From a virus, in IMG/VR virus record IMGVR_UViG_2856349417_000002, positions 1-64,000 of that record: a DNA stretch of 64,000 nt, one strand, 5' to 3'. The number at the start of each line of letters is the position of its first letter. Positions within the stretch are counted from its first letter, which is position 1. Made by a program: the position numbers and the translations under genes. The notes under the pieces were generated by a model. The model had not been told where the DNA came from and did no database searches. It saw nothing but the letters and a program-made list of their open reading frames with translations. Positions 1 through 64,000 of this stretch are shown here, one piece after another.

Positions 1-42
<42 letters not shown>

Positions 43-63
43 GACGCGGGCCTCAATAGCCGT

Positions 64-88
64 GAACGCCTTGAATTGCAAGGCGTTC
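64..88. repeat. Perfect 10-bp inverted repeat GAACGCCTTG-aattg-CAAGGCGTTC between the tRNA and the phage genes
   Basis: Read directly. There is no U-tract on either strand, so it is not called a terminator. Function unknown. Confidence 0.6.
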
Positions 89-125
89 CGATCTGACGGG
101 GCAGAATGTTCCAGCGTCACGCTTT

Positions 126-142
126 GCAACCATGTTGGCACC
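126..142. promoter_or_regulatory. Operator-like palindrome GCAACCA-tgt-TGGCACC
   Basis: Belongs to the same 7-N3-7 motif family as 12 other sites. Its half-sites are identical to those at 38406-38422. Confidence 0.5.
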
Positions 143-200
143 GCGCACCCACGGAACCGCAATCAGTCCACACCATCTTGACGAGAGCTACACCGCTTTT

Positions 201-228
201 GTAACCATATCGGTGCCATTTTGGAGGC
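201..228. promoter_or_regulatory. Operator-like half-site cluster GTAACCA-tatc-GGTGCCA-ttt-TGGAGGC
   Basis: The half-sites start 11 bp apart. The right half is degenerate and overlaps the GGAGG RBS of CDS 233-499. Confidence 0.4.
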
Positions 229-232
229 AATA

Positions 233-499
233 ATGACGACTGATCGTGAGATGCCCCGCTACCAGTGCCACAAGATCGTGCATGCGTTGAAAATCGCAAC
301 CTTCGTGATCAACGAAGAAAATGGGGCGATGCTGGTAGCTCCCGCCGATGAGGGTTACGCCCCGTTCGAGGTGACGCGCGATTGGGAGCGCCGCTTCAAG
401 CCCATCGACGACGATCTTGGCTACTATGTCGTCTATGATGGCGGCTATGCGTCATGGTCGCCGTCGAAGGCGTTCGAGGAAGGGTACACCCGGCTATGA
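233..499 (+). CDS. Hypothetical small phage protein (88 aa)
   Basis: ATG at 233 lies 5 nt after GGAGG (223-227), in the frame of track ORF 221-499. High GC3. Confidence 0.6.
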   Translation: MTTDREMPRYQCHKIVHALKIATFVINEENGAMLVAPADEGYAPFEVTRDWERRFKPIDDDLGYYVVYDGGYASWSPSKAFEEGYTRL

Positions 500-670
500 C
501 CGGAATGGGGCGCAGGAGCGTGTTCTGCACCCTCGGCCTTCACCCACTGCCGGCGAAGGCCTCCTCGCGCGTCCTTGCCCCGTCCCCGAGGCGAGTGGAT
601 GCCATCGGACCTCCGGCCTTACCCTGAAATCGACTTTGCGCTATGACCGCTAGTGGGAGGCGCCGGAAAT

Positions 671-997
671 ATGAACCGTAAAGCCCGCGCGAGGATCTTC
701 TGGCTCGAAGATCGCGACGACATGGCGAAACTGCCTGCATGGCTCGCCTGGCGCTCCAGGCACGTGACTGCGGCGATCGAGCGAGAGCATGAAGACAGCG
801 GTGCGGTTTCGATATGCCTGTTCAAGCACCAGGATGGGGCCGGCCTTATCCGCTGCGCCACCGATGAACTCGCCGATTTGGCGCGGGACGCAATCACGGA
901 GCAGCTCCAGATTGACGTGGCCACTGACATGGGTGGCGAAGCACCAGGGCGGCCTAGAGCGAGAAAACCAGCCGCTCGGCATGCGCGCGACTGGTAG
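671..997 (+). CDS. Hypothetical protein (108 aa)
   Basis: ATG at 671 follows GGGAGG (655-660), in the frame of track ORF 653-997. No recognisable motif. Confidence 0.45.
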   Translation: MNRKARARIFWLEDRDDMAKLPAWLAWRSRHVTAAIEREHEDSGAVSICLFKHQDGAGLIRCATDELADLARDAITEQLQIDVATDMGGEAPGRPRARKPAARHARDW

Positions 998-1001
998 TTT
1001 T

Positions 1002-1298
1002 TCAGACGCCCTTCGCCTTGGCATAGTCCGACGGCTTCGGATCGATGTTGACGTACCGCGCGCGGCAGTGGTTCTTGATGTCGTTCATGTCGAGCGCGAC
1101 GCGCGTGCAGCCCTTGCGCCTGGCGATGTCGTCGAGGAGATGCGTCATCGGCCGATCACCGCCTGCCTCGATCATGGCTGCCTTGTCGAACTGAGCGCGC
1201 CAGCCGCATTGCTCGCACTCGACGATGATCTTGTCGGCCGGGTAGTCGGCAAGGTAGGCCGCGCCCCTGATCCGCTCCCGTTCAACCTTCTCGGACAT
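1002..1298 (-). CDS. Hypothetical Cys-containing protein (98 aa), coupled to the ligase
   Basis: Track ORF. Its start overlaps the ligase 3' end by 17 nt. Contains CEQC ... GC ... HC. Confidence 0.55.
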   Translation of the reverse strand: MSEKVERERIRGAAYLADYPADKIIVECEQCGWRAQFDKAAMIEAGGDRPMTHLLDDIARRKGCTRVALDMNDIKNHCRARYVNIDPKPSDYAKAKGV

Positions 1299-2166
1299 CC
1301 TGGACCGTGGCGTGCCTCAGCTTCGACTCGCCCCGAAGATATCGCACCCGCGCCGTGATGCCAGGCTTTACCCATTCGACATCGTCGACTACCGCGCTCG
1401 GCACGCCGGCGGGCTGCTTCGCCCGCGCCTCCTGCACCCGCTTCCATAACCGTTCCTTGATGGAGCGGTTTGCGTTGATCATCGCGCCGCCGGCGTATTT
1501 GCCCTCGCGCGCCACCAGTGCCACGGCCGGCTTGCCCGGCTCGCGCTTGATGCCCAGCAGCTCGAAATCTCCGACGTCCCAGCATTTCGCCTTCACCCAG
1601 GACTCGCCCTTGCCGCTGTGATAGGGGGCATTCCTGCGCTTCGACACCATGCCTTCGAGGCCCATCTTGTCAACGGCCGCGAAGAACTCGGCGCCGTTGC
1701 CCTCGACGTGCTGGCTGAATTGGATGATGCCGTCGGCCGGCTTCACCAAGTCCCAGAGCTTCGCCTTGCGCTCGACGAGCGGCATGGCCCGCAGATCCTC
1801 GCCGTCGAGGTGCAGAAGATCGAAGCTGACGAAGGCGAGTTGCTCGGCGTTCCAGGCCATGCGCGAGTGCATGGCGTGAAAATTCGGCCGACCGTCAGGA
1901 TCCGGCGCGATCATCTCGCCATCGATGATGAAGGATTTCGCGGGCAGTTTCTCCGCGGCAGCGATCACCGGCCAGTAGCGCTTCGACCAGTCAATGCCAG
2001 TGCGGGTGAAGGCCCGGGCGCCTGCCCAATCGAGGATCAGTTGGGTGCGGAAGCCATCGTATTTGATCTCATGGAGCCAGTCGTCGCTGACAGGTGGCTC
2101 GAGCACCTGCGCCGGCTCCTGCGGCTTGATGAACCGCAGCCGGTCGCGGTTTACTCGATTACGCAT
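1282..2166 (-). CDS. ATP-dependent DNA ligase (minimal, 294 aa)
   Basis: Ligase motifs appear in canonical order: I EIKYDGFR (KxDG), III FIIDGEM, IIIa FVSFDLLHLDG, IV EGMVSK, V WVKAK. ATG at 2166 lies 7 nt after GAGGTG. Confidence 0.85.
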   Translation of the reverse strand: MRNRVNRDRLRFIKPQEPAQVLEPPVSDDWLHEIKYDGFRTQLILDWAGARAFTRTGIDWSKRYWPVIAAAEKLPAKSFIIDGEMIAPDPDGRPNFHAMHSRMAWNAEQLAFVSFDLLHLDGEDLRAMPLVERKAKLWDLVKPADGIIQFSQHVEGNGAEFFAAVDKMGLEGMVSKRRNAPYHSGKGESWVKAKCWDVGDFELLGIKREPGKPAVALVAREGKYAGGAMINANRSIKERLWKRVQEARAKQPAGVPSAVVDDVEWVKPGITARVRYLRGESKLRHATVQDVREG

Positions 2167-2232
2167 CAAAAACACCTCAACTCTGAAGCAATCTAAACGC
2201 GCGAGATGTCGAAATCGTTAGGCCTGAAACGC

Positions 2233-2265
2233 AAAAAAGACCCCTGCCGGCCGAAGCCGACAGGG
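2233..2265 (-). terminator. Rho-independent terminator ending the late/lysis operon
   Basis: Minus strand reads CCCTGTCGGC-ttcg-GCCGGCAGGG followed by TCTTTTTTGCG. The stem is 10 bp with one G.U pair. Confidence 0.85.
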
Positions 2266-2287
2266 AGACTGGAATGGTGAAGCAGGA

Positions 2288-2650
2288 TCAGGGAGGCGGC
2301 TTGCCCGTGAGCGTGTAATAGGCGGCGGCCGCACCAGCCGCAGCGGAGATCAGCGCTTTGCCAAAGCTCCAAAGCACGCGCCCGAGCGAGCCGGCGAAAA
2401 CGACGCGGTCGCGAACTCGCTCCAGTTCGACCGTCGTCGGTCGGATCGCCTCAACGCTCTTCTCGACGGCGCCTAGACGGAAGTTGATGCCGATCATCTC
2501 ACGCTCGGCGCGTTCCTGGGCCTCATACCCTCGTCGTCGCCCTTCCGCCGCTGCTTTCTGTTCTTCGGCGATTGCCGCCAGCATCGCCTCGATCGATTTG
2601 AGCCTCTCCTCGAGGCGCACAATCTGAACATCCATGCTCTCTTCCGCCAT
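2288..2650 (-). CDS. Coiled-coil protein with a C-terminal TM helix (DUF1515-like by recall)
   Basis: The internal ATG at 2650 (MAEESMDVQ...) was chosen over the Arg-rich N-terminal extension of track ORF 2288-2725. The C-terminus is AGSLGRVLWSFGKALISAAAGAAAAYY. Confidence 0.6.
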   Translation of the reverse strand: MAEESMDVQIVRLEERLKSIEAMLAAIAEEQKAAAEGRRRGYEAQERAEREMIGINFRLGAVEKSVEAIRPTTVELERVRDRVVFAGSLGRVLWSFGKALISAAAGAAAAYYTLTGKPPP

Positions 2651-2676
2651 TTCTCCCCGTGCCGCCCCTGCTTTTT

Positions 2677-2964
2677 CTAGATGCCATTGTCGAGTTCGGC
2701 CTTTTCCCCGACCAGGACGACGCACGCGGTGCGCCCGTCGGAGACGATCACCGAATAGGTGCCGGCCTGTGAAAGCGTGAACAGCATCTGCTGGTCGCCA
2801 GTTGTGCCCCGGATCACGATGAACTCGTGATAGGCCTTGGCGAGGCGATCGAGCATGGCCTGGAGCGGCGCGCAGGAGCTTTGCGCATGCGCGGGCGTGA
2901 GGCGCCAGATCATGGCGAGGCAGAGCACGATCAGCGCGGCGGCGATGACCCAGACGCGCTTCAT
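2677..2964 (-). CDS. Small secreted protein (95 aa)
   Basis: Signal peptide MKRVWVIAAALIVLCLAMIWRLTPAHA/QS. ATG at 2964 overlaps the upstream stop (ATGA). Confidence 0.6.
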   Translation of the reverse strand: MKRVWVIAAALIVLCLAMIWRLTPAHAQSSCAPLQAMLDRLAKAYHEFIVIRGTTGDQQMLFTLSQAGTYSVIVSDGRTACVVLVGEKAELDNGI

Positions 2965-3239
2965 TTCACCAGCGCCTTGATCGTGGTGCCCTTGGCGTGG
3001 TTGAGGCGCCCGCAGTCCGCGAGCGTGGCGCGATCCTGCGCCCAAAGGCGGCTCGTCTCGTCGTCCGGAACGAAGCGGTGGGGCACATCGACGACGGTGC
3101 CGCACTCGCCCATCACGCTCGGATCGACATGCGGCTTCAGGCTATCGGCCCACGGCATCGATGCCGATTGACAGCCTTGCAGGGATGCCATGCCGAGGCC
3201 GGCAAGCGCCAGCAGCGTCACCAGCCGGTTTCGGCCCAT
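2961..3239 (-). CDS. Lipoprotein, o-spanin candidate (92 aa)
   Basis: Lipobox LLALAGLGMASLQG/C. The start lies 98 nt inside the 3' end of the i-spanin candidate, in another frame. AAGGA RBS. Confidence 0.6.
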   Translation of the reverse strand: MGRNRLVTLLALAGLGMASLQGCQSASMPWADSLKPHVDPSVMGECGTVVDVPHRFVPDDETSRLWAQDRATLADCGRLNHAKGTTIKALVK

Positions 3240-3666
3240 TGTCTTCGTCCTTCTGTTGCCGGATGCGGTCTTCTAGATCGGCGAGGCGCAGCGTGTCGGC
3301 GCGGCCATTGCGCATGCTGTCGGCGAGTTGTTGCGCCGCAGCATCGATGTCGGCTTGCTTGGTCTTGAGCTTCGCTGCCTGTTCGAGCTCGGCGCGGCGC
3401 TGCTTTTCCTGCCACACCAGGCGCTCATTCAATTGGCCAGCGGCATATTCCCGATCGACGCGGCCATCGACAAAGCGGGAGAGCGCCGGCCCGAGGTAGG
3501 GAACATCGCGCACCGGCCCGAGCGGCAGGCCCTCATAGAACAGGATGATGGCGCCCGCGACGGCGATCGGCAGGCCGAAGCGAGAGGTGGCGAACTGCCA
3601 GACCGCATTGAGGATGACGAGCGCGGGCGCCAGAGGCGCGAGCACCGGAGCGAAGAGCGACATCAT
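3142..3666 (-). CDS. i-spanin candidate (174 aa)
   Basis: Hydrophobic N-terminal segment(s) followed by a coiled-coil region (WQEKQRRAELEQAAKLKTKQADIDAAAQQL). ATG at 3666 overlaps the upstream stop (ATGA). Overlapped with the lipoprotein gene. Confidence 0.55.
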   Translation of the reverse strand: MMSLFAPVLAPLAPALVILNAVWQFATSRFGLPIAVAGAIILFYEGLPLGPVRDVPYLGPALSRFVDGRVDREYAAGQLNERLVWQEKQRRAELEQAAKLKTKQADIDAAAQQLADSMRNGRADTLRLADLEDRIRQQKDEDNGPKPAGDAAGACRPRHGIPARLSIGIDAVGR

Positions 3667-3797
3667 TGCCACCCTACTCCAAGGCCGATCAGCGCCACGC
3701 CGACCGCGATTGCTACCGCAAGGAAGGCCGCTATGATCCAGGCGGCCGTCCACATCATCTCGCCCCAGAAATCGGGATTGTTGCCGCCGCCGCCCAT
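3663..3797 (-). CDS. 44-aa single-TM protein
   Basis: Not in the ORF track (<60 aa). Hand translation: MGGGGNNPDFWGEMMWTAAWIIAAFLAVAIAVGVALIGLGVGWQ. Both ends overlap neighbours (TGATG and ATGA). Confidence 0.45.
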   Translation of the reverse strand: MGGGGNNPDFWGEMMWTAAWIIAAFLAVAIAVGVALIGLGVGWQ

Positions 3798-4036
3798 CAG
3801 CCCGCAACCTCGACCCGGCGGCTGATCGCTTTGACGCGAACGCGTGGCTTCGGCAGGTGCGCGAGGCGCCGCTTCAGCCAGAGTTCAAAATCTGCCGCCT
3901 CATGGTGGCTGAGATGCTGCATCTGGCACGGACAGACCGGATCGCCGTTGCGCGGGCCGGTGCAGAAGCACGGGCGCAATTCCTGCGACTGCGGCCTGTC
4001 GCGAAGCGATAACATGGCCGGGTTTTGAAACTTCAT
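3797..4036 (-). CDS. Hypothetical protein (79 aa) with CFCTGPRNGDPVCPC
   Basis: Internal ATG at 4036 (MKFQNP...) of track ORF 3797-4096. Confidence 0.45.
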   Translation of the reverse strand: MKFQNPAMLSLRDRPQSQELRPCFCTGPRNGDPVCPCQMQHLSHHEAADFELWLKRRLAHLPKPRVRVKAISRRVEVAG

Positions 4037-4092
4037 TGGGATTTGCCCTTCAATGGGAAAGGCCCGCCACCGTGGTGACGGGCCAAAGCTGA

Positions 4093-4317
4093 TCAATCGA
4101 CGGGCGCGAAGTCGACGTAGTAGCTCTTGCCGATCACGAGTTGCTCGGCCGCTTTCGGGTTGTCGATCTGGAATTCCGCATGGCCGGACGGGGTCGCTTT
4201 CTGGAAAGAAACATCCTCGGCGACCTTCTGGTCATACTCACATCGGAAGATCGCTTTCGCTCCGCCCCAAGCCTGAGCGAACACGTTCTCCAAGCGCATT
4301 TTTGCACGAATACCCAT
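4093..4317 (-). CDS. Hypothetical protein (74 aa)
   Basis: Track ORF with ATG at 4317. Good GC3. Confidence 0.55.
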   Translation of the reverse strand: MGIRAKMRLENVFAQAWGGAKAIFRCEYDQKVAEDVSFQKATPSGHAEFQIDNPKAAEQLVIGKSYYVDFAPVD

Positions 4318-4368
4318 CTCTTCATCTCCATGAGTGGGGTTGCCAGGATCCGCCTGGCGCGGATCGGA

Positions 4369-5025
4369 TCAGCAATCCCGCAACACGCCGTGATGCAGGA
4401 AGCCGTGGAAGCCGGGGACGGCGATTGATCCAGCGCCGGCCGCACAGGTTCGGTCGTTCTTGTCGACATGCAACGTTCCATCTTCGGGGCGCCCGTGGCG
4501 CACCCAGCAGAAATGGTCGTTGTCGTCGGGCATCGTGCAGTTGCTGGCGCGGCTATCGATCTGCCAGTCGTGGTTGCCCGGCAGCTTCACTACCAGAGAC
4601 CGGTGATCCGGACCGACCATATATGCGCAGCCAGTTGGGCCGTCCTTCCGACCCCCTGAGATCCACCAAGCGTCCCAGCAGCTTCCCACTGGAGCTTTGT
4701 CGAGGGTCGTCCGCTCGCCAGTTGCCTCGCAGAGATAAACTTGCCGGCCGAACAGCTGAAACGGGTCATCGGCACTGAATGGCCGTCCGCAGGCGCTGCA
4801 GGATGTCGGCCACCGCGGGTCGTTTTCCGGCGGCTTGCGGTCTTCCCGACCGCCGTCGATATAGCCATCCTTGGTGTAAAGGATATCGGCCTCACCGAGC
4901 TCGAACATGGCATTGCAATAGCCGCCGGTCGACGTGCATTTATGCTTGTCGCTCGACGTGTACCGCCGAAGCCATTGGCGTTCGCGGTCGGTGGGCTCAA
5001 GCCACCGGATCTTGTACTCACTCAT
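4369..5025 (-). CDS. Cys-rich hypothetical protein (218 aa) inside the lysis cassette
   Basis: ATG at 5025 (MSEYKIRW...) overlaps the upstream mini-ORF stop (ATGA). Many Cys/His/Trp residues, and the C-terminus is GSIAVPGFHGFLHHGVL. Confidence 0.6.
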   Translation of the reverse strand: MSEYKIRWLEPTDRERQWLRRYTSSDKHKCTSTGGYCNAMFELGEADILYTKDGYIDGGREDRKPPENDPRWPTSCSACGRPFSADDPFQLFGRQVYLCEATGERTTLDKAPVGSCWDAWWISGGRKDGPTGCAYMVGPDHRSLVVKLPGNHDWQIDSRASNCTMPDDNDHFCWVRHGRPEDGTLHVDKNDRTCAAGAGSIAVPGFHGFLHHGVLRDC

Positions 5026-5123
5026 GCGAAATGCCTCGTGATGGCGAAGACGATCAGGAAAGCCACAGTCCCGGCCGCCCACGGGAGAACCATGCGGATG
5101 ATCTCGGTGACGATCGGCTCCAT
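5022..5123 (-). CDS. 33-aa single-TM protein
   Basis: Not in the ORF track. Hand translation: MEPIVTEIIRMVLPWAAGTVAFLIVFAITRHFA. TGATG overlap with the endolysin stop and ATGA overlap with the next gene. Confidence 0.4.
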   Translation of the reverse strand: MEPIVTEIIRMVLPWAAGTVAFLIVFAITRHFA

Positions 5124-5764
5124 CAGGGTAGCCCGGAGACGCAGAGTTCGGCCTCACCAAGGCGCTGCGCGTCGCCCATCTCGCGGCGCTTTACCAGGCC
5201 GGGAAGCACGTCGCCGCCGGCCTTGTTCCACGCTGTCTGGGCTTCGCAGGCATGGCGATACTCGTGCTTGGTGATGAACTCCGAAGCTCTCGACCCGATC
5301 TGGCCGCGCCGCGGCTTCTTGGATCCGACCCCGAAATTGTAGGCGCCGGAGAGCATCGAGGCCTGCACTGTGATCGGCGCCTGCCAATAGTCGTTCACCC
5401 CATCAACGAGAGGCAGGTAGTAGTCGTGCGTGACACGATAGATCAGCTTGGCTTCACACTCCTCGATCGTCGCGCGCATGCCTGGCCTCACGCCCTTCGT
5501 CTCACCCCAGCAGATCGTCCAGACCTTGACGCTGTCCTGGTAGGCGACGAGCCGGAGCCCTTCCCAAGGCTTGATCAGCTTGTCGACGGCAAGGCGCACC
5601 GCCGGTGGCGTGTAGCCCTTGGCGATGGCCTCATGGATCGCAGCAACCCTGGGGTCTGGCTGGCTTGCGATGAAGGCGGTCCAACCGCTCGCGGCCGCGA
5701 ACAGCGCCGCGCCGGCGGCGGCGGCCTTGCCACGCGGCGTGGCGATAATTCTACCGATTGGCAT
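5123..5764 (-). CDS. SAR endolysin, T4-lysozyme-like (GH24) muramidase
   Basis: Gly/Ala-rich signal-anchor AAAAGAALFAAASGWTAFIA. The catalytic triad spacing E-x8-D-x5-T in WEGLRLVAYQDSVKVWT matches T4 E11/D20/T26. Confidence 0.9.
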   Translation of the reverse strand: MPIGRIIATPRGKAAAAGAALFAAASGWTAFIASQPDPRVAAIHEAIAKGYTPPAVRLAVDKLIKPWEGLRLVAYQDSVKVWTICWGETKGVRPGMRATIEECEAKLIYRVTHDYYLPLVDGVNDYWQAPITVQASMLSGAYNFGVGSKKPRRGQIGSRASEFITKHEYRHACEAQTAWNKAGGDVLPGLVKRREMGDAQRLGEAELCVSGLP

Positions 5765-6011
5765 CGGGATCTCCTGAGATGTTCTTCTGGCGGGTGACTC
5801 GCAGCAACGGCACGATGGCTGCCGCTATGCCGGCAGCGGCCGTCAGCACTCCATTGAGGACAATGAGTTGCCTCGACGGATACGGCTGCGCGATGGTGTA
5901 GAAATAGACGCTTGTCGCCGCGCCGCTGAGAATCGCGGCGAGCACACCGGCCCATACCGCCCAACTGCGCCACAAAACGGTTTTCCAATTGTCAATGAGT
6001 CGCATTTTCAT
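5751..6011 (-). CDS. Holin (two-TM, pinholin-like)
   Basis: Two TM helices (SWAVWAGVLAAILSGAATSVYFY and LIVLNGVLTAAAGIAAAIVPLL) and a charged C-terminus. Overlaps the endolysin start by 14 nt. Confidence 0.7.
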   Translation of the reverse strand: MKMRLIDNWKTVLWRSWAVWAGVLAAILSGAATSVYFYTIAQPYPSRQLIVLNGVLTAAAGIAAAIVPLLRVTRQKNISGDPDANR

Positions 6012-6104
6012 GCCCCGTGATCGCGGAAGTTGCATTTTGCGGCGAGGCGCCGCATTCTCCCCGCCGGGAGCGGGGTGTTTCCTTTGGATTTTCTGAAGAA
6101 GCTG

Positions 6105-6263
6105 ATGATCGTAGTGCTCTGTGCGGCTCTTGCTGCTGGCGCGGTAGCGATCATCGAACGATTGGTGCTTGAGCCGCCTCGGCCTGCACTAACCGGGGAG
6201 CCGCCTCCGCTTCCAATCATCAAGCAGAAGCCGGTGCGACAATGGAAACGACGCCTGACATAG
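6105..6263 (+). CDS. Possible 52-aa TM/Pro-rich leader protein upstream of the PAP2 gene
   Basis: Internal ATG of track ORF 6030-6263 (MIVVLCAALAAGAVAII...). Overlaps the PAP2 start by 22 nt. Weak support. Confidence 0.3.
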   Translation: MIVVLCAALAAGAVAIIERLVLEPPRPALTGEPPPLPIIKQKPVRQWKRRLT

Positions 6264-7339
6264 TCCTTGAGCCGACCGCTTGGCGGACTCGGCTCACGCC
6301 ATCTGTCGGGCTTGTGGTTGTCGCCGCGGTCTATGCCGGGACCGCCGCGGTACTGTTTCCGACCTCATTCGCGGCATCGTTCGGCGGCATTCGGCTGCTG
6401 ATGTTTTATCTTCTCTTGCCGATCCTGATGCTGCTTGGCTTGGCCTTCGCTGGTATCATCCAGCAACCAGGGTCGCCGCTGGGTTACGTCCGCGCCAAGA
6501 TCAGATCGCGCGGCATTGGCGCCATGACGACGATCGGAGTCTTCACGCTCTGCCTCGGCGCGTTCACGACCTATAAGCACGAATTTTCCAGCTTGGTCAG
6601 CTTCTTCGCCGATCCACTGTTCGCGAGGCTGGATGCCACCATCCACTTCGGCGATCCATGGCGCTGGACAAGGGCGCTGCCGCTGCCCGGGTTTTTCGAC
6701 CGGATGCTTTACTTCCTCTACTCGCAACTCTGGCTCGCGCTTGTCGCCGGCATCATCGTTTTCGCCGCATGGATGGAGGATGCCGCGACCAGACTACGCT
6801 ATTTCACGGCATTGCTGTCCACGGCCATCCTACTCGGCGTCGTGGCCCGTCTGGCTGGATCCTCAGCCGGCCCGATCTTTTATGATCGGCTGTTCGGCGG
6901 CGATCGTTTTGCCGATCTCATGAGCGCTCTGAAGACCAGCGATTCAGGGCCAGAAACGCTGCAGATCGCCGACTACCTCTATGCATCCTACGCCAGCAAT
7001 GAGACTGTCGTCGGCAGCGGCATCTCAGCAATGCCGAGCTTCCATGTCGCCATGGTCACCTTGAACGCTCTGTTCCTCTGGAGTCTCAATCGCCGGGTAG
7101 GTTCCATCGCCTGGCTCTATGCCGGGCTGATCCTGTTCGGGTCAGTCTATGCGGGCTGGCACTATGCCATAGACGGCTATGTGTCGATCGCCACTGTTTT
7201 GATGATCTGGCGTTGGACGCGGCGGCGTTACGTCGCGCCCGGTGATCATCGGAACGATACGGCGACAATCGCCTCGAAGCCGGCGCTCGACGTCGCCTGG
7301 ACGCTTGTAGCCTGGTGGCAGAGAGACCCGAGGCCATAG
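6242..7339 (+). CDS. Polytopic membrane protein of the PAP2 superfamily (Aur1/Ipt1-like PAP2_3 type)
   Basis: Multiple TM helices. Contains the motifs AMPSFH and GSVYAGWHYAIDG (HYxxD). Lies on the strand opposite the flanking late genes, with visibly lower GC. Confidence 0.8.
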   Translation: METTPDIVLEPTAWRTRLTPSVGLVVVAAVYAGTAAVLFPTSFAASFGGIRLLMFYLLLPILMLLGLAFAGIIQQPGSPLGYVRAKIRSRGIGAMTTIGVFTLCLGAFTTYKHEFSSLVSFFADPLFARLDATIHFGDPWRWTRALPLPGFFDRMLYFLYSQLWLALVAGIIVFAAWMEDAATRLRYFTALLSTAILLGVVARLAGSSAGPIFYDRLFGGDRFADLMSALKTSDSGPETLQIADYLYASYASNETVVGSGISAMPSFHVAMVTLNALFLWSLNRRVGSIAWLYAGLILFGSVYAGWHYAIDGYVSIATVLMIWRWTRRRYVAPGDHRNDTATIASKPALDVAWTLVAWWQRDPRP

Positions 7340-7344
7340 CTGCA

Positions 7345-7550
7345 CCGCACCGCATATTGCCCAGTGTGCGCCGACTGGCCGAAATGCGCCTTGCTCTTGC
7401 CAGTGGCAAGGCGCGCTCCTGCGCGTCCCGGCCGCGCGTCGAATCGAGGATGCGGAAGTCGATGACCTTGATCGCCGCGTTGGCGATCAGCTGAAGCTTC
7501 GGATGGCATTTCGACAAGGCAGCCGCAGAGGCCGCACCAAACACGGGCAC
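7345..7550 (-). pseudogene. Frameshifted, 3'-truncated peptidase M15 (DD-/LD-peptidase zinc fold) remnant
   Basis: Frame A reads LSKCHPKLQLIANAAIKVIDFRILDSTRGRDAQERA. After a shift near 7410, frame B reads ATGKSKAHFGQSAHTGQYAV. Similarity stops about 7345, directly abutting the PAP2 stop (7337-7339). The distal His/Asp motifs are missing. Confidence 0.5.
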
Positions 7551-7583
7551 GGCAGATCCTTTACGTTATCGTGGAAGTTGAAG

Positions 7584-8876
7584 TTATGCCGGCTGGATCG
7601 CGACTGCGGCCATCTGAGAGCCCGACGCGGTTCCCGAAAATGTCGATGTCACCGATTCCCCGGGCGTCGACGCCTTCGAGCCATGAATGCCGCGCATGTC
7701 GGTGCTGGAATTCGAGTTGTAGTCCTCTGTGATATTGCTCAGCGAGCCGGTGCCGCTGCCATTGTTGCAGAACGCGAACAGGGCTTCGCCTCCCGGCGGG
7801 ATCGTTATCGTCGCGCTGGTGGTTCCGGTCGCCGTCGAGGATGCGGTCTGCGAGGCACCGGTGGCACGGTAGACGGTGATGGTGCCAGCCAGTCCGTTGC
7901 TGCTGAATGTCAGCACGACGTTGCCGGAGGTCGCGCTGGCGATCGAAGACCCGGAGCCGGCGTCGACGACCCAGATCTCGGCGTTGCGAACTGCTGCCAA
8001 GCCTTGCGCCCTGACCAGGCGAGTCGCAACGGCACCGCCGACGGTCACGCTGTCCAGCGTCCTGGTGTTGCTGAAGTGGTCGTAGGCGACCGAGATATAG
8101 AGCAGCCGGTCAGCAGCCGTCGCACCGAACGACATGCCGGCACCGGTGATCGTCGATCCCGCCTGCTCCGGCGCCGTGTAGGTGCTGACTGCGGCGACAG
8201 ACACCGGAACAATCGCCACCTCGTCGGCGAACTGGTCGATCAGGATCGAGAACGGCCCGGCGTCGGCATTGTTGAACCACAGCGCGATGCCGAAGGTGGC
8301 GACGCCGGAGACGTTGGAGAACGGCGACGGCACGGCACCGGCATATTCGTCGCTCCAGGTCGAGCCGTCGGCGCTGGTCTGGAACTTGTAGGTCGTGCCG
8401 TCGGCCGAGACGACGAGCCGGATCCAGTTCGGCCCACCCTGAGTGCCGTGGGCGGCGGCGCCGCCATCGCTGGTGGTATGGCCGGTCTGGGCATTCCAGC
8501 CGTTCGGCGGCGTGCCATAGACCTTGTATTTGTTGAGCCCGGTTGAGCCGTCGCCGCGCAGGCCGACGATGTGGAAATCATTGTTGCTCTTGAGGCCGAA
8601 ACCGACCATGGCGAGCTTGCCCTGCTGGGCGAGCTGCGAGAATTGCGGCGTGTAGCGGAAGGTGTATTGCCGGCCGGCCGCGATGGTGGCGAGCGGATAG
8701 ACGAACTTGCCGAACGATCCCGCCTTGGTCTTGCCCTTGACCGTGACGTCGCCGGCGGCAGTGACGGTGACAACCGGCGGCTCGACGAAGCCGCCATCGC
8801 TGTCGCCGGAGCCGCCACCGACAATCACGGCGGCGCCAGGCCCCTTGCGACCGAGAAGATAGGGCGCGGCGGTCAT
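7584..8876 (-). CDS. Tail fibre / receptor-binding-like protein (430 aa)
   Basis: ATG at 8876 (MTAAPYLLG...) overlaps the upstream stop (TGATG). Gly/Ser/Thr-rich and predicted beta-rich. Its position is distal to the host-specificity protein. Confidence 0.7.
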   Translation of the reverse strand: MTAAPYLLGRKGPGAAVIVGGGSGDSDGGFVEPPVVTVTAAGDVTVKGKTKAGSFGKFVYPLATIAAGRQYTFRYTPQFSQLAQQGKLAMVGFGLKSNNDFHIVGLRGDGSTGLNKYKVYGTPPNGWNAQTGHTTSDGGAAAHGTQGGPNWIRLVVSADGTTYKFQTSADGSTWSDEYAGAVPSPFSNVSGVATFGIALWFNNADAGPFSILIDQFADEVAIVPVSVAAVSTYTAPEQAGSTITGAGMSFGATAADRLLYISVAYDHFSNTRTLDSVTVGGAVATRLVRAQGLAAVRNAEIWVVDAGSGSSIASATSGNVVLTFSSNGLAGTITVYRATGASQTASSTATGTTSATITIPPGGEALFAFCNNGSGTGSLSNITEDYNSNSSTDMRGIHGSKASTPGESVTSTFSGTASGSQMAAVAIQPA

Positions 8877-9589
8877 CAGGCTGAACCTTGAAAGCCTTCG
8901 AGCGTGGCGATCCACGTCGACTGCGCCAGCGGCGAGGCGATCGCCTCCAGCGTCTGCAACAGGCCGAACACGGTCTTGCCGCCGGAGGTCGGCAGCGTGA
9001 TGATGCGCGCGCCCTCGTCGGGAACGAAGATGCCGCCGCTACCGTCGCTGAAGGTGCGCATCGTGCCGGACAGCGAGCCGATAAAGGTGGCGCGCGGATT
9101 GGAGAAGGCGGCATTGTCGCCGGCACCGACTGTCGGCGAGGCCCGGAACAGCCACATGCGCAGCGCCTTGCCGGCGACACCGGTGTCGGTCGTGATCAGT
9201 CGCAGCCGCTCGATGGTGACCAGATCGTCGTTGACGTCGGACATCGTGAATGAGAACGGCGTCACCGATCCAGCCGTCGTGCTGTTGGCGATGGCGTCAT
9301 TGGCAGCGTAGGCGCTAGTATCGTTCGGCCGCGTCATCGTCGCGGCGACCGCTTCGATGAACTTGGTCTTGACCTTGCCGATCAGATTGGTGCCGGCATT
9401 CAGACCGACATCGTTGTCGGCGCCGAGGTCGACTTTGAGGCCGGCCGTAGCGTCCACCGGAGCGACACCGGCATTGGTCGCCGGATCACCCAGAACGACC
9501 ACCTGGCGGTGATTGCCATTGGTGGATTCGGTGCGCGTATCGATGTTGGTGCCGGTGCCTTGGGTGATCTGGACAGCGGTGTCGCTCAT
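8876..9589 (-). CDS. Tail-associated structural protein (237 aa)
   Basis: Track ORF, tightly packed among the tail fibre genes. Confidence 0.7.
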   Translation of the reverse strand: MSDTAVQITQGTGTNIDTRTESTNGNHRQVVVLGDPATNAGVAPVDATAGLKVDLGADNDVGLNAGTNLIGKVKTKFIEAVAATMTRPNDTSAYAANDAIANSTTAGSVTPFSFTMSDVNDDLVTIERLRLITTDTGVAGKALRMWLFRASPTVGAGDNAAFSNPRATFIGSLSGTMRTFSDGSGGIFVPDEGARIITLPTSGGKTVFGLLQTLEAIASPLAQSTWIATLEGFQGSA

Positions 9590-9590
9590 G

Positions 9591-9710
9591 TCAGGAAGCC
9601 TTCGTCAGAGTGAGGAGGAGGCCGATGGGCTGGCCGGCTGTTCGTGGTCCTGTGGAACCGCTCGCGGCTTTCCCCAGGCCAAGGCCGAGGGCCAAGGCGA
9701 TGCCAGGCAT
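9591..9710 (-). CDS. Possible 39-aa Gly/Leu-rich peptide
   Basis: Not in the ORF track. Hand translation: MPGIALALGLGLGKAASGSTGPRTAGQPIGLLLTLTKAS. An AAAGGA lies upstream, and the stop is 1 nt before the next ATG. Confidence 0.3.
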   Translation of the reverse strand: MPGIALALGLGLGKAASGSTGPRTAGQPIGLLLTLTKAS

Positions 9711-9736
9711 GGTGTTTTCCTTTTCGGGAGTTGTGA

Positions 9737-10423
9737 TCAGGCGGTGAGCGCCGGCAGATCGGCTGGATCCATGGCCGGGTAGATCGTGATCGAGCGGATG
9801 TAGGTCTGGAACAGCGTGTTGCCGTTGCCGGCGCCGTCGTGGCCGATGGTGACATCGCTCATGATCGGCGCGGCATAGGAGACGCTCTGGGTTTCGGCGG
9901 CGTCGCCGTCATTCGACCAGGCATATTCATAATCGCCGCCGCCGATGTCGCGGTTGAGGGTGATGGCTATTTTGTGGACACCGCTGCCGGAGACCGGCGT
10001 GCCGATATACAGCCCAAGGGCAATGAAATCGGATATCGCGCCATCGACGCTGACGATGATGCCGTCACCGGCGGTGTCGAGGTTGCCGGTGTCGCTGATG
10101 AAGATCAGGAAGCCGCCGAGCGAGGAAGCCGTCGACACCTCGAAGAGCAGCGTCACTCCGGCCGCGAGCCCCGCCAGCAACTGGGTGAGAAGCACGCCGA
10201 TGACGGTCGGCCGGTTGGCGTTGCTGAAATCGATATACATCCCCGACCCGGAAATCGCGCTCGGATCGAATCCGCCGCCAAGCATGGCCGAAACGGACTG
10301 CCAGGATCCGCCGGCATAATAGAAGCCGTTGACGAAATCGAGGAATGAGGTGGCACCAGGCGGCAGCGTGCCGCCTCCCCCGCCACCTGTGGCGAAGGCA
10401 TAGGGGTTGAGCAGCATGCTCAT
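9737..10423 (-). CDS. Tail fibre-associated protein (228 aa)
   Basis: Track ORF. ATG at 10423 overlaps the upstream stop (ATGA). Has a Gly-rich N-terminus. Confidence 0.7.
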   Translation of the reverse strand: MSMLLNPYAFATGGGGGGTLPPGATSFLDFVNGFYYAGGSWQSVSAMLGGGFDPSAISGSGMYIDFSNANRPTVIGVLLTQLLAGLAAGVTLLFEVSTASSLGGFLIFISDTGNLDTAGDGIIVSVDGAISDFIALGLYIGTPVSGSGVHKIAITLNRDIGGGDYEYAWSNDGDAAETQSVSYAAPIMSDVTIGHDGAGNGNTLFQTYIRSITIYPAMDPADLPALTA

Positions 10424-10881
10424 GCGCGCGAGCCGTAGAACGTCACCTTGAGGCCCTTGGCGGTGCCGTCACCAATCTGGGTGATGACGATGGTGATCTC
10501 GTCATCATCGGCGAGGGACGAGACCGAGATCACTGCGGCCGTGGCGGCAGTGACGGAGGTTTTCTCTGTGTTGTCGATCGTCAGCAGGGTCGAGAGAACC
10601 GTCGTGCCGTTCTTCTTGATGTCGACGGTGAAGATCGAGCCGGAGGCCTGGGCCGTCGTCAGCGAGGCCCGCACCGCAGTCAGCGTGATCGCCCGCGGCA
10701 TGCGGAACGTGACCTTGGTGCCGGTCGTCAGCGCCGTCGTCTCGTCCGAGGCGGCGACCGTCATTTCCCAATTGGCGTAGAGCTCGTCGAAGTTCGATTT
10801 CGCCTTGCTGAACGCAGTGCGCAGAGGATCGCCGGTTCCGTCGTTGGCGACCGAACCGATGTTGATGACCTGTTTTGTCAT
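10420..10881 (-). CDS. Tail fibre N-terminal-type protein (153 aa)
   Basis: Internal ATG at 10881. The N-terminus VINIGSVANDGTGDPLRTAFSKAKSNFDELY matches the ANDGTGD...NF.EL motif common at phage fibre/spike N-termini. Confidence 0.75.
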   Translation of the reverse strand: MTKQVINIGSVANDGTGDPLRTAFSKAKSNFDELYANWEMTVAASDETTALTTGTKVTFRMPRAITLTAVRASLTTAQASGSIFTVDIKKNGTTVLSTLLTIDNTEKTSVTAATAAVISVSSLADDDEITIVITQIGDGTAKGLKVTFYGSRA

Positions 10882-10889
10882 GGATGGTC

Positions 10890-13800
10890 CTAAGCTGCGT
10901 CGGCCGTGAAGGCGGTGCTGTCGGCGGTGATGTGCGTATTGTCGGCAGTCATGGAGCCGGGCGCGAGCACGATATGGCCGCGCGCTCGGTAGCCCCGGCC
11001 CGCGCCGACGCGCGTCTGGTTCGGCACCAGGATATCGAGCGCGCTCATCATGAAGACGTCGAAGGTGATTTCCGCTGGCGGATCGGAACCGAGGTCCGAG
11101 ATCACGTCGGCGCTGGCATAGTGGACGGAATTGGCGGTGGCCGTCAGGGTGCGCTTGTAGGTCACGCCGTCGTAGATATCGATCTCGAAGGACAGTGCCG
11201 CCTCGCCGAAGTTCGCCGGATTGAGCCCATCGGTCAGCCGGGAGCGATAGTCCCACGAGATGTCGATGCCGTCGGGCGAACCCGCCACTGCGTCGAGATT
11301 GACGCAGGCGTAAGGCGTCTCGGCCGCGCCGATGATCTGCTTCTGGGTGACGATGCCAGTCGACGGATCCTGCGTCAGGCCGATCGCCTTGTAGAATTTC
11401 GACAGGCCAAGGTCCGAGACGGGATGATTGACCGATTTCAGCCAGGCCGCATCGACCATGACAAACTGGTCGCCGATGGCGTGGGTGTCGCAGAACACTT
11501 CCGTGCCCCTGTAGCCGCGGCGGGAGAAGCCGGAGAGCGTGTAGCTGCCGTCGGCGTTGGCAACTACCGTCTTATAGCCGACCGCCTCCCAACGCCCCTG
11601 CGCGCCGATATAGGCGAAGTTCGCCCCGGCAAGCACCTGGTCCTCTGTCGCGTCGACGAGCAGCGCCACATCGCCGGCCGTGCGCCGGATGGTGACGGTC
11701 GAGGTGTCGTCGGTGCCGAACGGATCGAGCGGGTTGCCAAGCGCGATGACGCATGTTCCCACGACGCCCTTGTGCGGCGCCTGGGTGAGCAGAAGCGACA
11801 AGGCCGAGGCGACATCGCCGCGATAGAGAGCACCTCCTCCCCAGCCCTGCTGGCCGCGCGAGGCGAGGATGCCGTATTGCCTAAGCCCTGCCCCGGCCAG
11901 ATCATCGGCGTAGCGGTAGAGCGGCACGTCGAGGTGGATATACTGCGTCGCCAGCGTAACGGGCAGTTGATTGCCAAGGCTCTGGTTCGTGACCGGGGTG
12001 ATCGTGGTCGACACTGAGGTCTGGAATTCGGTGCATGCGATGTCGGCAACGATGTTGCGGCCGAGCGCCACGGTATCGACCTGGACAGTATAGGTGATCG
12101 TCCCGCTAGGCACGGAAACGACGTCGCCCGGCAGCAGCCGGACCTCGCCGGTGAGCGAGAAGGAATGCGAGCGCCGCTTGGCCTGGAGCTCGAAATACTT
12201 CTCGGTGACGAATTTTTGCGCGTCGGCGTCCGACATCACCAAGGGTGTGGAGTATTTCTCGACCCGGATCGAGTTGCTGGTCGCCGGCATGGTGAAGGAA
12301 GCCGGGCGTGATTCATAGCCCTGGTCGCGGGAGACATATTCCACCTCGACGCGCGACACGCTGCGGATCTCGGCGTCGTCGACGCTCTTGACCGAGGCAT
12401 CATTGTCCTGGAAGACCAGTTCGGCCGTCGTCAGCGCCAGATCGAGCGCGAAGGACGTGTCTTGCCCCGGCTTCTTGAAATAGAAGCCGTCGCCGGTGTC
12501 GGCATAGGTGAAGCCGTAGATTTCCGACGGCGACTGCAGCACCGTCCGGACGTTGGTGTCGCTGCCGATGACAAACCCATAGGCCGCGATCCCGCCCAAG
12601 CCGTCGAAGGTCAACTCGCTCGGCCCGTAGCCGGCGAGGAACATGATCTTTGTGAGCAGCGACGTCAGGCTGACAAGGCCGGGTTTCACATTGGGAAGCT
12701 GATGCTCGACCCAGTGATCATCGCCGAACGCTTCGAAATAGGCGCTCTTGTTCTGGTCGAAGATGCCGCTGGTGAATTCCAGGTTGGTGATGCCGGTATG
12801 CGAGGCAAAGATCGAGATGGTCTTGGCGCCAACATCGAGCAGATAGACCTTGCCGTCGTCGTCGACACCTTCGGTCATCATCACATAGCCGGGGCGCGGC
12901 CAGTAACGCTCTCGGCCGGTCACGAGGGTGCCCATGGTGATGAAGTACGTCCGATCTACCGTAATGCTGTCCGCTACGGATCCCGTGTTCGGGTCGACAT
13001 AGCGGACGTAATAGGCGCCCGACACAGTTTCGAAGACGACGAGATAGCCGGTCTGCGGATCGTACCAGCTCCCGGTCGTCACGCCGGCCGATGTGTAGAC
13101 CGTGGCCGTCGTCCAGGCATCGCCATCGAAAGTCGCTTCTTTTACGCTACCAGATGCGTCGATGAAGAAGGAAACGGTTCCAGATGACACTCGACCATAG
13201 ACAAGGCTGCCGCTTCCTGCGCCCGTGACCCGGCCAATCGTGACGTTGCCGAGAATGTCGATCAGGGCATAAGGCAGGCCCGATCCGGCCCCGAAATCGA
13301 AGCCCGTGATGATGTACTTTTCGCCGAACGGAAAACCGATCTTCCAGTCGAAGATTTCGCCGCTCTCCTCATGCGAGGAAACGATTTTGCCGGTGGCGAC
13401 GTCATAGACGATGTCGACTTCTGGCCAGCTCGTGCTGGCAAAACGCGCCAAGACGAACCCTGATCCTCGGATCGCCATGAGCCAGTAGGCGTCGTCGACA
13501 TAATTTTCCGAGCCTTGAAGCGGAACGCGATAGCGCTCGGTGTAGGTCTGCGCGTCGAGGACCGCGAGATAGATTTGCGGAGTGCCAGGAATCTCGTTCT
13601 GCCCCAGCAATTGATAGATGACGTCCTGCGTCGGGTCATAGGCCGCCGCTCGACCCGCCGAGTTCTCCGTGTAAATGACCGGCGTCGTTCCGGTCCAGGC
13701 GATCTCATGCGTGCCACCGCCATCGGTCGCGGCATTGGAGATCACCGCCTTGACGGTTGGCGCGCTGTCGGCCTGATAGCCAGACAGGTAGACTATGGCG

Positions 13801-14336
13801 AAGTTTTGCCAGGCGCCGGCATCGGTGCCGATGTTGGTTTGGGTGATGGCGTCCGGAGCGGTTTGCGTGCCGCCATCGAAGCGAAAGGCTGTCGATGCGC
13901 CGATGCCATTCTCCGCGTCATAGACGACGTCACCGTTGACCTCGAGGCGCACCAACTTGTAGCCGTCGCCGAACGGGTCGTAGGCCAAGAGATAGCCCAG
14001 CATGGCCGCCTGCTGCGAACCATATTGCGGAACCTCGACGGTGCGGCTGAACGGGTCGTTGTTGAGCCACTTCGTGCCGGGCGGGAAATCCCCGAGGTTC
14101 TGCAGTGTCGTGAGCTGCTGCTGGGTGTATCCGCTGATCACCTGGCTGGTGACGGCGCCGCCGACTACCGGGATACCATCGACCTTGCCGGTGCCGATAA
14201 CGATCGGGATCGACCGGCCCAAGACCTTGGAGACCGAGAAGGTCGGCGTAGCCGATACGTCCTCGGGCTGCTTGGTATTGTCCTGCTGGGTCGGGCCGAG
14301 GTGGATGGTCGGCCGGGCGCCAAGAACATAGGCCAT
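10890..14336 (-). CDS. Host-specificity / central tail protein (gpJ / GTA g15-like, 1148 aa)
   Basis: Its size and its position immediately after the DUF2163/BR0599-like gene support the call. Track ORF. Confidence 0.9.
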   Translation of the reverse strand: MAYVLGARPTIHLGPTQQDNTKQPEDVSATPTFSVSKVLGRSIPIVIGTGKVDGIPVVGGAVTSQVISGYTQQQLTTLQNLGDFPPGTKWLNNDPFSRTVEVPQYGSQQAAMLGYLLAYDPFGDGYKLVRLEVNGDVVYDAENGIGASTAFRFDGGTQTAPDAITQTNIGTDAGAWQNFAIVYLSGYQADSAPTVKAVISNAATDGGGTHEIAWTGTTPVIYTENSAGRAAAYDPTQDVIYQLLGQNEIPGTPQIYLAVLDAQTYTERYRVPLQGSENYVDDAYWLMAIRGSGFVLARFASTSWPEVDIVYDVATGKIVSSHEESGEIFDWKIGFPFGEKYIITGFDFGAGSGLPYALIDILGNVTIGRVTGAGSGSLVYGRVSSGTVSFFIDASGSVKEATFDGDAWTTATVYTSAGVTTGSWYDPQTGYLVVFETVSGAYYVRYVDPNTGSVADSITVDRTYFITMGTLVTGRERYWPRPGYVMMTEGVDDDGKVYLLDVGAKTISIFASHTGITNLEFTSGIFDQNKSAYFEAFGDDHWVEHQLPNVKPGLVSLTSLLTKIMFLAGYGPSELTFDGLGGIAAYGFVIGSDTNVRTVLQSPSEIYGFTYADTGDGFYFKKPGQDTSFALDLALTTAELVFQDNDASVKSVDDAEIRSVSRVEVEYVSRDQGYESRPASFTMPATSNSIRVEKYSTPLVMSDADAQKFVTEKYFELQAKRRSHSFSLTGEVRLLPGDVVSVPSGTITYTVQVDTVALGRNIVADIACTEFQTSVSTTITPVTNQSLGNQLPVTLATQYIHLDVPLYRYADDLAGAGLRQYGILASRGQQGWGGGALYRGDVASALSLLLTQAPHKGVVGTCVIALGNPLDPFGTDDTSTVTIRRTAGDVALLVDATEDQVLAGANFAYIGAQGRWEAVGYKTVVANADGSYTLSGFSRRGYRGTEVFCDTHAIGDQFVMVDAAWLKSVNHPVSDLGLSKFYKAIGLTQDPSTGIVTQKQIIGAAETPYACVNLDAVAGSPDGIDISWDYRSRLTDGLNPANFGEAALSFEIDIYDGVTYKRTLTATANSVHYASADVISDLGSDPPAEITFDVFMMSALDILVPNQTRVGAGRGYRARGHIVLAPGSMTADNTHITADSTAFTADAA

Positions 14337-14339
14337 TTG

Positions 14340-15182
14340 CTAGCTCAGCAATTCGCCCGGCGTGAAATCGAAGCCGGGGTAGCGGTTGACGTTGTTGTAA
14401 TGCTTGCAGCCGAACGACCCGCTCCGAGAGAGGTCGCAGCCAGCGCTGATGTTAATCGTGTCACCCACCTGGACATCAAAGGGGGCTGGCAACACCAATT
14501 CCACAAGCGATGTGCCGGAAACCCAGCGGCGCGCGTTGTCGCTCCATCCGGCGTTATCTCCACCAGTGAAGACCACCTTACCGTGCGTGAAATTGAGGCC
14601 GCTCGGATTGGTCACGGTGATGGTGAACTTCCCATTGTTTGTGACCGTCGCGACAGTGGCGGGGAGCGTGAGGGGCGTGAGATCGACGCCGCACTGCGAA
14701 CTGCCAAACCGAAAGGAACACTTCGGCTGGACGGTGAAGAGAATGATATCGGCTAGGGCATCGGCCTTTGTGATGAGCTTGAACGAGCCGGCAAGCCGAT
14801 CGGTAAACTCGGTTTCGCCGACAAAGCCGGAGAGCACGATTTCGCGATCCGACGGATTGGTGAAGTCGGCCAGCCATACCGTCACGGGAACGCCGCGCCA
14901 GGCGCCGCGCTTGACGTGGTCGGCATAGACAGGCCCGACGCTATCGAACGGCAGATCGATGTCGAGCCCAGCCGGCCGGCCGCCATTCGAGACCGTGAAC
15001 TTGGTGACGTTGAAGCCCGGCGATTTCAGGAAGGTGTTGCCGCCCACGACACGATCCTGGTCGAAATCCGTCAACCGCACCGTGCCACAGAGCGCGATCG
15101 GGTTCACCATCTCGATCAGGAAGCAGCGCGTGACCTGCAGCGAGGCGAGGTTGGCGATGAGCGTCGGCGACCAGTCCCTCAC
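14340..15182 (-). CDS. Distal tail protein, DUF2163 + BR0599-type C-terminus (GTA g13-like)
   Basis: C-terminus GCDLSRSGSFGCKHYNNVNRYPGFDFTPG. GTG start at 15182 overlaps the upstream stop (GTGA). Confidence 0.85.
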   Translation of the reverse strand: MRDWSPTLIANLASLQVTRCFLIEMVNPIALCGTVRLTDFDQDRVVGGNTFLKSPGFNVTKFTVSNGGRPAGLDIDLPFDSVGPVYADHVKRGAWRGVPVTVWLADFTNPSDREIVLSGFVGETEFTDRLAGSFKLITKADALADIILFTVQPKCSFRFGSSQCGVDLTPLTLPATVATVTNNGKFTITVTNPSGLNFTHGKVVFTGGDNAGWSDNARRWVSGTSLVELVLPAPFDVQVGDTINISAGCDLSRSGSFGCKHYNNVNRYPGFDFTPGELLS

Positions 15183-15784
15183 GGAATGTCCTCTTTGGCC
15201 TGCAGGCCATCGACGCTCATGATGTCCAGCGACTGATAGGGCACGCTTGCCTCGAAGACGTCGCCCTCGAAGGCCACCGGCACATAGAAATCGGCCGTCA
15301 CGGTGATGACGGCATCCAGTGCCGGTGCCGAGACGAAGGTGATCAGGCCCGTCGAATTCACGGTGTAGTCGGTCGTCAGCGTCTTGGTGACGCCGTCGAC
15401 CTTGACCACCAGAGTGCCTGCCTTGATGTGGCGGATGACGCGCACATAGGGATTGACGCCTGCCGTCTCGGTCTTGGTGATCTGGAAGGCGACGGTCGAC
15501 CCATCACCAAGCGCGATCTGCTCGTCGACCAACTGGAAGTTGGTCCAGTCCTTCATCAGGAAGACTTTGAAATCGCCGCGGCGATCGTAGAAGAAGGCGC
15601 GCAGTGCCTTGACCAGGTCGGCCGGCGCGTCCTGCATCGACCAGGTGTAGACGTGCCTGGCGATCGATACGTTCATCAGGCGCCGGGTCTGCATGTTGAC
15701 CTGGGTCGACTTATCCGTCGAAAAGGTCGGGCCGCCCTTGAAGCCCTGCGAGACCCTTTCGGGCATGATCAGGTTATCGACCAT
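15179..15784 (-). CDS. Distal tail protein, DUF2460-like (GTA g12-like)
   Basis: N-terminus MPERVSQGFKGGPTFSTD. Located directly downstream of the tape measure gene. Confidence 0.85.
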   Translation of the reverse strand: MVDNLIMPERVSQGFKGGPTFSTDKSTQVNMQTRRLMNVSIARHVYTWSMQDAPADLVKALRAFFYDRRGDFKVFLMKDWTNFQLVDEQIALGDGSTVAFQITKTETAGVNPYVRVIRHIKAGTLVVKVDGVTKTLTTDYTVNSTGLITFVSAPALDAVITVTADFYVPVAFEGDVFEASVPYQSLDIMSVDGLQAKEDIP

Positions 15785-18700
15785 TGATGCCTCTGATCGC
15801 CTCGCGAACCGCCATCGTCGCCTGCCGTTTCATCTCAGCGATGCTGTCCTTGCTCACTTGCGCGCCGCCCTGGATGTATATCGGCATGGAGATGTTGATG
15901 GGCCGGTCGGTGGCGCTGCTGGCGCTATTCTGGTTCGCTGCGGGCTGCTGGCGCACGTCCTGGAACTGATCCGGCCGTGCGATGATGACGCGCTCGTTCG
16001 GGTTCTTGAAGAACTCGACTTTTTGGGTGTCGCCCGGACCGCCGCCGATCATGCCGCCGGTGTCGAATCCGGGGTAGGTTTTGACGGGCTGGCCATTGGC
16101 GTCGACCAGATTATTCACGCCGCGGAAGACGCTGCGAATACCCTCGCTATAGGCCGCCGCCGAATCCCTCTCGTAGGAAGTCGAGCCCGCCGCCCCGAGC
16201 GGCGACGCGCCGCCGTAGACGATGTTGTGGGCGATCTGCTGCGGCGACGCGCTCCTGCCAAGGCCGTATCCGATCGGCTGGCCGGAGAGCACGCCAGCGG
16301 CCTGGAAGTTGGCCCGCACCTGCTTCAGCACGTCGAGGTATTGCTGATACTGCGGATCGCGCGTGGTGCCCGTCCCGGTCGATGACCCGCCAGAGGATGA
16401 GCCGCCGCTGAGCGCCGACGCGCTGCTGGCCGTGGCCGTCTTGATATCGTCGAGGATCTGCGCCGTCTTGCGCGTGTTGGCCTCGACATTCATCAACACG
16501 GTCCAAAGGCGGTCATCCTCTCGGGTCGGCTCGCGGCCGGTGAAGCCGGATTGTGCATCGGCGAGAGCCTGATGAAACATGACCGACTGCGCGTTCGGGA
16601 TGACTGTGCCGGCGCCCTTGGGCACGACTAGCTCCGGCCCATGCTCGCCTACCCAATAGGGCGTTTGCGCGTCCACCGGGCCGCCGGCAGCGCGCGCGCC
16701 GCCGAACCGGGTGACGTTGACGGTGCTCGAACCGCTGCCTCCACTACCTCCCTGACTGCCATAGCTTCCGCCTTCCGTCGGCACGGAATAGGACGAGAGC
16801 GAAGGTCCGGAAGACTCCCCATCTGCCCCCCCGTAGCGCGTCACGCCGACGCCGCTGGTGCCCCCATTGCTGTTCGGCACATCATAGGTCGTCTGCGTGC
16901 CAGTGCCGACCTTGCGGGTCACCACAGTGATGGTAACGGTGCGGTTCTTGATCGCCTGGATGGCGGCGTTGAGCTGCCTCGCTGCGCTCGAATCCGCGTT
17001 CATCTGCTGATAGGCGCGGACGAGCGAGTCGACGAACTTGTTGACCTGGTCGGCGCCAAGGCCTGCCCCGATGAGCGACTGGCGCACCATGTCGAGGGAC
17101 TGGTAGACGCCGCTGACGCTGGCGTTGCCAGTCTTGAGCGCATCGAACAGCTTATGCACCGTGGACGTGGCGTCGGAGATCGCCTGCTGCGCTCCCTTGA
17201 TGTTCGAGATGTCGCCGAAATAGGCGTCGATGTTGTCCCTGCCGGCGGACGTCGCGATGGCCTGTTTGACCGTGTCGATATCCTGCTTCGTCGAGCGAAG
17301 CTGGCTACCGAGTTCGAGATAGCTCTGGAGTTGGGACTGGCGCGCCAGTTGGACGGCATCGTTGACCTGCTGGAAAGCGCCGAGCGTCGTCTGAACGCTG
17401 CTCGCGAACTGGCCGCCGATGTTGCCCGCCGATCGCAGGACGCCGAAGCGGTCCGTCGCACCGGAATTCAGCGTGCCGAAGAGCTTGGCGATGGTAGCGT
17501 CGGCGCCGCCTGCGCTCGAACCAATGTCCTTGAAGCCCTTCGAGACATCATAGAGCGACTGCGACGCCCTTTTCCCGTCGGCGACTATGTCCTTAATCGC
17601 GTTCTTCTCCTTCAGCGCATCCTGAAGCTTTGCGGCCGCGGTCGCGTCGGATTGAAGCTCCTTCGCGAATTGATGCGCATTCTCGTTCAAGGCCGGATCG
17701 ATGCGCAGCCGACCGAGCGCGCTTTCGAGCTGATCGGCGGCGTCCGCGGCGCCTGACTTGGCAATCTCCGCCAGATCAGCAAAGGCCTTGGTGCCGGCGG
17801 TACCGACAAGGCCCCATTCCTGGCTGAGCATCGTCAGCCGAGTCGAGAGATAGCCCATCGTGTCGTCCAGGGTCTTCTTGTTCTCCTTGGCCTGCTCGAC
17901 GATGTCGGCCGTGGCGACCGATTTCGGGATCCGCTTGGCCGCTTCGGCGTAAGACGCAGCGGCCTTCGCCGCCTCCGGATAAGCTCCCGCAACCTCATCG
18001 ATCAGCGCCTTGTGCTCCTTCAGCACCTCGTCGACGCTCTTGATATCGTTGCGTGCGGAGATGACGTAGGCGCTGACCGCCGCGATCGCACCGATGCCGG
18101 CGGTCGCGATCAGGCCAGGAGTGCTTGTCGCCAACGACGTCAGTCTGCCGAACGTGGCGCCGGCCATGTCACCCAGGGCCTTGAGCGTGCCGCCGACGCC
18201 GCCCTGCCCGATCGTGAGCACTGATGCGATGCGATTGGCCTCATAGCCAAGCGCCTGCATGGCGCTGCCGCCAGCGAGCAATGTTCCAGCGGTGGACCGG
18301 GCGATGTGGCCAAGCTCGGCGATTTGAGCGCCTGAAAGGCGCGCAGCAGAAGCGCCGTGAGTGAATTCGGTGGCCATGCTCCGCGCGCCGAGGGCAACTT
18401 CCGTCTCGGTGACGCCGAGGGCCTGGAACACGGCTGCCGACTCCCGGGCCGATTTCGTGGCCGTGTCGATGATGCCGATGCGTTCGGTCAGGTCGCGATT
18501 GAAGTTCTCGCCTTGCTGCTGCGAGCGGAAGGCATCGATCTGGGCCTGCGAATAGCCGCGCAGCGCGTCGGTGACTGCCTTCACCTCCTGCGACTGCTCT
18601 TCCAGCGTCACATTGACCTTTTTCAGATCGCCGCCGGCGGCCTCAAGCGCTGCGGCAAACTCTTTCGCGCTAACCGTGGCGGCGCCGAGCCCCGCGGTCG

Positions 18701-19037
18701 CGCCAGTCGTTCCGATGCGATTGATCTCGGCGGTAGCGGCGGCGGCCGCCGAACCCGCCTGTGAAATGGCGGCCGATGCCTGCTGGGACGACGTGGTGAC
18801 TTTGCCCAACGCCGCCGTGGCCTGCGTGCTGGAGCCCGACATCCTGGCGAGAAGCGCATTGGTCTGGTCAACGCTGGCCGCGATCTTCGCCAGGCTTTCC
18901 GAGACACCAGCACCGGAGAGCTTCTGGCTGATCTGGGCGTCGAACGTCGCGGCGAGTTGGTTGGCCTTGGCAAGAGCCTGCTCGAACGGCGCGATATTGC
19001 CGCCGATCTGGATCGTAACGGTACCGGCTACTTCCAC
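15774..19037 (-). CDS. Tail tape measure protein (1087 aa)
   Basis: Supported by its size, its Ala/Gly/Ser/Gln-rich helical composition, and its position between the chaperone and the distal tail genes. GTG start follows AAGGA. Confidence 0.9.
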   Translation of the reverse strand: MEVAGTVTIQIGGNIAPFEQALAKANQLAATFDAQISQKLSGAGVSESLAKIAASVDQTNALLARMSGSSTQATAALGKVTTSSQQASAAISQAGSAAAAATAEINRIGTTGATAGLGAATVSAKEFAAALEAAGGDLKKVNVTLEEQSQEVKAVTDALRGYSQAQIDAFRSQQQGENFNRDLTERIGIIDTATKSARESAAVFQALGVTETEVALGARSMATEFTHGASAARLSGAQIAELGHIARSTAGTLLAGGSAMQALGYEANRIASVLTIGQGGVGGTLKALGDMAGATFGRLTSLATSTPGLIATAGIGAIAAVSAYVISARNDIKSVDEVLKEHKALIDEVAGAYPEAAKAAASYAEAAKRIPKSVATADIVEQAKENKKTLDDTMGYLSTRLTMLSQEWGLVGTAGTKAFADLAEIAKSGAADAADQLESALGRLRIDPALNENAHQFAKELQSDATAAAKLQDALKEKNAIKDIVADGKRASQSLYDVSKGFKDIGSSAGGADATIAKLFGTLNSGATDRFGVLRSAGNIGGQFASSVQTTLGAFQQVNDAVQLARQSQLQSYLELGSQLRSTKQDIDTVKQAIATSAGRDNIDAYFGDISNIKGAQQAISDATSTVHKLFDALKTGNASVSGVYQSLDMVRQSLIGAGLGADQVNKFVDSLVRAYQQMNADSSAARQLNAAIQAIKNRTVTITVVTRKVGTGTQTTYDVPNSNGGTSGVGVTRYGGADGESSGPSLSSYSVPTEGGSYGSQGGSGGSGSSTVNVTRFGGARAAGGPVDAQTPYWVGEHGPELVVPKGAGTVIPNAQSVMFHQALADAQSGFTGREPTREDDRLWTVLMNVEANTRKTAQILDDIKTATASSASALSGGSSSGGSSTGTGTTRDPQYQQYLDVLKQVRANFQAAGVLSGQPIGYGLGRSASPQQIAHNIVYGGASPLGAAGSTSYERDSAAAYSEGIRSVFRGVNNLVDANGQPVKTYPGFDTGGMIGGGPGDTQKVEFFKNPNERVIIARPDQFQDVRQQPAANQNSASSATDRPINISMPIYIQGGAQVSKDSIAEMKRQATMAVREAIRGINGR

Positions 19038-19113
19038 GAGCGAATTTCCTTAATTGCCACCAAGCGAGCGCCTGGATTAGCTTCTGAGGATCGAAGGGAC
19101 GGGAGGGACGCCA

Positions 19114-19401
19114 ATGGACAATTGGCTGAAAGGACTGGTCGCGCTGGCCTGCCTGGTAGTCTGCGCCGCAGGCGGCATCTACATCTGGTCGGTCTGGCGA
19201 GAGAGCCGTGACGCGGCCGAGCACCAAGCCGCGGTGTTCGAATTTCTCAATGCGAAATCTGGCGATGTCGAAGCGGCGACCGCGACCTGCAAGAAGGCCA
19301 AGCGAAACCTGGAGAACGCCGTCGATCTCGGCTGGAACGAAGAAACCATCGCTTTCGCCCGCAAGATGATCGCGGTCTGTAAGGGGAATGGCTTCCTCTA
19401 A
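19114..19401 (+). CDS. Membrane-anchored 95-aa moron on the opposite strand
   Basis: Strong RBS GGGAGGGA (19101-19108). N-terminal TM helix LKGLVALACLVVCAAGGIYIW. Its stop is 1 nt from the convergent stop of the T-frame ORF. Confidence 0.6.
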   Translation: MDNWLKGLVALACLVVCAAGGIYIWSVWRESRDAAEHQAAVFEFLNAKSGDVEAATATCKKAKRNLENAVDLGWNEETIAFARKMIAVCKGNGFL

Positions 19402-19402
19402 T

Positions 19403-19654
19403 TCATGGCGGCCGCAGAACGCGCCTTGGCGCCATCGAAAAGAGCACGGCCGGCGTGAATTTCGGCAGCTCCGCCGGCTTCGGCGCCGGCGCGTCGCTGC
19501 GTCCAAAAAGGCCCCTGAGGAAATCTGCCTGACTATCGATCGCCATCAGGATGGCGAGGCAATCGGTTTTCATGGCCTTGTCGAAGGACCAGAGCAACCG
19601 TCCCATGGCGACGCGTACGAGACCCTCCGCGTATTCCTCAAGAGTTACAAAGGG
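19403..19654 (-). CDS. T-like -1 frame extension of the tail assembly chaperone (G-T fusion, C-terminal part)
   Basis: The -1 frame is open from the slippery site to TGA at 19405-19403 (83 codons). It contains track ORF 19403-19606. Confidence 0.55.
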   Translation of the reverse strand, partial: PFVTLEEYAEGLVRVAMGRLLWSFDKAMKTDCLAILMAIDSQADFLRGLFGRSDAPAPKPAELPKFTPAVLFSMAPRRVLRPP

Positions 19655-20004
19655 CCTTTGTCGCCCTCCTGATCGTCCTTGTCATCCGCCGCCTGTGTCA
19701 GCGGTCGCCCGCCATTGGTGAGGATCGAGGCGAACGTCGAAAGCTGTGGCAGAAGCTCGAGCAGAGGCGTGCACGCCACCGACATCATCATCTCGCGGGC
19801 GGCCTTGCCTTCCAAGCCAAGCCCTGCGACCACGGTGTCACCCATCGCCTTGACGTTGAGCCTCTGAATGGCGCCAATCAGCGGCGCGAGGCCGTCATAT
19901 TTGCCGGACAGCGTGATGATCGCGTCCGGGGAAGGAATGAGTTCATAATCCACGCCGTCGATCTCGACGGCAACGCGGGCTTTCTTGAGGTCTGCGAGAG
20001 ACAT
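19645..20004 (-). CDS. Tail assembly chaperone (gpG / GTA g10-like, 119 aa)
   Basis: Track ORF between the major tail protein and the tape measure, with an acidic C-terminus. Confidence 0.8.
   Translation of the reverse strand: MSLADLKKARVAVEIDGVDYELIPSPDAIITLSGKYDGLAPLIGAIQRLNVKAMGDTVVAGLGLEGKAAREMMMSVACTPLLELLPQLSTFASILTNGGRPLTQAADDKDDQEGDKGPL
19648..19654 (-). other. Candidate -1 programmed frameshift heptamer C CCU UUG
   Basis: Fits the X XXY YYZ pattern in the G frame, directly before the TAA stop (19647-19645). Confidence 0.55.
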
Positions 20005-20024
20005 GGTTCACCTTACGCTTGAGG

Positions 20025-20052
20025 AAAAGGGCCGCCGCACTCGTGGCGGCCC
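20025..20052 (-). terminator. Attenuating terminator after the major tail gene
   Basis: Minus strand reads GGGCCGCC-acgagtgc-GGCGGCCC followed by TTTT. Confidence 0.7.
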
Positions 20053-20065
20053 CGAGGGAAGCGGC

Positions 20066-20800
20066 TTACTCAGCCGCCGGGACTTCGATGATGTCGGAGT
20101 TGATGCCGAAATCGAACTGCAGCTTGATCACGTTGTCCGGGCCGGTGCCCATCACGCGCTTGAAGGCCATGACCTTGCCGCGGTAGTAGGCAACCGTGCC
20201 CGAGGGAACGGTCGTGAAGGTATGGGTGCCGCTCTGGGTGCCCGTGGTGGTGATCGCCGAGCCGCCAGATGTCGCCGACAGCGTGAAGGTGTCCGACGTG
20301 GGGACAGTCTTGACGTAGTAGTCGGTCGCAGCGGCCAGACCGGTCGGCAGCGCGCCGGTGGTCGAAAGCTGGATCACGTCGCCCACTTCGAGGCCGTGGC
20401 CCGTGGCAGTGAAGACGCCGGGCGCGGCGATGGTGACGGTGAAGGTCGCGGAACGCGCCACCGGTGCGTCGTTGAACACCACCTTGGCATTGAAGTCCTG
20501 CGGCGACGCTTTTGCCGCCTTCACCGCGATCTGGCCGGGATCGGTAGCGTCGAAGCCGGCGATGAGCTGCTGGACGCCGGCATCGTTCGAACCTTTGAGG
20601 TGCTGCGCGCGGGAATCGTCGAGGCCGAGGAACTTGACGTCCGTGGCAGTATCGCCGAAATCGCCGACCGTCTCCATCGGCTTGACTTGGGTGTAGGTGT
20701 CGGCCTGGAATGCGGCGAGCGCGGTTGCGTAGGAGGTGAAATCGATGCTGGCGGTAGTGCCCAGGTAGAATTTTGCACCGGCTGTGGCGAAAATGGACAA
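20066..20800 (-). CDS. Major tail protein (244 aa)
   Basis: TTG start lies 6 nt after AAGGAGA. Supported by its position upstream of G/GT and by the terminator that follows it. Confidence 0.8.
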   Translation of the reverse strand: MSIFATAGAKFYLGTTASIDFTSYATALAAFQADTYTQVKPMETVGDFGDTATDVKFLGLDDSRAQHLKGSNDAGVQQLIAGFDATDPGQIAVKAAKASPQDFNAKVVFNDAPVARSATFTVTIAAPGVFTATGHGLEVGDVIQLSTTGALPTGLAAATDYYVKTVPTSDTFTLSATSGGSAITTTGTQSGTHTFTTVPSGTVAYYRGKVMAFKRVMGTGPDNVIKLQFDFGINSDIIEVPAAE

Positions 20801-20947
20801 GGTCGGTCTCCTTCGTTGGGATCGGCCGCTTCACAGCGGTCGGGGGTTGAGCCAGAGGCTTCCTTCTGGTCTGACGCCTCACGGCGCGGTGACGCTGGGA
20901 CTGGCGCGTCTCACGACGGGCCGAGCCGGCTTGCTGGGCCGGTTTCT

Positions 20948-21391
20948 CTACGGTTGGGCGAACAGGTCGATCGTCAGCGTGACGCGGCGGCCGACATCGG
21001 TGTCGTCATCGACGGGCGCGGGCACCGGTCCGCGGGCGCGGATCATCACGACCTTGTAAAGGTTGACCGTGAGCGCTTGCGGCTGGCGGTGGAACAGCAG
21101 GCGGATTTTCTCCGCGATGCTGTCGACGGTGCGCAGGTCCTTGGACTGTTCGCCATAGGTCGAGATGTCGATCGAGACGGTCGGGCGGTAGTCGCTGAGG
21201 CCGTCGCCGTCGAGCAGCGCGGCGATCGGCCCGATGACTGTAGAGGGCGCCACCGCATCCGCCGGAATCGGCCGCCGCGTATGCACCGACGGCTCGCCGT
21301 TGAACAGGCCGTGCAGATTGGCAATGGCAGTGTTGGCGATGATGGCGGCGCGCAGGCCAGGCAAGAGCCCGTCGAGCGAGGGCGCGCTCAT
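20948..21391 (-). CDS. Tail completion / head-tail joining protein (DUF3168-like)
   Basis: Track ORF. ATGA overlap with the upstream gene. Position is typical of GTA g8-like proteins. Confidence 0.7.
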   Translation of the reverse strand: MSAPSLDGLLPGLRAAIIANTAIANLHGLFNGEPSVHTRRPIPADAVAPSTVIGPIAALLDGDGLSDYRPTVSIDISTYGEQSKDLRTVDSIAEKIRLLFHRQPQALTVNLYKVVMIRARGPVPAPVDDDTDVGRRVTLTIDLFAQP

Positions 21392-21792
21392 TTCAGCACC
21401 GCCGCGATTTCCTCGGCGAAGTCCTTGTTGATCTCGTCCTGCTTGTTGGCGAGCGCCTGGCGGGCGAAGGGACGCGGCTCCATGTTCTGCGTGCCGTGCT
21501 CGAGCGCTTCGGCATGCGCGGCCGACCAGACGGCGGTACCGCTGATCGCCTTGGTGTCGTACTCAGCGTGGCCGGACTGGACGAGGCGGCCGGTGTCGCT
21601 CGCCGGCGGTTCGCCCGGCGCCGAGGCCTGGTGCTTGATGCCGCGGCGCTCATAGATCTTGCCCGACTTCGGCGTGTCGAGGATCAGGCTGGTGCCTTCC
21701 TCGACCACGCTCTCGGTGGCGCGCACCACGGCCTGCAGCGCCGCCTGACGGACCTTGGCCATCACGGCCGCTCCGTTCCATTGGACGCTCAA
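21388..21792 (-). CDS. HK97 gp10-family head-tail joining protein
   Basis: TTG at 21792 lies about 7 nt after GGAG. An alternative ATG is at 21762. The core is PKSGKIYERRG...EPPASDTGRL...AEALEHGT. Confidence 0.75.
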   Translation of the reverse strand: MSVQWNGAAVMAKVRQAALQAVVRATESVVEEGTSLILDTPKSGKIYERRGIKHQASAPGEPPASDTGRLVQSGHAEYDTKAISGTAVWSAAHAEALEHGTQNMEPRPFARQALANKQDEINKDFAEEIAAVLK

Positions 21793-21814
21793 GGCAGTCT
21801 CCGGTCTGTAGGGA

Positions 21815-22102
21815 CTATTTCGGCCGACTTCGCTTTCGCGTCCGGCTTTTGGTGAGGACTTGCGCCACCTCGCCGATGAGGCCTGCGACCTTCTCGCTCT
21901 CCGCCTCGTCGAGCGTACCGAGAAGCGGCCGCAATGCCTCGGCGATGCGGCTGGCAGCGTCGTCCGCGTTCGTCTCACTCAAGCGTTCAACGATTTCCCG
22001 ATTCAGGCTCTTGCCGCCCTTGCGACGCATGCCTTCAACGATGTCAGCGAACAGGTCTTCCGGCAAACGAACATGAAAGTGGCGCGGCGGGGTCTTCTTC
22101 AT
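21815..22102 (-). CDS. Arc/MetJ-type ribbon-helix-helix DNA-binding protein
   Basis: FHVRLPEDLFADIVEGMRRKGGKSLNREIVERL matches the Arc-like pattern (f.lRlP.eL...A...grS.N.EIv.rL). An alternative GTG start is at 22111. Confidence 0.7.
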   Translation of the reverse strand: MKKTPPRHFHVRLPEDLFADIVEGMRRKGGKSLNREIVERLSETNADDAASRIAEALRPLLGTLDEAESEKVAGLIGEVAQVLTKSRTRKRSRPK

Positions 22103-22251
22103 ACCCGCCACTTATCCACAAACCCTATCCCGCTGAAATGCTTCCACAAATGGCCAATATTGCGAAAAGCGGTACTACTTTATTAACGCTGCTCACAAGA
22201 TGTAACGCACAGACACAGTCAGCGAGCTTAGACTTATTGTCAGCCTGACCA

Positions 22252-22479
22252 TTGGGGATCCGGGAATTGCCTCAGACTGACATGGGAGCCGTCGAGCGGC
22301 GCAGCGCTTCGATTGCTCAAGCATTCTGCCGACATGCGGCCAACGAAGAAGTCGTCGGCCGAACTACAGCGATAGATGAAGCCGTCGCCGAGATGATCGG
22401 CGCCGTCGAGTTCCTGGCGAAGACACTTGGCAAGACTCACGCCCGCCGGGTTGTCGCCGCTATGCTCGAAGTGACCTAG
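22252..22479 (+). CDS. Possible small helical protein divergent from the Arc-like gene
   Basis: Track ORF (TTG at 22252, alternative ATG at 22282). No clear RBS. GC3 is about 68% by hand count. Its stop shares CTAG with the convergent gene 22476-22856. Confidence 0.35.
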   Translation: MGIRELPQTDMGAVERRSASIAQAFCRHAANEEVVGRTTAIDEAVAEMIGAVEFLAKTLGKTHARRVVAAMLEVT

Positions 22480-22856
22480 GCGGTCTGGTCTCTGATCTCG
22501 AAGCACTGGAGCGCATAGGTGGCGTTCGCCGGGTCGATGCTTTCGATGGCGCGCACCTTGTGCCATGCGCTGCGGATCAGGACCTGATCGTCCTGCTTCG
22601 GCGCGGTGCCGATGCTGCCGGCGATGATCAGCACGCGCACGTCGGTCGAGGGGATGCCGGCCTGGGCGCGGAAGGTCGCGGTATAGTCCTCGCGGATGCC
22701 CTCGAACGGGTATGTCGCGACGCTGCCGCTGTTCGGATCGCCGAAACTGTCGTTGCCGGTGCCCGGCACCTCGCGGCGCAGCGTGCCTTTCAGCAGCTTG
22801 CCCTTGAAGGCCTTGGCGATCGTCTTGGCGAGCTGGGCCTCAAGCTGACTGGCCAT
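22476..22856 (-). CDS. Head-tail joining (head-closure-like) protein, 126 aa
   Basis: Internal ATG at 22856 (MASQLEAQ...) of track ORF 22476-23030. Overlaps the upstream gene by 17 nt. Confidence 0.7.
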   Translation of the reverse strand: MASQLEAQLAKTIAKAFKGKLLKGTLRREVPGTGNDSFGDPNSGSVATYPFEGIREDYTATFRAQAGIPSTDVRVLIIAGSIGTAPKQDDQVLIRSAWHKVRAIESIDPANATYALQCFEIRDQTA

Positions 22857-23562
22857 CGCCTTCGGCCGGCTGGGTTTCCTCGGTGGTCTCAGCGACCGGC
22901 TCGCTGGTCTCAGCGACCGGCTCGCTGGTCTCGGCCGGCGGCGGCTCCGCTTCCGGTTCGGGCGCGGGCTCCTCGACCGGAGCCGGTGTGTCGGTGGCCG
23001 GCGGCTGCACTGCTGCGGCGCGCTGCTCAACCTCCAGTTCGATCAGCGCGTCAGCGTCGGCGACATCGGTGATCGGCTCGGCGCCGGGCTGGAGCGCATT
23101 GGCGAGCGCGATGCGGTCGGCCTCGGCAAGCTCTTTCCAGTGCTCCGGAATATTTTCAGGAATATTTTGCACGACATTTGTTGTCGGGTTCAACGCTGCC
23201 TCGCGGCGCGCGATCTCCGCTTCGATGATGGCGATGGCGGCATCCTTATTGCGGATGGCGCTGTCGGTGAATTTCGCGGCGAGTTGCCGGATGGTCGGGC
23301 CGCCCTTGATCTCGGGGAGCCATGGCAGATCGCGCCAGCCTTCGGCGATTTCCTCGCCGATGTGCTCGATCTCGGCCTCCACCGCCTCGACCATAAGGAT
23401 CTTGCGTGCCTCGTACATCTGGCGCAGGCGCCTGGTGTTGACGAGGGTCTTGTCGATGGGATCGCCGGGAACGAGGTCCTGGCCGCCAAGGATCATGACC
23501 TTGTTGGCGACGAAGTCTCGTTCCCGGTCGAATAGTTTGAGCCAGATGGACGCTTTTGCCAT
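22840..23562 (-). CDS. Head-associated protein with an acidic Pro/Glu-rich repeat tail (240 aa)
   Basis: Track ORF directly downstream of the capsid gene. The C-terminus reads ...PAETSEPVAETSEPVAETTEET... Confidence 0.7.
   Translation of the reverse strand: MAKASIWLKLFDRERDFVANKVMILGGQDLVPGDPIDKTLVNTRRLRQMYEARKILMVEAVEAEIEHIGEEIAEGWRDLPWLPEIKGGPTIRQLAAKFTDSAIRNKDAAIAIIEAEIARREAALNPTTNVVQNIPENIPEHWKELAEADRIALANALQPGAEPITDVADADALIELEVEQRAAAVQPPATDTPAPVEEPAPEPEAEPPPAETSEPVAETSEPVAETTEETQPAEGDGQSA
22885..22933. repeat. 21-bp tandem repeat x2.3 (GGTCTCAGCGACCGGCTCGCT)
   Basis: Two perfect copies (22885-22905 and 22906-22926) plus a partial third. Encodes ETSEPVA repeats on the minus strand. Confidence 0.9.
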
Positions 23563-23603
23563 TGCTTGTTGTCCTCTGCTTGGATTGGGTGACCGGCGCC
23601 CGG

Positions 23604-24626
23604 TTAGGCGATGATCGAGGTGAAGAAGACGCCGCAGGTCGCCGCGACGAGCTTCTGGTCGTAGGCCATTTCGCCTTCGACGCGGTCAGCCTTGAGGTGC
23701 TGCATGCGGAAGGACGAGATCACCTGGCCCATGTTGCCCTGCCCCGGCAGGTAGCCGGTCCACGAGAAGGTGTAGCCGCCGGACGGCTGCAGGATCGAAG
23801 GCTGCGGCGCGGCATAGACGAGAAGCGCCTTCTTGCCGGCGATGAACGCCGTGGTCATCGACGTTTCGAAGGTCGGGTTCTCGGCGCTGGTGGCCTGGAT
23901 GCCATCCATGATCGAGATCTCGTCGAGCTCGAAGAGCGCGGCGGCAGCCTGGCGAGAAACGATCGCCGGGTTGTTGTTGCCCGAGGTGTACTTGATGCGG
24001 TCGATCAGGTCCGGGTGTTCCGACAGCTGCGTCCACACCTGGCGGCCGAGCACCAGTTTGTTGGGGCGAAGGCCGTTGAGAAGGTGGATGTTGTCGGACT
24101 GCGCCTTGACGTCGCTGATCGGGTTCGACGCGGCGTCGTTCCACTGCAGCACCTGGTTGGTAGAAGGCGAGGACGCAACACCGGTGATGTCGCCGTTGGT
24201 GCCGTCGATTCCGGTCCAGACGCTGGTGGTGAAGTAGCTCGCAGCCCAGGTCACCTCGCGGCTGATCAGGCCCTGCTGCGAGAGCCACAGCGTGGCGTCG
24301 CGGTCCATGTTGAGCGGCGAGTCCGCATTGGCGCGGATCTGGTCGTCGACGTCCTTATGCAGGCCCCAGACATTGGCGAAGTACGTCGGCGTGGAGTCGA
24401 TCTTCCAGCCGCTGCCAGCCGATTCCGTGCCGGGCGCGCGCTTCTGGTACTGGTTCCTCCAGAAGTCCGAGCGGTCATAGCGGAAATACCGATCGGCCTG
24501 TTTCATGACGGGGATGTTCGGGAACACCTTGTCGGCGACGAAGCCGGCTGCGTCCTGCATGTAGGCGATCGAGATGTTGGTGAGCGGCCGATTTACGTGG
24601 ACCGCGCTTGCCGTAGGATTGGGCAT
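23604..24626 (-). CDS. Major capsid protein (340 aa)
   Basis: GGAGA RBS. Supported by size and by its position after the scaffold and decoration genes. The N-terminal pattern VFPNIPVMKQADRYFRYDR...RAPGTE is as seen in capsid-E-like proteins (from recall). Confidence 0.85.
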   Translation of the reverse strand: MPNPTASAVHVNRPLTNISIAYMQDAAGFVADKVFPNIPVMKQADRYFRYDRSDFWRNQYQKRAPGTESAGSGWKIDSTPTYFANVWGLHKDVDDQIRANADSPLNMDRDATLWLSQQGLISREVTWAASYFTTSVWTGIDGTNGDITGVASSPSTNQVLQWNDAASNPISDVKAQSDNIHLLNGLRPNKLVLGRQVWTQLSEHPDLIDRIKYTSGNNNPAIVSRQAAAALFELDEISIMDGIQATSAENPTFETSMTTAFIAGKKALLVYAAPQPSILQPSGGYTFSWTGYLPGQGNMGQVISSFRMQHLKADRVEGEMAYDQKLVAATCGVFFTSIIA

Positions 24627-24695
24627 TTAAGTCTCCATTTGTAGGAAAACGGCGTCGTCGCGACGCGGTTGATGGGAGGGTGGAAAGCGCTGGTC

Positions 24696-25070
24696 TTACG
24701 GAACAGCGGCCTGCGGCTGGAACTCGATCGAGCCGATCAGGTTGGCGCCGGCGGGGTTCTCGACCACGGTGCCGAGGACGAAGTTGCCGGTGGCGCCGGT
24801 CTGCACATCGCCGCTGGCATTGGTCGCGATCGCCACGCCCGGGTTGACCGAGGCGGAGAAGCGAACCTTGGTCTGGCCGGCGACGGCGACGGTAGCGGCC
24901 TTGCCGGCCGCATCCGGCGTGTTCTGCAGCACGCCGATGGCGCGCTCGCCGGCGGCGGAGCAGGCGATGACCTGGCCGCTGGTGTTGAGCTTGACGAACC
25001 GGAACTGCGAACCCGACAGGTCGGCGCCTGCCGGATACGTCCGGGTATTGAGGGTGCTTTCGGTAGCCAT
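24696..25070 (-). CDS. Capsid decoration/cement protein (DUF2190-like)
   Basis: AGGAGG RBS. The 124-aa beta-rich sequence ...GERAIGVLQNTPDAAGKAATVAVAGQTKV... is typical of DUF2190. Confidence 0.8.
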   Translation of the reverse strand: MATESTLNTRTYPAGADLSGSQFRFVKLNTSGQVIACSAAGERAIGVLQNTPDAAGKAATVAVAGQTKVRFSASVNPGVAIATNASGDVQTGATGNFVLGTVVENPAGANLIGSIEFQPQAAVP

Positions 25071-25114
25071 CTAGGCCTCCTGGAGGGTTGCTTGCCGCTG
25101 GCGCGGCGCCAATG

Positions 25115-25136
25115 AAAAGGCCGCCCGGAGGCGGCC
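25115..25136 (-). terminator. Internal terminator between the scaffold and decoration genes
   Basis: Minus strand reads GGCCGCC-tccg-GGCGGCC followed by TTTT. Confidence 0.65.
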
Positions 25137-25165
25137 TGTTGGTGAGGATGCTTGGGAAGCGTGGC

Positions 25166-26284
25166 TTACTGCGCCTGCGGCTGTGCCCGCTTGGCATAGA
25201 GCTCGCGGCCCTTGTCGGTCTCGAGCACCTGGCTGTAGGCCTTCGCCTTCGAGATGTTCTCTTTCTTGGCGAGGTCGTCGGCCATCTTCTCGAGCTCGGC
25301 CTCGGGGCTGCCCGCGACTTCGTGCTTGTTGATGCCGACGGTCGTGAAGGCGGCGGTTGCCAGCTTCTCAGCCTGCTTGAACACCGCATCGAAGGCCTTG
25401 CGGACATTCTCGTCAGCGACCTTGCTGATCGCCTTGAGCATGCCGGCGCGCTCTGCCGTGGTGCCGGGAACGTGGGAAAACTCGTCATCGGCGCGCTTTT
25501 CCATGCGCGCGTTCTCGGCGTCGTCACGGGCCTTCTGCATCTCGGCAGCCTGCGCCTTGAAGATGGCAAACGAGGCTTCGCCGACGGCGGACTTGCGCAC
25601 TTCGGTCTCGCCGACCTTGAGCACTTCGTCGTTCTTGGCGAGGTCGGCCGCCTTGGTGAGGTCGGTGACCTTGGTGTTGGCCGTTGCGAGGTCCGCATTG
25701 GCCTTGGCGAGGTCGGCTTCCGCCTTCTCCGCGCGCTTGGTGAGATCGGCAACCGACTTTTCCAGGTCGGCGACCTTCTTGGCATCGTCAGACATCGGAT
25801 TCTCCTTGTTCCTGACGTGATCGCCGGACTGCCCGGCATAGGTGACCGCGCTTTTGGCGAGGTCGGTGAAAACTTTCTCCATCTCGGCTTCGGCGTCGGG
25901 AATGGCCGCCGTCACCGCCGATTTGAACTGGTCGATCGATGTGGCGATGGCCGCGACCTTGCCGGCCTCGTCCATGGCGGTGTCGGCGACGATCGAACGG
26001 ATGGAATCGGTGAGCGCATCGAAATACGGCCAAAGCTCCTGGCTGACTTCCGACTGGCGCCGACACTCTTCCGTTGCGGCGAACAGATCGGCAAAGGAGC
26101 GCGGGCCGGGCGGATTGCCGGAACTTGACATAACGCCATAGAGGTCCTTGGCGATGCGATCGGCGTCGATCTTCGCGCCGCCGGCGCGCTTGATGATCGC
26201 AACCGTCGCATGCTCCTGGCAGGGGCGATCGACCGCGGCGATCTTGTCCAGCCGGAGACCCGTGAGGATGCGTGTCTTGGCCAT
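25166..26284 (-). CDS. Scaffolding-like coiled-coil protein (372 aa)
   Basis: Long Ala/Lys/Glu/Asp coiled coil. TGATG overlap with the protease gene. Positioned upstream of the capsid gene. Confidence 0.7.
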   Translation of the reverse strand: MAKTRILTGLRLDKIAAVDRPCQEHATVAIIKRAGGAKIDADRIAKDLYGVMSSSGNPPGPRSFADLFAATEECRRQSEVSQELWPYFDALTDSIRSIVADTAMDEAGKVAAIATSIDQFKSAVTAAIPDAEAEMEKVFTDLAKSAVTYAGQSGDHVRNKENPMSDDAKKVADLEKSVADLTKRAEKAEADLAKANADLATANTKVTDLTKAADLAKNDEVLKVGETEVRKSAVGEASFAIFKAQAAEMQKARDDAENARMEKRADDEFSHVPGTTAERAGMLKAISKVADENVRKAFDAVFKQAEKLATAAFTTVGINKHEVAGSPEAELEKMADDLAKKENISKAKAYSQVLETDKGRELYAKRAQPQAQ

Positions 26285-27159
26285 CAGACCTCCTGCTCCA
26301 TCGACGAGAGGCGAGCCCCTTCGATGCTGAATCCGGTGTATTCACCGCTCTTGAACTTCGCGAGCACATCGGCCGGCGGACGATATGCCACCATCAGGCC
26401 GGTGCGGTCGGTGGTGATGCCCATGGTCTTGGCGATCTCAGTCGTCATCGGCCAGGCGCAGACGAAGGTTCCCTTGTCGGGCCCGGCGTGCATCTCGTTG
26501 CCGGCGCGGGCGCCGCTCATGAAATCGATGGTGGCCTTGAGCATGGCGTCTTCCGGGATATGCTCCGGAACGCGCTCGCCGCCCTTGTCGATATTGAGGT
26601 CGTAATAGTCCTCGCCATTGATCTTGCAGACGATGGCCCAGCCGAAGACCATGCCCAGGCTCTCGTCGACCTTGCAGATGCGGATCGAAGGATCGGCCAT
26701 CTTCATGGCGTTGCTCACGGGTTCGAGATCCTTGTACTTGACCGGAATGTTGTCCTCGCCGTCGAGCCAGGCAGCGCTGGCACGATGATGACCGTCGGCG
26801 ATGTAGTTGCGGCCGTTCATGTGCACCACGACCGGCGGCTTGCCATGCTTCACGCCGCGCAGCGCCTCGACCTTCTTCGGATCGACGCGGTTCTGCATGG
26901 CGACCAGGCTGTCGACCGGAAGCGTCTTGTCCGGCAAAAGCTCCGGATTGGTGAGCACGCCGAAGAAGCGCGGCTTCTGGTCGGAGCGAAGGTTGCCCAG
27001 CGCCGTGGCGTCATACGGGAAGGGGGTGTGCGCCGTGTCCTCGTCGAGCGGCTTCAGCGAGCGCGGCGCGTCCTTTGCCATCGCATCCTTCTTCGGCTTC
27101 TTGCCCTTCGGCCATTGCGTCGAAGGCACGTGCACGTCGCCGGAACCGGGCTGGCTCAT
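26284..27159 (-). CDS. ParB/Srx-like N-domain fused to an XkdF-type prohead protease domain (291 aa)
   Basis: PPVVVHMNGRNYIADGHHRASAAWLDG (the DGHHR ParB-N signature) is followed by GMVFGWAIVCKINGEDYYDLNID...MLKATIDFM...GNEMH (XkdF-like). ATG at 27159 overlaps the upstream stop. Confidence 0.7.
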   Translation of the reverse strand: MSQPGSGDVHVPSTQWPKGKKPKKDAMAKDAPRSLKPLDEDTAHTPFPYDATALGNLRSDQKPRFFGVLTNPELLPDKTLPVDSLVAMQNRVDPKKVEALRGVKHGKPPVVVHMNGRNYIADGHHRASAAWLDGEDNIPVKYKDLEPVSNAMKMADPSIRICKVDESLGMVFGWAIVCKINGEDYYDLNIDKGGERVPEHIPEDAMLKATIDFMSGARAGNEMHAGPDKGTFVCAWPMTTEIAKTMGITTDRTGLMVAYRPPADVLAKFKSGEYTGFSIEGARLSSMEQEV

Positions 27160-27509
27160 CAGTTCACCAAGGCCGGCTGCTTTGGCGCCGAGGCCAGCAA
27201 GTTCCAGCGCGTCACCTCGACCAAGTGGGCGTCGGTGCAGGCGATCTCGATCAGTCGATCGCCAGTGAGGTGGTGCTTGGTCTTGCGCATGCGGATTCGG
27301 ACGCATGGCAGCGGCACGCCTTCCAGTGTGCCCCAGCTCTTCTTGTGGCGGAGCGCTTCCTCGCGATCGGGCGGTCCGGCGATGTCGAAATCAGGCTCGC
27401 CGCGGTCCTCGGCGAAGGCCTGGACCTGCGCCATCGCTTCCGGCTCGCGGGAGAGCAGCGCTTGCAGTGCCGGCGGCGCGAAGACCGCCCATTTCACGAT
27501 CTGGGTCAT
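27159..27509 (-). CDS. Hypothetical head-module protein (116 aa)
   Basis: Track ORF, coupled at both ends. Confidence 0.6.
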   Translation of the reverse strand: MTQIVKWAVFAPPALQALLSREPEAMAQVQAFAEDRGEPDFDIAGPPDREEALRHKKSWGTLEGVPLPCVRIRMRKTKHHLTGDRLIEIACTDAHLVEVTRWNLLASAPKQPALVN

Positions 27510-27718
27510 CCGACATACACCGCAAGAAGATCCTTCGGAACGCTGATGCCGCAGGCGAGCCCGTAGAGCGCGATGGTCGGTGGTGTGCCGACCTTCTCCT
27601 GCCAGACATAGCCGGCGACTGTCGTGATCACGCCTTCCGGCACGTAGACGACCTCGTCGCCGATCTGGAACTGCGCGGCGATGCGCTGCGCGTCGGCGTC
27701 GTTGGGGTCTGAGATCAC
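27506..27718 (-). CDS. Hypothetical head-module protein (70 aa)
   Basis: Track ORF with a GTG start overlapping the upstream stop (GTGA). Confidence 0.55.
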   Translation of the reverse strand: MISDPNDADAQRIAAQFQIGDEVVYVPEGVITTVAGYVWQEKVGTPPTIALYGLACGISVPKDLLAVYVG

Positions 27719-28740
27719 GGGGTACGCCTCTTTATTTTCAGTGTCTGCACACAGCGGCAGTTGATCACTTCCGAAGCCGGAGCGGCCGGATCGTGCGGCC
27801 GCATCAGCCGGTTGCCGGCGCCGGAGATAAACGCTTCCTCGGTGCCCTCGACCTTCTGGCCGTTCATGGCGGCGTGGCTATCGCGGGTGCGGCTGTCGCG
27901 GGTGGCGCGCCAGGTGCGCTCGACCATGTCGCTGGTGATGTTGGCTTCGGCCGCGACCTGCTTGAACGCCTCGTCGCGAGCCTGGCTGACGACATTTCCG
28001 GTCTCGGTGCGGGCGATCGTCTCGGCGCGAGACATCAGGTACCGATCCCGGTACCGGTCGACCATGGCGTCGACCTGCTTCGTACTCAGCGGCTCGCCGG
28101 TGTTCACGGCGCGCTGCACCGTCCTGTCGAAGCGGCGGTCGCGGATGTCGCGGTCCAGCGCCTCGCTCGACCCCTGGGCGAGCAGGTTGCGGTAGTTCTG
28201 GATCGCCGCGAGCTGTCTGGCCGTGAGCCCGATGGCATTGCGGAACGCGGCGGCGGTACCGATCGGGCCTTCGCCATCGATCAGCGCCTGCGTCAGCGCC
28301 GTCCGCACTGCTTCCCGCTGGGTCGCCGTGAAATCCTGGATGAAGTTCAACTGCGCATCCGCCATCAGGTCGGCGGCGCGCTGATAGGTCGGATCGAACG
28401 AGATGCCCACTGCCGGCGAGATCCGGTTGACCTGCTCGGCCAGAGCTTTCGTCTCGTCATTGGCCGAGGCGATGAAGACGCTCGACACCACCGGCGCCAT
28501 GCGCACCACGTAGCGATCGACGATCTTGAGCGCGCTCTCGACATCGGAGCGGCCGAGCAGCTCGGCCACCTCACGCATCACGACTTGTGAGCGGACATTC
28601 TGGACAAAGGTGAGGAACGCCTGCCTGACGGAGCGTTCCATTTTCGCGACGAGTTGTTCGACGCGCAGATGATCGTCGGATTTACGCTTGGCGAAGCTTG
28701 CGTCGAGCGCATAGCGTGTCAGCGATGAGGCGCGCGCCAT
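27715..28740 (-). CDS. Head morphogenesis protein (Mu F / SPP1 gp7 family)
   Basis: C-terminal core ARTETGNVVSQARDEAF...WRATRDSRTRDSHAAMNGQ...INCRC. ATG at 28740 was chosen; an alternative ATG is at 28866. The remaining upstream part of track ORF 27715-29283 was rejected. Confidence 0.8.
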   Translation of the reverse strand: MARASSLTRYALDASFAKRKSDDHLRVEQLVAKMERSVRQAFLTFVQNVRSQVVMREVAELLGRSDVESALKIVDRYVVRMAPVVSSVFIASANDETKALAEQVNRISPAVGISFDPTYQRAADLMADAQLNFIQDFTATQREAVRTALTQALIDGEGPIGTAAAFRNAIGLTARQLAAIQNYRNLLAQGSSEALDRDIRDRRFDRTVQRAVNTGEPLSTKQVDAMVDRYRDRYLMSRAETIARTETGNVVSQARDEAFKQVAAEANITSDMVERTWRATRDSRTRDSHAAMNGQKVEGTEEAFISGAGNRLMRPHDPAAPASEVINCRCVQTLKIKRRTP

Positions 28741-28884
28741 CAACTCAGCCAATTCCACGCCCTCCGCTGCAAGATGCTTCGGATCGTCGATGCATTGACG
28801 CCGAACTCTGCAGCGAGCGATTTCACCGGTTGCGTCCGCCAACGGTGCCAGTGCTTCGTGCACCATCCCCTGGCTCTTGCCGGC

Positions 28885-29124
28885 TTGCGGCAACCTTCGA
28901 TCGAACAGGAGGAACCCATCTCTAAACTCGCTTACGACCCCCGTGACCCGGCGCAGGATCTCAACGATCCGGCGACATGGAAGGAAACAGACAATCCCGC
29001 ACTGCTCACCGCTTCGAAGCGGATCGAGCGCGGCGAGGACTATTGGCGTGGCGTGGCGATGCTCGCCGAGATGTGGGACGAGGAGAACCGGCCCGGCGGA
29101 CTGGTGCCGCCACTGCCGATTTGA
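28885..29124 (+). CDS. Possible small opposite-strand protein (start unresolved)
   Basis: The last 66 codons have coding-like GC by position (about 70/47/76%, hand count) and a natural-looking sequence: KLAYDPRDPAQDLNDPATWKETDNPALLTASKRIERGEDYWRGVAMLAEMWDEENRPGG. A strong AGGAGG (28907-28912) is not followed by a canonical start. The nearest in-frame starts are TTG at 28885 and ATG at 28774. Confidence 0.35.
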   Translation: MRQPSIEQEEPISKLAYDPRDPAQDLNDPATWKETDNPALLTASKRIERGEDYWRGVAMLAEMWDEENRPGGLVPPLPI

Positions 29125-29134
29125 TTTTGACGCG

Positions 29135-29695
29135 TGAAAAGCGAAAGGCAGAGGACCATTGACCCGGTTAACAACGCCGATCGATCCTCTGCCTTCTGGC
29201 GCACCCTGGCACGTGCCTGTGAAACTGTCGGGCTTGGAGCCGCCTGTTGGCGAGCCGTGCCCGCCGGTTTCTCGTTTCGCCATGCACGCCGATGTACCGG
29301 AAACGGTCGTGGTCGCGGCCGGGGAGTGTACCGGCGCTCGGTGTTCGATGGGCCTTTTTATGTCATGCCCAGGACCGCGTATTGGGGCCGGTAGTTGGTG
29401 CGATGTTTATTCCCGTTGGCCGAGTAGTCTGGCCGCCTTGTGCATCAGGGAGCACCAACGCTCTGATCCCGATGCCCACATGCCCTTACCACCTTGCGGC
29501 AAAGGCCCCTCATGGATCTCGCGCCGGTCTCTCCCGGCTGTCACCGCTTCCTCGGCCTGCAAGGGTATTGCGGTTACCCCATCTACGACCCCGAGGTGGA
29601 GGGATTGCCTAGCGCGGATTAAGCGTTCCATTCCTCTGTCTTGCCAAAGCCAGTTCCCGCGCAGGAAAAGCTCTATTTGCAGGTTGCCACCTGAT
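29135..29695 (-). ncRNA. Candidate ~0.55-kb non-coding transcript (unclassified)
   Basis: No credible ORF in any frame. A promoter-like element plus operator lies upstream and a hairpin lies downstream. The stem at 29442-29475 pairs fully only as minus-strand RNA (G.U there versus A.C on the plus strand). Confidence 0.3.
29145..29195 (-). terminator. 11-bp perfect stem with a 29-nt loop, followed on the minus strand by TCGCTTTTC
   Basis: AAGGCAGAGGA (29145-29155) pairs with TCCTCTGCCTT (29185-29195). The U-rich tail exists only on the minus strand. Confidence 0.4.
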
Positions 29696-29697
29696 TT

Positions 29698-29733
29698 GGT
29701 GCCATTCTGGTTACATCACCCGCGCCCTGTCAA
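29698..29733 (-). promoter_or_regulatory. Promoter-like TTGACA (29733-29728) with operator GGTGCCA-ttc-TGGTTAC (29698-29714) over the -10 region
   Basis: On the minus strand: TTGACA, then 18 nt, then CAGAAT. The palindrome belongs to the operator family. Confidence 0.45.
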
Positions 29734-29751
29734 GAGCGGCTGTGCAAATCC

Positions 29752-30006
29752 TCAGTAGAGCGCGACGACCGTCGCGGTGGTGCCGGTCGCCTTCACCCGC
29801 CTTGCGCGCACCAGGATCACGGTGCCAGCGGGGACTGCGGTGCGCGTGATGGCCGCCGTATCCGCTGCGGCGATGCAGGCCACGTCGCCTGTGGCGATCA
29901 CCTCGAGCGCATTGCAGACGCCGCCCGGCAGATCGTTGCTGTCATCCGGCGTTACAGCGACCTGCGAAGAGGCCGGCAAGATCATCTTCCCGTAGGGCTT
30001 ACCCAT
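29752..30006 (-). CDS. Small structural protein (GTA head-spike-base rcc01079-like by recall)
   Basis: 84 aa. The C-terminus AVPAGTVILVRARRVKATGTTATVVALY resembles that family. Confidence 0.6.
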   Translation of the reverse strand: MGKPYGKMILPASSQVAVTPDDSNDLPGGVCNALEVIATGDVACIAAADTAAITRTAVPAGTVILVRARRVKATGTTATVVALY

Positions 30007-30018
30007 CGATCCTGTTCC

Positions 30019-30522
30019 TCAAAAGATGCCGCGGTTGAAGCCGTAGCCTTCGTCGAGCGTGGTTTCCCGGCATGTGCCGAAGGTGATGGCGCCGCCGAAC
30101 GCCGGTTCCGAACCGGCAAGATACTGCCCGATCAGCAGCATGACGTTGGACGGGAACGCCGTGTCGGTCTGGACCGTCGTGCCCCTGAAGTTTTCGATTT
30201 CTACGCTGCCGGCCTTGATCCGCTTCTGTTGGACCTGTCCAAACGTGGTGCGGAAATCGGCGTCGTCGACAAGCAGGGCCGCCAGCTCGATGCAGGCGTT
30301 GATGAAGGCCGGGTTTGCGAGGCGAAGGTCGAAGGTCGAATAGGCGTCGACCCATGACTGCTCATCGATCCAGCGCGTCGCCGAGACGAGCCCGCGTGCC
30401 TTGGTGTCAGCGTCCGCCGCGCGCCATGCGTCTGCCGTCGTCGATCCGCCGAGATAGATGTCGGCATCGGTGACGGTGGAATACGTCGTGTAGGTGTTTC
30501 CACCGATTGTGACGGTCGGCAT
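30019..30522 (-). CDS. Head-tail connector-like protein (167 aa)
   Basis: Track ORF. The N-terminal pattern ...TVTDADIYLGG...AWRAADADTKARGLVSATRWID is as seen in gp6/DnaT-like adaptor proteins (from recall). Confidence 0.6.
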   Translation of the reverse strand: MPTVTIGGNTYTTYSTVTDADIYLGGSTTADAWRAADADTKARGLVSATRWIDEQSWVDAYSTFDLRLANPAFINACIELAALLVDDADFRTTFGQVQQKRIKAGSVEIENFRGTTVQTDTAFPSNVMLLIGQYLAGSEPAFGGAITFGTCRETTLDEGYGFNRGIF

Positions 30523-30746
30523 TACATCGGCTCCAACTTGACGGTGCCTTCGACGAGCTCGTGCTTGATGTTCTCGCCGTCCTCTGTGATCGCAACGTTG
30601 CCCTCGGCATCAAGCACGGTGCGGATGATCCAGCCTTCCTCGTCGTCCGCCTCGATCACCATCTTCTGTTCCACGCCGTCGAGGATGACGTTGTAGAGCA
30701 CGCCTTGGTGATAGAACGGGCTGGTGGGGTCGGCCGAAACTCTCAT
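30522..30746 (-). CDS. Hypothetical acidic protein (74 aa)
   Basis: Track ORF, coupled at both ends (ATGA and TAATG). Confidence 0.6.
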   Translation of the reverse strand: MRVSADPTSPFYHQGVLYNVILDGVEQKMVIEADDEEGWIIRTVLDAEGNVAITEDGENIKHELVEGTVKLEPM

Positions 30747-32245
30747 ATCGCGATCACGTTGCGCTTCATCACCTTGCGCCTGCCTGGCACCTTCTGGCGC
30801 TGCTTGGCGCCGGCTGCCGGATCATTCGGCATCGGCTCCTCCGGATCCTGCGGCACGCTATCGTCGGCCGGCAGACCCGCCTTTATGCGGTTCATGGCGT
30901 CGAGCAGTTCCGGATCGATTTCCGGCTCGCGCGCCACGCCGAGCAGATCGCGCACATCGTTGATGGCCGGATCGTTCGGCTGCAGCACAGCGCCGGCCGT
31001 TGCCATGTCCCTCAGAGCGGCCGTGATCTTCGCCACGTCCTTGAACTGGACCGCCTCGTATTTGAGCGTCGGCTTCAACTCGTCATCGAGGCCGTTCAAC
31101 TGCCAGAGCGGACCGATGAAATCCTTCTCGCCACTTTCGGCGATGTCAGCCAGCGCGCCCTCGACCTGGAGGAAGAAGTTCGAGGTCTTGTCTTCCGAGA
31201 GCGACCTGGTGCCGACGCCTTCGCCCAGCATCAGCTGCTCGACGCCGAGGATGCGCGCCATCTCGCGATTGACGCGGTTGATGGCGTTGCCGAGCGAATC
31301 GATGCCGGTGGCATTGCCGGTGACCAGATCGATCGCCCATTGCGGTACCGGGGAGACCTGGACGCCGGTGTCGGTCTGGCTTTCGTAGGTCTTGGAATCC
31401 AGGATGACGCCGGTGTCGTGCGTCTTGGCCTGCATCTTGACCAGGTCGGTCATCGCGTCAAGCAGGAGCTGCGACTGCTCTTTTGTGAGCTTGCCTTCCT
31501 TGACCGCGGCGTTGAGCGCGCTGATCGGAGCGCGACCCACGGGGATGCCCCTCAGATCGCGCTGGTAGCCGATGCCCTCGAGGCGAAGGTATTCCTTCAA
31601 CCGCTCGGCCGGCTCGACCAGGTGGCGCAGAAGGCCCAGCCCATCGGGGCTGTCGGTCAGAGCGTCGTCGACGACGTAGAGCACCTTGGAGCGGGGAAGA
31701 AATAGGTATTGCCCGGTGTTCGGGTTCGCCTGCCACATGCCGAGCACCTCACCCATGTCGGTGAGTTCCCAGCGGTCGATGGTGTGGCAGGGACGCGGCG
31801 CGACGTTGAGCATGCCGATCTTGCCATCCATGCGGCGCTTGGCCGTCCACTCCTGGATGTCGAAGCCGCGGAAGCGGTACATGGAGGCGCGACGCGTGAC
31901 GCGCGACCATGGCGTCACCATGTCATGCAGACAGCTCTCGACGAAATCGGCCGCTTCCTTGGCCGCCGATTTGAATTCCTCCGGATCGTCTTCGCTCCCC
32001 GCGGGCTCGACCGTCCATTCGGTGCGGGCGATCAGCCCGAGGAAATGCCGGATGCCGGAGGCGACGATGGAGAAGTTCGTCGCGATGTCGGAGAACGTGA
32101 CCCACTTCTGCGGGCCGACGACCTCGTTTCGCCTTTCCTGCGAGGCGATGAAGCCGCCGAAATGGGCAAAGCCTGGAACGCCTGCGGTGACAGTCGGGGC
32201 CACCGGTGCCGCGGCGGGCATAGCGCTGCGCGGTCGTTTAGCCAT
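30743..32245 (-). CDS. Portal protein (500 aa)
   Basis: Supported by its size and by its position immediately after the large terminase (8-nt overlap). Confidence 0.85.
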   Translation of the reverse strand: MAKRPRSAMPAAAPVAPTVTAGVPGFAHFGGFIASQERRNEVVGPQKWVTFSDIATNFSIVASGIRHFLGLIARTEWTVEPAGSEDDPEEFKSAAKEAADFVESCLHDMVTPWSRVTRRASMYRFRGFDIQEWTAKRRMDGKIGMLNVAPRPCHTIDRWELTDMGEVLGMWQANPNTGQYLFLPRSKVLYVVDDALTDSPDGLGLLRHLVEPAERLKEYLRLEGIGYQRDLRGIPVGRAPISALNAAVKEGKLTKEQSQLLLDAMTDLVKMQAKTHDTGVILDSKTYESQTDTGVQVSPVPQWAIDLVTGNATGIDSLGNAINRVNREMARILGVEQLMLGEGVGTRSLSEDKTSNFFLQVEGALADIAESGEKDFIGPLWQLNGLDDELKPTLKYEAVQFKDVAKITAALRDMATAGAVLQPNDPAINDVRDLLGVAREPEIDPELLDAMNRIKAGLPADDSVPQDPEEPMPNDPAAGAKQRQKVPGRRKVMKRNVIAI

Positions 32246-33653
32246 CGCCTCCCACCCTTATTGGTGCTGCAAATTCGTCGTTGGTCTCAAAGCGCGCCGT
32301 CAGCGCGTTGAAGGCCCGGCTTGTGGAGTCCGCGTCGTCGTCGTGCGCGCCCTCCGGAAACCCTTCGAGCTCGTTGAACCAGGTCGTGTTCCATGGCCCG
32401 CGAAGCACCAGCACATTGCCGGCCTCGGCCTGGGCGGAGAACGCGTTGAAGCGCGTGACCTTGTCGCCGGTTTCAGGCGTCGAGCGCACGTTGAAGCCGA
32501 GCAGTTTCTTGGTGAGCGTGACGGCGTAGCTCTTGCCGGCGGCGCCCGGGTCCTTCGGCAGCGAAATCTCCACCGTCTTGCCGTCTTCGTCGGCGGTGTT
32601 CTTGAGCAGCGTCTCGACGCCGTTCGGGCCCTGGCGATCGCGTCGATGGTCGAGCACGATGAATGCGCCGTCGGCGAGCTTTCCGATCTTCGTCCCTGTC
32701 GTCCAGTCGGGATCGTTTTCTTCGGTCTTCGGCGTCGAGGCCAAATCCCAGCCGCGTACCGCCTTGAGGATCGACGGCGCCACATCGACGACCTTGCACC
32801 AGCCGCGCTGAAACAGGAGGCCGGCTGCGGGCCTGATCTTCCAGTTGCCGCCGAGAAGGCGTTCGCGCTCGACTGTCGGCAGCGCCATCAGGTTGGCGAT
32901 GTAGCTCGGGTCCGCCGCCATCAGGGCGGGATTGTCAGTCAGCTTCGCCGGGATGAAGGTGACCGACTTCGGCAGTATCGGCACCATCTCGCCGCGCTCG
33001 TTCGGCGCGCGATACTCGGCGAGGTCCTGCGGGTTGTCCGCCCAGATGATGGCGTCGCCGATGCGAACCATCCAGCGAATGACGCCGGCGCGCTCGGGGA
33101 TGGCGAGGCCCGATTCCTCATCGATCCACCAGGCGATGAACTCGGCGACCCAGGAATCGGCGTCCGGGTTGCAGGTCGCCCGCACATAGGGCCGCACGCC
33201 ACACATGGAGCGGTTGCGGCTGAGCATGTACCAGAACTGCTTGGCCGAGAAATGCGTCAGCTCGTCGAAGCAGATCAGCGGGATCTGGCTGCCTTGCCAG
33301 TTCTGGACGGTCTTTTCGTGCTCGAGGTGGCCGAAGGAAACCGTTGCCCCGCCGGGGAACGTCCAGTCGAGATCCGGGGCGGCGCGCGACCTGGCCTGCA
33401 GCAGCGGGTAGAGCTTCTCGCTCTCGTCCCAGAGGCCGCCCTCGTTGCGCACCTGGACCGTGGTGCGCCGGAAGAAAACCGCGCCGAAGTCCGGATTGTG
33501 GACGTGCCGGAGCGGCTCCATCAGGAGCGCCCAGCTTTTACCGCCGCCAGCGGCGCCGCCGTAGATGGCTATATCTGCCGCGCTACTGAGGAAGGCTGTT
33601 TGAGGGCCCGGCTGCGGACGGATGATCCTCGGGCCGGCGTTACCCTCTGCCAT
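32238..33653 (-). CDS. terL: Terminase large subunit
   Basis: Walker A IYGGAAGGGKS and Walker B-like PLICFDELTH, followed by a C-terminal nuclease-type region. 471 aa. Confidence 0.9.
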   Translation of the reverse strand: MAEGNAGPRIIRPQPGPQTAFLSSAADIAIYGGAAGGGKSWALLMEPLRHVHNPDFGAVFFRRTTVQVRNEGGLWDESEKLYPLLQARSRAAPDLDWTFPGGATVSFGHLEHEKTVQNWQGSQIPLICFDELTHFSAKQFWYMLSRNRSMCGVRPYVRATCNPDADSWVAEFIAWWIDEESGLAIPERAGVIRWMVRIGDAIIWADNPQDLAEYRAPNERGEMVPILPKSVTFIPAKLTDNPALMAADPSYIANLMALPTVERERLLGGNWKIRPAAGLLFQRGWCKVVDVAPSILKAVRGWDLASTPKTEENDPDWTTGTKIGKLADGAFIVLDHRRDRQGPNGVETLLKNTADEDGKTVEISLPKDPGAAGKSYAVTLTKKLLGFNVRSTPETGDKVTRFNAFSAQAEAGNVLVLRGPWNTTWFNELEGFPEGAHDDDADSTSRAFNALTARFETNDEFAAPIRVGGDG

Positions 33654-34101
33654 TGTCTGGAAGCTGGAAGATGTTGACCGGCGCGGGTGCGGCCGGCAAA
33701 TCCTTCCCGTCCTTTCCGGTCAGCTCGCGGCGATTGGTGAGGGCGCCGCCCATCTCCTCGCCGGCCTGGCGCAGGATCTGCGTCGCCAACTGCATGTTGC
33801 CCATGTCTTCGGCCTTGGCCGCCATGCGCTGGAGAGCGCGCAGCCTGACCGAACGATGGCTGATGCCAATGGCCGCCGTGTCTTCGAGGAACGCCTTGCG
33901 GGTCTCCTCGAACAACGCTTTCCAGCGCTTGGCGAGGTCGCGCCCGGTACGCTTGGTCGGGTCATGGCTCTCGGCGAGTTGCCGGGAGATGTCGAGCCCG
34001 AACTCTTTCTTGACCGCCGTGGCGACGACGGAAGGCGTGTCGAAGCAGGCAAGCGCTTGGACGATGAAGGTTTTGACCTCGTTGGAGAGCTTGGCGACCA
34101 T
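33640..34101 (-). CDS. terS: Terminase small subunit (DUF2280-type)
   Basis: LSNEVKTFIVQALACFDTPSVVATAVKKEFGLDISRQLAESHDPTK... matches my recollection of DUF2280. Overlaps the terL start. Confidence 0.8.
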   Translation of the reverse strand: MVAKLSNEVKTFIVQALACFDTPSVVATAVKKEFGLDISRQLAESHDPTKRTGRDLAKRWKALFEETRKAFLEDTAAIGISHRSVRLRALQRMAAKAEDMGNMQLATQILRQAGEEMGGALTNRRELTGKDGKDLPAAPAPVNIFQLPDNGRG

Positions 34102-34113
34102 CGTCGGATCCCG

Positions 34114-34248
34114 TCAAAGACCGGTCGGGGATTTGCGGGCAGCCTTGGCCTTGCTGGCCTTACCCCTTACCGCCTTTTTTTTTGGCTTCGGCTTGATGGC
34201 GCGTTCTCGCTTCGGCCTTGTGCCGGGAACTGGCTCGAACTTGATCAT
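34114..34248 (-). CDS. Possible 44-aa Lys-rich protein
   Basis: Hand translation: MIKFEPVPGTRPKRERAIKPKPKKKAVRGKASKAKAARKSPTGL. ATGA overlap with the metallopeptidase stop. Confidence 0.4.
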   Translation of the reverse strand: MIKFEPVPGTRPKRERAIKPKPKKKAVRGKASKAKAARKSPTGL

Positions 34249-34853
34249 GCCACGCCCCTCAACAAACAGGTGCCGCAGGCCTGCGCTATCCGTACCCGGG
34301 CGATCTCTGGTCCTTTTTTTGCGGCCTCGACCATGGCCTGGACATGAGCCGCGTCTGCCCCGTAGCGACGGACAACGCCGAGAAACTCTTCGATGTCGTG
34401 TGCCCTGATGCCGAAGGCCGGCTTGCCGCTCTTGCGGAACTTGGGCGCGCCGAATTGATCGCGCTCCTGCCCGGCGTGATAGAGCTCGTGCTCGACAAGC
34501 GCGCAGAACTCGTCGTCGGAACAGTCGGCGGCGTAGCGCGCGTCGAACGTGAGCACGAAGTCCGGTACCTCGCCGAACCAGCCGACGAGTTGCTGCTCGA
34601 ATCTGGCGCGCTGCCATGAAGAGAGCGGCGGAAGGCCGTGCTCGCACTGGCCGACAACGGAGCGGCCCTGCCTTGCGTTGGTGACGTTGGTCCACAATGC
34701 GCCGAGCGAGGCGTGCTGCAGATGGCGATGGTCCTCGTTTTGAAGCGAAGCGCCGTCATCAACGAAGGTCTCCCGCGCCCAAGCGATGATCTCGGGCGCG
34801 GCGATGAAGATGTCGCCGGCGTCGAGAACGCTTTCGGGCGGGAACGGCCGCAT
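34245..34853 (-). CDS. Phage metallopeptidase-domain protein (HExxH)
   Basis: Contains HELYH, in a context typical of the 'putative phage metallopeptidase' found upstream of DUF2280 terminases. ATG at 34853 was chosen; the track start TTG at 34928 lies inside the operator. Confidence 0.75.
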   Translation of the reverse strand: MRPFPPESVLDAGDIFIAAPEIIAWARETFVDDGASLQNEDHRHLQHASLGALWTNVTNARQGRSVVGQCEHGLPPLSSWQRARFEQQLVGWFGEVPDFVLTFDARYAADCSDDEFCALVEHELYHAGQERDQFGAPKFRKSGKPAFGIRAHDIEEFLGVVRRYGADAAHVQAMVEAAKKGPEIARVRIAQACGTCLLRGVA

Positions 34854-34910
34854 CAGAAGTTTGCTCCAATCGCCCGCTCTTGTGATTTTCCCGCCGACCC
34901 CTCTTGCTTT

Positions 34911-34937
34911 TGGCACCAATGTAACCAATATGGTTAC
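34911..34937. promoter_or_regulatory. Triple half-site operator TGGCACC-aat-GTAACCA-ata-TGGTTAC in a divergent promoter region
   Basis: The perfect palindrome is at 34921-34937. TTGGCA (34910-34915), then 17 nt, then GTTACA gives a plus-strand promoter-like arrangement. Confidence 0.55.
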
Positions 34938-35085
34938 AAGGTGACCGACGAAGATCAGCCGTTAGAGAAACGACAAGGGCAGATCGGCGGTCTGTTTCAG
35001 GGGGTAGGCGCTGATTTGCACAGCAAGATCAGGCTGCACGATTAATCGCCGACCCTCCCCCTTTGTGTCAAGAGGAGAGATTTTT

Positions 35086-35361
35086 ATGGATTTGACCAAT
35101 CCACAGGGCAAAACGAGGCGCTATCGCGTCATCTGGGAGATCGACTTCGAAGGCGAAGGTGATCCCGAAGCAGCGGCCCGTTGGGCTTGGGCCACCCTGC
35201 GCAAGCCGGAATCGACCGCGAACGTGTTCACCGTCATCCACGAGAACGGCGAGCAAGTGAAGGTCGATTTCCAGGAAATCGACGATTTTGGCGCGCTGGA
35301 GGAAATTGCGAAGCTTACGGATGCCGAGGAAGACGAGACCGAACTGGAGGCGGCGGAGTGA
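35086..35361 (+). CDS. Small acidic protein (91 aa) coupled to the C5 methyltransferase
   Basis: ATG at 35086 follows GAGGAG. Acidic C-terminus DFQEIDDFGALEEIAKLTDAEEDETELEAAE. The stop overlaps the methyltransferase GTG (GTGA). Confidence 0.6.
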   Translation: MDLTNPQGKTRRYRVIWEIDFEGEGDPEAAARWAWATLRKPESTANVFTVIHENGEQVKVDFQEIDDFGALEEIAKLTDAEEDETELEAAE

Positions 35362-37577
35362 ACCAGCTCTCATCCGTCGTCGAATATCGGCATTTCCATC
35401 TTTTCTGCGGCCTCGGCGGCGGAGCGAAGGGTTTCAACAAAGGCCACGCGCGGGTCGGCAGCCTCCAGGCAAGATGGCGCTGCATCGGCGGTGTCGACAA
35501 CGACCCGGCCGCCATCCGCGATTTCAGTCGAGCGGCAGACGTTCAAGGCACAGTTCTTGATATGTTCTCACGCGAGCAGTTCGTGGCGTTCCATGGGCGC
35601 GAGCCTGCCGCTGACTGGCGCGAAGCGACCCCGGATGATATCCGCCGCGCCGCACATGGCGAGCGCCCGCACGCGGTGTTTCTCTCGGCACCATGCAAGG
35701 GGTTTTCGGGCCTTCTGCCAGAAGCTTCGAGCGCGACCGACAAGTATCAGGCCCTGAATGGTCTGACGCTCCGAGGCGTCTGGCTGATGCTGGAGGCATG
35801 GAAGGATGATCCGCCCGAGCTGATCGTCTTCGAGAACGTGCCTCGGATCGCCAAGCGCGGCCGCAAGCTGCTCGACCAGATCGTCGCGCTGCTCCGCTCC
35901 TATGGCTACGCGGTGCGCGAGACGACCCACGATTGCGGCGAGCTGGGCGGGCTCGGCCAGAGCCGCAAGCGTTTCCTGCTGGTGGCGCGCCACGAGGCGA
36001 AGGTGCCGCCCTTCCTCTACGAGCCAGAGAAGCGGCGCCTTCGCGGCGTCGGCGAGATCCTCGAAAAACTGCCGCGCCCGGGCGACATGAACGCCGGCCC
36101 GATGCACCGTATGCCGGCGCTGCAATGGAAAACATGGGTTCGCCTCGCCTTCGTCGAGGCCGGCTCGGACTGGCGTTCGCTCAACAAGCTGACGGTCGAG
36201 AATGGGATGCTACGGGATTTCGGGATTCTCCCCGACGTCGAGTGGCAAGCCGGCGTGCTCGGCGTGCATCGCTGGACCGATACCAGCGGCGTTGTCGCCG
36301 GTCGATCGACCCCGACCAATGGCTCCTTTTCAGTCGCCGATCCACGAGTGCCCAAGGCATCGGAAGATTTCAAGGGCCTTCGCGTCGTCGATTGGGGGCA
36401 TGAGGCCGGCACAATCACGACGCAGCGCAGCCCGGGATCGAGCGCGCAGAGCGTCGCCGACCCGCGAGTTGATGGTCATGAGAGATCGGTGCAGCTCGGC
36501 GTGCGCCGATGGGACCAGCCGGCGGCCGTGGTGAAGGGCGACGTTTCGGTCGGCTCGGGTCCCTACGCCGTCTCCGACCCGCGCATGGAAGGCAAGCCGC
36601 GCTTCAACAATACGTTCCGCATCGTGCCATGGGCGGCGAATGCGCCGGCCGTCGCCGGTCCTGGTGGCCCAGCTGGCGGCTTGGCCGTCGCCGATCCGCG
36701 TCCCTCGCAGCGCGACGACTACAAGCAGACGAAATACCGCGTCACTGGCCTCGACGAAGCTGCAGGCGCTGTCATTGGCGCGTCGACTACCGGCAACGGC
36801 GCCTATGCCGTAGCAGACCCGGCAATGAATTGGGGCGAAAACGCCCATGGCACCAAGCTTGCGGTGAAGGGCTGGGATGAGCCCGCCAACGTCGTCTCTG
36901 GTGCCAGGATCCTGTCGGGCGGCGGAGCGGTGGCCGACCCGCGCGTCGAGGCGGACCGTTCATCCACTTACGGCGTGCGGAAATGGGATGAGCCGACCGG
37001 CGTGGTGCAGGGCGAGAGCTTTCCGACGAATGGCGCATTCTCGGTCGCGGATCCTCGGCCGGTCGGGCTCAATGCGAACCGGGACCACTACAAGACCGGC
37101 GGTCACTATGGCGTCGTGCCTTGGGACGAGACAGGCTACGCCGTTCCAGGCTTCGCGAAATATGATCGCGGCCATTGGTCCGTTGCCGATCCGCGCGACA
37201 CCGATGCCGAGCCTCTGTTCGAACTGCCAAAGCCGGAAGATCGTCTAGTTGCAGTCATCCGTGCCCTCGACAACACATGGCACCGGCCGTTCACGACGTT
37301 GGAACTAGCGGCGCTCCAGAGCCTCGTCGATCCGGACGAGCTGGACGGCTTCAAACTCGACGGCCAGTCCGATTCCGCCTGGCGCGAGCGGATCGGCAAC
37401 GCCGTGCCGCCTCATGCCGCAGCGGCAATCGCCAGCGTCATGGCGACGACCCTTCTCCTGGCGATGACGGGCGAGACCTTCATGCTCAGCAGTCAACCTA
37501 TCTGGGTGCGCGATGTTGCGGTCGCTCTTGCCGTCGACGATCGCGGCAATATCCCCGACGAGGATATTTCTGCTTGA
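35358..37577 (+). CDS. DNA (cytosine-5) methyltransferase with a ~450-aa repeat-built variable region (739 aa)
   Basis: Motifs: I FHLFCGLGGG, IV SAPCKGFSG, VI FENVPR, VIII QSRKRFLLVA, X GNAVPP. GTG at 35358 lies 7 nt after GGAGG. Confidence 0.9.
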   Translation: MNQLSSVVEYRHFHLFCGLGGGAKGFNKGHARVGSLQARWRCIGGVDNDPAAIRDFSRAADVQGTVLDMFSREQFVAFHGREPAADWREATPDDIRRAAHGERPHAVFLSAPCKGFSGLLPEASSATDKYQALNGLTLRGVWLMLEAWKDDPPELIVFENVPRIAKRGRKLLDQIVALLRSYGYAVRETTHDCGELGGLGQSRKRFLLVARHEAKVPPFLYEPEKRRLRGVGEILEKLPRPGDMNAGPMHRMPALQWKTWVRLAFVEAGSDWRSLNKLTVENGMLRDFGILPDVEWQAGVLGVHRWTDTSGVVAGRSTPTNGSFSVADPRVPKASEDFKGLRVVDWGHEAGTITTQRSPGSSAQSVADPRVDGHERSVQLGVRRWDQPAAVVKGDVSVGSGPYAVSDPRMEGKPRFNNTFRIVPWAANAPAVAGPGGPAGGLAVADPRPSQRDDYKQTKYRVTGLDEAAGAVIGASTTGNGAYAVADPAMNWGENAHGTKLAVKGWDEPANVVSGARILSGGGAVADPRVEADRSSTYGVRKWDEPTGVVQGESFPTNGAFSVADPRPVGLNANRDHYKTGGHYGVVPWDETGYAVPGFAKYDRGHWSVADPRDTDAEPLFELPKPEDRLVAVIRALDNTWHRPFTTLELAALQSLVDPDELDGFKLDGQSDSAWRERIGNAVPPHAAAAIASVMATTLLLAMTGETFMLSSQPIWVRDVAVALAVDDRGNIPDEDISA
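36258..37196 (+). repeat. Eight tandem 114-138-bp coding modules, each ending in V-[AS]-D-P-[RA]
   Basis: The VADPR-type motifs start at 36333, 36453, 36570, 36687, 36810, 36930, 37044 and 37182. Modules share W-D-x-P/A...V.G...G.[FY][SA]VADPR. Confidence 0.85.
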
Positions 37578-37622
37578 CCCGCTTGTAACCATTTTGGTTA
37601 CATCGTATATTGAAGTGGTTAC
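37574..37622 (+). promoter_or_regulatory. Promoter/operator cassette: TTGACC - 5 nt - GTAACCA-ttt-TGGTTAC, plus a downstream TGGTTAC
   Basis: The -35-like hexamer contains the methyltransferase stop codon. The palindrome is at 37585-37601 and the extra half-site at 37616-37622. Same architecture as 58142-58169. Confidence 0.55.
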
Positions 37623-37636
37623 AAGGGAGCACGAAA

Positions 37637-37780
37637 ATGCGACTGATCGAGAAGCACGGCAACATCGCCATCTGGGAAGTCGCCGAGGCGTGGGGCGTGG
37701 AGTTCTACGTCTACGGCGTTCTCTCCGATCCGATCGTTTGCCCGTCGCTCGACATGGCGCGCGCCAAGGCGCAGCTCTGA
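37637..37780 (+). CDS. Hypothetical 47-aa protein
   Basis: Not in the ORF track. AAGGGAG RBS lies 7 nt upstream. Hand translation: MRLIEKHGNIAIWEVAEAWGVEFYVYGVLSDPIVCPSLDMARAKAQL. Confidence 0.5.
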   Translation: MRLIEKHGNIAIWEVAEAWGVEFYVYGVLSDPIVCPSLDMARAKAQL

Positions 37781-37980
37781 TGAGCGCCGACCTCAAGCCT
37801 GTCGCCGAAGATTACTTGCGCGACGAGATCCACCTCAGACCCGGCTCGCGCCTCCACCGGCTCGTTGCCCGTCTGGCCGACACGTACATCGATGATCTCT
37901 CCGACGAGCGGATCATTGAACTGGAGCGCTTGGCCGACACGTTCCGGATCACGCACGCGGACGGGAGCCGCTTCTCCTGA
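37780..37980 (+). CDS. Hypothetical 66-aa protein
   Basis: ATG overlaps the upstream stop (TGATG). This is the C-terminal part of track ORF 37513-37980. Confidence 0.55.
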   Translation: MSADLKPVAEDYLRDEIHLRPGSRLHRLVARLADTYIDDLSDERIIELERLADTFRITHADGSRFS

Positions 37981-38108
37981 TGCCCTACTGCGACGACTGC
38001 CTTTCGCCCTTTCCTTTCGATGGAAACGAGAGCTGCCGCTGTCCTTCGTGCCGGGAGGCGCGGGACGAGGCGACAGCGGCTGAGGAAACCGGAGAAGACG
38101 AGCAATGA
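37980..38108 (+). CDS. 42-aa zinc-ribbon-like peptide
   Basis: Hand translation: MPYCDDCLSPFPFDGNESCRCPSCREARDEATAAEETGEDEQ. Coupled at both ends. Confidence 0.5.
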   Translation: MPYCDDCLSPFPFDGNESCRCPSCREARDEATAAEETGEDEQ

Positions 38109-38320
38109 GCCCGAAGAAGGACGCCTACATGCGCGGCTATCGCGACGGGTTCGAGGACGCAAAGCGCATCCTTGGGGAGACTGGCATGGTGCTCGGGACG
38201 GGGAAGGAACGCCCCTTGTCCGTTGGCGGTGACGCCGATGGTTACCCGGAAGCGCGGTTCGAAACCGCCTCTCTCCACCATTTTCAGGCAACGGAAGAAG
38301 GAGACGCGATGCACCGATAG
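38105..38320 (+). CDS. Hypothetical 71-aa protein
   Basis: Track ORF with an ATGA overlap upstream. Confidence 0.55.
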   Translation: MSPKKDAYMRGYRDGFEDAKRILGETGMVLGTGKERPLSVGGDADGYPEARFETASLHHFQATEEGDAMHR

Positions 38321-38394
38321 AGGCAACAAAATCCCTTCGATAGGAGCGGCGGTCGCCCGTCGCTCCGCTAATCCCTCCAAAAGACAGACCAACC

Positions 38395-38748
38395 ATGACC
38401 AGATTGCAACCATTTTGGCACCAAAGAAGCCTCGCGGTGCACGTTTCGATCATCGATTCCTTGGAGATGTTGAGCTCGTGGCACGGAGACTGCCCTCCTC
38501 AGGGAACAACGGGCGACTATGCGCTCGACATGCTTCTGGCCGACGCCTTCCGCGCCATGCTCTACCGGCACGAACTGAAAGACCGGCTTGCGTGGATCGA
38601 GCGCGAGGTGCAGCGGCCTCGCCGTCGGCAACTCGACGATCTCTACCACGCTGAATTGATCACCTGGTGGTTGGATCTGTTTGGCGCGACGAAGTTGCCG
38701 CCGATCGACGAGCGCATCGCCCAGCGGAGGCTCACATGCGTTTCCTGA
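38395..38748 (+). CDS. Hypothetical protein (117 aa)
   Basis: Track ORF. Codons 4-9 carry an operator-like palindrome. Confidence 0.55.
   Translation: MTRLQPFWHQRSLAVHVSIIDSLEMLSSWHGDCPPQGTTGDYALDMLLADAFRAMLYRHELKDRLAWIEREVQRPRRRQLDDLYHAELITWWLDLFGATKLPPIDERIAQRRLTCVS
38406..38422. promoter_or_regulatory. Operator-like palindrome GCAACCA-ttt-TGGCACC inside a coding sequence
   Basis: Read directly. Its half-sites are identical to those at 126-142. Confidence 0.4.
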
Positions 38749-39104
38749 TGATCGACCCCTTCACCAAACGCATCCGTGAGCATCAGACTCCGAAGCCGCT
38801 GACGCGCGATTTCTTCCGCGCCGAGATCGGCTGCGATTGGGTGCGGCGCGTCAAACTCACCGACCAGGTCGAGATGTGGATCGACGAGCAAGGTCTTTTC
38901 GACGCCACCAGCCGCCAGCAGTTCTTCACCTTCAACGGCTACGGCGCGATTCACGGTGGCCGCGCCATCGTCTGCGGCGCCTCGAAGCTGGGCGATTCCA
39001 TCAGCGTGCCGGCGAGTTTCAACATCCATACGCTTGAGCGCCATGTTCAATGGCTGGGCGGCGAACGGCGCGCGCAAGCGGCGGCTCTGGAAACGGTGCA
39101 GTGA
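38736..39104 (+). CDS. DUF3846-like protein (122 aa)
   Basis: ATG at 38736 lies 5 nt after GGAGG. The pattern MRFLMIDPFTKRI...VEMWIDEQGLF...GGRAIVCG resembles DUF3846 (from recall). Confidence 0.6.
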   Translation: MRFLMIDPFTKRIREHQTPKPLTRDFFRAEIGCDWVRRVKLTDQVEMWIDEQGLFDATSRQQFFTFNGYGAIHGGRAIVCGASKLGDSISVPASFNIHTLERHVQWLGGERRAQAAALETVQ

Positions 39105-39105
39105 G

Positions 39106-39381
39106 ATGAAGCTTCCAGGCATCGAAGTATTGGCCGCCGTTGCTACCGCCGTCTCGCCGCGCGGCGCCTATATCAATGATCAGGTCCAGCGCGCTCACGC
39201 TAAGGCGGTGAAGGCTGGCGCAATCGGGCATCCGCCGTCGACGGGCTTGGTCCTTCGGCGGCTTCGCTCACTCGAAAAGCGCGGGCTGATTGAGTGCGTC
39301 GGCGGCCCGGACGGCTATTACGGGTTCGAGTGGCGCATCACTGACGCGGGCCGCGCCGAGCTTGCTCGGAGGGCGTCATGA
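39106..39381 (+). CDS. Winged-helix DNA-binding protein (91 aa)
   Basis: LVLRRLRSLEKRGLIECVGGPDGYYGFEWRITDAGR is a MarR/PadR-like wHTH pattern. Confidence 0.6.
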   Translation: MKLPGIEVLAAVATAVSPRGAYINDQVQRAHAKAVKAGAIGHPPSTGLVLRRLRSLEKRGLIECVGGPDGYYGFEWRITDAGRAELARRAS

Positions 39382-40100
39382 CAGACCGTCCTATTTTATT
39401 TTCCAGCGCAATGGTGCGCGCGCTGCTCGCCAGCACGAAGTCGCAGACGCGGCGCGTGCTGAAGCCGCAGCCGCCATCATGGGCGACATTTTGCCAACAG
39501 CCGACGATGCTGAACGCACTTCATCAATGGGTGCCGTCAGGTCTTTGGGCATGGAGCGAGGAAGAGAAGAAACCGCCTAGCAAGCTCAGGCGCTGGCCGG
39601 TCGACGCCGCCGGCGATCACTATTGGCTGAACCCTCGCTATGCGGTCGGCGATCGCCTCTATGTCCGTGAAGAATACAGCTTCTGCCATTCGTGGGCCGG
39701 CGTCCCTCCGCGTGACGTAATCCCAGCCGCTCCCGTGTGGTGCTGGGCCGACGGCAATCCGTCCGATGGCGATTGGACTAAGCCGAAGCCTGGCATGCAC
39801 ATGCCGCGCTGGGCGTCGCGCCTCACGCTGACAGTGACCGATGTTCGCGTCCAGCAGCTGCAGGCGATCAGCGAGACCGATGCGATTGCTGAAGGTTGTC
39901 CCGTGTCGACAGTGCCAGGCACCATCGGGCACCCGCTCTGTCAGGTCGGCTTCAACGAAATGGGAACGCCGATATTCTGGTATCGGAAGCTCTGGAACAG
40001 CCTCAATGAGTCGCGCGGCTTCGGCTGGAACGCCAATCCCTGGGTGATCGCCGTCTCTTTCACAGTCGAGCGCTGCAACATCGATGCGGTGCCCGCATGA
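39378..40100 (+). CDS. ASCH/PUA-like phage protein (240 aa)
   Basis: The N-terminus ILFSSAMVRALLASTKSQTRRVLK, plus MPRWASRLTLTVTDVRVQQLQAISETDAIAEG, is typical of this phage family. Confidence 0.7.
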   Translation: MTDRPILFSSAMVRALLASTKSQTRRVLKPQPPSWATFCQQPTMLNALHQWVPSGLWAWSEEEKKPPSKLRRWPVDAAGDHYWLNPRYAVGDRLYVREEYSFCHSWAGVPPRDVIPAAPVWCWADGNPSDGDWTKPKPGMHMPRWASRLTLTVTDVRVQQLQAISETDAIAEGCPVSTVPGTIGHPLCQVGFNEMGTPIFWYRKLWNSLNESRGFGWNANPWVIAVSFTVERCNIDAVPA

Positions 40101-40140
40101 ACCCCCGGGCCGGCTCCCACTCCCTAGGCCGGCCTTGCCT

Positions 40141-40177
40141 GGCCCGCAGCGGTGCCGATTCCGCTGCGGGCCTTTTT
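40141..40177 (+). terminator. Strong rho-independent terminator
   Basis: GGCCCGCAGCGG-tgccgatt-CCGCTGCGGGCC followed by TTTTT. Confidence 0.85.
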
Positions 40178-40202
40178 CCATTCAACCGACTGGAGCCATG
40201 AC

Positions 40203-40709
40203 ATGGAACAGACGCAACTAAGCGATCTCCAACTGGCGGCTCACACGGCTCGAGTTTGCCGGGAGGCACTGCTCTTGGATGAAGCGGCGCGCGTAGCCAT
40301 GCGCGATCCGGCAAAGGCTAGGGAATTATTGGGGGAAATCGAGAAAACCGGCCTTCTGTCATATTTGCGAGACGGCGTGGTCATGCTCATCCACAAAACC
40401 CTTCTGGACGGCAGAGTGCAGGAGTCCGACATCCGCGACGAGTTTTACAAGAACCTGGAGCGCTACCTGCCTGGCGCGCATCAGACGACCGTGGAAATTA
40501 TTCGCAGGAACATCCCAGATGGCTTCGTTGAATGGAAAAGGCGCGAATGCCCGGTAGAGGTCAAGCTCACCGTCTTCGACGATAGAGCGCTGAAGCAGCT
40601 CCATCGGTACATGACCGTCTACGATGCCGAGATGGGAATTGCCGTCGCGCCAAAGCTCAAGTGCGAACTTCCGGCCAATATCCACTTTGTCGAGGTGCAT
40701 GCACCATGA
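40203..40709 (+). CDS. PD-(D/E)xK-like small protein (168 aa)
   Basis: ATG at 40203 lies 7 nt after GGAG. The C-terminus IPDGFVEWKRRECPVEVKL fits the D...E-x-K pattern. GC is lower than in the neighbours. Confidence 0.55.
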   Translation: MEQTQLSDLQLAAHTARVCREALLLDEAARVAMRDPAKARELLGEIEKTGLLSYLRDGVVMLIHKTLLDGRVQESDIRDEFYKNLERYLPGAHQTTVEIIRRNIPDGFVEWKRRECPVEVKLTVFDDRALKQLHRYMTVYDAEMGIAVAPKLKCELPANIHFVEVHAP

Positions 40710-41464
40710 CACAGCTGGCACCCAACTATATCCACGGCCCGACGCCGGTCGTGTTCGCACGAAACGGCGAGGTTTATGCGACGAGCCGCGACGTGGCGGC
40801 TTACTTCGAAAAAAACCACCGCGACGTCACCCGCGCGATCGACAATCTGCTCGATCAGAAGCCGAGCCTAGCCCTGCGCCATTTTGCGCAGGGGGTCTAT
40901 CACCTTCCGGAGACAGGTTCGCAGCAGCATCGCTACTTCGATATGAACCGCCAAGGCTTCACTCTGCTTGGCATGGGATTCACTGGAGAGAAGGCGCTCG
41001 ATTTCAAGCTCGCCTATATGGAGGCTTTCGACCGGATGGAGGCGGCGCTGAAAAAAGCTTCCCCGCCGCTCGATCTCAATGACCCTGCAACCCTTCGCGG
41101 ATTGCTCGCCTCCTATGCTGACAAGGCGCTGGAACTCCAGAAAGAGGTCGACCAGCTACGCCCCTCGCAAATCGCGCTGGAGCGCATTTCGGTGGCCGAC
41201 GGCTCGCTCTGTATAACGGATGCTGCAAAAGCCCTCCAGATGCAGCCCAAGGAACTGTTCGCCCGGTTGCAGCGGAACGGCTGGATCTACAAGCGGCCGG
41301 GCTCGGACCATTATCTCGGCTATCAGTCGAGGACGCAGGCGGGATTGCTGGAGCACAAGGTGACGACGGTTCTCCGCGGCGACGGGACGGAAAAGGTCAC
41401 GGAGCAGGTCCGCATCACGCCGAAGGGGTTGACGAAGATCGCTGAGCTGATGGCGCGGCATTGA
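40706..41464 (+). CDS. Antirepressor: Rha-type N-domain + KilAC/ANT-type C-domain
   Basis: VVFARNGEVYATSRDVAAYFEKNHRDVTRAIDNL (Rha-type) and ITDAAKALQMQPKELFARLQRNGWIYKR (KilAC-type). ATGA overlap with the upstream gene. Confidence 0.8.
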   Translation: MTQLAPNYIHGPTPVVFARNGEVYATSRDVAAYFEKNHRDVTRAIDNLLDQKPSLALRHFAQGVYHLPETGSQQHRYFDMNRQGFTLLGMGFTGEKALDFKLAYMEAFDRMEAALKKASPPLDLNDPATLRGLLASYADKALELQKEVDQLRPSQIALERISVADGSLCITDAAKALQMQPKELFARLQRNGWIYKRPGSDHYLGYQSRTQAGLLEHKVTTVLRGDGTEKVTEQVRITPKGLTKIAELMARH

Positions 41465-41657
41465 GCTCGGCCGCAAGTTTCTCGCACCGCTTGCATCGCG
41501 TTGACGATCCTTCTTCGAACAGATAGCCGGCCGGCGCGTCTTGGGCGCCGCAGAGCGAATGCGCAATTCCGGCACCGGCGCGCATGAAGTAGTGCGCCTT
41601 GCCTGGCGTCTTGGCCGCCCAGCCCTCGCGGAAACCCTTCAATCGCTCTCCGGTCAT
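41415..41657 (-). CDS. Hypothetical Cys-containing protein (80 aa)
   Basis: Track ORF and the last gene of the minus-strand early operon. Its 3' end overlaps the convergent antirepressor gene by 50 nt. Confidence 0.5.
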   Translation of the reverse strand: MTGERLKGFREGWAAKTPGKAHYFMRAGAGIAHSLCGAQDAPAGYLFEEGSSTRCKRCEKLAAELNAAPSAQRSSSTPSA

Positions 41658-41935
41658 GTCACTATGCGCTCCACCGGGATCATCCGGCCCTTGCGGAAGA
41701 TGCGGTTCGCCTCTTCCTTGGCGCGGCCAGCGACGTCACCCTCGCGCCTCATATGGCCATTCATCCACCGAAGCAGATGGAGGGTAACGGTTTTCTGAGC
41801 CTCAAGTTCAGTCAGGAAGACCATCGGCTTGCCGCCATCGGCCAGCACTGGCTCGGCCTGGCCGTCCTCGGCAAAGCGGAGCATGGCTTGGAAGCCGGCC
41901 CGGACGCGAACCGTGTATCCTTGAAAGCAATTCAT
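41654..41935 (-). CDS. Hypothetical protein (93 aa)
   Basis: Track ORF with ATGA overlaps at both ends. Confidence 0.55.
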   Translation of the reverse strand: MNCFQGYTVRVRAGFQAMLRFAEDGQAEPVLADGGKPMVFLTELEAQKTVTLHLLRWMNGHMRREGDVAGRAKEEANRIFRKGRMIPVERIVT

Positions 41936-42822
41936 GCGAACATCCCTGTCTGCTCGTCGTAGCGCTCACGCGTCTTTGCCGATCGGCGATAATCGGAGAA
42001 CGGCGTTTTCCGCCAGATGGCGGGCGAGTTCGCCCAGCGGGCGACGTCGCGCAGCAGCTGCTCGTTCCAGTCGAATCGCGGATGAGGCCGGCGCTCCAGC
42101 GAGTTGAGCTTCATGAAAGGCTGCACGTGCGGCTCGCCGCCCCAAGCGATCACCTCGCGGATCCGATCCATGCAGGCTGCGAACGGCTCATTGCCGATCA
42201 GAACATAGACACGCTTCCGGCGAGGCGAGACATCGGCCAGCATGTGCATGACGCGCTCGACGTAAGGGCGCTCGGCCGCGTCATCATAGGCGAAGCGCCA
42301 CGGGCCGCGATTGATGGCTTGCCAGCGGGCGTAAACATCGTCGTCAAAGGTTCGCGGCTCAAAACCGCTGTTGGCGTCCAGCAGCGGCACCCCGGCGGCC
42401 TGGTAGCGCGCAATGATGTGATCCTGGAAGTCTGCCGGCAAAGCCGAGAGGTTGTTGTCGCAGAGCACCGGGCGCACCGGGAAGTCAGGCAGCAGCGTGA
42501 AAGCCTTGCCTTCCATCTTCGGGACGATGCAGAACCAGCAGCCGACCGGGCATCCTCGGCTCGCGATCGTCGCCACGGGATTGTGTCGGGCGACAGCATC
42601 CGGGATATCGCCGCCGATCTCAGCGACATCAGCGAGGAACTTCTTGCGCGTGAACACGCCCGGACCACCGACGCGGACCTTCATGCCCTCGGCGCGATAC
42701 CAGCAGGCGCGGGAATAGGCCTCACCCAGCCGCCATGTGAACACGACCGAGATATAGGCGGTGTCGCCCTCAGTCCATTCGGCGAGGCCGCCAGACCAGC
42801 GGCCGAGGTCGTAGCCGCTCAT
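41932..42822 (-). CDS. Radical SAM-like protein (296 aa)
   Basis: ASRGCPVGCWFC gives the CX3CX2C cluster motif in the SRGCP..C.FC context. ATG at 42822 overlaps the upstream stop (ATGA). Confidence 0.7.
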   Translation of the reverse strand: MSGYDLGRWSGGLAEWTEGDTAYISVVFTWRLGEAYSRACWYRAEGMKVRVGGPGVFTRKKFLADVAEIGGDIPDAVARHNPVATIASRGCPVGCWFCIVPKMEGKAFTLLPDFPVRPVLCDNNLSALPADFQDHIIARYQAAGVPLLDANSGFEPRTFDDDVYARWQAINRGPWRFAYDDAAERPYVERVMHMLADVSPRRKRVYVLIGNEPFAACMDRIREVIAWGGEPHVQPFMKLNSLERRPHPRFDWNEQLLRDVARWANSPAIWRKTPFSDYRRSAKTRERYDEQTGMFA

Positions 42823-43664
42823 GCCGCCTCCCCGCTGCAATGAAGGCCGCACTCGACGTCGTGTTCCATGCTGTCGTCTAGGCTGTCGGCAAGAGCCTCC
42901 CAGAGCATGGGCGTGAGGCGAACCTGCTCGACGAGGTCGGCAACGCTATCCCGCTTGTCGAACTGGGCGCCGATCCGATTCTCTTCGTCCAACCACCAGG
43001 TCTGTACGCCTGGATGGTCGCGAATGATGCGTTTCCGAATACCCTTTCCCTTCTGAAAGCAGAGATCGCAATTTCCCTCCCAAGGCTCCAGGTCGAGGAA
43101 AAATGGTTGGTGCTCCCAAAAGGCAGACACATCGGATTTCCTGATCTTGGCCCTGGAAAGCGGGTAGGACATGCGGCGGCCGTCTTTCGCAGCGCGATCG
43201 AGGCCGCGAAATATCCGCATGCCTTCGTCATAGCGAAGGCCCACGATTTCCTCGTAAGAGCCGGGCTCCAGCCCGAGCAGGTGACGCATGAGTGCGAATA
43301 TCGGGCGGACCTTGAGATATTCCGTGCACCAGCGCTCCGCGCCGTTGGGAAGGCGCTGCTTTTTGCTGATCAACTCATGGAAAGGTTCGCCGTCGCGGCT
43401 CGCAGAGTTGAGGCCTACGCGCTCATAGCCGATGCCGCTGTTGCGCCATTCGATCCAGTATATTTCGACGCCCCAGCGCGAGCCGCACTCGTGCACGAAG
43501 CGAAGCGTTTCCTCGCGTTCCTTGCCGGTGTTGGCAAAGGCCACGACGACATTATCTGGAAGCTTGCCGCCGTGCGCATGGACGATCTGGTGCAGCATGA
43601 ATGCCGAAGTCCGCCCGCCGGAGAACGAGATCAGAGCCGGCCCTTCGATCAGATACGGGTTCAA
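42819..43664 (-). CDS. PP-loop ATP pyrophosphatase of the PAPS-reductase family (281 aa)
   Basis: Contains SFSGGRTS (PP-loop), ERWCTEYLKVRP and GLRYDEG, plus C-terminal Cys pairs CDLC and ECGLHC. TTG start follows GGGAG and overlaps the upstream stop (TTGA). Confidence 0.85.
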   Translation of the reverse strand: MNPYLIEGPALISFSGGRTSAFMLHQIVHAHGGKLPDNVVVAFANTGKEREETLRFVHECGSRWGVEIYWIEWRNSGIGYERVGLNSASRDGEPFHELISKKQRLPNGAERWCTEYLKVRPIFALMRHLLGLEPGSYEEIVGLRYDEGMRIFRGLDRAAKDGRRMSYPLSRAKIRKSDVSAFWEHQPFFLDLEPWEGNCDLCFQKGKGIRKRIIRDHPGVQTWWLDEENRIGAQFDKRDSVADLVEQVRLTPMLWEALADSLDDSMEHDVECGLHCSGEAA

Positions 43665-43903
43665 CGCATCATCTCCCGCAGGATCCGCCGCACATCGGCG
43701 AGCTTCATGTAGATCGAATTGTCAGAGCACCGAGGCGAGCAGGAAACCGCCGTGGTGCGGGTCTTGCCGGAAAGTGAGATGACGAGCTTGCCGTGCGGAC
43801 CGCGCCCGCGCTCGAGCCGGCACGTGCCGCCGGCCGCCTCGACGATCTCCTTCGCCTCGCCGATCAGATCGCGGTGGAACTTGCGGCTGATCGCGCCCAT
43901 CAC
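43661..43903 (-). CDS. Small protein with weak HicA/YcfA-like pattern (80 aa)
   Basis: Contains GGTCRLERGRGPHGKLVISLSGK...VRRILREM. GTG at 43903 overlaps the methyltransferase stop (GTGA). Confidence 0.5.
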   Translation of the reverse strand: MMGAISRKFHRDLIGEAKEIVEAAGGTCRLERGRGPHGKLVISLSGKTRTTAVSCSPRCSDNSIYMKLADVRRILREMMR

Positions 43904-44985
43904 TGGAAATCCTTCCAGTCGATGCGGTTGAGAACGGTCGGACCGGCATAGAGGCCGGCTTCATTCTGCTCCCATATGAACCAGGCGGTGTTCATGCGGC
44001 TGGTCGCTTCGTTGCCGTCCCAGCCGTCGCGATGCATCATCGGCAGGCGACGGGTGAAGACGTGGACTCTCGCCGGCTTGCACTCGTCCATGGCGTAGTT
44101 GCGGTCCGGATCGTCGAAGCCGCAGAGGAAATTGAGGTTGAGCAGCAGCGCCATCTTGCGTGGCCTGTGCACGCGTAGCGCATGCGCGACAAAGGCGTTG
44201 AGCGCCTGGCCATAGGGCGGATTGGTGGCGATGTCGGCGCCGACGAGCCACGGCTCAGCCGTCAGAAAATCGCTGACGCGCTGGACCTCGCCGAACTGCG
44301 TGGTGGTTCCGTAGTCGACCAGGTCGGCGATCTCTACCTCATAGCCGGCGTCCTCCATGAGCTTCGACATCGCGCCCTTGCCGCAGGCCGGCTCCTTCAC
44401 GATGTTCGAGAAGCTTTCTAGCGCCAACAGGGTGCGCGTCGCTTCCAGCGGCGTCTCATAGAGGTTGTTGCCGCGCTCGGCTGCGCTGGCGCTATCGGTG
44501 CCGATTGCGGCGCGAAGGTTCGCCCGCGTCGGTTCGAGCCCTTCCTCGAGGCGAACCGCGATGGCGCGCTCGACGATGCCAGGCTTTTTCCGTTCCGCCT
44601 CGGCGAGCTGGCGCGCCTCATGGATCTGCTTGGCTGAAAGGCCGGCTTCCGCCTGAGTGAAAGTCTTCCCGTCTGGAATAGTTTTCGGTCGCCCCTTCGA
44701 AGCTTCGCCATTCCGCTGTGCCGCATCATATTCATCGGCGAGCCGGATCTTGGCCTTTGCCTCGATCAGGAGTGCTTCACCCTGCATCCGGCGCGATTTG
44801 TTGATGAGTTGCTCGCCAGCACGGAAGCGGGCCGCATAGGTGGCGGCTGACTTTGCCTGGTCATAAGCCATGGCGGCCAGCAGATGCGCCGCCTGGATAT
44901 CGCCGTCATCGAAAAGCGCTCGAGCGCGCTCCACGACCTGGGCAATGCTGGAGGTGTCGAGAGTGGCGACCTCGTTCATGCTCAC
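43900..44985 (-). CDS. DNA N6-adenine methyltransferase (361 aa)
   Basis: Contains YETP, EPACGKG (AdoMet motif I) and ATNPPYG (motif IV). Long helical N-terminal region. Confidence 0.85.
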   Translation of the reverse strand: MSMNEVATLDTSSIAQVVERARALFDDGDIQAAHLLAAMAYDQAKSAATYAARFRAGEQLINKSRRMQGEALLIEAKAKIRLADEYDAAQRNGEASKGRPKTIPDGKTFTQAEAGLSAKQIHEARQLAEAERKKPGIVERAIAVRLEEGLEPTRANLRAAIGTDSASAAERGNNLYETPLEATRTLLALESFSNIVKEPACGKGAMSKLMEDAGYEVEIADLVDYGTTTQFGEVQRVSDFLTAEPWLVGADIATNPPYGQALNAFVAHALRVHRPRKMALLLNLNFLCGFDDPDRNYAMDECKPARVHVFTRRLPMMHRDGWDGNEATSRMNTAWFIWEQNEAGLYAGPTVLNRIDWKDFQ

Positions 44986-45320
44986 ACTGCTCCCGGCTTC
45001 GGGAAAAAGCAGAAGCGGTACGCGCCCTCGTTCGAAAGGCAGATGTGGTAGGAGTTGTCGATCGGCTGGCGCCGGGCGCTATAGGGAACGATCCCCGAAT
45101 AGCCATGCGTCTTGAGCCTCGGGTGTGCGCCGGCCGGGAGGTTGACGTGGTAGCCGTCCGGCTCCTCGGTGACGTAGCGATCGTCGATCGGGGCGCAATC
45201 GCCCGTGGGCGAGGTTGCAGCGCTGTTGCAGCATTCTGGCGGGTAGCTGACGCCGCTCGGCGCGTGGTGCGCACTGGCGGCCGCCGTCGAAAGCAGCAGG
45301 ATGAGAACCGCGCCCCTCAT
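44982..45320 (-). CDS. Secreted Cys-rich protein (112 aa)
   Basis: Signal peptide MRGAVLILLLSTAAASA/HH. ATG at 45320 overlaps the upstream stop (ATGA). Confidence 0.6.
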   Translation of the reverse strand: MRGAVLILLLSTAAASAHHAPSGVSYPPECCNSAATSPTGDCAPIDDRYVTEEPDGYHVNLPAGAHPRLKTHGYSGIVPYSARRQPIDNSYHICLSNEGAYRFCFFPKPGAV

Positions 45321-45676
45321 GGCTTTTGGTCCAGCGCAGCGAGCGCGGCGCGGCACGACGCGGAAAGGCGCTGATCGGCAGCGATGTCCTTCTCGGCCCG
45401 GGCGAGCTCCTCGGCCCGTCGTGCGTCGAGCGCTGCGATCTCATCCTGGTGCCGCTTCAGCTCGGCGGCGCGGTCCGCCTCGATCTTGTCGAGGTTCTCC
45501 CGAAGCAGCTTCTGCGCATCTGCGGCGCGCTGATCGTATTTGGCGATGGCCTTGCGATGGGCCGCAGAGAGGCGCTCAAGCTCCGTTTCGGGCTTCAATG
45601 GTGCGAATGGCACCACATTGTTGAGCGAGGCGTTGAGATGCTCGGCGATGTCCTTCAATGCGGCGGCGTCATCCAT
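45317..45676 (-). CDS. Coiled-coil protein (119 aa)
   Basis: Track ORF. Confidence 0.6.
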   Translation of the reverse strand: MDDAAALKDIAEHLNASLNNVVPFAPLKPETELERLSAAHRKAIAKYDQRAADAQKLLRENLDKIEADRAAELKRHQDEIAALDARRAEELARAEKDIAADQRLSASCRAALAALDQKP

Positions 45677-46187
45677 TCCTGGTCGGTCCTTTGCTTGGTG
45701 CAGATTGGGAGGCGGGTATCGCGAGCACGCGGTAGAGCGTCGGCTTGCCCTTTTGGCCTTCGCGGACGATCTCGACCGAGCCGGCCTCGATCATCTGGTC
45801 GAGATATTTCAGCAGGGTCGGAATCGAGGTTTGCGCGAGCTGCGCCAGTCGCGGCTGAGCCAGACTTGAAAGGCCATCGGCGCGCCTGACGTCGTCGAGC
45901 GCCGCCATGATGCGCTCGACCGGGCCGCGCTTCTTGATGCGCACCGCCTGCGATGGGGTGAGGCGCGTGACGATTGCCGGCTCTGAGGCGGTGACAAAAC
46001 CGCTGGGCGGCGCCAAAATCGGGTCCGCCGCATCCCCGGCCAACTCTTCCCCGGTGATGCTCTCGAAATGCCGCTGGACGTAGGCCGTCGGCGAGAGATT
46101 GCAGGCCTTCGCCAGCTTCTCGATCGCGCGATTGGTGTCGCGGTCGCACTTGACGGTGAAGCGATAAAGGAGCGCGCTCTCGTCCAC
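45669..46187 (-). CDS. DNA-binding protein: RHH-like N-terminus + winged-helix C-terminus (172 aa)
   Basis: GTG at 46187 lies just after the upstream stop. Contains YRFTVKCDRDTNRAIEKLAKACNLSPTAYVQRHF and IPTLLKYLDQMIEAGSVEIVREGQKGKPTLYRVL. Confidence 0.6.
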   Translation of the reverse strand: MDESALLYRFTVKCDRDTNRAIEKLAKACNLSPTAYVQRHFESITGEELAGDAADPILAPPSGFVTASEPAIVTRLTPSQAVRIKKRGPVERIMAALDDVRRADGLSSLAQPRLAQLAQTSIPTLLKYLDQMIEAGSVEIVREGQKGKPTLYRVLAIPASQSAPSKGPTRNG

Positions 46188-46189
46188 GT

Positions 46190-46621
46190 TCAGAAAACCC
46201 CCTTGGCGAAGCGGTCGGCTTCCTCGTTGGCATGGTTGCGCAGCCGCGCGACCAGTTCCTGGTGCGTCCAGAGCCGGGCCTTCAGCGTCATCTGCTGGGC
46301 CACGATCAGCTGATCGAGCAGATCGAGCGGCGCCATGTACCAGTGGTTGCCGAGCGATTTGCCGATGTCGGTGAGGAAGCGCTCGACGCCGACGACGATG
46401 GTGCGCGCCACTGCGAAGCCTGGCGTCCACAGCACGCGCTCGAACTGGAGCGCCTGCCATGTGCCGGGCTGCAGCTGGGAGAGATGCGCCTCGACGTTCT
46501 CGGCCGTGGCGAGGCGGAACACCGCTGGATCCGTCACCATGCTGACGGCGCAGATGGCGCAGTAGCCGATGCTCTTACGCCTGATCCGCAGATCCTTCGG
46601 GGTGCTGATGTCAATTGGCAT
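46190..46621 (-). CDS. Hypothetical protein, weak GIY-YIG/T5orf172-like pattern (143 aa)
   Basis: Internal ATG at 46621 (MPIDISTPKDL...). Contains IGYCAICAV...FRLATAENVEAHLSQLQ. Confidence 0.5.
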   Translation of the reverse strand: MPIDISTPKDLRIRRKSIGYCAICAVSMVTDPAVFRLATAENVEAHLSQLQPGTWQALQFERVLWTPGFAVARTIVVGVERFLTDIGKSLGNHWYMAPLDLLDQLIVAQQMTLKARLWTHQELVARLRNHANEEADRFAKGVF

Positions 46622-46796
46622 CGGCGACGGCCGACCGCCTGGCGAACGCAAGCGGCGAGACGGTGGAAGCCATCTGATAACGGAGCCAGGCCAGAGGCCC
46701 CTGGCGCATCTCGTTCATGAGGTTTTCCGCAACGATCCGGCGCACCTTCGCTTCAGCGATCTGGCGGCGTATCGTCTCTGCCTGAGGGTCATCCAT
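46611..46796 (-). CDS. Possible 61-aa protein
   Basis: ATG at 46796 (MDDPQAETIRRQIAEAK...) overlaps both neighbours by 8 and 11 nt. Confidence 0.4.
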   Translation of the reverse strand: MDDPQAETIRRQIAEAKVRRIVAENLMNEMRQGPLAWLRYQMASTVSPLAFARRSAVADAN

Positions 46797-47493
46797 TTGC
46801 CTGCTCCTGTTGCTCTTCCGCCTTCTCGCGCCGGCGGCGGGCTTCCTCGCGCTTGCGAGCCTTTTTTCGTTCCTCGATTTCTCTGACGGTGAGGCGCCGG
46901 AACGAACGGCTGGTGCGGACCAGGCCGAACTGCTTTTCAATGCCCTTGAGGATTTGCCCCAACACGAGCTGCTTGAGGTCGTGCATGGCCCTTCGATCGA
47001 AATCGATGCGATGCCGGTCCCAGATCCTGCCGCACTGCTCGAGCGAGAGCCCGGCGGCGCGCGCCATCACTGTGCGCTTCATGCGAAGCACGTCCTTGCC
47101 GGCGCGCCCCGCGATGACGAAGCGCATCAGGTCAAAGACGTCGACCATGCGCTCGATCGCCTGCTCGCTGGGCACCGACTTGACCGAGGTGCGATCGTAT
47201 TGCGGCATGCCGGCTTGCAGCCTCGCGACTTCGCGAGCGTAGGCGAGGTCGGCTGTGTCGCGCGTTCCAGGCATTACCGTGCCGACATGCGAGACCATAC
47301 GCAGATCATCGCGCGGCACGTTGCTGGCCGTTTCCATCGCATCGGAGAGAAGCAGCCACAGAAGATCGCGCGGCGACGGCAGTCCGTGCTTGCTGACGTT
47401 GAAGAACAGGAACTCGGCGTGGCGAAGGTGCTCGACGAGGCGGTCGATCCGCTTCTCGAGTTCCTTTGGCGTGTCGAGAAAAAGCTTGGTCAA
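46789..47493 (-). CDS. Hypothetical early protein (234 aa)
   Basis: Track ORF. TTG start overlaps the replication gene stop (TTGA). Basic C-terminal tail. Confidence 0.65.
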   Translation of the reverse strand: MTKLFLDTPKELEKRIDRLVEHLRHAEFLFFNVSKHGLPSPRDLLWLLLSDAMETASNVPRDDLRMVSHVGTVMPGTRDTADLAYAREVARLQAGMPQYDRTSVKSVPSEQAIERMVDVFDLMRFVIAGRAGKDVLRMKRTVMARAAGLSLEQCGRIWDRHRIDFDRRAMHDLKQLVLGQILKGIEKQFGLVRTSRSFRRLTVREIEERKKARKREEARRRREKAEEQQEQANG

Positions 47494-48464
47494 AGCAGCG
47501 AACCCCCAGCTGATCGCGAATCAGCAACCGATCCCGTTGCCGATGGTGCCAAATTGGTTACACGGCTGGCAAGCGGAAGATCTGCCGGCCACCGTGTTTT
47601 TGCGAGGACCAATTCGTCGGCCTCGCACTTGGCCGCCTTCGCCTCGCCGTGCTTAGCCCTGATGCACTCCAACCAAGGGCTCCATTCTGCCCGCCTCGGA
47701 TGAATGCGGTAATACCCGGCATGGTCCAACTCCGGGGCGCCGTAGACGATTTCGAACATCTGCGCCGATAGGTAAACTGAGAGCCTGGGAATTCGCTCTT
47801 TGCGGAGCCTGCAGTGCCGGAGGAATGCCGAGACGCAGTCGACTGCTCGCTGCCTCTTTTCAGGCGACAGGCTCACCAGTTCTCGCTCAGCCACATCTCG
47901 CTTGCCGAGTTGCTCCAGCGGCCAGGAGGAGACAATTTTATCCAAAAGACCATCTGTCCCCCCCGTGAGGGGGGCTAGGGGGGATTTTTGTTGAATAGGT
48001 TCTTTGTATGTGTCGGATTCTCCGTTAACCGGAAAACCAGTTGACGGATTTTCAGGAAGCGGCAACTCCGGTTCCTTATTATCAGGACGCGGACAGGCCG
48101 CTTCCTGCATATCAGGAGACGGCAGCGGGAGCAGCTGCGGCACAGCATCATCGTGGATGGTGTAGTTGTAGGAGCCGAAGCGCCCCTTGCTATCGGTGGC
48201 TTGCTCGCGGGTCAAATAGCCAGTCGTCTCCAGCTTCTGCAGGATCCGATAGACCTTGTCCCGGCCGATGCCGCCCTGAGTCTGCAAGTTCTTGACGTTG
48301 ACGTTCCAGTCGTGCGGCTTCGCCAGTAGATAGACCAGCACACCACGCTCCTCGAACGTCAGCCGCTCATCGCTTGCGACCTCATTCGGTATGATAGCGA
48401 AGTTATCCCGTCGCTTGCGGGTTACAATCGTCAACGTCGTCTCCCCGGGTGGCTGGAGAGGCAA
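47490..48464 (-). CDS. Replication initiator / replisome-organiser-like protein
   Basis: The N-terminal wHTH FAIIPNEVASDERLTFEERGVLVYLLAKPHDWNVNVKNLQTQGGIGRDKVYRILQKLETTGYL is followed by a Pro/Glu linker and then a C-domain. The start is ambiguous (TTG at 48464 or a downstream TTG). Confidence 0.75.
   Translation of the reverse strand: MPLQPPGETTLTIVTRKRRDNFAIIPNEVASDERLTFEERGVLVYLLAKPHDWNVNVKNLQTQGGIGRDKVYRILQKLETTGYLTREQATDSKGRFGSYNYTIHDDAVPQLLPLPSPDMQEAACPRPDNKEPELPLPENPSTGFPVNGESDTYKEPIQQKSPLAPLTGGTDGLLDKIVSSWPLEQLGKRDVAERELVSLSPEKRQRAVDCVSAFLRHCRLRKERIPRLSVYLSAQMFEIVYGAPELDHAGYYRIHPRRAEWSPWLECIRAKHGEAKAAKCEADELVLAKTRWPADLPLASRVTNLAPSATGSVADSRSAGGSLL
47545..47561. promoter_or_regulatory. 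Operator-like palindrome GGTGCCA-aat-TGGTTAC inside the replication gene 3' end
   Basis: Read directly. Encodes VTNLAP on the minus strand. Confidence 0.4.
47958..48140. repeat. Candidate origin inside the initiator gene: C7/G6/G6 tracts, an AT-rich block, and three 12-nt cores spaced exactly 30 bp
   Basis: C7 at 47958-47964 with G6 at 47969-47974 and 47978-47983. AT-rich segment at 47984-48015. The cores (A/T)TCAGGAnnCGG start at 48051, 48081 and 48111. Units 1 and 2 match at 21 of 30 positions. Confidence 0.4.
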
Positions 48465-48499
48465 CCCCTACTCGGTACAGATGGTGATGCCTGAGAAAA

Positions 48500-48715
48500 T
48501 CAGTTTGACATTCGGCCGTTCCGCACGGCCTCGATTGTGGCGGTGAGAATAGCGATGGTGCGCTCGACGCCCATCGCCTGCTCAAGAAAGACCGTGGACG
48601 CGACTATACTCGCGGTTGCGTCATCAACAGCGCTTTGCCTGCCGATAATATTAGCCCGATCGAAGAGATGCGCGGCCCCTTCAATTGAGCGCGTCCTCGC
48701 CCCCCTGGCGTCCAT
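48500..48715 (-). CDS. Hypothetical protein (71 aa)
   Basis: Internal ATG at 48715 lies 7 nt after GGGGGAG, in the frame of track ORF 48500-48832. Confidence 0.5.
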   Translation of the reverse strand: MDARGARTRSIEGAAHLFDRANIIGRQSAVDDATASIVASTVFLEQAMGVERTIAILTATIEAVRNGRMSN

Positions 48716-48852
48716 TTCACACTCCCCCTGGGCTTTTCCGCAAAAAACGTGAGGCCATCGCAACATTGGCCTCACGCCATCATCTCGTTCTGGACAAAGT
48801 CGCCACAAGCAAGCAAAGCTTTGCCGCGCCATTAACTTCGGTTAACGGACGG

Positions 48853-49161
48853 TTATTGCCTGCGCGTCGCGGCGGCCATCAAATTGGAAAGTGGGTCAAC
48901 CGCCTGGACGGTATGCGACCCGCACGCGGTACGCTGCTGCACTAATCGGTTGTAGCGGCCGAGCAGGTCGAAGACCGGCTCCGAGCGCCAGTTCTCGGCC
49001 AATCCATACCAGGCCTGGCGAACACGCCAGTTGCCGCGGGAATAGCCGAGGTTCTCGCAGGCCCGGTTGATCTGGGCCTTCACTGTCATGCCGGGCACAA
49101 TCTCGCCGGCTGCGTCTTTGACCAGACGCTCTAGTTCCTCAGCAATGGCATGCTGCGTCAT
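48853..49161 (-). CDS. Hypothetical early protein (102 aa)
   Basis: ATG at 49161 lies 4 nt after GAGGGA. This is the C-terminal part of track ORF 48853-49650. Confidence 0.6.
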   Translation of the reverse strand: MTQHAIAEELERLVKDAAGEIVPGMTVKAQINRACENLGYSRGNWRVRQAWYGLAENWRSEPVFDLLGRYNRLVQQRTACGSHTVQAVDPLSNLMAAATRRQ

Positions 49162-49390
49162 CAATCCCTCACGAACAACAGGAGAAGGGGGGACGGCTTG
49201 TCGTGGATTCAGAACGACCTGTGAGACACCTCGACCTTTTTCGGTGCCATCGTTGCCGCCGTTACCTGGAGGCTGCAGATGGCTATCGACGATGACAACT
49301 GGGAACCCTTGAGTGTTGTGGCGACACGGGTTCTTCAGCGGACGTTGGGGCGCGCTGAGCGCCGGGCGGAAAGGTTTTGCGTGGCCCGGA

Positions 49391-49633
49391 TCAAGCGGCA
49401 GTCGGTCGTGTCGAAACGACATCCGCAGCCTCCTTCCCGAGCCAGGCATTGGCGGTGACGGCGCCGTCGGTCTCGACGACGATCCTTTCAAGGATGGTCC
49501 GCTTCGGCATGCGGCCGTTCTCATAGCGCCAGAGGACCTGGCGCGCGATGCCGATCTTGGCGGCGAAGGCCGAGCGCGGAGGCGCGTTCGGCCTGTCAAG
49601 CCATGCCGTGAGTTGATGAACCGCTGTTTCCAT
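49391..49633 (-). CDS. Cro-like HTH regulator (80 aa)
   Basis: Contains SAFAAKIGIARQVLWRYENGRMPKRTILERI. Divergent from the CI-like gene, with two operators between them. Confidence 0.7.
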   Translation of the reverse strand: METAVHQLTAWLDRPNAPPRSAFAAKIGIARQVLWRYENGRMPKRTILERIVVETDGAVTANAWLGKEAADVVSTRPTAA

Positions 49634-49645
49634 GTCACAAGAGAT

Positions 49646-49692
49646 GTCACCTGAATGGTTACTCGTCAAGCCTTTGTAACCAATTTGGCGCA
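49646..49692. promoter_or_regulatory. Two operators in the cI/cro divergent region
   Basis: GTCACCT-gaa-TGGTTAC (49646-49662) and GTAACCA-att-TGGCGCA (49676-49692), 30 bp centre to centre. Confidence 0.6.
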
Positions 49693-49759
49693 ATTCCGTT
49701 GTGGACGTTCTTCGGCTACGCCAATGAAGACCATCCTGGGGGAAATCGTTGGCGTCCGC

Positions 49760-50365
49760 ATGACTGACATGAAAAACGGCATCAGACTGTTCCGCGAGCG
49801 CAAGAAGATGAGCATCTCGGAGCTTGCTCGCCGCGTCGGCCTCACGCGCCAGCACATGGGCCGGCTGGAGAGCTCCAAGCGCAAACTTACCAGCGAATGG
49901 GCCGTCCGCATCGCGCCCCACCTGGAGACGACACCCCAAGAGCTGATCTTCCCGAACATCGCAAAGGCCGATCTAAATCGGTTCCAAAGCGTGTTTGAGA
50001 TCGCTGGCGGGGATGGCGCACTTCCATCCGAACCAAGTATTTCGATCCAGCAGGATCTTCTGGCGCACCTCATGCCGGGCGCGACGAGCCACAAACTGCA
50101 GCTCGTCATCGTCGACAGCGACGACATGAACCAGCATCTGCGCCGTGGCGACGCGGTCATCCTCGACCTGGACGCCAAGACTCCGACGCGACCCGGGCTT
50201 TACGCGATGCGAATCGCCGGCGAGCTCCAGTTGCGGTTCCTGTCGCCGACAACCGCTGGAACGATTCTGGTTCGCTCGGACAATCCGAATATTCCCGAGG
50301 AAACGGCAAAACCGGGCGATTTGAGCATCATAGGCCGGGCCCGATTGAAGATTTCCACAATTTAA
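49760..50365 (+). CDS. CI-like repressor: XRE HTH + S24 (LexA/CI) C-terminal-like domain
   Basis: Contains IRLFRERKKMSISELARRVGLTRQHMGRLESSKRKLT and then ...LVIVDSDDMNQHLRRGDAVILDL...ILVRSDNPNIP...IIGRA. The start is ambiguous (ATG at 49724, 49760 or 49769; no RBS, possibly leaderless). Confidence 0.8.
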   Translation: MTDMKNGIRLFRERKKMSISELARRVGLTRQHMGRLESSKRKLTSEWAVRIAPHLETTPQELIFPNIAKADLNRFQSVFEIAGGDGALPSEPSISIQQDLLAHLMPGATSHKLQLVIVDSDDMNQHLRRGDAVILDLDAKTPTRPGLYAMRIAGELQLRFLSPTTAGTILVRSDNPNIPEETAKPGDLSIIGRARLKISTI

Positions 50366-50386
50366 CGAAGCACAGTAAATAATTTT

Positions 50387-50433
50387 GGTGCCGCTCTGGT
50401 TACGCTATTGCGGACGGTAACCGATATGGTTAC
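50387..50433. promoter_or_regulatory. Two operators downstream of the repressor gene
   Basis: GGTGCCG-ctc-TGGTTAC (50387-50403) and GTAACCG-ata-TGGTTAC (50417-50433), exactly 30 bp apart. Confidence 0.55.
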
Positions 50434-50539
50434 ATTGATCCTGCGCAGATTGATTGACCAGCAAACGCCGCCCGTCCCCGTAGGCGTAAGTCCCAAAACC
50501 CCCTGGTTCAAGCAAATGTTCTGAGTGCTGCGCGGCGTA

Positions 50540-50570
50540 GCCGGCGCGGGTGTCCCCTTCCCGCGTCGGC
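50540..50570 (+). other. 11-bp GC-rich hairpin without a U-tract
   Basis: GCCGGCGCGGG-tgtcccctt-CCCGCGTCGGC with one G.U pair. Lies between the repressor gene and the next operon. Confidence 0.5.
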
Positions 50571-50581
50571 ATGCGTCGAAT

Positions 50582-50607
50582 GGTGCCATTTTGGTTTCAC
50601 GTGAAAC
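50582..50607. promoter_or_regulatory. Operator GGTGCCA-ttt-TGGTTTC overlapping a 14-bp palindrome GTTTCACGTGAAAC
   Basis: Read directly. Lies 15 nt upstream of the ATG at 50622. Confidence 0.5.
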
Positions 50608-50621
50608 AGGATCGGTTGCAA

Positions 50622-50933
50622 ATGTCGGATCAAAACAAGGCTGTCGCCGTGAAGTTCGGTGAGAACGGCCGCTTCTACGACTATCTCAGCGGAGGCTTCA
50701 ATCTCGCCATCGGTGATCGCGTCATGGTCCCCATGCGAGGTGGGGAAATCTCGGTCGAGGTCGTCGAGATCAAGGATCATTCCGAGGTCGCGAAGGTCGC
50801 CGTCGCACGGCGCGACGTCCGCACCGAGGAGCAGCGGGCATCGAAGCATCCGAACGGCGCGCATCGTTATGGGCCGGATGGCACCGAATTCGACGAGGAA
50901 GGCAATACCATCAACGCAGGAGAGCCGGCATGA
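50622..50933 (+). CDS. Hypothetical early protein (103 aa)
   Basis: Internal ATG of track ORF 50550-50933 (MSDQNKAVAVKFGENGRFYDY...). Confidence 0.6.
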   Translation: MSDQNKAVAVKFGENGRFYDYLSGGFNLAIGDRVMVPMRGGEISVEVVEIKDHSEVAKVAVARRDVRTEEQRASKHPNGAHRYGPDGTEFDEEGNTINAGEPA

Positions 50934-52027
50934 ACGCGCGCGCCGAAGTAAACGATATTGCCACAATCATCGAGACCAATCCTGTTTCGGTTCTGATTGA
51001 CGACAACCTCTATTCCCGGCTTCGCGATCACGTCGAGGCTGAGATCAATGCGTTCGTGCCGGATCTGTCGACCGCCACCGGCCGCAAGGAGATCGGCTCG
51101 CTGGCCTATAAGGTGACGCGCACCAAGACCGCGATCGACAATGCCGGAAAGAAGCTGAACGAGGACGCGCGCGCGCAGATCAACAAGGTCGACGCCAAGC
51201 GCCGGATCGTTCGCGAGGAATTTGAAGCGCTGGCTGAGCGCGCCCGCAAGCCGCTCACTGATTGGGAGACCGAGGAGGAGGCCCGCATAGAACGGTGCAT
51301 GACGGTCCTCAAGGCCATCGTGGATTGCGGCAATGGCCTTATCGGCGGTGCGCCCCAGCCATTCGCGGCTCTGTTGCATGAACTGGAACAGGTGATCGTG
51401 ATCGACGACCGGCTGGGCGAGTTCGAGGAGCAGGCTCGCACCGCGCATCGCTTCGCGACGGACAAGCTAAACGCCGCATTCGAAGTCCATAAGAAGGCCG
51501 AGGCCGACAGGATCGAACTGGAACAGCTTCGCGCCGAAAAGGAACGCCGCGACAGGATCGAGGCTGAGCGCCTCAAGGCTGAACAGCTTGCAGCCGAGCA
51601 AGCGCAACGAGAACGCGACGATGCCGCTCGCGCCGAACGGGAAGCCCAGGAGCAGAAGGTCCGCGAAGAACAGATCGCCGAGGCCGCGCGGCAGAAGGTG
51701 ATCATGGAGGCGCAGGCCGAGCAGCGCCGCAAGGACGCCGAGGCGGCAGCGTGGCGCGCCGAGCAGGAAGAGAAGATCGCCCGGCTTGAAGCAGAGAAGA
51801 AGGCCGCCGCCGAAAAAGCCGAGCGCGAGGAGGCCTCACGCCTTGCCGAGATCGAGAAAACACGCCGCGAGGAGGAGGCGCGCGCCGCCGACCGCAAGCA
51901 CCGCGGCGAAGTGATGGGGGCTGCCAAGGATGCCTTCATGGCAGTCGGCGTCCGTGAAGAACTCGCCAAGAAGATCGTCCTCGCCATCGTCGCTGGCGAG
52001 ATCCCCAACGTCACATTGAGGTTTTGA
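50930..52027 (+). CDS. Long coiled-coil protein preceding the annealase (365 aa)
   Basis: Track ORF with an ATGA overlap. Contains Glu/Ala/Arg/Lys heptad-rich segments. Confidence 0.7.
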   Translation: MNARAEVNDIATIIETNPVSVLIDDNLYSRLRDHVEAEINAFVPDLSTATGRKEIGSLAYKVTRTKTAIDNAGKKLNEDARAQINKVDAKRRIVREEFEALAERARKPLTDWETEEEARIERCMTVLKAIVDCGNGLIGGAPQPFAALLHELEQVIVIDDRLGEFEEQARTAHRFATDKLNAAFEVHKKAEADRIELEQLRAEKERRDRIEAERLKAEQLAAEQAQRERDDAARAEREAQEQKVREEQIAEAARQKVIMEAQAEQRRKDAEAAAWRAEQEEKIARLEAEKKAAAEKAEREEASRLAEIEKTRREEEARAADRKHRGEVMGAAKDAFMAVGVREELAKKIVLAIVAGEIPNVTLRF

Positions 52028-52030
52028 GCC

Positions 52031-52825
52031 ATGAACAGCGCTGTTGAAATCCGCAAAGACGACCGTTTCGAAGTCGATCACCGGCCCGATCCATTCATCC
52101 AGATGATCGAGCGCGTCGTGCTCGATCCGCAGGCATCCGTCGAGAAGCTCGAACGGATGCTCCAGCTTCGCAACGAAGAGGTTGAGAACAACCGTCGGCG
52201 CGCCCGTGAGGATGCCGAGTTCGTTGCCAAGCGCGCCTATTTCGCGGCCATGTCGAAGTGCCAGACCGAACTCCCGGTCGTCACCAAGAACCGCAAGAAC
52301 GATCACACCAAGTCGACCTACGCCGACCTCGCGGCGATCGAGGAACAGGCCATGCCGATCATCCACAAGCATGGCTTTGCGGTCTCGTTTCAGCCGGACG
52401 GCTACAACGAACTCGGCGAACTGCGCATCCTTTGGGAGATTTCGCACGAGGAAGGTCACGTCAGGAACGGTGACGCTGGAATCCCCGTCGATGGCGCCGG
52501 ATCGCAAGGCAAGGTCAACAAGACCGGCACCCAGGCTTTCGGCAGCACCGCCACCTACGGCCGGCGCTACCTGCTTTGCATGCTGTTCAACATCTCGACC
52601 GGTGACGATCGCGACGGCAACGCGATCGGCAAGGGCGCGCCGATCAGCGAAGACCAGTTGCGCCAACTTTGGGCGATTATGGATGAGGTCGGAGCTTCGG
52701 CCGACAAGTTCTGCGAGGTCTACGACATCCAGGCGGTGCCTGATCTTCCGGCGAGCATGTTTGATGACGCGGTGCAAAACCTCCGTGCCTACGGCAAGCG
52801 GCAGGCTGGCGGAGGGCGTGGCTGA
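52031..52825 (+). CDS. ERF-family single-strand annealing protein
   Basis: TYADLAAIEEQAMPIIHKHGF and FGSTATYGRRYLLCMLF match the ERF core as I recall it. Confidence 0.7.
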   Translation: MNSAVEIRKDDRFEVDHRPDPFIQMIERVVLDPQASVEKLERMLQLRNEEVENNRRRAREDAEFVAKRAYFAAMSKCQTELPVVTKNRKNDHTKSTYADLAAIEEQAMPIIHKHGFAVSFQPDGYNELGELRILWEISHEEGHVRNGDAGIPVDGAGSQGKVNKTGTQAFGSTATYGRRYLLCMLFNISTGDDRDGNAIGKGAPISEDQLRQLWAIMDEVGASADKFCEVYDIQAVPDLPASMFDDAVQNLRAYGKRQAGGGRG

Positions 52826-53571
52826 TGGGCATGGAAATCTTCGACTGCGTCCAAGGCACGCCGGAATGGTTCGAGTGCAGGCGCGGACTGCCGACTGCCT
52901 CACAGTTCTCGACCGTCATTTCGGAAGGCCGATCCGACGGCACCATGGCGAACACGCTGATCGATGCGCTGGTCAAGTCGGGGTGCTCGGCTGCTCAACT
53001 GGCCGCTGCCGTGAAAGCTGCAAAGAGCAAGAACGCCAATCCAGCCGCCACCCGGTCGAAATACATGCGCGAGCTGGCCGGCGAGATCCTGACGGGCGAA
53101 CTGAGCGAGAGCTATTCGAACGCTCATATGGAGCGAGGCAGCGATCAGGAAGATGACGCGCGCCGCCTCTATGCCTTCCACACCGATACCGAACCAAAGC
53201 TCGTCGGCTTCGTGCGCAATGGCAACGCCGGATGCAGCCCGGATTCGATCATCGGAAACAACGGCGGCCTGGAGATCAAGTCGGCCCTCGCGCATATCCA
53301 GATCGATCGCCTGTTCCGGAACGAACTGCCTTCCGAGCACAAGGCCCAGGTGCATGGCAATATCTGGCTTTGCGAGCGGGAATGGTGGGACTTCATGTCC
53401 TACTGCCCCAAGCTTCCGCCGCTCATCAAGCGCGTCTATCGCGATGAGGTCTATATCGCCTCCATCGCTACAGCAGTCAGGATCTTCAATGAAGAACTGG
53501 CGGCGCTTGTCGATCGCGTCCGCGCCTATGAGCCCGAGCCGGAAAACAGCGCCATGCGGATGGCCGGCTGA
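52825..53571 (+). CDS. YqaJ/lambda-Exo-like recombination exonuclease
   Basis: Contains QGTPEWFECRRG and the PD-(D/E)xK core CSPDS...GGLEIKS. Confidence 0.8.
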   Translation: MGMEIFDCVQGTPEWFECRRGLPTASQFSTVISEGRSDGTMANTLIDALVKSGCSAAQLAAAVKAAKSKNANPAATRSKYMRELAGEILTGELSESYSNAHMERGSDQEDDARRLYAFHTDTEPKLVGFVRNGNAGCSPDSIIGNNGGLEIKSALAHIQIDRLFRNELPSEHKAQVHGNIWLCEREWWDFMSYCPKLPPLIKRVYRDEVYIASIATAVRIFNEELAALVDRVRAYEPEPENSAMRMAG

Positions 53572-53573
53572 TC

Positions 53574-54023
53574 ATGGCTCGCGTCGCCTTCCTCCCTGAC
53601 CATGGCGCAAAGGTCGAAGGACCGCCCAGCGACTGGAAGCGGCCGGAGATCCCGAAGAAAATCCTCGCAGAGCTGCTCATCCGGCAGAACGGCAAGGATC
53701 CTCGCACCGGCATGCGCCTGGAGCCGCTCACCCGCGGTATCGAGATCGACCACGACCCGCCGCTGAAACTGCGGGCGTGGGACCCGGTGAAGCGGGATAC
53801 GATCCCGCCGGCCAATTCGATCGAGCACCTGGTGGTGAGGGACAAGCCGGCCCACCGGGAGAAGACTGTGGGCGGGCCCGTCACCTCGTACGGCTCGGAC
53901 ATCCACGCCATCGCCAAGACCAAGCGCCTCGAGGAGCGCCGCGACGGCGAGACCAAGCCGAAGCGCAAATGGCCGACGCGGAAACTTCCGAGCCGCAAGG
54001 ATGCGAGGAAGGTGCCGTGGTGA
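53574..54023 (+). CDS. HNH-like nuclease (weak)
   Basis: Contains GIEIDHDPPL...PPANSIEHLVVRDKPAHREKT, with a basic C-terminal tail. Confidence 0.45.
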   Translation: MARVAFLPDHGAKVEGPPSDWKRPEIPKKILAELLIRQNGKDPRTGMRLEPLTRGIEIDHDPPLKLRAWDPVKRDTIPPANSIEHLVVRDKPAHREKTVGGPVTSYGSDIHAIAKTKRLEERRDGETKPKRKWPTRKLPSRKDARKVPW

Positions 54024-54037
54024 CCAAGGGGGAGATC

Positions 54038-54382
54038 ATGACCGATAGCTTTTTCACGACGCGCAACCTGGCCGATGCCCAATTCGATGGAACGTCGCAT
54101 CTCATCGTGATGCAGTTTCTCGACGCGTCGGCTCGCAGGCTGGCGACGCTGGAGGGACCGCTTGAGGCGGCCAAGCGCCTCCAGCGCCTCGCCGATATCT
54201 GTTCCGGCGCCTACGTGCTGCCGATTGAGCATTGGGGGAAGGCGGAGGTGCCGAAAGCCGCCGAGCCAGAGCCGCGCCCAAGCTGGTTCCTCAAGCTCAA
54301 GCGCTACCTGACCGACAACACCGTGTTCGCGTTCTGGCTGGGCTTCCTGTTCGGCTGTTTCATCACCTTTGGGAGGCAATGA
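54038..54382 (+). CDS. Hypothetical protein with a C-terminal TM helix (114 aa)
   Basis: ATG at 54038 follows GGGGAG. Alternative GTG starts are at 54017 and 54020. The C-terminus is VFAFWLGFLFGCFITF. Confidence 0.5.
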   Translation: MTDSFFTTRNLADAQFDGTSHLIVMQFLDASARRLATLEGPLEAAKRLQRLADICSGAYVLPIEHWGKAEVPKAAEPEPRPSWFLKLKRYLTDNTVFAFWLGFLFGCFITFGRQ

Positions 54383-54383
54383 C

Positions 54384-55400
54384 GTGGGTGAGATCACCGC
54401 AATCTCTTGGTGCGACATGACGCACAATCATTGGATCGGATGTTCCAAGGTCTCGATCGCGTGCGACGGCTGCTACGCCGAGGCGATGATGGACAAGCGT
54501 TATCATCGCGTCGAGTGGGGCGGCCCTGGTAAAGGCGCCGGCACGCGTGTCCTCACATCAGAGGCGAACCGGCGCAAGCCTTTGGCATGGAACCGCAAAG
54601 CCGCCGAGGCCGGAACGCGACCATTCGTGTTCTGCTCCAGCCTGGCCGATGTCTTCGACAACCAAGTGCCTACGGCATGGCGCACCGACCTTTTCGAACT
54701 GATCCGAGCAACGCCGAACCTGATCTGGCTGCTGCTCACAAAACGCCCGCAGAACATCGTCCGGATGTATGGCGCGGCCTTCGACATGCCGTGGCCGCGC
54801 AACGCCGCGATCGGCACGACGGTCGAGGATCAGGAACGGGCAATCAACCTGTTTCATCTGGCATGCGCCGCGCGCGACCTTGAGCGCCCGGCCTTCACCT
54901 TCGCCAGCTTCGAGCCGCTGCTTGGGCCGGTCGACCCGACACGGATCGTCATCCATGAAGGGCCGGCCAAGTTCGTCGACTGGCCGGAAGTCACCACGGG
55001 CATCGTTACCTTCAATTCGCTACTCGGCGCGCCATCGATCAAGTTGCCGCCGCTTGGCTGGGCGATCACGGGCGGTGAGACAGACCAAGGCGAGCATCGC
55101 GCGCGCCCGACGCACCCGCTGTGGTTCCGGCAGCTTCGCGACCAGTGCACGGCCGCCGGCGTCGCCTTTCATCACAAACAGAACGGCGAGTGGGCACCGG
55201 GCAGAGACGCGCCCGACCTATGGCGGTTCGATGAAGCTACGATCCTCCCTGATGGCCGCGTGAGGGAGTGGCAGGAAGACTATCCGCAAGCGCGCCTAGT
55301 CCATCCCGACATGGTCGCCATGCGCAAGATCGGCAAGCGCCGCTCTGGCCGCCTGCTCGACGGCATTGAACACAACGCACGACCGGAGGTGGCGGCATGA
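54384..55400 (+). CDS. Phage Gp37/Gp68 (DUF5131) family protein
   Basis: GTG at 54384 lies 8 nt after GGGAGG. Contains ISWCDMTHNHWIGCSKVSIACDGCYAE, FVFCSSLADVF and ARPTHPLWFRQLRDQC. Confidence 0.7.
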   Translation: MGEITAISWCDMTHNHWIGCSKVSIACDGCYAEAMMDKRYHRVEWGGPGKGAGTRVLTSEANRRKPLAWNRKAAEAGTRPFVFCSSLADVFDNQVPTAWRTDLFELIRATPNLIWLLLTKRPQNIVRMYGAAFDMPWPRNAAIGTTVEDQERAINLFHLACAARDLERPAFTFASFEPLLGPVDPTRIVIHEGPAKFVDWPEVTTGIVTFNSLLGAPSIKLPPLGWAITGGETDQGEHRARPTHPLWFRQLRDQCTAAGVAFHHKQNGEWAPGRDAPDLWRFDEATILPDGRVREWQEDYPQARLVHPDMVAMRKIGKRRSGRLLDGIEHNARPEVAA

Positions 55401-56431
55401 CTATGCGCGCGAAGATCGACGTCAACATCCACGACACGACCATCGGCATCTGGCAGGACAATGCCCGGGACGAAACTTTCCTCTCCGATGTGTTCGCGCC
55501 ACTGGTTCGCGGCATGCGAGACCGAGGCTGGCACGTCGGCGCCGATCCGCGCATGAAAGATCATTTCCGGGCGCTGAACTCGACGCACCGCCTCGCCTCG
55601 CAAGGCAACATGCGGGCCTCGGTCGAGATCAACGGCCGCGCGATCGAGATCAAATTCTGGGCCGAGACCTGGCCGATGGATAACCAACACGGCCGCCGCT
55701 ACGATTTCCGCAAGCTCGCCCGCATGGAGTATCTCGACCGGCTGCGCTTCCATCTCGAAGCGCGCCGCATCGTGGCCTGGCTCGAAACCATCGCGCCGGT
55801 AACGGTGAAGCAAGACGAACCGGCCGGCATCACGGCAATGGAGCGGATTGAGCGCCGCTACGCCGAATCCTGGCACACCGACAAGAAACTCGGCCGACCT
55901 GTCAGCGAGTACGCCTACAACCACACCTCGCGCGACGGCCAGACGATCGAGCATGGCGCGACGGTCTGGTTCGTCGGCTATGACAAGCGCATCGGGCGCG
56001 GCACCGCCTATTACAACATCAACAGCATGTGGTGGGTGGTGGCCGACAAGTACACCCTGCTCAACCTCGCGTGCCATGAGATATTCTGCTCGGCGCCGGC
56101 GGACCTGCGCGTCAAGCGCAACGAGCGCAAGCGCCGGGAGAGGCTGGAGCGTGAGCTTGCCGCCGCCACCAGGCGCATGGACTTCAAGCGCGCCGAGCTG
56201 CTGCGCCGCATCATCTTCGGCGCCGAGACGGTCTACCTGATCTGGGCGAGGGACAAGGACGCGTACTATCGCCCGCAATATTGCGGCTACACGACCGACA
56301 CGATTTCAGCCGGCCGCTACACGCGCGCCGAGGCGGAGGCCGAGGTGCGCCGCGTTCCGCACGAGTTGATGGCGGTCACGCCAGACGGCAAGCGCATCAA
56401 CGCTGCAGACTTCGACCTGGTGGCGGCATGA
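55397..56431 (+). CDS. Hypothetical protein (344 aa)
   Basis: Track ORF with an ATGA overlap. Has a UVR-like segment MDFKRAELLRRII. Confidence 0.65.
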   Translation: MTMRAKIDVNIHDTTIGIWQDNARDETFLSDVFAPLVRGMRDRGWHVGADPRMKDHFRALNSTHRLASQGNMRASVEINGRAIEIKFWAETWPMDNQHGRRYDFRKLARMEYLDRLRFHLEARRIVAWLETIAPVTVKQDEPAGITAMERIERRYAESWHTDKKLGRPVSEYAYNHTSRDGQTIEHGATVWFVGYDKRIGRGTAYYNINSMWWVVADKYTLLNLACHEIFCSAPADLRVKRNERKRRERLERELAAATRRMDFKRAELLRRIIFGAETVYLIWARDKDAYYRPQYCGYTTDTISAGRYTRAEAEAEVRRVPHELMAVTPDGKRINAADFDLVAA

Positions 56432-56613
56432 AGGTCATCGACTTTTCCCGCCGCTGCGCCGGCCTCTCGTCCATCGCGGCGAAGTGGGCGCACGACACTT
56501 TGTCCACGCTTCCGGCCGACGTCGATCAGGAGGAGCACCCCGACACCGTCCGCAGGTTCATCGCCGAAATGCGGGAGCGTCTCAATTATATCGAGGAGAA
56601 ACTGAATGGCTGA
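56428..56613 (+). CDS. Hypothetical protein (61 aa)
   Basis: ATGA overlap with the upstream gene. This is the C-terminal part of track ORF 56281-56613. Confidence 0.5.
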   Translation: MKVIDFSRRCAGLSSIAAKWAHDTLSTLPADVDQEEHPDTVRRFIAEMRERLNYIEEKLNG

Positions 56614-56845
56614 CCAAGTAACGCATCCCCCGCGCATTTCGGACCTGCAGGCGAGCATCGCCCGCGCGCAGACGCAGGCGAAGATGGACGTTCTGGAGAG
56701 GACCAACGAGGTTCTCACGCGCCAGCTCGCCGCGATCTTCGACGGAATCGGCCGCAATGAGCAGGTGGAGCTGATCTATCCGAACGGCGAGGTGGTTCTG
56801 ATCACCAAGGCGCGCAAGCGCGGGGAGAAGGAAGGCGGCGAGTGA
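56606..56845 (+). CDS. Hypothetical protein (79 aa)
   Basis: Track ORF with an 8-nt overlap upstream. Confidence 0.55.
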   Translation: MADQVTHPPRISDLQASIARAQTQAKMDVLERTNEVLTRQLAAIFDGIGRNEQVELIYPNGEVVLITKARKRGEKEGGE

Positions 56846-57075
56846 TGGCGGAGAACGCGCTGCGCGGCAAATGCGAGTGCGGCTTCGTCTTCGTGGTCGC
56901 TCACCTCCCGATGCCGCTCAACAAGGCGGCGATCCTGGCAAAGAGCGCACGTTGCCCGAAATGCGCCTCGAGCAAGATCTTCGTGGCCGGCGATGCTGAT
57001 GATGTGTCACCACCGCCGCGCGCCGACGGCGGCGCCGACATCGTCATGAAGCACCAGAACATCGCAGGCACGTGA
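56842..57075 (+). CDS. Zinc-ribbon-like protein (77 aa)
   Basis: Contains CECG ... CPKC. GTGATG start overlaps the upstream stop. Confidence 0.55.
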   Translation: MMAENALRGKCECGFVFVVAHLPMPLNKAAILAKSARCPKCASSKIFVAGDADDVSPPPRADGGADIVMKHQNIAGT

Positions 57076-57467
57076 TGGAAAATGCTTTTGACGCGTCAAA
57101 AGTAAAAATGGACCCGGACGAAGCGCTGATGAAGCTGCACGACCTGCTCGCTCAGCGCAGCGCCGGCAGCTTCGGCAACCTCGATCAGGCGGAGCGTCGG
57201 AAGTATTTCGCCGAGGCGAGCCGAAAAAGCCGCGCCAAGGTCAAGGGCGCCGGAGCGAGCGGCGCGCCAGCGCCGACGACGGCCGTCATCCGCGAAGCCC
57301 TCGCCGATGCGGCGCTGATGATCCTCGCCACCGACGCGCCTGGCGCTGAGCATGTGCGGAGCGTGCTGGGCAAGGTGTTCGAGAAGCGGCCGGGCGTTCC
57401 GTTGCAGGTCGAGACGAAGGCGAAGGGCGGCAAGATGAGACCGAAACTGATCGCGAGGAGCGAGTGA
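57072..57467 (+). CDS. Hypothetical protein (131 aa)
   Basis: Track ORF, coupled. Confidence 0.55.
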   Translation: MMENAFDASKVKMDPDEALMKLHDLLAQRSAGSFGNLDQAERRKYFAEASRKSRAKVKGAGASGAPAPTTAVIREALADAALMILATDAPGAEHVRSVLGKVFEKRPGVPLQVETKAKGGKMRPKLIARSE

Positions 57468-57865
57468 TGGCAGAGAAGGCATTTCCAATCGGTGCTGTGC
57501 TGTCGGTGGTGACCGGCCGGCTGGTCTCCGAAAATCACATGACGGGCATCTATGAGGTGCTGAACTACATGACCGGCGAGAACGTGTTTACGCACCAGAT
57601 ACCGCGCATAAGTCGTGAAGCGGAGCCAGTCATTCTCGCGCTTCATCCGGAACTGAGGAAGGCTCTCCCGGAGGCCGAGCAGGTCAACGGCGACAACTGG
57701 CGCGAATGGCTCGCGACATGGAAAGCGCGCTATGGTGAGGAGATCACCGTGCCGCTGATGACGATCGCGCAGCACGAGCGCATCGATCCTCTCTCCGAAC
57801 TCGCCGAGCGGGTTCATCCCGACAAGATCGTGGTCGTCGCGCCGAAAGCGCCGCGCCATGACTGA
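57464..57865 (+). CDS. Hypothetical protein (133 aa)
   Basis: Track ORF, coupled. Confidence 0.6.
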   Translation: MMAEKAFPIGAVLSVVTGRLVSENHMTGIYEVLNYMTGENVFTHQIPRISREAEPVILALHPELRKALPEAEQVNGDNWREWLATWKARYGEEITVPLMTIAQHERIDPLSELAERVHPDKIVVVAPKAPRHD

Positions 57866-58145
57866 GCCTGATGCCTATCTGGTCGAGGGACCGGACTGGA
57901 AGCGCGTGTTCTTCAATCGCGTGGCCGCTGATCGGCTTGCCATCGATACTGGGCGCGTTGTTGAGCCGCTGTATCGGAAGGTTCTGGAGGAACGCCTTTG
58001 CGAGCTCTGCGGCCGGCATATCATGGCCCGGCCTGAGACCGCGACAGGTTGGCGCGCGCAGTGCGGGAACCGCCTCACTCGCTTGGAGGAATGCGGCACC
58101 GCACCGGTGTGCAAAGATAAGGGACCAGCGAATATTTCCCGTTGA
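57858..58145 (+). CDS. Hypothetical protein (95 aa)
   Basis: Track ORF. Its stop is embedded in the next -35-like TTGACT. Confidence 0.55.
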   Translation: MTEPDAYLVEGPDWKRVFFNRVAADRLAIDTGRVVEPLYRKVLEERLCELCGRHIMARPETATGWRAQCGNRLTRLEECGTAPVCKDKGPANISR

Positions 58146-58169
58146 CTTCGTTGTAACCAATATGGTTAC
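58142..58169 (+). promoter_or_regulatory. Promoter/operator cassette: TTGACT - 5 nt - GTAACCA-ata-TGGTTAC
   Basis: Perfect palindrome at 58153-58169. Same layout as 37574-37601. Confidence 0.55.
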
Positions 58170-58205
58170 ACTGTCACCATAACAGTTTCACCAGAGCGGC
58201 CGCCA

Positions 58206-58817
58206 ATGTCATCTCTCCCTGCAATCGTCGTCGCCGGACAAGGCCGCTGCGGCACCTCGCTGATGATGCAGATGCTCTATGCCGGCGGCGTGCAGTGCTT
58301 CGGCGATTGGCCCGCCTTCGAATCGAGCGCTAGCATGTTCGGGAGCTTCGACCCGAAGGCCTTCGCCGAACTCAGAGGCAGGGCGATCAAGCTCATCACC
58401 CCGGCCGAGCTGCCGATCGGTCCCATGCCGAAGCATGTCGTCATCTGGCTCGATCGGGACTCGCACGAGCAGGCAAGATCGCAATTGAAGATGGTCGCCG
58501 ATCTGCCCGGTGTCACCTCGAACCGGCATTGCGTCCGCACCATGGTCGCCGGCATCAGGAGAGAAAGATCGCCGAACATGGCTGCGGTCGGCGCCAATGG
58601 AAAATGCCCGACGCTCGTCCTGACCTTCGAGCGGCTGTTGACGAGAACATCCGTGGCGATGAGCGCCCTTGAGGCCTTCCTCGGCCTCCACGGCTATGAC
58701 CACCTCAATTTTCAGGCGATGCGCAGGCAGATCAGGCCGCGCTCGCCTTATTGCTACCCCGGCATGATGGAGGTCGATCTCCTGTCAGAGCCGCCACCAG
58801 GTCGACCGGCGATGTGA
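58206..58817 (+). CDS. Sulfotransferase-like protein (203 aa)
   Basis: The N-terminus VVAGQGRCGTSLMMQML fits the 5'-PSB loop pattern G..R.GT[ST].L, and VIWLDRDSHEQARS fits the 3'-PB pattern R...D...S. Confidence 0.55.
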   Translation: MSSLPAIVVAGQGRCGTSLMMQMLYAGGVQCFGDWPAFESSASMFGSFDPKAFAELRGRAIKLITPAELPIGPMPKHVVIWLDRDSHEQARSQLKMVADLPGVTSNRHCVRTMVAGIRRERSPNMAAVGANGKCPTLVLTFERLLTRTSVAMSALEAFLGLHGYDHLNFQAMRRQIRPRSPYCYPGMMEVDLLSEPPPGRPAM

Positions 58818-58853
58818 TCCGCCGCGACAATCCCTCAACCACGGAGCAAAGCA

Positions 58854-59288
58854 ATGGAAACAAACACACGCTTCATCGAACTGACGGCTAGCATCGTCTC
58901 GGCCTATGTCAGCAACAACCCGGTGCCAGCGGCGAGCCTGCCGGACCTGATCGCCAGCGTGAACGCATCGGTGCAGGGTCTCGCGGGGCCGGCGAAGGCA
59001 CCGGAGGTCGAGCTGGTGCCGGCGGTCAACCCGAAGAAGTCCATCTTCCCCGATCACATCATCTGCCTGGAAGACGGCAAGAAGTTCGCATCCATGAAGC
59101 GGCACATCGCCGGGCTCGGAATGACGCCGGACCAGTATCGCGCGAAATGGAACTTGCCTGCTGATTACCCCATGGTGGCGCCGAACTATTCCGAGAAGCG
59201 ATCGCAACTCGCGAAGGCTTCGGGGCTCGGTCGCAAGATGCCGCCGCCTGCCCGCGCCACGAACGGCGCGCGCCGCGCTTTCCAGTAG
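58854..59288 (+). CDS. mucR: MucR/Ros-family zinc-finger transcriptional regulator
   Basis: Contains ICLEDGKKFASMKRHIAGLGMTPDQYRAKWNLPADYPMVAPNYSEKRSQLAK. GGAG RBS. Confidence 0.9.
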   Translation: METNTRFIELTASIVSAYVSNNPVPAASLPDLIASVNASVQGLAGPAKAPEVELVPAVNPKKSIFPDHIICLEDGKKFASMKRHIAGLGMTPDQYRAKWNLPADYPMVAPNYSEKRSQLAKASGLGRKMPPPARATNGARRAFQ

Positions 59289-59300
59289 GCGCGCGCACCA

Positions 59301-59552
59301 ATGGCCACCGTCGACGTCATCCCCAAAATCCGCTGCGACAACTGCGGCTTCATGGTTGAGAAGCATCGTGAGCGCGGCGGCTCGGAGTTCAACAAGCCGA
59401 GCATGTGGGGCAGCATCCACGCCAACGGTGGCCGGAGCACCGATTCCTACGGCGGCAAAGAGCGGCTCGACTTCGCCGACCTTTGCCAGCCATGCGCCTG
59501 CGCCGCGCTCGACGCGGCAGCAGCCGCCTTGAAGCAACGGCGAGGCGAATGA
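59301..59552 (+). CDS. Hypothetical Cys-containing protein (83 aa)
   Basis: Track ORF. Confidence 0.55.
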   Translation: MATVDVIPKIRCDNCGFMVEKHRERGGSEFNKPSMWGSIHANGGRSTDSYGGKERLDFADLCQPCACAALDAAAAALKQRRGE

Positions 59553-59806
59553 TGTTGCTCGGTGATTCATGGGCCGGCTACGACGCCTGGAAAACGGAAC
59601 CGCCCGATTGGGTGATGCCCTATCACACCCGGCGCTGCGCCGACGAAACCCGCTGGCGCATGCATAGAGACCCTCGCCGCCATCCGTTCTTCGACTGCGA
59701 CGAGTCCGAATACGAATACCTCTGTGAGGAATGGGACCAGCTGGCGCGCATCGATGCGCACGAGCGCGGGCCGGAGGATGAAGACTTCGAGGAGATGCCG
59801 GCATGA
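59549..59806 (+). CDS. Hypothetical acidic protein (85 aa)
   Basis: ATGA overlap. This is the C-terminal part of track ORF 59405-59806. Confidence 0.5.
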   Translation: MMLLGDSWAGYDAWKTEPPDWVMPYHTRRCADETRWRMHRDPRRHPFFDCDESEYEYLCEEWDQLARIDAHERGPEDEDFEEMPA

Positions 59807-60129
59807 GCGCGCGCGATTGGCACGTCGGCATGAAGGTGGTCTGCGTCGACCCGACATGGGGGACGGCTACAGGACATCCGTTGCAGAGGCAGTACTGCCC
59901 GAACCTGCCGGAAAAGAACGCCGTTTACACCATTCGCACGATCGAATCCGATGTCGTCGTCAGAGGGCATGAACCGGAAATCCTGATCCGGCTGGTGGAA
60001 ATCGCTAACCCAACCATCAACGGCGGCGAGGCCAGGTTCTTCGCAAGCAAATTCCGCCCTGCCCAGCCGCGCAAGGCTGATATCTCCATCTTCACCGCCA
60101 TGCTCACCGACGCGACGGTGCCAGCATGA
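59803..60129 (+). CDS. Hypothetical protein (108 aa)
   Basis: Track ORF with an ATGA overlap. Confidence 0.6.
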   Translation: MSARDWHVGMKVVCVDPTWGTATGHPLQRQYCPNLPEKNAVYTIRTIESDVVVRGHEPEILIRLVEIANPTINGGEARFFASKFRPAQPRKADISIFTAMLTDATVPA

Positions 60130-60833
60130 GCGCGCTCCGAGCCTTTGCCGTCACCGAGAATGACGAGAACACCGGCGCCATCTATTTCGCCGAGCACGAC
60201 ATCGTGGCGAAGCGCTGGGGCGCGAACGAGTTCGCCGACGGCGAGCTGAGCTATGTCTCCTGCCGGCGCGTTCCGTGGGCTGACGCCTATGCTGGAAAGC
60301 CGATTCCCGCATCGGTGATGATCGCCTATGGCTGGCACTTCGAGTGCTGCGGCTGCGGCATGCGCCTCGATGAGGACGAATTGCGGGAGCGGCATCTTCC
60401 GGTCGAGGGCGTGCTCGGCACCCAGCATAGCATGGTGTTCTGTTGCGCGCGATGCCGGCGCAAGGATTTCAGCCGCAAGCGTCGTAGGAAGGCGGAGGAA
60501 CAACGCGCCATTGACTGTTTCAAGAGCATCGTGCGCAAACGCTTCCCGGAAGTCGAGTTCTGCGACAATCCCGAGATTGATCATTGGCGGCACCACGCTC
60601 GCGCGGACTATCGCCACGGCGAAAAGGGATGGCTCTGGGAGAGTGTATGTGTCGCATTCACCTTCCCTGGTATGCAGATCGCGCCAGCGACATTCCGTAC
60701 CCCCGAGAGACCATGGATGGGCTACGGCGAAGGCAATCGCTTCATCGGCCCGCTCAAGCCTTATTACACATGCTGCAACGGCGACCGTGAGGCGTTCGAA
60801 GCCTATGCGGCAGCGACGAAGGTGCGGCCATGA
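60126..60833 (+). CDS. Hypothetical Cys-rich protein (235 aa)
   Basis: Track ORF. Contains ECCGCG ... CCARC. Confidence 0.6.
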   Translation: MSALRAFAVTENDENTGAIYFAEHDIVAKRWGANEFADGELSYVSCRRVPWADAYAGKPIPASVMIAYGWHFECCGCGMRLDEDELRERHLPVEGVLGTQHSMVFCCARCRRKDFSRKRRRKAEEQRAIDCFKSIVRKRFPEVEFCDNPEIDHWRHHARADYRHGEKGWLWESVCVAFTFPGMQIAPATFRTPERPWMGYGEGNRFIGPLKPYYTCCNGDREAFEAYAAATKVRP

Positions 60834-61015
60834 TCGAGCGCCTCGACGACAAGGTCGAGCTCTGCTGCGACGAATGCGGCGATAGCGCCGGGCGCGTCTT
60901 CGACCGCGATGACTTCGACGTGATGATCCAGCACGCCAAGGACGAGGGCTGGCGCATTTTCAAGGTCGGCCGCGATTGGAAGCACAATTGCGCCGATTGC
61001 AGGGATGATCGATGA
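60830..61015 (+). CDS. Hypothetical zinc-binding-like protein (61 aa)
   Basis: Contains CCDEC ... CADC. Coupled. Confidence 0.5.
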   Translation: MIERLDDKVELCCDECGDSAGRVFDRDDFDVMIQHAKDEGWRIFKVGRDWKHNCADCRDDR

Positions 61016-61749
61016 GGATGGCAAGCATGAGCGCGATCGAGTTCGCAAAGGAAATGTGCCGCGCCGGCTTCGATGGCTCCGACCTTTCGGGTGCGGACAT
61101 TCTGCAAGCCGCCGAGCGCCACGGGCTCGTGAAGGCGGTAGCATATGACCCGGAGAAGCACCCGAACGTCACGGGCTCCGAATATCTCGATCCGGGTGAC
61201 CGGATTTACATCTTCACGGAAGCGCTTGCCGCCGAACTGGACGCGCCGATCGGGGCACAAGGCTGGATCGTAGGACGCGGGGACGAGAAGCGCTGGCGCT
61301 GCTGGACTGCTCTCGGGCCAGAGTGGACCGAGGATCGCGAGAAGGCGACGCGATACGCTCGCCGCGAAGACGCCGAAGCGGTGCATTCCGGCGACGAAGA
61401 TGCTTGGGCTGTTGTGCTCTACGACGACGCCGCGACATATCCATGGCGCTGCTTCCATTGCGATGAGGTCTTCGCCGACGAGCGTTGCGCGTGCGACCAC
61501 TTCGGTGCCGACGAGACGCGCGAGCCGGCCTGCCAGATCAAGATGGGTGCCGAGCGCAGCATGCTCACGGCGCTTCGTCGCGCTGAGGCCGACGCCGCCG
61601 ACGCCTGGTTCAAGATCCACAACGAGGCGACCGACTCGGCAAAGGCATTCTATGCCCAAGCGGCTCGGCACCAGGAGCAGCTGAAGGCGGCTGAGGAACT
61701 CGGCTATGAGCGCGGCCTTCGCGATGCTCGGGAGAACGCCGATGGCTGA
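61012..61749 (+). CDS. Hypothetical protein (245 aa)
   Basis: Track ORF. Contains WRCFHCDEVFADERCACDHFG. Confidence 0.6.
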   Translation: MRMASMSAIEFAKEMCRAGFDGSDLSGADILQAAERHGLVKAVAYDPEKHPNVTGSEYLDPGDRIYIFTEALAAELDAPIGAQGWIVGRGDEKRWRCWTALGPEWTEDREKATRYARREDAEAVHSGDEDAWAVVLYDDAATYPWRCFHCDEVFADERCACDHFGADETREPACQIKMGAERSMLTALRRAEADAADAWFKIHNEATDSAKAFYAQAARHQEQLKAAEELGYERGLRDARENADG

Positions 61750-61939
61750 GCTGAAACCCTGCCCCTTCTGCGGCGGCCCGGTGAAACTTGAGCAGCCGCT
61801 TGATAGCTTGCCGTTTTCCAGTCGTGGTTGGGGCGTCGTCTGCCGCAACACCATCAACTTGGGTGGAACCTGCGCGATCGAGCAAATCCCATCGCGGACG
61901 AAAGAGGCGGCAATCGAGCGGTGGAACAGGCGCGCATGA
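61742..61939 (+). CDS. lar: Lar-family restriction-alleviation-like protein (65 aa)
   Basis: MAELKPCPFCGG ... C ... KEAAIERWNRR follows the Lar-family pattern as I recall it. Confidence 0.6.
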   Translation: MAELKPCPFCGGPVKLEQPLDSLPFSSRGWGVVCRNTINLGGTCAIEQIPSRTKEAAIERWNRRA

Positions 61940-62211
61940 GCTACCATTGTTTCAGCGACACGAAGACCGTTGCACGCAAACCCCATCGCTGCGTCTGGTG
62001 CAGCCGTCTCATCTTGAGCGGCTCGACCTATCGCCGCGAACACTCCGTTTATGACGGCCACCACCAGAATTTCGCGTGGCATGAGGCGTGCCGCAAAGAC
62101 GCCGACGACTGGTTTTCCGAGTCAGGGAGCGAGGAGTTTGCGACCGACAACGAAATGCCGTGGCTTGAACTCTATCGGCTCGAAGTCGCCGATCTCGGCA
62201 AGTCACCATGA
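61936..62211 (+). CDS. Hypothetical Cys/His protein (91 aa)
   Basis: ATGA overlap. This is the C-terminal part of track ORF 61828-62211. Confidence 0.5.
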   Translation: MSYHCFSDTKTVARKPHRCVWCSRLILSGSTYRREHSVYDGHHQNFAWHEACRKDADDWFSESGSEEFATDNEMPWLELYRLEVADLGKSP

Positions 62212-62543
62212 ACGACCAGCCGCCCGAGCTCCTGACCGTGGCGCAAACCCCAGACTATTGGTCGGCGCGTTTTCGCGACAAAGGGTTGCGCATGTCTGCC
62301 AGGTCGTTGCGCGAAAAGGCGATCGCGTCCGGGCTCTGCTACCATGTCGACAAGCAGGTTCTCATCTCGCCGCGGCAGATCGACGAGTTGTTCTTGTGGA
62401 GTAAAACGCCATGCCGCTCACGATCTACAAGCGCGGCCGGTTCTGGTGGCTCACCGGAACGGTCCCTACCCGGGAAGGCGAGCAGCGCGTACACGAGAGC
62501 ACTGGCCAAGCTGTCGAAAGGGAAGCGGACAAGGTCCGCCTAA
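62208..62543 (+). CDS. Possible excisionase/HTH protein overlapping the integrase start
   Basis: Track ORF. The N-terminus ELLTVAQTPDYW...ISPRQIDELF is HTH-like. There is no stop until 62543, so it overlaps the integrase by 133 nt. Confidence 0.4.
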   Translation: MNDQPPELLTVAQTPDYWSARFRDKGLRMSARSLREKAIASGLCYHVDKQVLISPRQIDELFLWSKTPCRSRSTSAAGSGGSPERSLPGKASSAYTRALAKLSKGKRTRSA

Positions 62544-63562
62544 ACCGTGAACTCCGCGCGCAGCAAGAGATTGACCTTGACCCGAAGGACCGCTTCACCT
62601 TCGCCCAAGCGGTCGACGCCTATCTCGACGCCGGCAAGAGCGACAATTTCATACGCAAGCTGCTCGAGCATTTCGCTGAAACGAGGATCTCGGACATGAC
62701 CGGCTCGGAGGTGCGCGCCGCCGCGAAGGCGCTTTATCCGACGGCGGCCTACACGACATGGAACCGCCAGGTGATCATCCCGACGCGAGCTGTGATCAAC
62801 CTCAGCGCCAACGATGGCAAATGCCGGCCAGTGCTGATCAAGGGATTTTCGAAGAACGAGCGCGACATCAAGCGCCCCGACACGCCGCCGAAGCGCGCCG
62901 TCGATCGCTCCTATATCGATACATTTCGAGAGCACAGCGACGACCCGCGCCTCAGTGCCTTGATGCTGTTCCTATTCCAGACCGGCGCCCGCATCTCGGA
63001 CGCGCTCAAGCTCGAAGACGATTCCGCCGACGTCGACCTCATCGGGCGAAAAGTCATCTTCCGCGACATGAAGAACGGCGAGGATGGCGAAGCGGATCTC
63101 ACCATTGAGATGGTGTACGAACTGCAGCAGCTACGAGAGTGGAAGCGGGAACGGCTGACCTCCTGGGAGGTGCGCATCCCATGGGGAAAAAATCGGCGAG
63201 CTGGTCCGCGTCACAGCGGGCGCGGGGCGAAGAAGCCGAACAATCGGCTGTTCGGCTATATCCAGCGCACCTCAGTCTACAAGGACATCAAGCGCATCTG
63301 CGAAAAGGCCGAGCTGCCCTATCTCGGCACGCATCAGCCAGGCCGCCACAGCTTCGCCACCGAGATGATCGTGCGCCACGGCGTCGATGTCGCCACCACG
63401 GCCGCCAAGGGCCGTTGGAAGACGAAGAAGCTCCTCCTCGAAAACTACACCCACGGAGAGAAGGGCAAGGGCGTCATCGACAAGGTGTTCGGGAAGAAGA
63501 AGCCGCGCAAATCGGCGAATGGTGATACTACTTCGCCTCGAAAACGAAGGAGGGAGGGATGA
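62411..63562 (+). CDS. int: Tyrosine recombinase / phage integrase
   Basis: Catalytic signature: R in TGARISDAL, H-x-x-R in HQPGRHSFAT, GRWKT, and Y in LENYTH. Confidence 0.9.
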   Translation: MPLTIYKRGRFWWLTGTVPTREGEQRVHESTGQAVEREADKVRLNRELRAQQEIDLDPKDRFTFAQAVDAYLDAGKSDNFIRKLLEHFAETRISDMTGSEVRAAAKALYPTAAYTTWNRQVIIPTRAVINLSANDGKCRPVLIKGFSKNERDIKRPDTPPKRAVDRSYIDTFREHSDDPRLSALMLFLFQTGARISDALKLEDDSADVDLIGRKVIFRDMKNGEDGEADLTIEMVYELQQLREWKRERLTSWEVRIPWGKNRRAGPRHSGRGAKKPNNRLFGYIQRTSVYKDIKRICEKAELPYLGTHQPGRHSFATEMIVRHGVDVATTAAKGRWKTKKLLLENYTHGEKGKGVIDKVFGKKKPRKSANGDTTSPRKRRREG

Positions 63563-63789
63563 ACGACCAACAGACGGCACTGCGGGTCAAGGCTCTGGAG
63601 TGGAATGCGGGCGGCTTCGCCCACACGCCGCTCGGGATCTTCTACCGCGTGACGGACGAAGGATCATTCTGGAAGCTTGGCGCCTACCAGAACAACTCCG
63701 AGACCTATTCGGCGCACCCGACTGAGCAGAGCGCGAAAGATTATGCCTATGCCGACTTCGAACGCCGCGTGCGGTCGGTCCTGGTTTGA
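63559..63789 (+). CDS. Hypothetical protein (76 aa)
   Basis: Track ORF with an ATGA overlap onto the integrase stop. Confidence 0.55.
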   Translation: MNDQQTALRVKALEWNAGGFAHTPLGIFYRVTDEGSFWKLGAYQNNSETYSAHPTEQSAKDYAYADFERRVRSVLV

Positions 63790-63944
63790 TGGCGAAAAGC
63801 GCCGCTGAAATATTGAGCCCACAGCAACTGGCGACCCTCCGAGAAGCCGGGTTCGTGGTGATCCATCGCGAGCCGACGGAGGCCATGGCGAAGGCGTTCT
63901 ATGCCGGTCAATGGCCGGAATCGGTGTCCTTCGAGGAAGGTTAG
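63789..63944 (+). CDS. Hypothetical 51-aa protein
   Basis: Not in the ORF track. Hand translation: MAKSAAEILSPQQLATLREAGFVVIHREPTEAMAKAFYAGQWPESVSFEEG. TGATG overlap. Confidence 0.4.
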   Translation: MAKSAAEILSPQQLATLREAGFVVIHREPTEAMAKAFYAGQWPESVSFEEG

Positions 63945-63945
63945 G

Positions 63946-64000
63946 ATGGCGCGGCTTTTCATCGATACCGAGTTCAACGGATTCGGCGGCCAGTTGATGT
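63946..64000 (+). CDS. 5' end of a DnaQ-like 3'-5' exonuclease (partial)
   Basis: MARLFIDTEFNGFGGQLM is an Exo I motif (DxE) context. GAGGAAGG RBS. Confidence 0.5.
   Translation, partial: MARLFIDTEFNGFGGQLM

Follow-up and report, generated by a model that had tools for sequence, protein, structure and literature searches.

The locus at 41415-45320 of the window, by which we mean the whole 64,000-nucleotide stretch of viral DNA analysed here, carries a PP-loop gene directly upstream of a radical-SAM (rSAM) gene, in one chain of ORFs with an N6-adenine methyltransferase gene. The question raised by this arrangement is whether the pair forms a dedicated, undescribed nucleic-acid modification module, as the initial annotation proposed, or whether these are separate genes that share an operon. 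The window matches a 64.7-kb Mesorhizobium contig at 100% identity and has PHROG matches to ligase, tail, tape measure, portal, terminase and integrase; it also encodes Ant/Rha, a 798-aa m5C methylase and a replication initiator. The source is a temperate phage of Mesorhizobium, about 65 kb in size.

All seven minus-strand ORFs of the chain are present (Table 1), and the 4-nt overlaps were found again when the minus strand was re-read: GTGA at 44985/44982 and 43903/43900, TTGA at 43664/43661, and ATGA at 42822/42819, 41935/41932 and 41657/41654. While these links hold, the upstream limit given for the chain, 45320, does not: an additional ATGA at 45320/45317 joins it to the ORF at 45317-45676, and the chain therefore reaches further upstream than previously described. 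At the other end, the last ORF converges on the Rha/Ant gene and overlaps its 3' end. Runs of 4-nt overlaps are the usual packing of phage operons, and they show co-transcription and translational coupling without implying a common function. The early replication operon begins with the replication initiator gene and includes the chain. The chain is most likely the downstream, "nin-like" part of this operon, in which single-gene cassettes are strung together by translational coupling while each moves between phages alone.

Table 1. Features of the ORF chain and the genes on either side of it, in window coordinates.
Feature	Coordinates	Strand	Basis or remark
Replication initiator (HTH / DnaD-like)	47490..48464	-	PHROG replication-initiation families, <=3e-15; Pfam HTH_36 below cut-off
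Small Cys-rich protein, signal-peptide-like N-terminus	44982..45320	-	
CcrM-like N6-adenine DNA methyltransferase, probably GANTC-specific	43900..44985	-	phrog_799; EPACGKG and NPPY
80-aa ORF	43661..43903	-	ORF call only
NinC-family PP-loop protein, PAPS-reductase superfamily, SspD-like	42819..43664	-	phrog_424
Predicted stand-alone radical-SAM enzyme, shortened B12-binding-like N-terminal domain	41932..42822	-	phrog_9298
93-aa ORF	41654..41935	-	ORF call only
80-aa ORF, last in chain	41415..41657	-	ORF call only
Rha/Ant gene	40661-41464	+	Faces the last ORF of the chain

Four of the ORFs are small. The Cys-rich product has the signal-peptide-like N-terminus MRGAVLILLLSTAAASA, and an alternative longer GTG start at 45356 is possible. 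Neither this product, the 93-aa ORF nor the last ORF of the chain has a family match in Pfam, PHROG, NCBIfam or PADLOC, and the 93-aa ORF is not conserved beside rSAM homologues. The 80-aa ORF between the methyltransferase and PP-loop genes had been labelled HicA/YcfA-like, for which we found no support, as it gave zero matches in Pfam and NCBIfam at E<=0.1 and in PHROGs and PADLOC at E<=0.01. This ORF is also absent beside PP-loop or rSAM homologues in other loci.

The m6A methyltransferase call proved right. The protein belongs by sequence to the CcrM-like phage m6A family phrog_799 (4.7e-91), with SAM-binding motifs and the catalytic NPPY, and the motifs EPACGKG and NPPY lie at residues 198 and 255. 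It is 57% identical over 345 aa to phi3LM21_p21, a CcrM-like m6A enzyme whose GANTC specificity was determined by HinfI protection (PMC5537653). The window enzyme is CcrM-like and probably GANTC-specific and, judging from its identity to this tested enzyme, would most likely methylate GANTC on phage DNA. It shares the NPPY motif and the position in the replication module with the phage CcrM-like GANTC enzymes of Phi2LM21 (Phi2LM21_p21), Phi3LM21 (Phi3LM21_p21) and vB_RleM_PPF1 (PMC5537653), but is shorter (361 aa versus 452-599 aa).

The PP-loop protein was correctly placed in the PAPS-reductase family. It matches phrog_424 (1.9e-52) and carries all motifs previously noted, i.e., SFSGGRTS (residue 13), RWCTEYLKVRP (111), GLRYDEG (142), CDLC (199) and ECGLHC (271). 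The Foldseek search that had been suggested for both proteins returned CysH, LarE, NcsA and TtuA for this one. Its ECGLH catalytic-cysteine tail is a further mark of the NinC/PAPS-reductase family, and lambda NinC matches it by tblastn (E 8e-12, 29% identity over 75% of the length). NinC-like genes were matched in 466 phage records, and both NinC and the window protein are encoded downstream of replication genes. NinC is dispensable in lambda (PMC10695390), and no description of what it does was found for comparison. In contrast to lambda NinC, the alphaproteobacterial subfamily to which the window protein belongs has its own invariant set of C113, C199, C202, C272 and C276 together with the ECGLHC tail; within the C-terminus DVECGLHC (269-276), E271, C272 and G273 are invariant.

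The customary reading of such proteins, given by the NCBI name and in the literature (PMC13369170), is that of a true PAPS/APS reductase, which would make the gene an auxiliary metabolic gene for host sulfate assimilation, unrelated to nucleic acids. This agrees with CysH and APS reductases being the best structural matches, and with E. coli and Vibrio CysH ending in KRECGLHE, with the same ECGLH tail. Homologues at 60-67% identity also have precomputed matches to Pfam PF01507 (PAPS_reduct). However, the window protein itself scores 20.9 against the PF01507 gathering cut-off of 22.5, with residues 11-69 alone aligned, and 15 against the NCBIfam CysH cut-off of 154. Its SGGRTS is a canonical ATP-pyrophosphatase loop, whereas E. 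coli CysH has the degenerate loop SSSFG. Additionally, the best match in a defence library is SspD, the gene lies in a replication and DNA-methylase neighbourhood, and there are proteins in which a PAPS domain is fused to Dam, of which one from a vibriophage contributes to anti-Dnd function. We therefore consider a metabolic PAPS/APS reductase unlikely.

The SspD match (PADLOC, 2.2e-12) covers residues 11-219, while the matches to BrxP and DndC are weaker (DndC 0.005) and the NCBIfam DndC score is 12 against a cut-off of 290. Judged by these profiles, the protein appears to be a relative and not an equivalog. It has a PP-loop and a Cys-rich C-terminal part in common with SspD, DndC and BrxP, but these belong to phosphorothioation systems and the window gene is a phage orphan. 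Among the ten proteins encoded at 39.4-45.7 kb, the PP-loop protein is the only one matched by a PADLOC model, and SspA/B/C, DndA/B/D/E and a cysteine desulfurase were not detected. The QueC and QueE models of Pfam and NCBIfam, which stand for the PP-loop and rSAM enzymes of 7-deazaguanine (Dpd / queuosine-type) DNA modification, matched neither the PP-loop protein nor the rSAM protein. The sole solved structure that the family profile reached by sequence is "PptA" (PDB 21fy, chain C; E 0.008), in a match colinear across the PP-loop, xCTxxLK and NNCxxC motifs. PptA represents a distant subfamily with the degenerate loop FSCGAPSA. At another locus (L067), a phrog_424 member with an rSAM orthologue 3.9 kb downstream of it matches PptA at 1.7e-50.

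It is plausible that the PP-loop enzyme uses ATP for sulfur chemistry on nucleic acid, or has a role in counter-defence, because of its resemblance to SspD and the anti-Dnd phenotype of the vibriophage fusion. Most likely it would work like SspD, DndC or TtuA: it would spend ATP to activate an oxygen of the nucleic acid and then transfer sulfur from its Cys-rich C-terminus (CxxC and ECGLHC tail), the sulfur being supplied by a host cysteine desulfurase. The outcome could be a DNA modification or the blunting of a phosphorothioate-based defence. This proposed role draws on family resemblance and on that one published phage phenotype.

The rSAM protein matches phrog_9298 (1.4e-16). Its start is the ATG at 42822 and not the GTG at 42852, since the homology to its relatives begins at that ATG; numbered from there, the CX3CX2C motif already noted, ASRGCPVGCWFC, lies at residue 87. 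C91, C95, C98, D122, N124, R176 and D180 are invariant in 40 homologues of 25-87% identity. The Pfam PF04055 score is 18.2 bits against a gathering score of 29.5, with residues 97-123 alone aligned; the family is too divergent for this model, and membership in the superfamily is therefore assigned from motif and fold. The AF2 model (pLDDT 91.9) has a partial TIM-barrel rSAM core, and Foldseek relates it to AprD4 (1.2e-6) and MgmA (2.7e-5) as top matches and to lipoyl synthase and lysine 2,3-aminomutase, all with probabilities of 0.96-1.0. Thus, the radical-SAM call was also right.

AprD4 (a 1,2-diol dehydratase) and MgmA (a glutamine C-methylase) are rSAM enzymes with a B12-binding domain, and the match to them spans the Rossmann-like N-domain and the rSAM core (query-normalised TM 0.54-0.60) at 12-13% identity. 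The window protein is shorter than both (296 aa versus 417-454 aa), with the N-domain reduced to about 85 residues, and its gene sits in a phage DNA-metabolism context rather than in an antibiotic or coenzyme pathway. Longer homologues give weak, sub-threshold matches to the Pfam B12-binding model (PF02310); AprD4, the best structural match, is itself no methylase. With 3467 homologues in a large protein database, the protein is highly conserved across phyla and stands alone, with a predicted radical-SAM fold. Two fusions were found, ParB_N-rSAM (P0203) and rSAM-D12 methylase (P0208), each a single database prediction, and inteins occur inside CxxxCxxC, in one homologue, and just before WRFAFD.

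Alternatively, prophages could carry the rSAM gene for defence or exclusion, e.g., as a viperin-like enzyme that makes a modified nucleotide, and not for modifying the DNA of their own phage. The family indeed occurs mainly in temperate phages and prophages of many phyla, behaves as a mobile single-gene cassette and has no obligatory partner. However, the protein has no PADLOC match, its overlapping codons tie the gene into the early lytic operon whereas a moron would be transcribed separately, the fold is nearer to rSAM enzymes with B12-like domains than to viperin, and the fusion partners (ParB_N, Dam) are DNA-directed. We therefore regard a defence function as quite unlikely. From the rare ParB_N and Dam methylase fusions and the cross-phylum conservation we tentatively infer that the enzyme most probably acts on DNA or on a nucleotide, and it would do so without any of its neighbours.

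Whether the PP-loop and rSAM genes belong together can be judged from other loci. A PAPS-reductase-like gene, searched for with a broadened PAPS-family HMM, lies within 6-8 kb of the rSAM homologue in 6 of 129 loci, i.e., about 95% of the rSAM loci lack one nearby; the genes found were confirmed as phrog_424 or phrog_12882. This is the background rate, as 3 of 80 control loci around methyltransferase homologues also have such a gene (Fisher p=1). For comparison, an independent survey of caudoviral genomes puts the share with a PAPS-reductase gene at 4% (PMC13369170). Conversely, tblastn and HMM searches detected the rSAM gene in 0/80 PP-loop loci, and the window PP-loop protein is unmatched in 79 IMG/VR loci whose rSAM protein is 51-89% identical. 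The rSAM family occurs in only 8 phage records, compared with the 466 with NinC-like genes, and every family neighbouring it is present in at most 15 loci. The 150 top-ranking rSAM cluster representatives and the 120 top-ranking PP-loop matches include no PP-loop-rSAM fusion. Additionally, blastn homology stops exactly at the gene borders: the rSAM segment runs from 41932 to 42819 and the PP-loop segment from about 42822-42827 to about 43661-43663, so that cassette borders coincide with gene ends.

Besides the window, a PAPS-like gene stands directly upstream of the rSAM gene in L173, L199 and L022, and within 4 kb of it in L001, L067, L189 and L207. In L022 it is a 22-codon remnant, and the rSAM gene was retained after the PP-loop gene was lost. 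The PP-loop genes at rSAM-bearing loci are mutually very divergent and come from different subfamilies, and the juxtaposition must therefore have arisen more than once. The two genes are adjacent in four of the eight loci holding both, which is somewhat above random placement and could reflect an optional partnership. This adjacency and the translational coupling in the window favour a model in which the two enzymes cooperate, e.g., with adenylation first and a radical step inserting sulfur or carbon afterwards, in a new modification of phage nucleic acid alongside m6A. A published claim of SAM-radical chemistry for DndC, cited and doubted in PMC10853773, would make such a collaboration chemically conceivable. 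Even so, the model is very unlikely and largely refuted by the missing co-conservation, with the rSAM gene kept where its partner was lost, no fusions among the top-ranking representatives and matches surveyed, and borders at gene ends. A lack of co-conservation was among the outcomes that the initial annotation itself had named as refuting its proposal, and on this point the central claim of a dedicated module fails.

Since the genes assort independently in other phages, they are better described as three separate accessory cassettes than as a module built around two enzymes. Collectively, we favour, with a probability of about 0.78, an ordinary mosaic early region in which unlinked single-gene cassettes are strung together in a nin-like operon, with the substrates and chemistry that we infer for each of the three enzymes. 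What the analysis shows directly are the identities of the genes, the folds, the conserved motifs, the absence of co-conservation and the limits of the cassettes. Taken by itself, the rSAM family offers a modest lead.

The methyltransferase, PP-loop and radical-SAM (rSAM) genes of the chain all fall, by profile matching, in catalogued families (phrog_799, phrog_424 and phrog_9298, respectively), and identical proteins are already present in NCBI. In the initial annotation, the PP-loop and rSAM proteins were proposed to form a new two-enzyme nucleic acid modification module. If true, such a module would count as a genuine discovery, but the proposal has no support from the comparative data. The ORFs, the 4-nt start/stop overlaps and the motifs were each found at their annotated positions in an ORF and sequence check, and an additional ATGA overlap at 45320/45317 shows that the chain reaches farther upstream. 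The start of the rSAM gene is set at ATG 42822, since homology to relatives begins there. The 80-aa ORF had no match in four profile libraries, which leaves its label as HicA-like unsupported. Phage operons are usually packed with overlapping stop and start codons, which are evidence of co-expression only; gene adjacency and codon overlap within phage early operons are no proof of common function.

The source of the window is a temperate phage or prophage, whose proteins are 100% identical to those of a Mesorhizobium sp. M4A.F.Ca.ET.090.04.2.1 contig of 64.7 kb. Phage genes include those for DNA ligase, tail protein, tape measure, portal, large terminase and integrase, and the window further encodes an m5C methylase, a Rha/Ant regulator and a replication initiator. 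No tRNA genes were found in the window, and a scan for promoters and terminators in 40-50.5 kb gave only shuffle-level signal. The last gene of the chain and the Rha/Ant gene are convergent with a 50-bp overlap (41415-41464), and the same scan found no convincing terminator between them. Within the m5C methylase, PF00145 is restricted to residues 73-282 and phrog_32684 (2.8e-111) extends from residue 70 to residue 305, while the C-terminal ~500 residues are without family assignment. Homologues of the 240-aa phrog_874 protein are found up to about 1 kb from the rSAM gene in three other loci (L164, L170 and L180) and at 3.3 kb in a fourth (L176). At a Phocaeicola phage locus (L001), an annotated ASCH-domain gene adjoins the PAPS reductase gene.

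Features of the window that bear on the PP-loop and rSAM genes
Feature	Position	Strand	Remarks
m5C methylase	35181-37577	+	798 aa, unusually large
240-aa protein	39378-40100	+	phrog_874
Rha/Ant gene	40661-41464	+	
Early operon	from replication initiator (47490-48464) to end at 41415	-	holds PP-loop, rSAM and methyltransferase genes
rSAM gene	41932-42822	-	phrog_9298
PP-loop gene	42819-43664	-	phrog_424 (lambda NinC family)
DVECGLHC tail	42837-42860	-	PP-loop protein residues 269-276
80-aa ORF	43661-43903	-	
Methyltransferase gene	43900-44985	-	phrog_799

The methyltransferase belongs, judging from its homology, to a characterized kind and is an ordinary component of such a region. It matches phrog_799 at 4.7e-91 and has 57% identity over 345 residues to Phi3LM21_p21, which together with its relative Phi2LM21_p21 methylates GANTC, the target of the host CcrM, and gives protection against HinfI (PMC5537653). 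Alphaproteobacterial phages typically carry GANTC methylase genes in their replication modules (PMC5537653).

The PP-loop and rSAM genes are not a pair. Searches by tblastn and phmmer with the PP-loop protein of the window against 79 IMG/VR rSAM loci (51-89% identity, 6-kb flanks) gave nothing significant, nor was there any hit to a strict regular expression for the PP-loop. The rSAM loci of bacterial genomes were also included (n=47, 8-kb flanks). A PP-loop HMM built from sequences of >60% identity proved too restrictive, passing over true phrog_424 members, that of L067 among them. It was widened by a further 81 sequences and, in a second round, by the six confirmed ORFs, after which the tally still stood at 6 loci. 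With this broadened HMM of the PAPS family, 6 of 129 rSAM loci overall were found to have a PAPS-like gene (L001, L067, L173, L189, L199 and L207), and all six genes are members of phrog_424 or phrog_12882. Reciprocally, tblastn and HMM searches detected an rSAM gene in 0/80 IMG/VR loci centred on PP-loop homologues (40-65% identity). In a control set of 80 loci, each with a homologue of the nearby methyltransferase at its centre, 3 had a PAPS-like gene and 0 an rSAM gene. The two frequencies of PAPS-like genes, 6/129 and 3/80, do not differ (Fisher p=1), i.e., the proposed module is not co-conserved and the co-occurrence rate is that of the background. According to an independent survey, 4% of caudoviral genomes have a PAPS-reductase gene (PMC13369170). 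A base rate of ~4% for PAPS-like genes in such regions is enough to yield the neighbouring genes of the window.

Synteny gives the same picture, as blastn homology to relatives is bounded by the gene ends, at 41932-42819 for rSAM and ~42822-43663 for PP-loop. The small ORFs flanking the two genes are not conserved alongside PP-loop or rSAM homologues, and clustering of neighbours in the rSAM loci revealed no conserved partner. No family exceeded 15 loci; the most frequent one, a Gp37/Gp68-like protein, was found at variable distance in 15 (L179 3181-4071 and 14 others). This protein has an N-terminal C-x5-C-x2-C motif.

Some adjacency signal remains. Eight loci, the window included, have both kinds of gene, and in four of these (the window, L173, L199 and L022) rSAM directly follows the PAPS-like gene. 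More likely, this adjacency arises because both gene types have their place in the same short, 'nin-like' part of the early operon, as a PAPS-like gene is also found directly after the methyltransferase in one of the control loci (L260). The PP-loop genes at the adjacent loci belong to mutually very divergent subfamilies. The four directly upstream genes could alternatively reflect an occasional PP-loop-rSAM partnership. However, L022 has kept its rSAM gene though the PP-loop gene is lost: it is joined in frame to only 22 codons (3634-3700) from a PP-loop N-terminus (MIMREINYCGISGGKDSTAVA), apparently what is left of a PAPS-like gene that once lay upstream and was deleted. We consider functional coupling of the two proteins very unlikely.

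Taken by itself, the PP-loop protein matches phrog_424 strongly (1.9e-52), and its Pfam PAPS_reduct score falls slightly short of the cut-off (20.9 vs 22.5). In tblastn it has 29% identity to lambda NinC (E 8e-12), and 466 phage records were matched. Lambda ninC is a non-essential gene of the PAPS-reductase family (PMC10695390). The AF2 model (pLDDT 82.5) has structural matches to CysH and APS reductases, LarE, NcsA and TtuA, and the top match in the defence library is SspD (2.2e-12). Ssp phosphorothioation uses SspD as its PP-loop enzyme. The SGGRTS loop, C113, C199-x2-C202 and the C-terminal E271-C272-G273...C276 are invariant in 25 close homologues. The tail contains the same ECGLH catalytic-cysteine motif as CysH of E. 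coli and Vibrio, which end in KRECGLHE, whereas outside this tail the protein is nearer to SspD than to CysH. Orphan 'SspD' matches have been noted earlier in Sinorhizobium prophages (PMC12429752). Direct PDB sequence searches with the PP-loop and rSAM proteins gave nothing useful, and profiles were required. The broader PP-loop family profile reaches one solved structure, PptA (PDB 21fy chain C), in a colinear match at E 0.008. PptA, to which the window protein is a distant relative, is itself a phrog_424-type protein, matched at 1.7e-50 by the phrog_424 member of L067 (ORF 1356-2099).

The NinC family has long been known, with no assigned function found in the literature. For NinC, phage PAPS reductase, PptA and the rSAM family, the sole functional study found concerns a two-gene insert of a vibriophage, where one gene encodes a PAPS domain-Dam methylase fusion and the insert gives resistance to host Dnd (bioRxiv 10.1101/2021.05.05.442762). 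Elsewhere, phage PAPS reductase genes have been taken as sulfur-metabolism AMGs without experimental test (PMC13369170). The anti-Dnd protein JSS1_004 is unrelated, and proved to be a kinase/shutoff protein. Our best guess is that the PP-loop protein would perform ATP-dependent sulfur chemistry with nucleic acid as its target.

The rSAM protein belongs to a family catalogued merely as 'radical SAM domain protein'. Pfam and NCBIfam detect just the cluster motif, both below cut-off, and PHROGs assigns the protein to phrog_9298 at 1.4e-16. The AF2 model from a 40-sequence alignment (pLDDT 91.9) is matched by Foldseek to AprD4 and MgmA, two rSAM enzymes that have an N-terminal B12-binding-type domain, followed by lipoyl synthase and lysine 2,3-aminomutase. 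Homologues with as little as 25% identity still have C91, C95, C98, D122, N124, R176 and D180 invariant. In a large protein database, 3467 sequences belong to the family at E<=0.001 (684 clusters at 50% identity). Its members are found in viral contigs as well as in prophages of Alphaproteobacteria, Dehalococcoidia, Bryobacteraceae, Brevibacillus and others, with 44-80% identity; among isolated phages, only 8 records have one. The genome scan was run with a 10-sequence subset, as the 40-sequence alignment was too diverse. Two homologues (P0141 and P0233) carry Hint/LAGLIDADG inteins, one inside the CxxxCxxC cluster motif (RGCPVNCSF/C...HN/CIVPRLEG, intein between the slashes) and the other directly preceding the invariant WRFAFD. 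These insertion sites mark both motifs as functional cores.

Readings as QueC/QueE of the 7-deazaguanine route or as viperin-like have no profile or fold support and were rejected. PADLOC gave no match to the rSAM protein. The only pointer to DNA as a possible substrate comes from rare predicted fusions, ParB_N-rSAM and rSAM-D12 (Dam) methylase, each a single protein. A further homologue, P0134 (355 aa), combines a Helicase_C domain with the last two thirds of the rSAM protein, and may be a real fusion or an artefact of assembly or gene calling. We tentatively suggest, with a probability of roughly one in four, that phrog_9298 is a stand-alone DNA- or nucleotide-directed rSAM enzyme of temperate phages, acting independently of the PP-loop protein in a new radical-based DNA modification or in anti-restriction. 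To our knowledge, such an enzyme has no precedent.

Collectively, two widespread families of phage enzymes without an assigned function found, the NinC-type PP-loop proteins with a CysH-like tail and the very conserved, compact rSAM proteins, occupy the regions in which phages carry their DNA methylase genes. The rSAM family in particular lends itself to study by nucleoside mass spectrometry and by assays of defence evasion.
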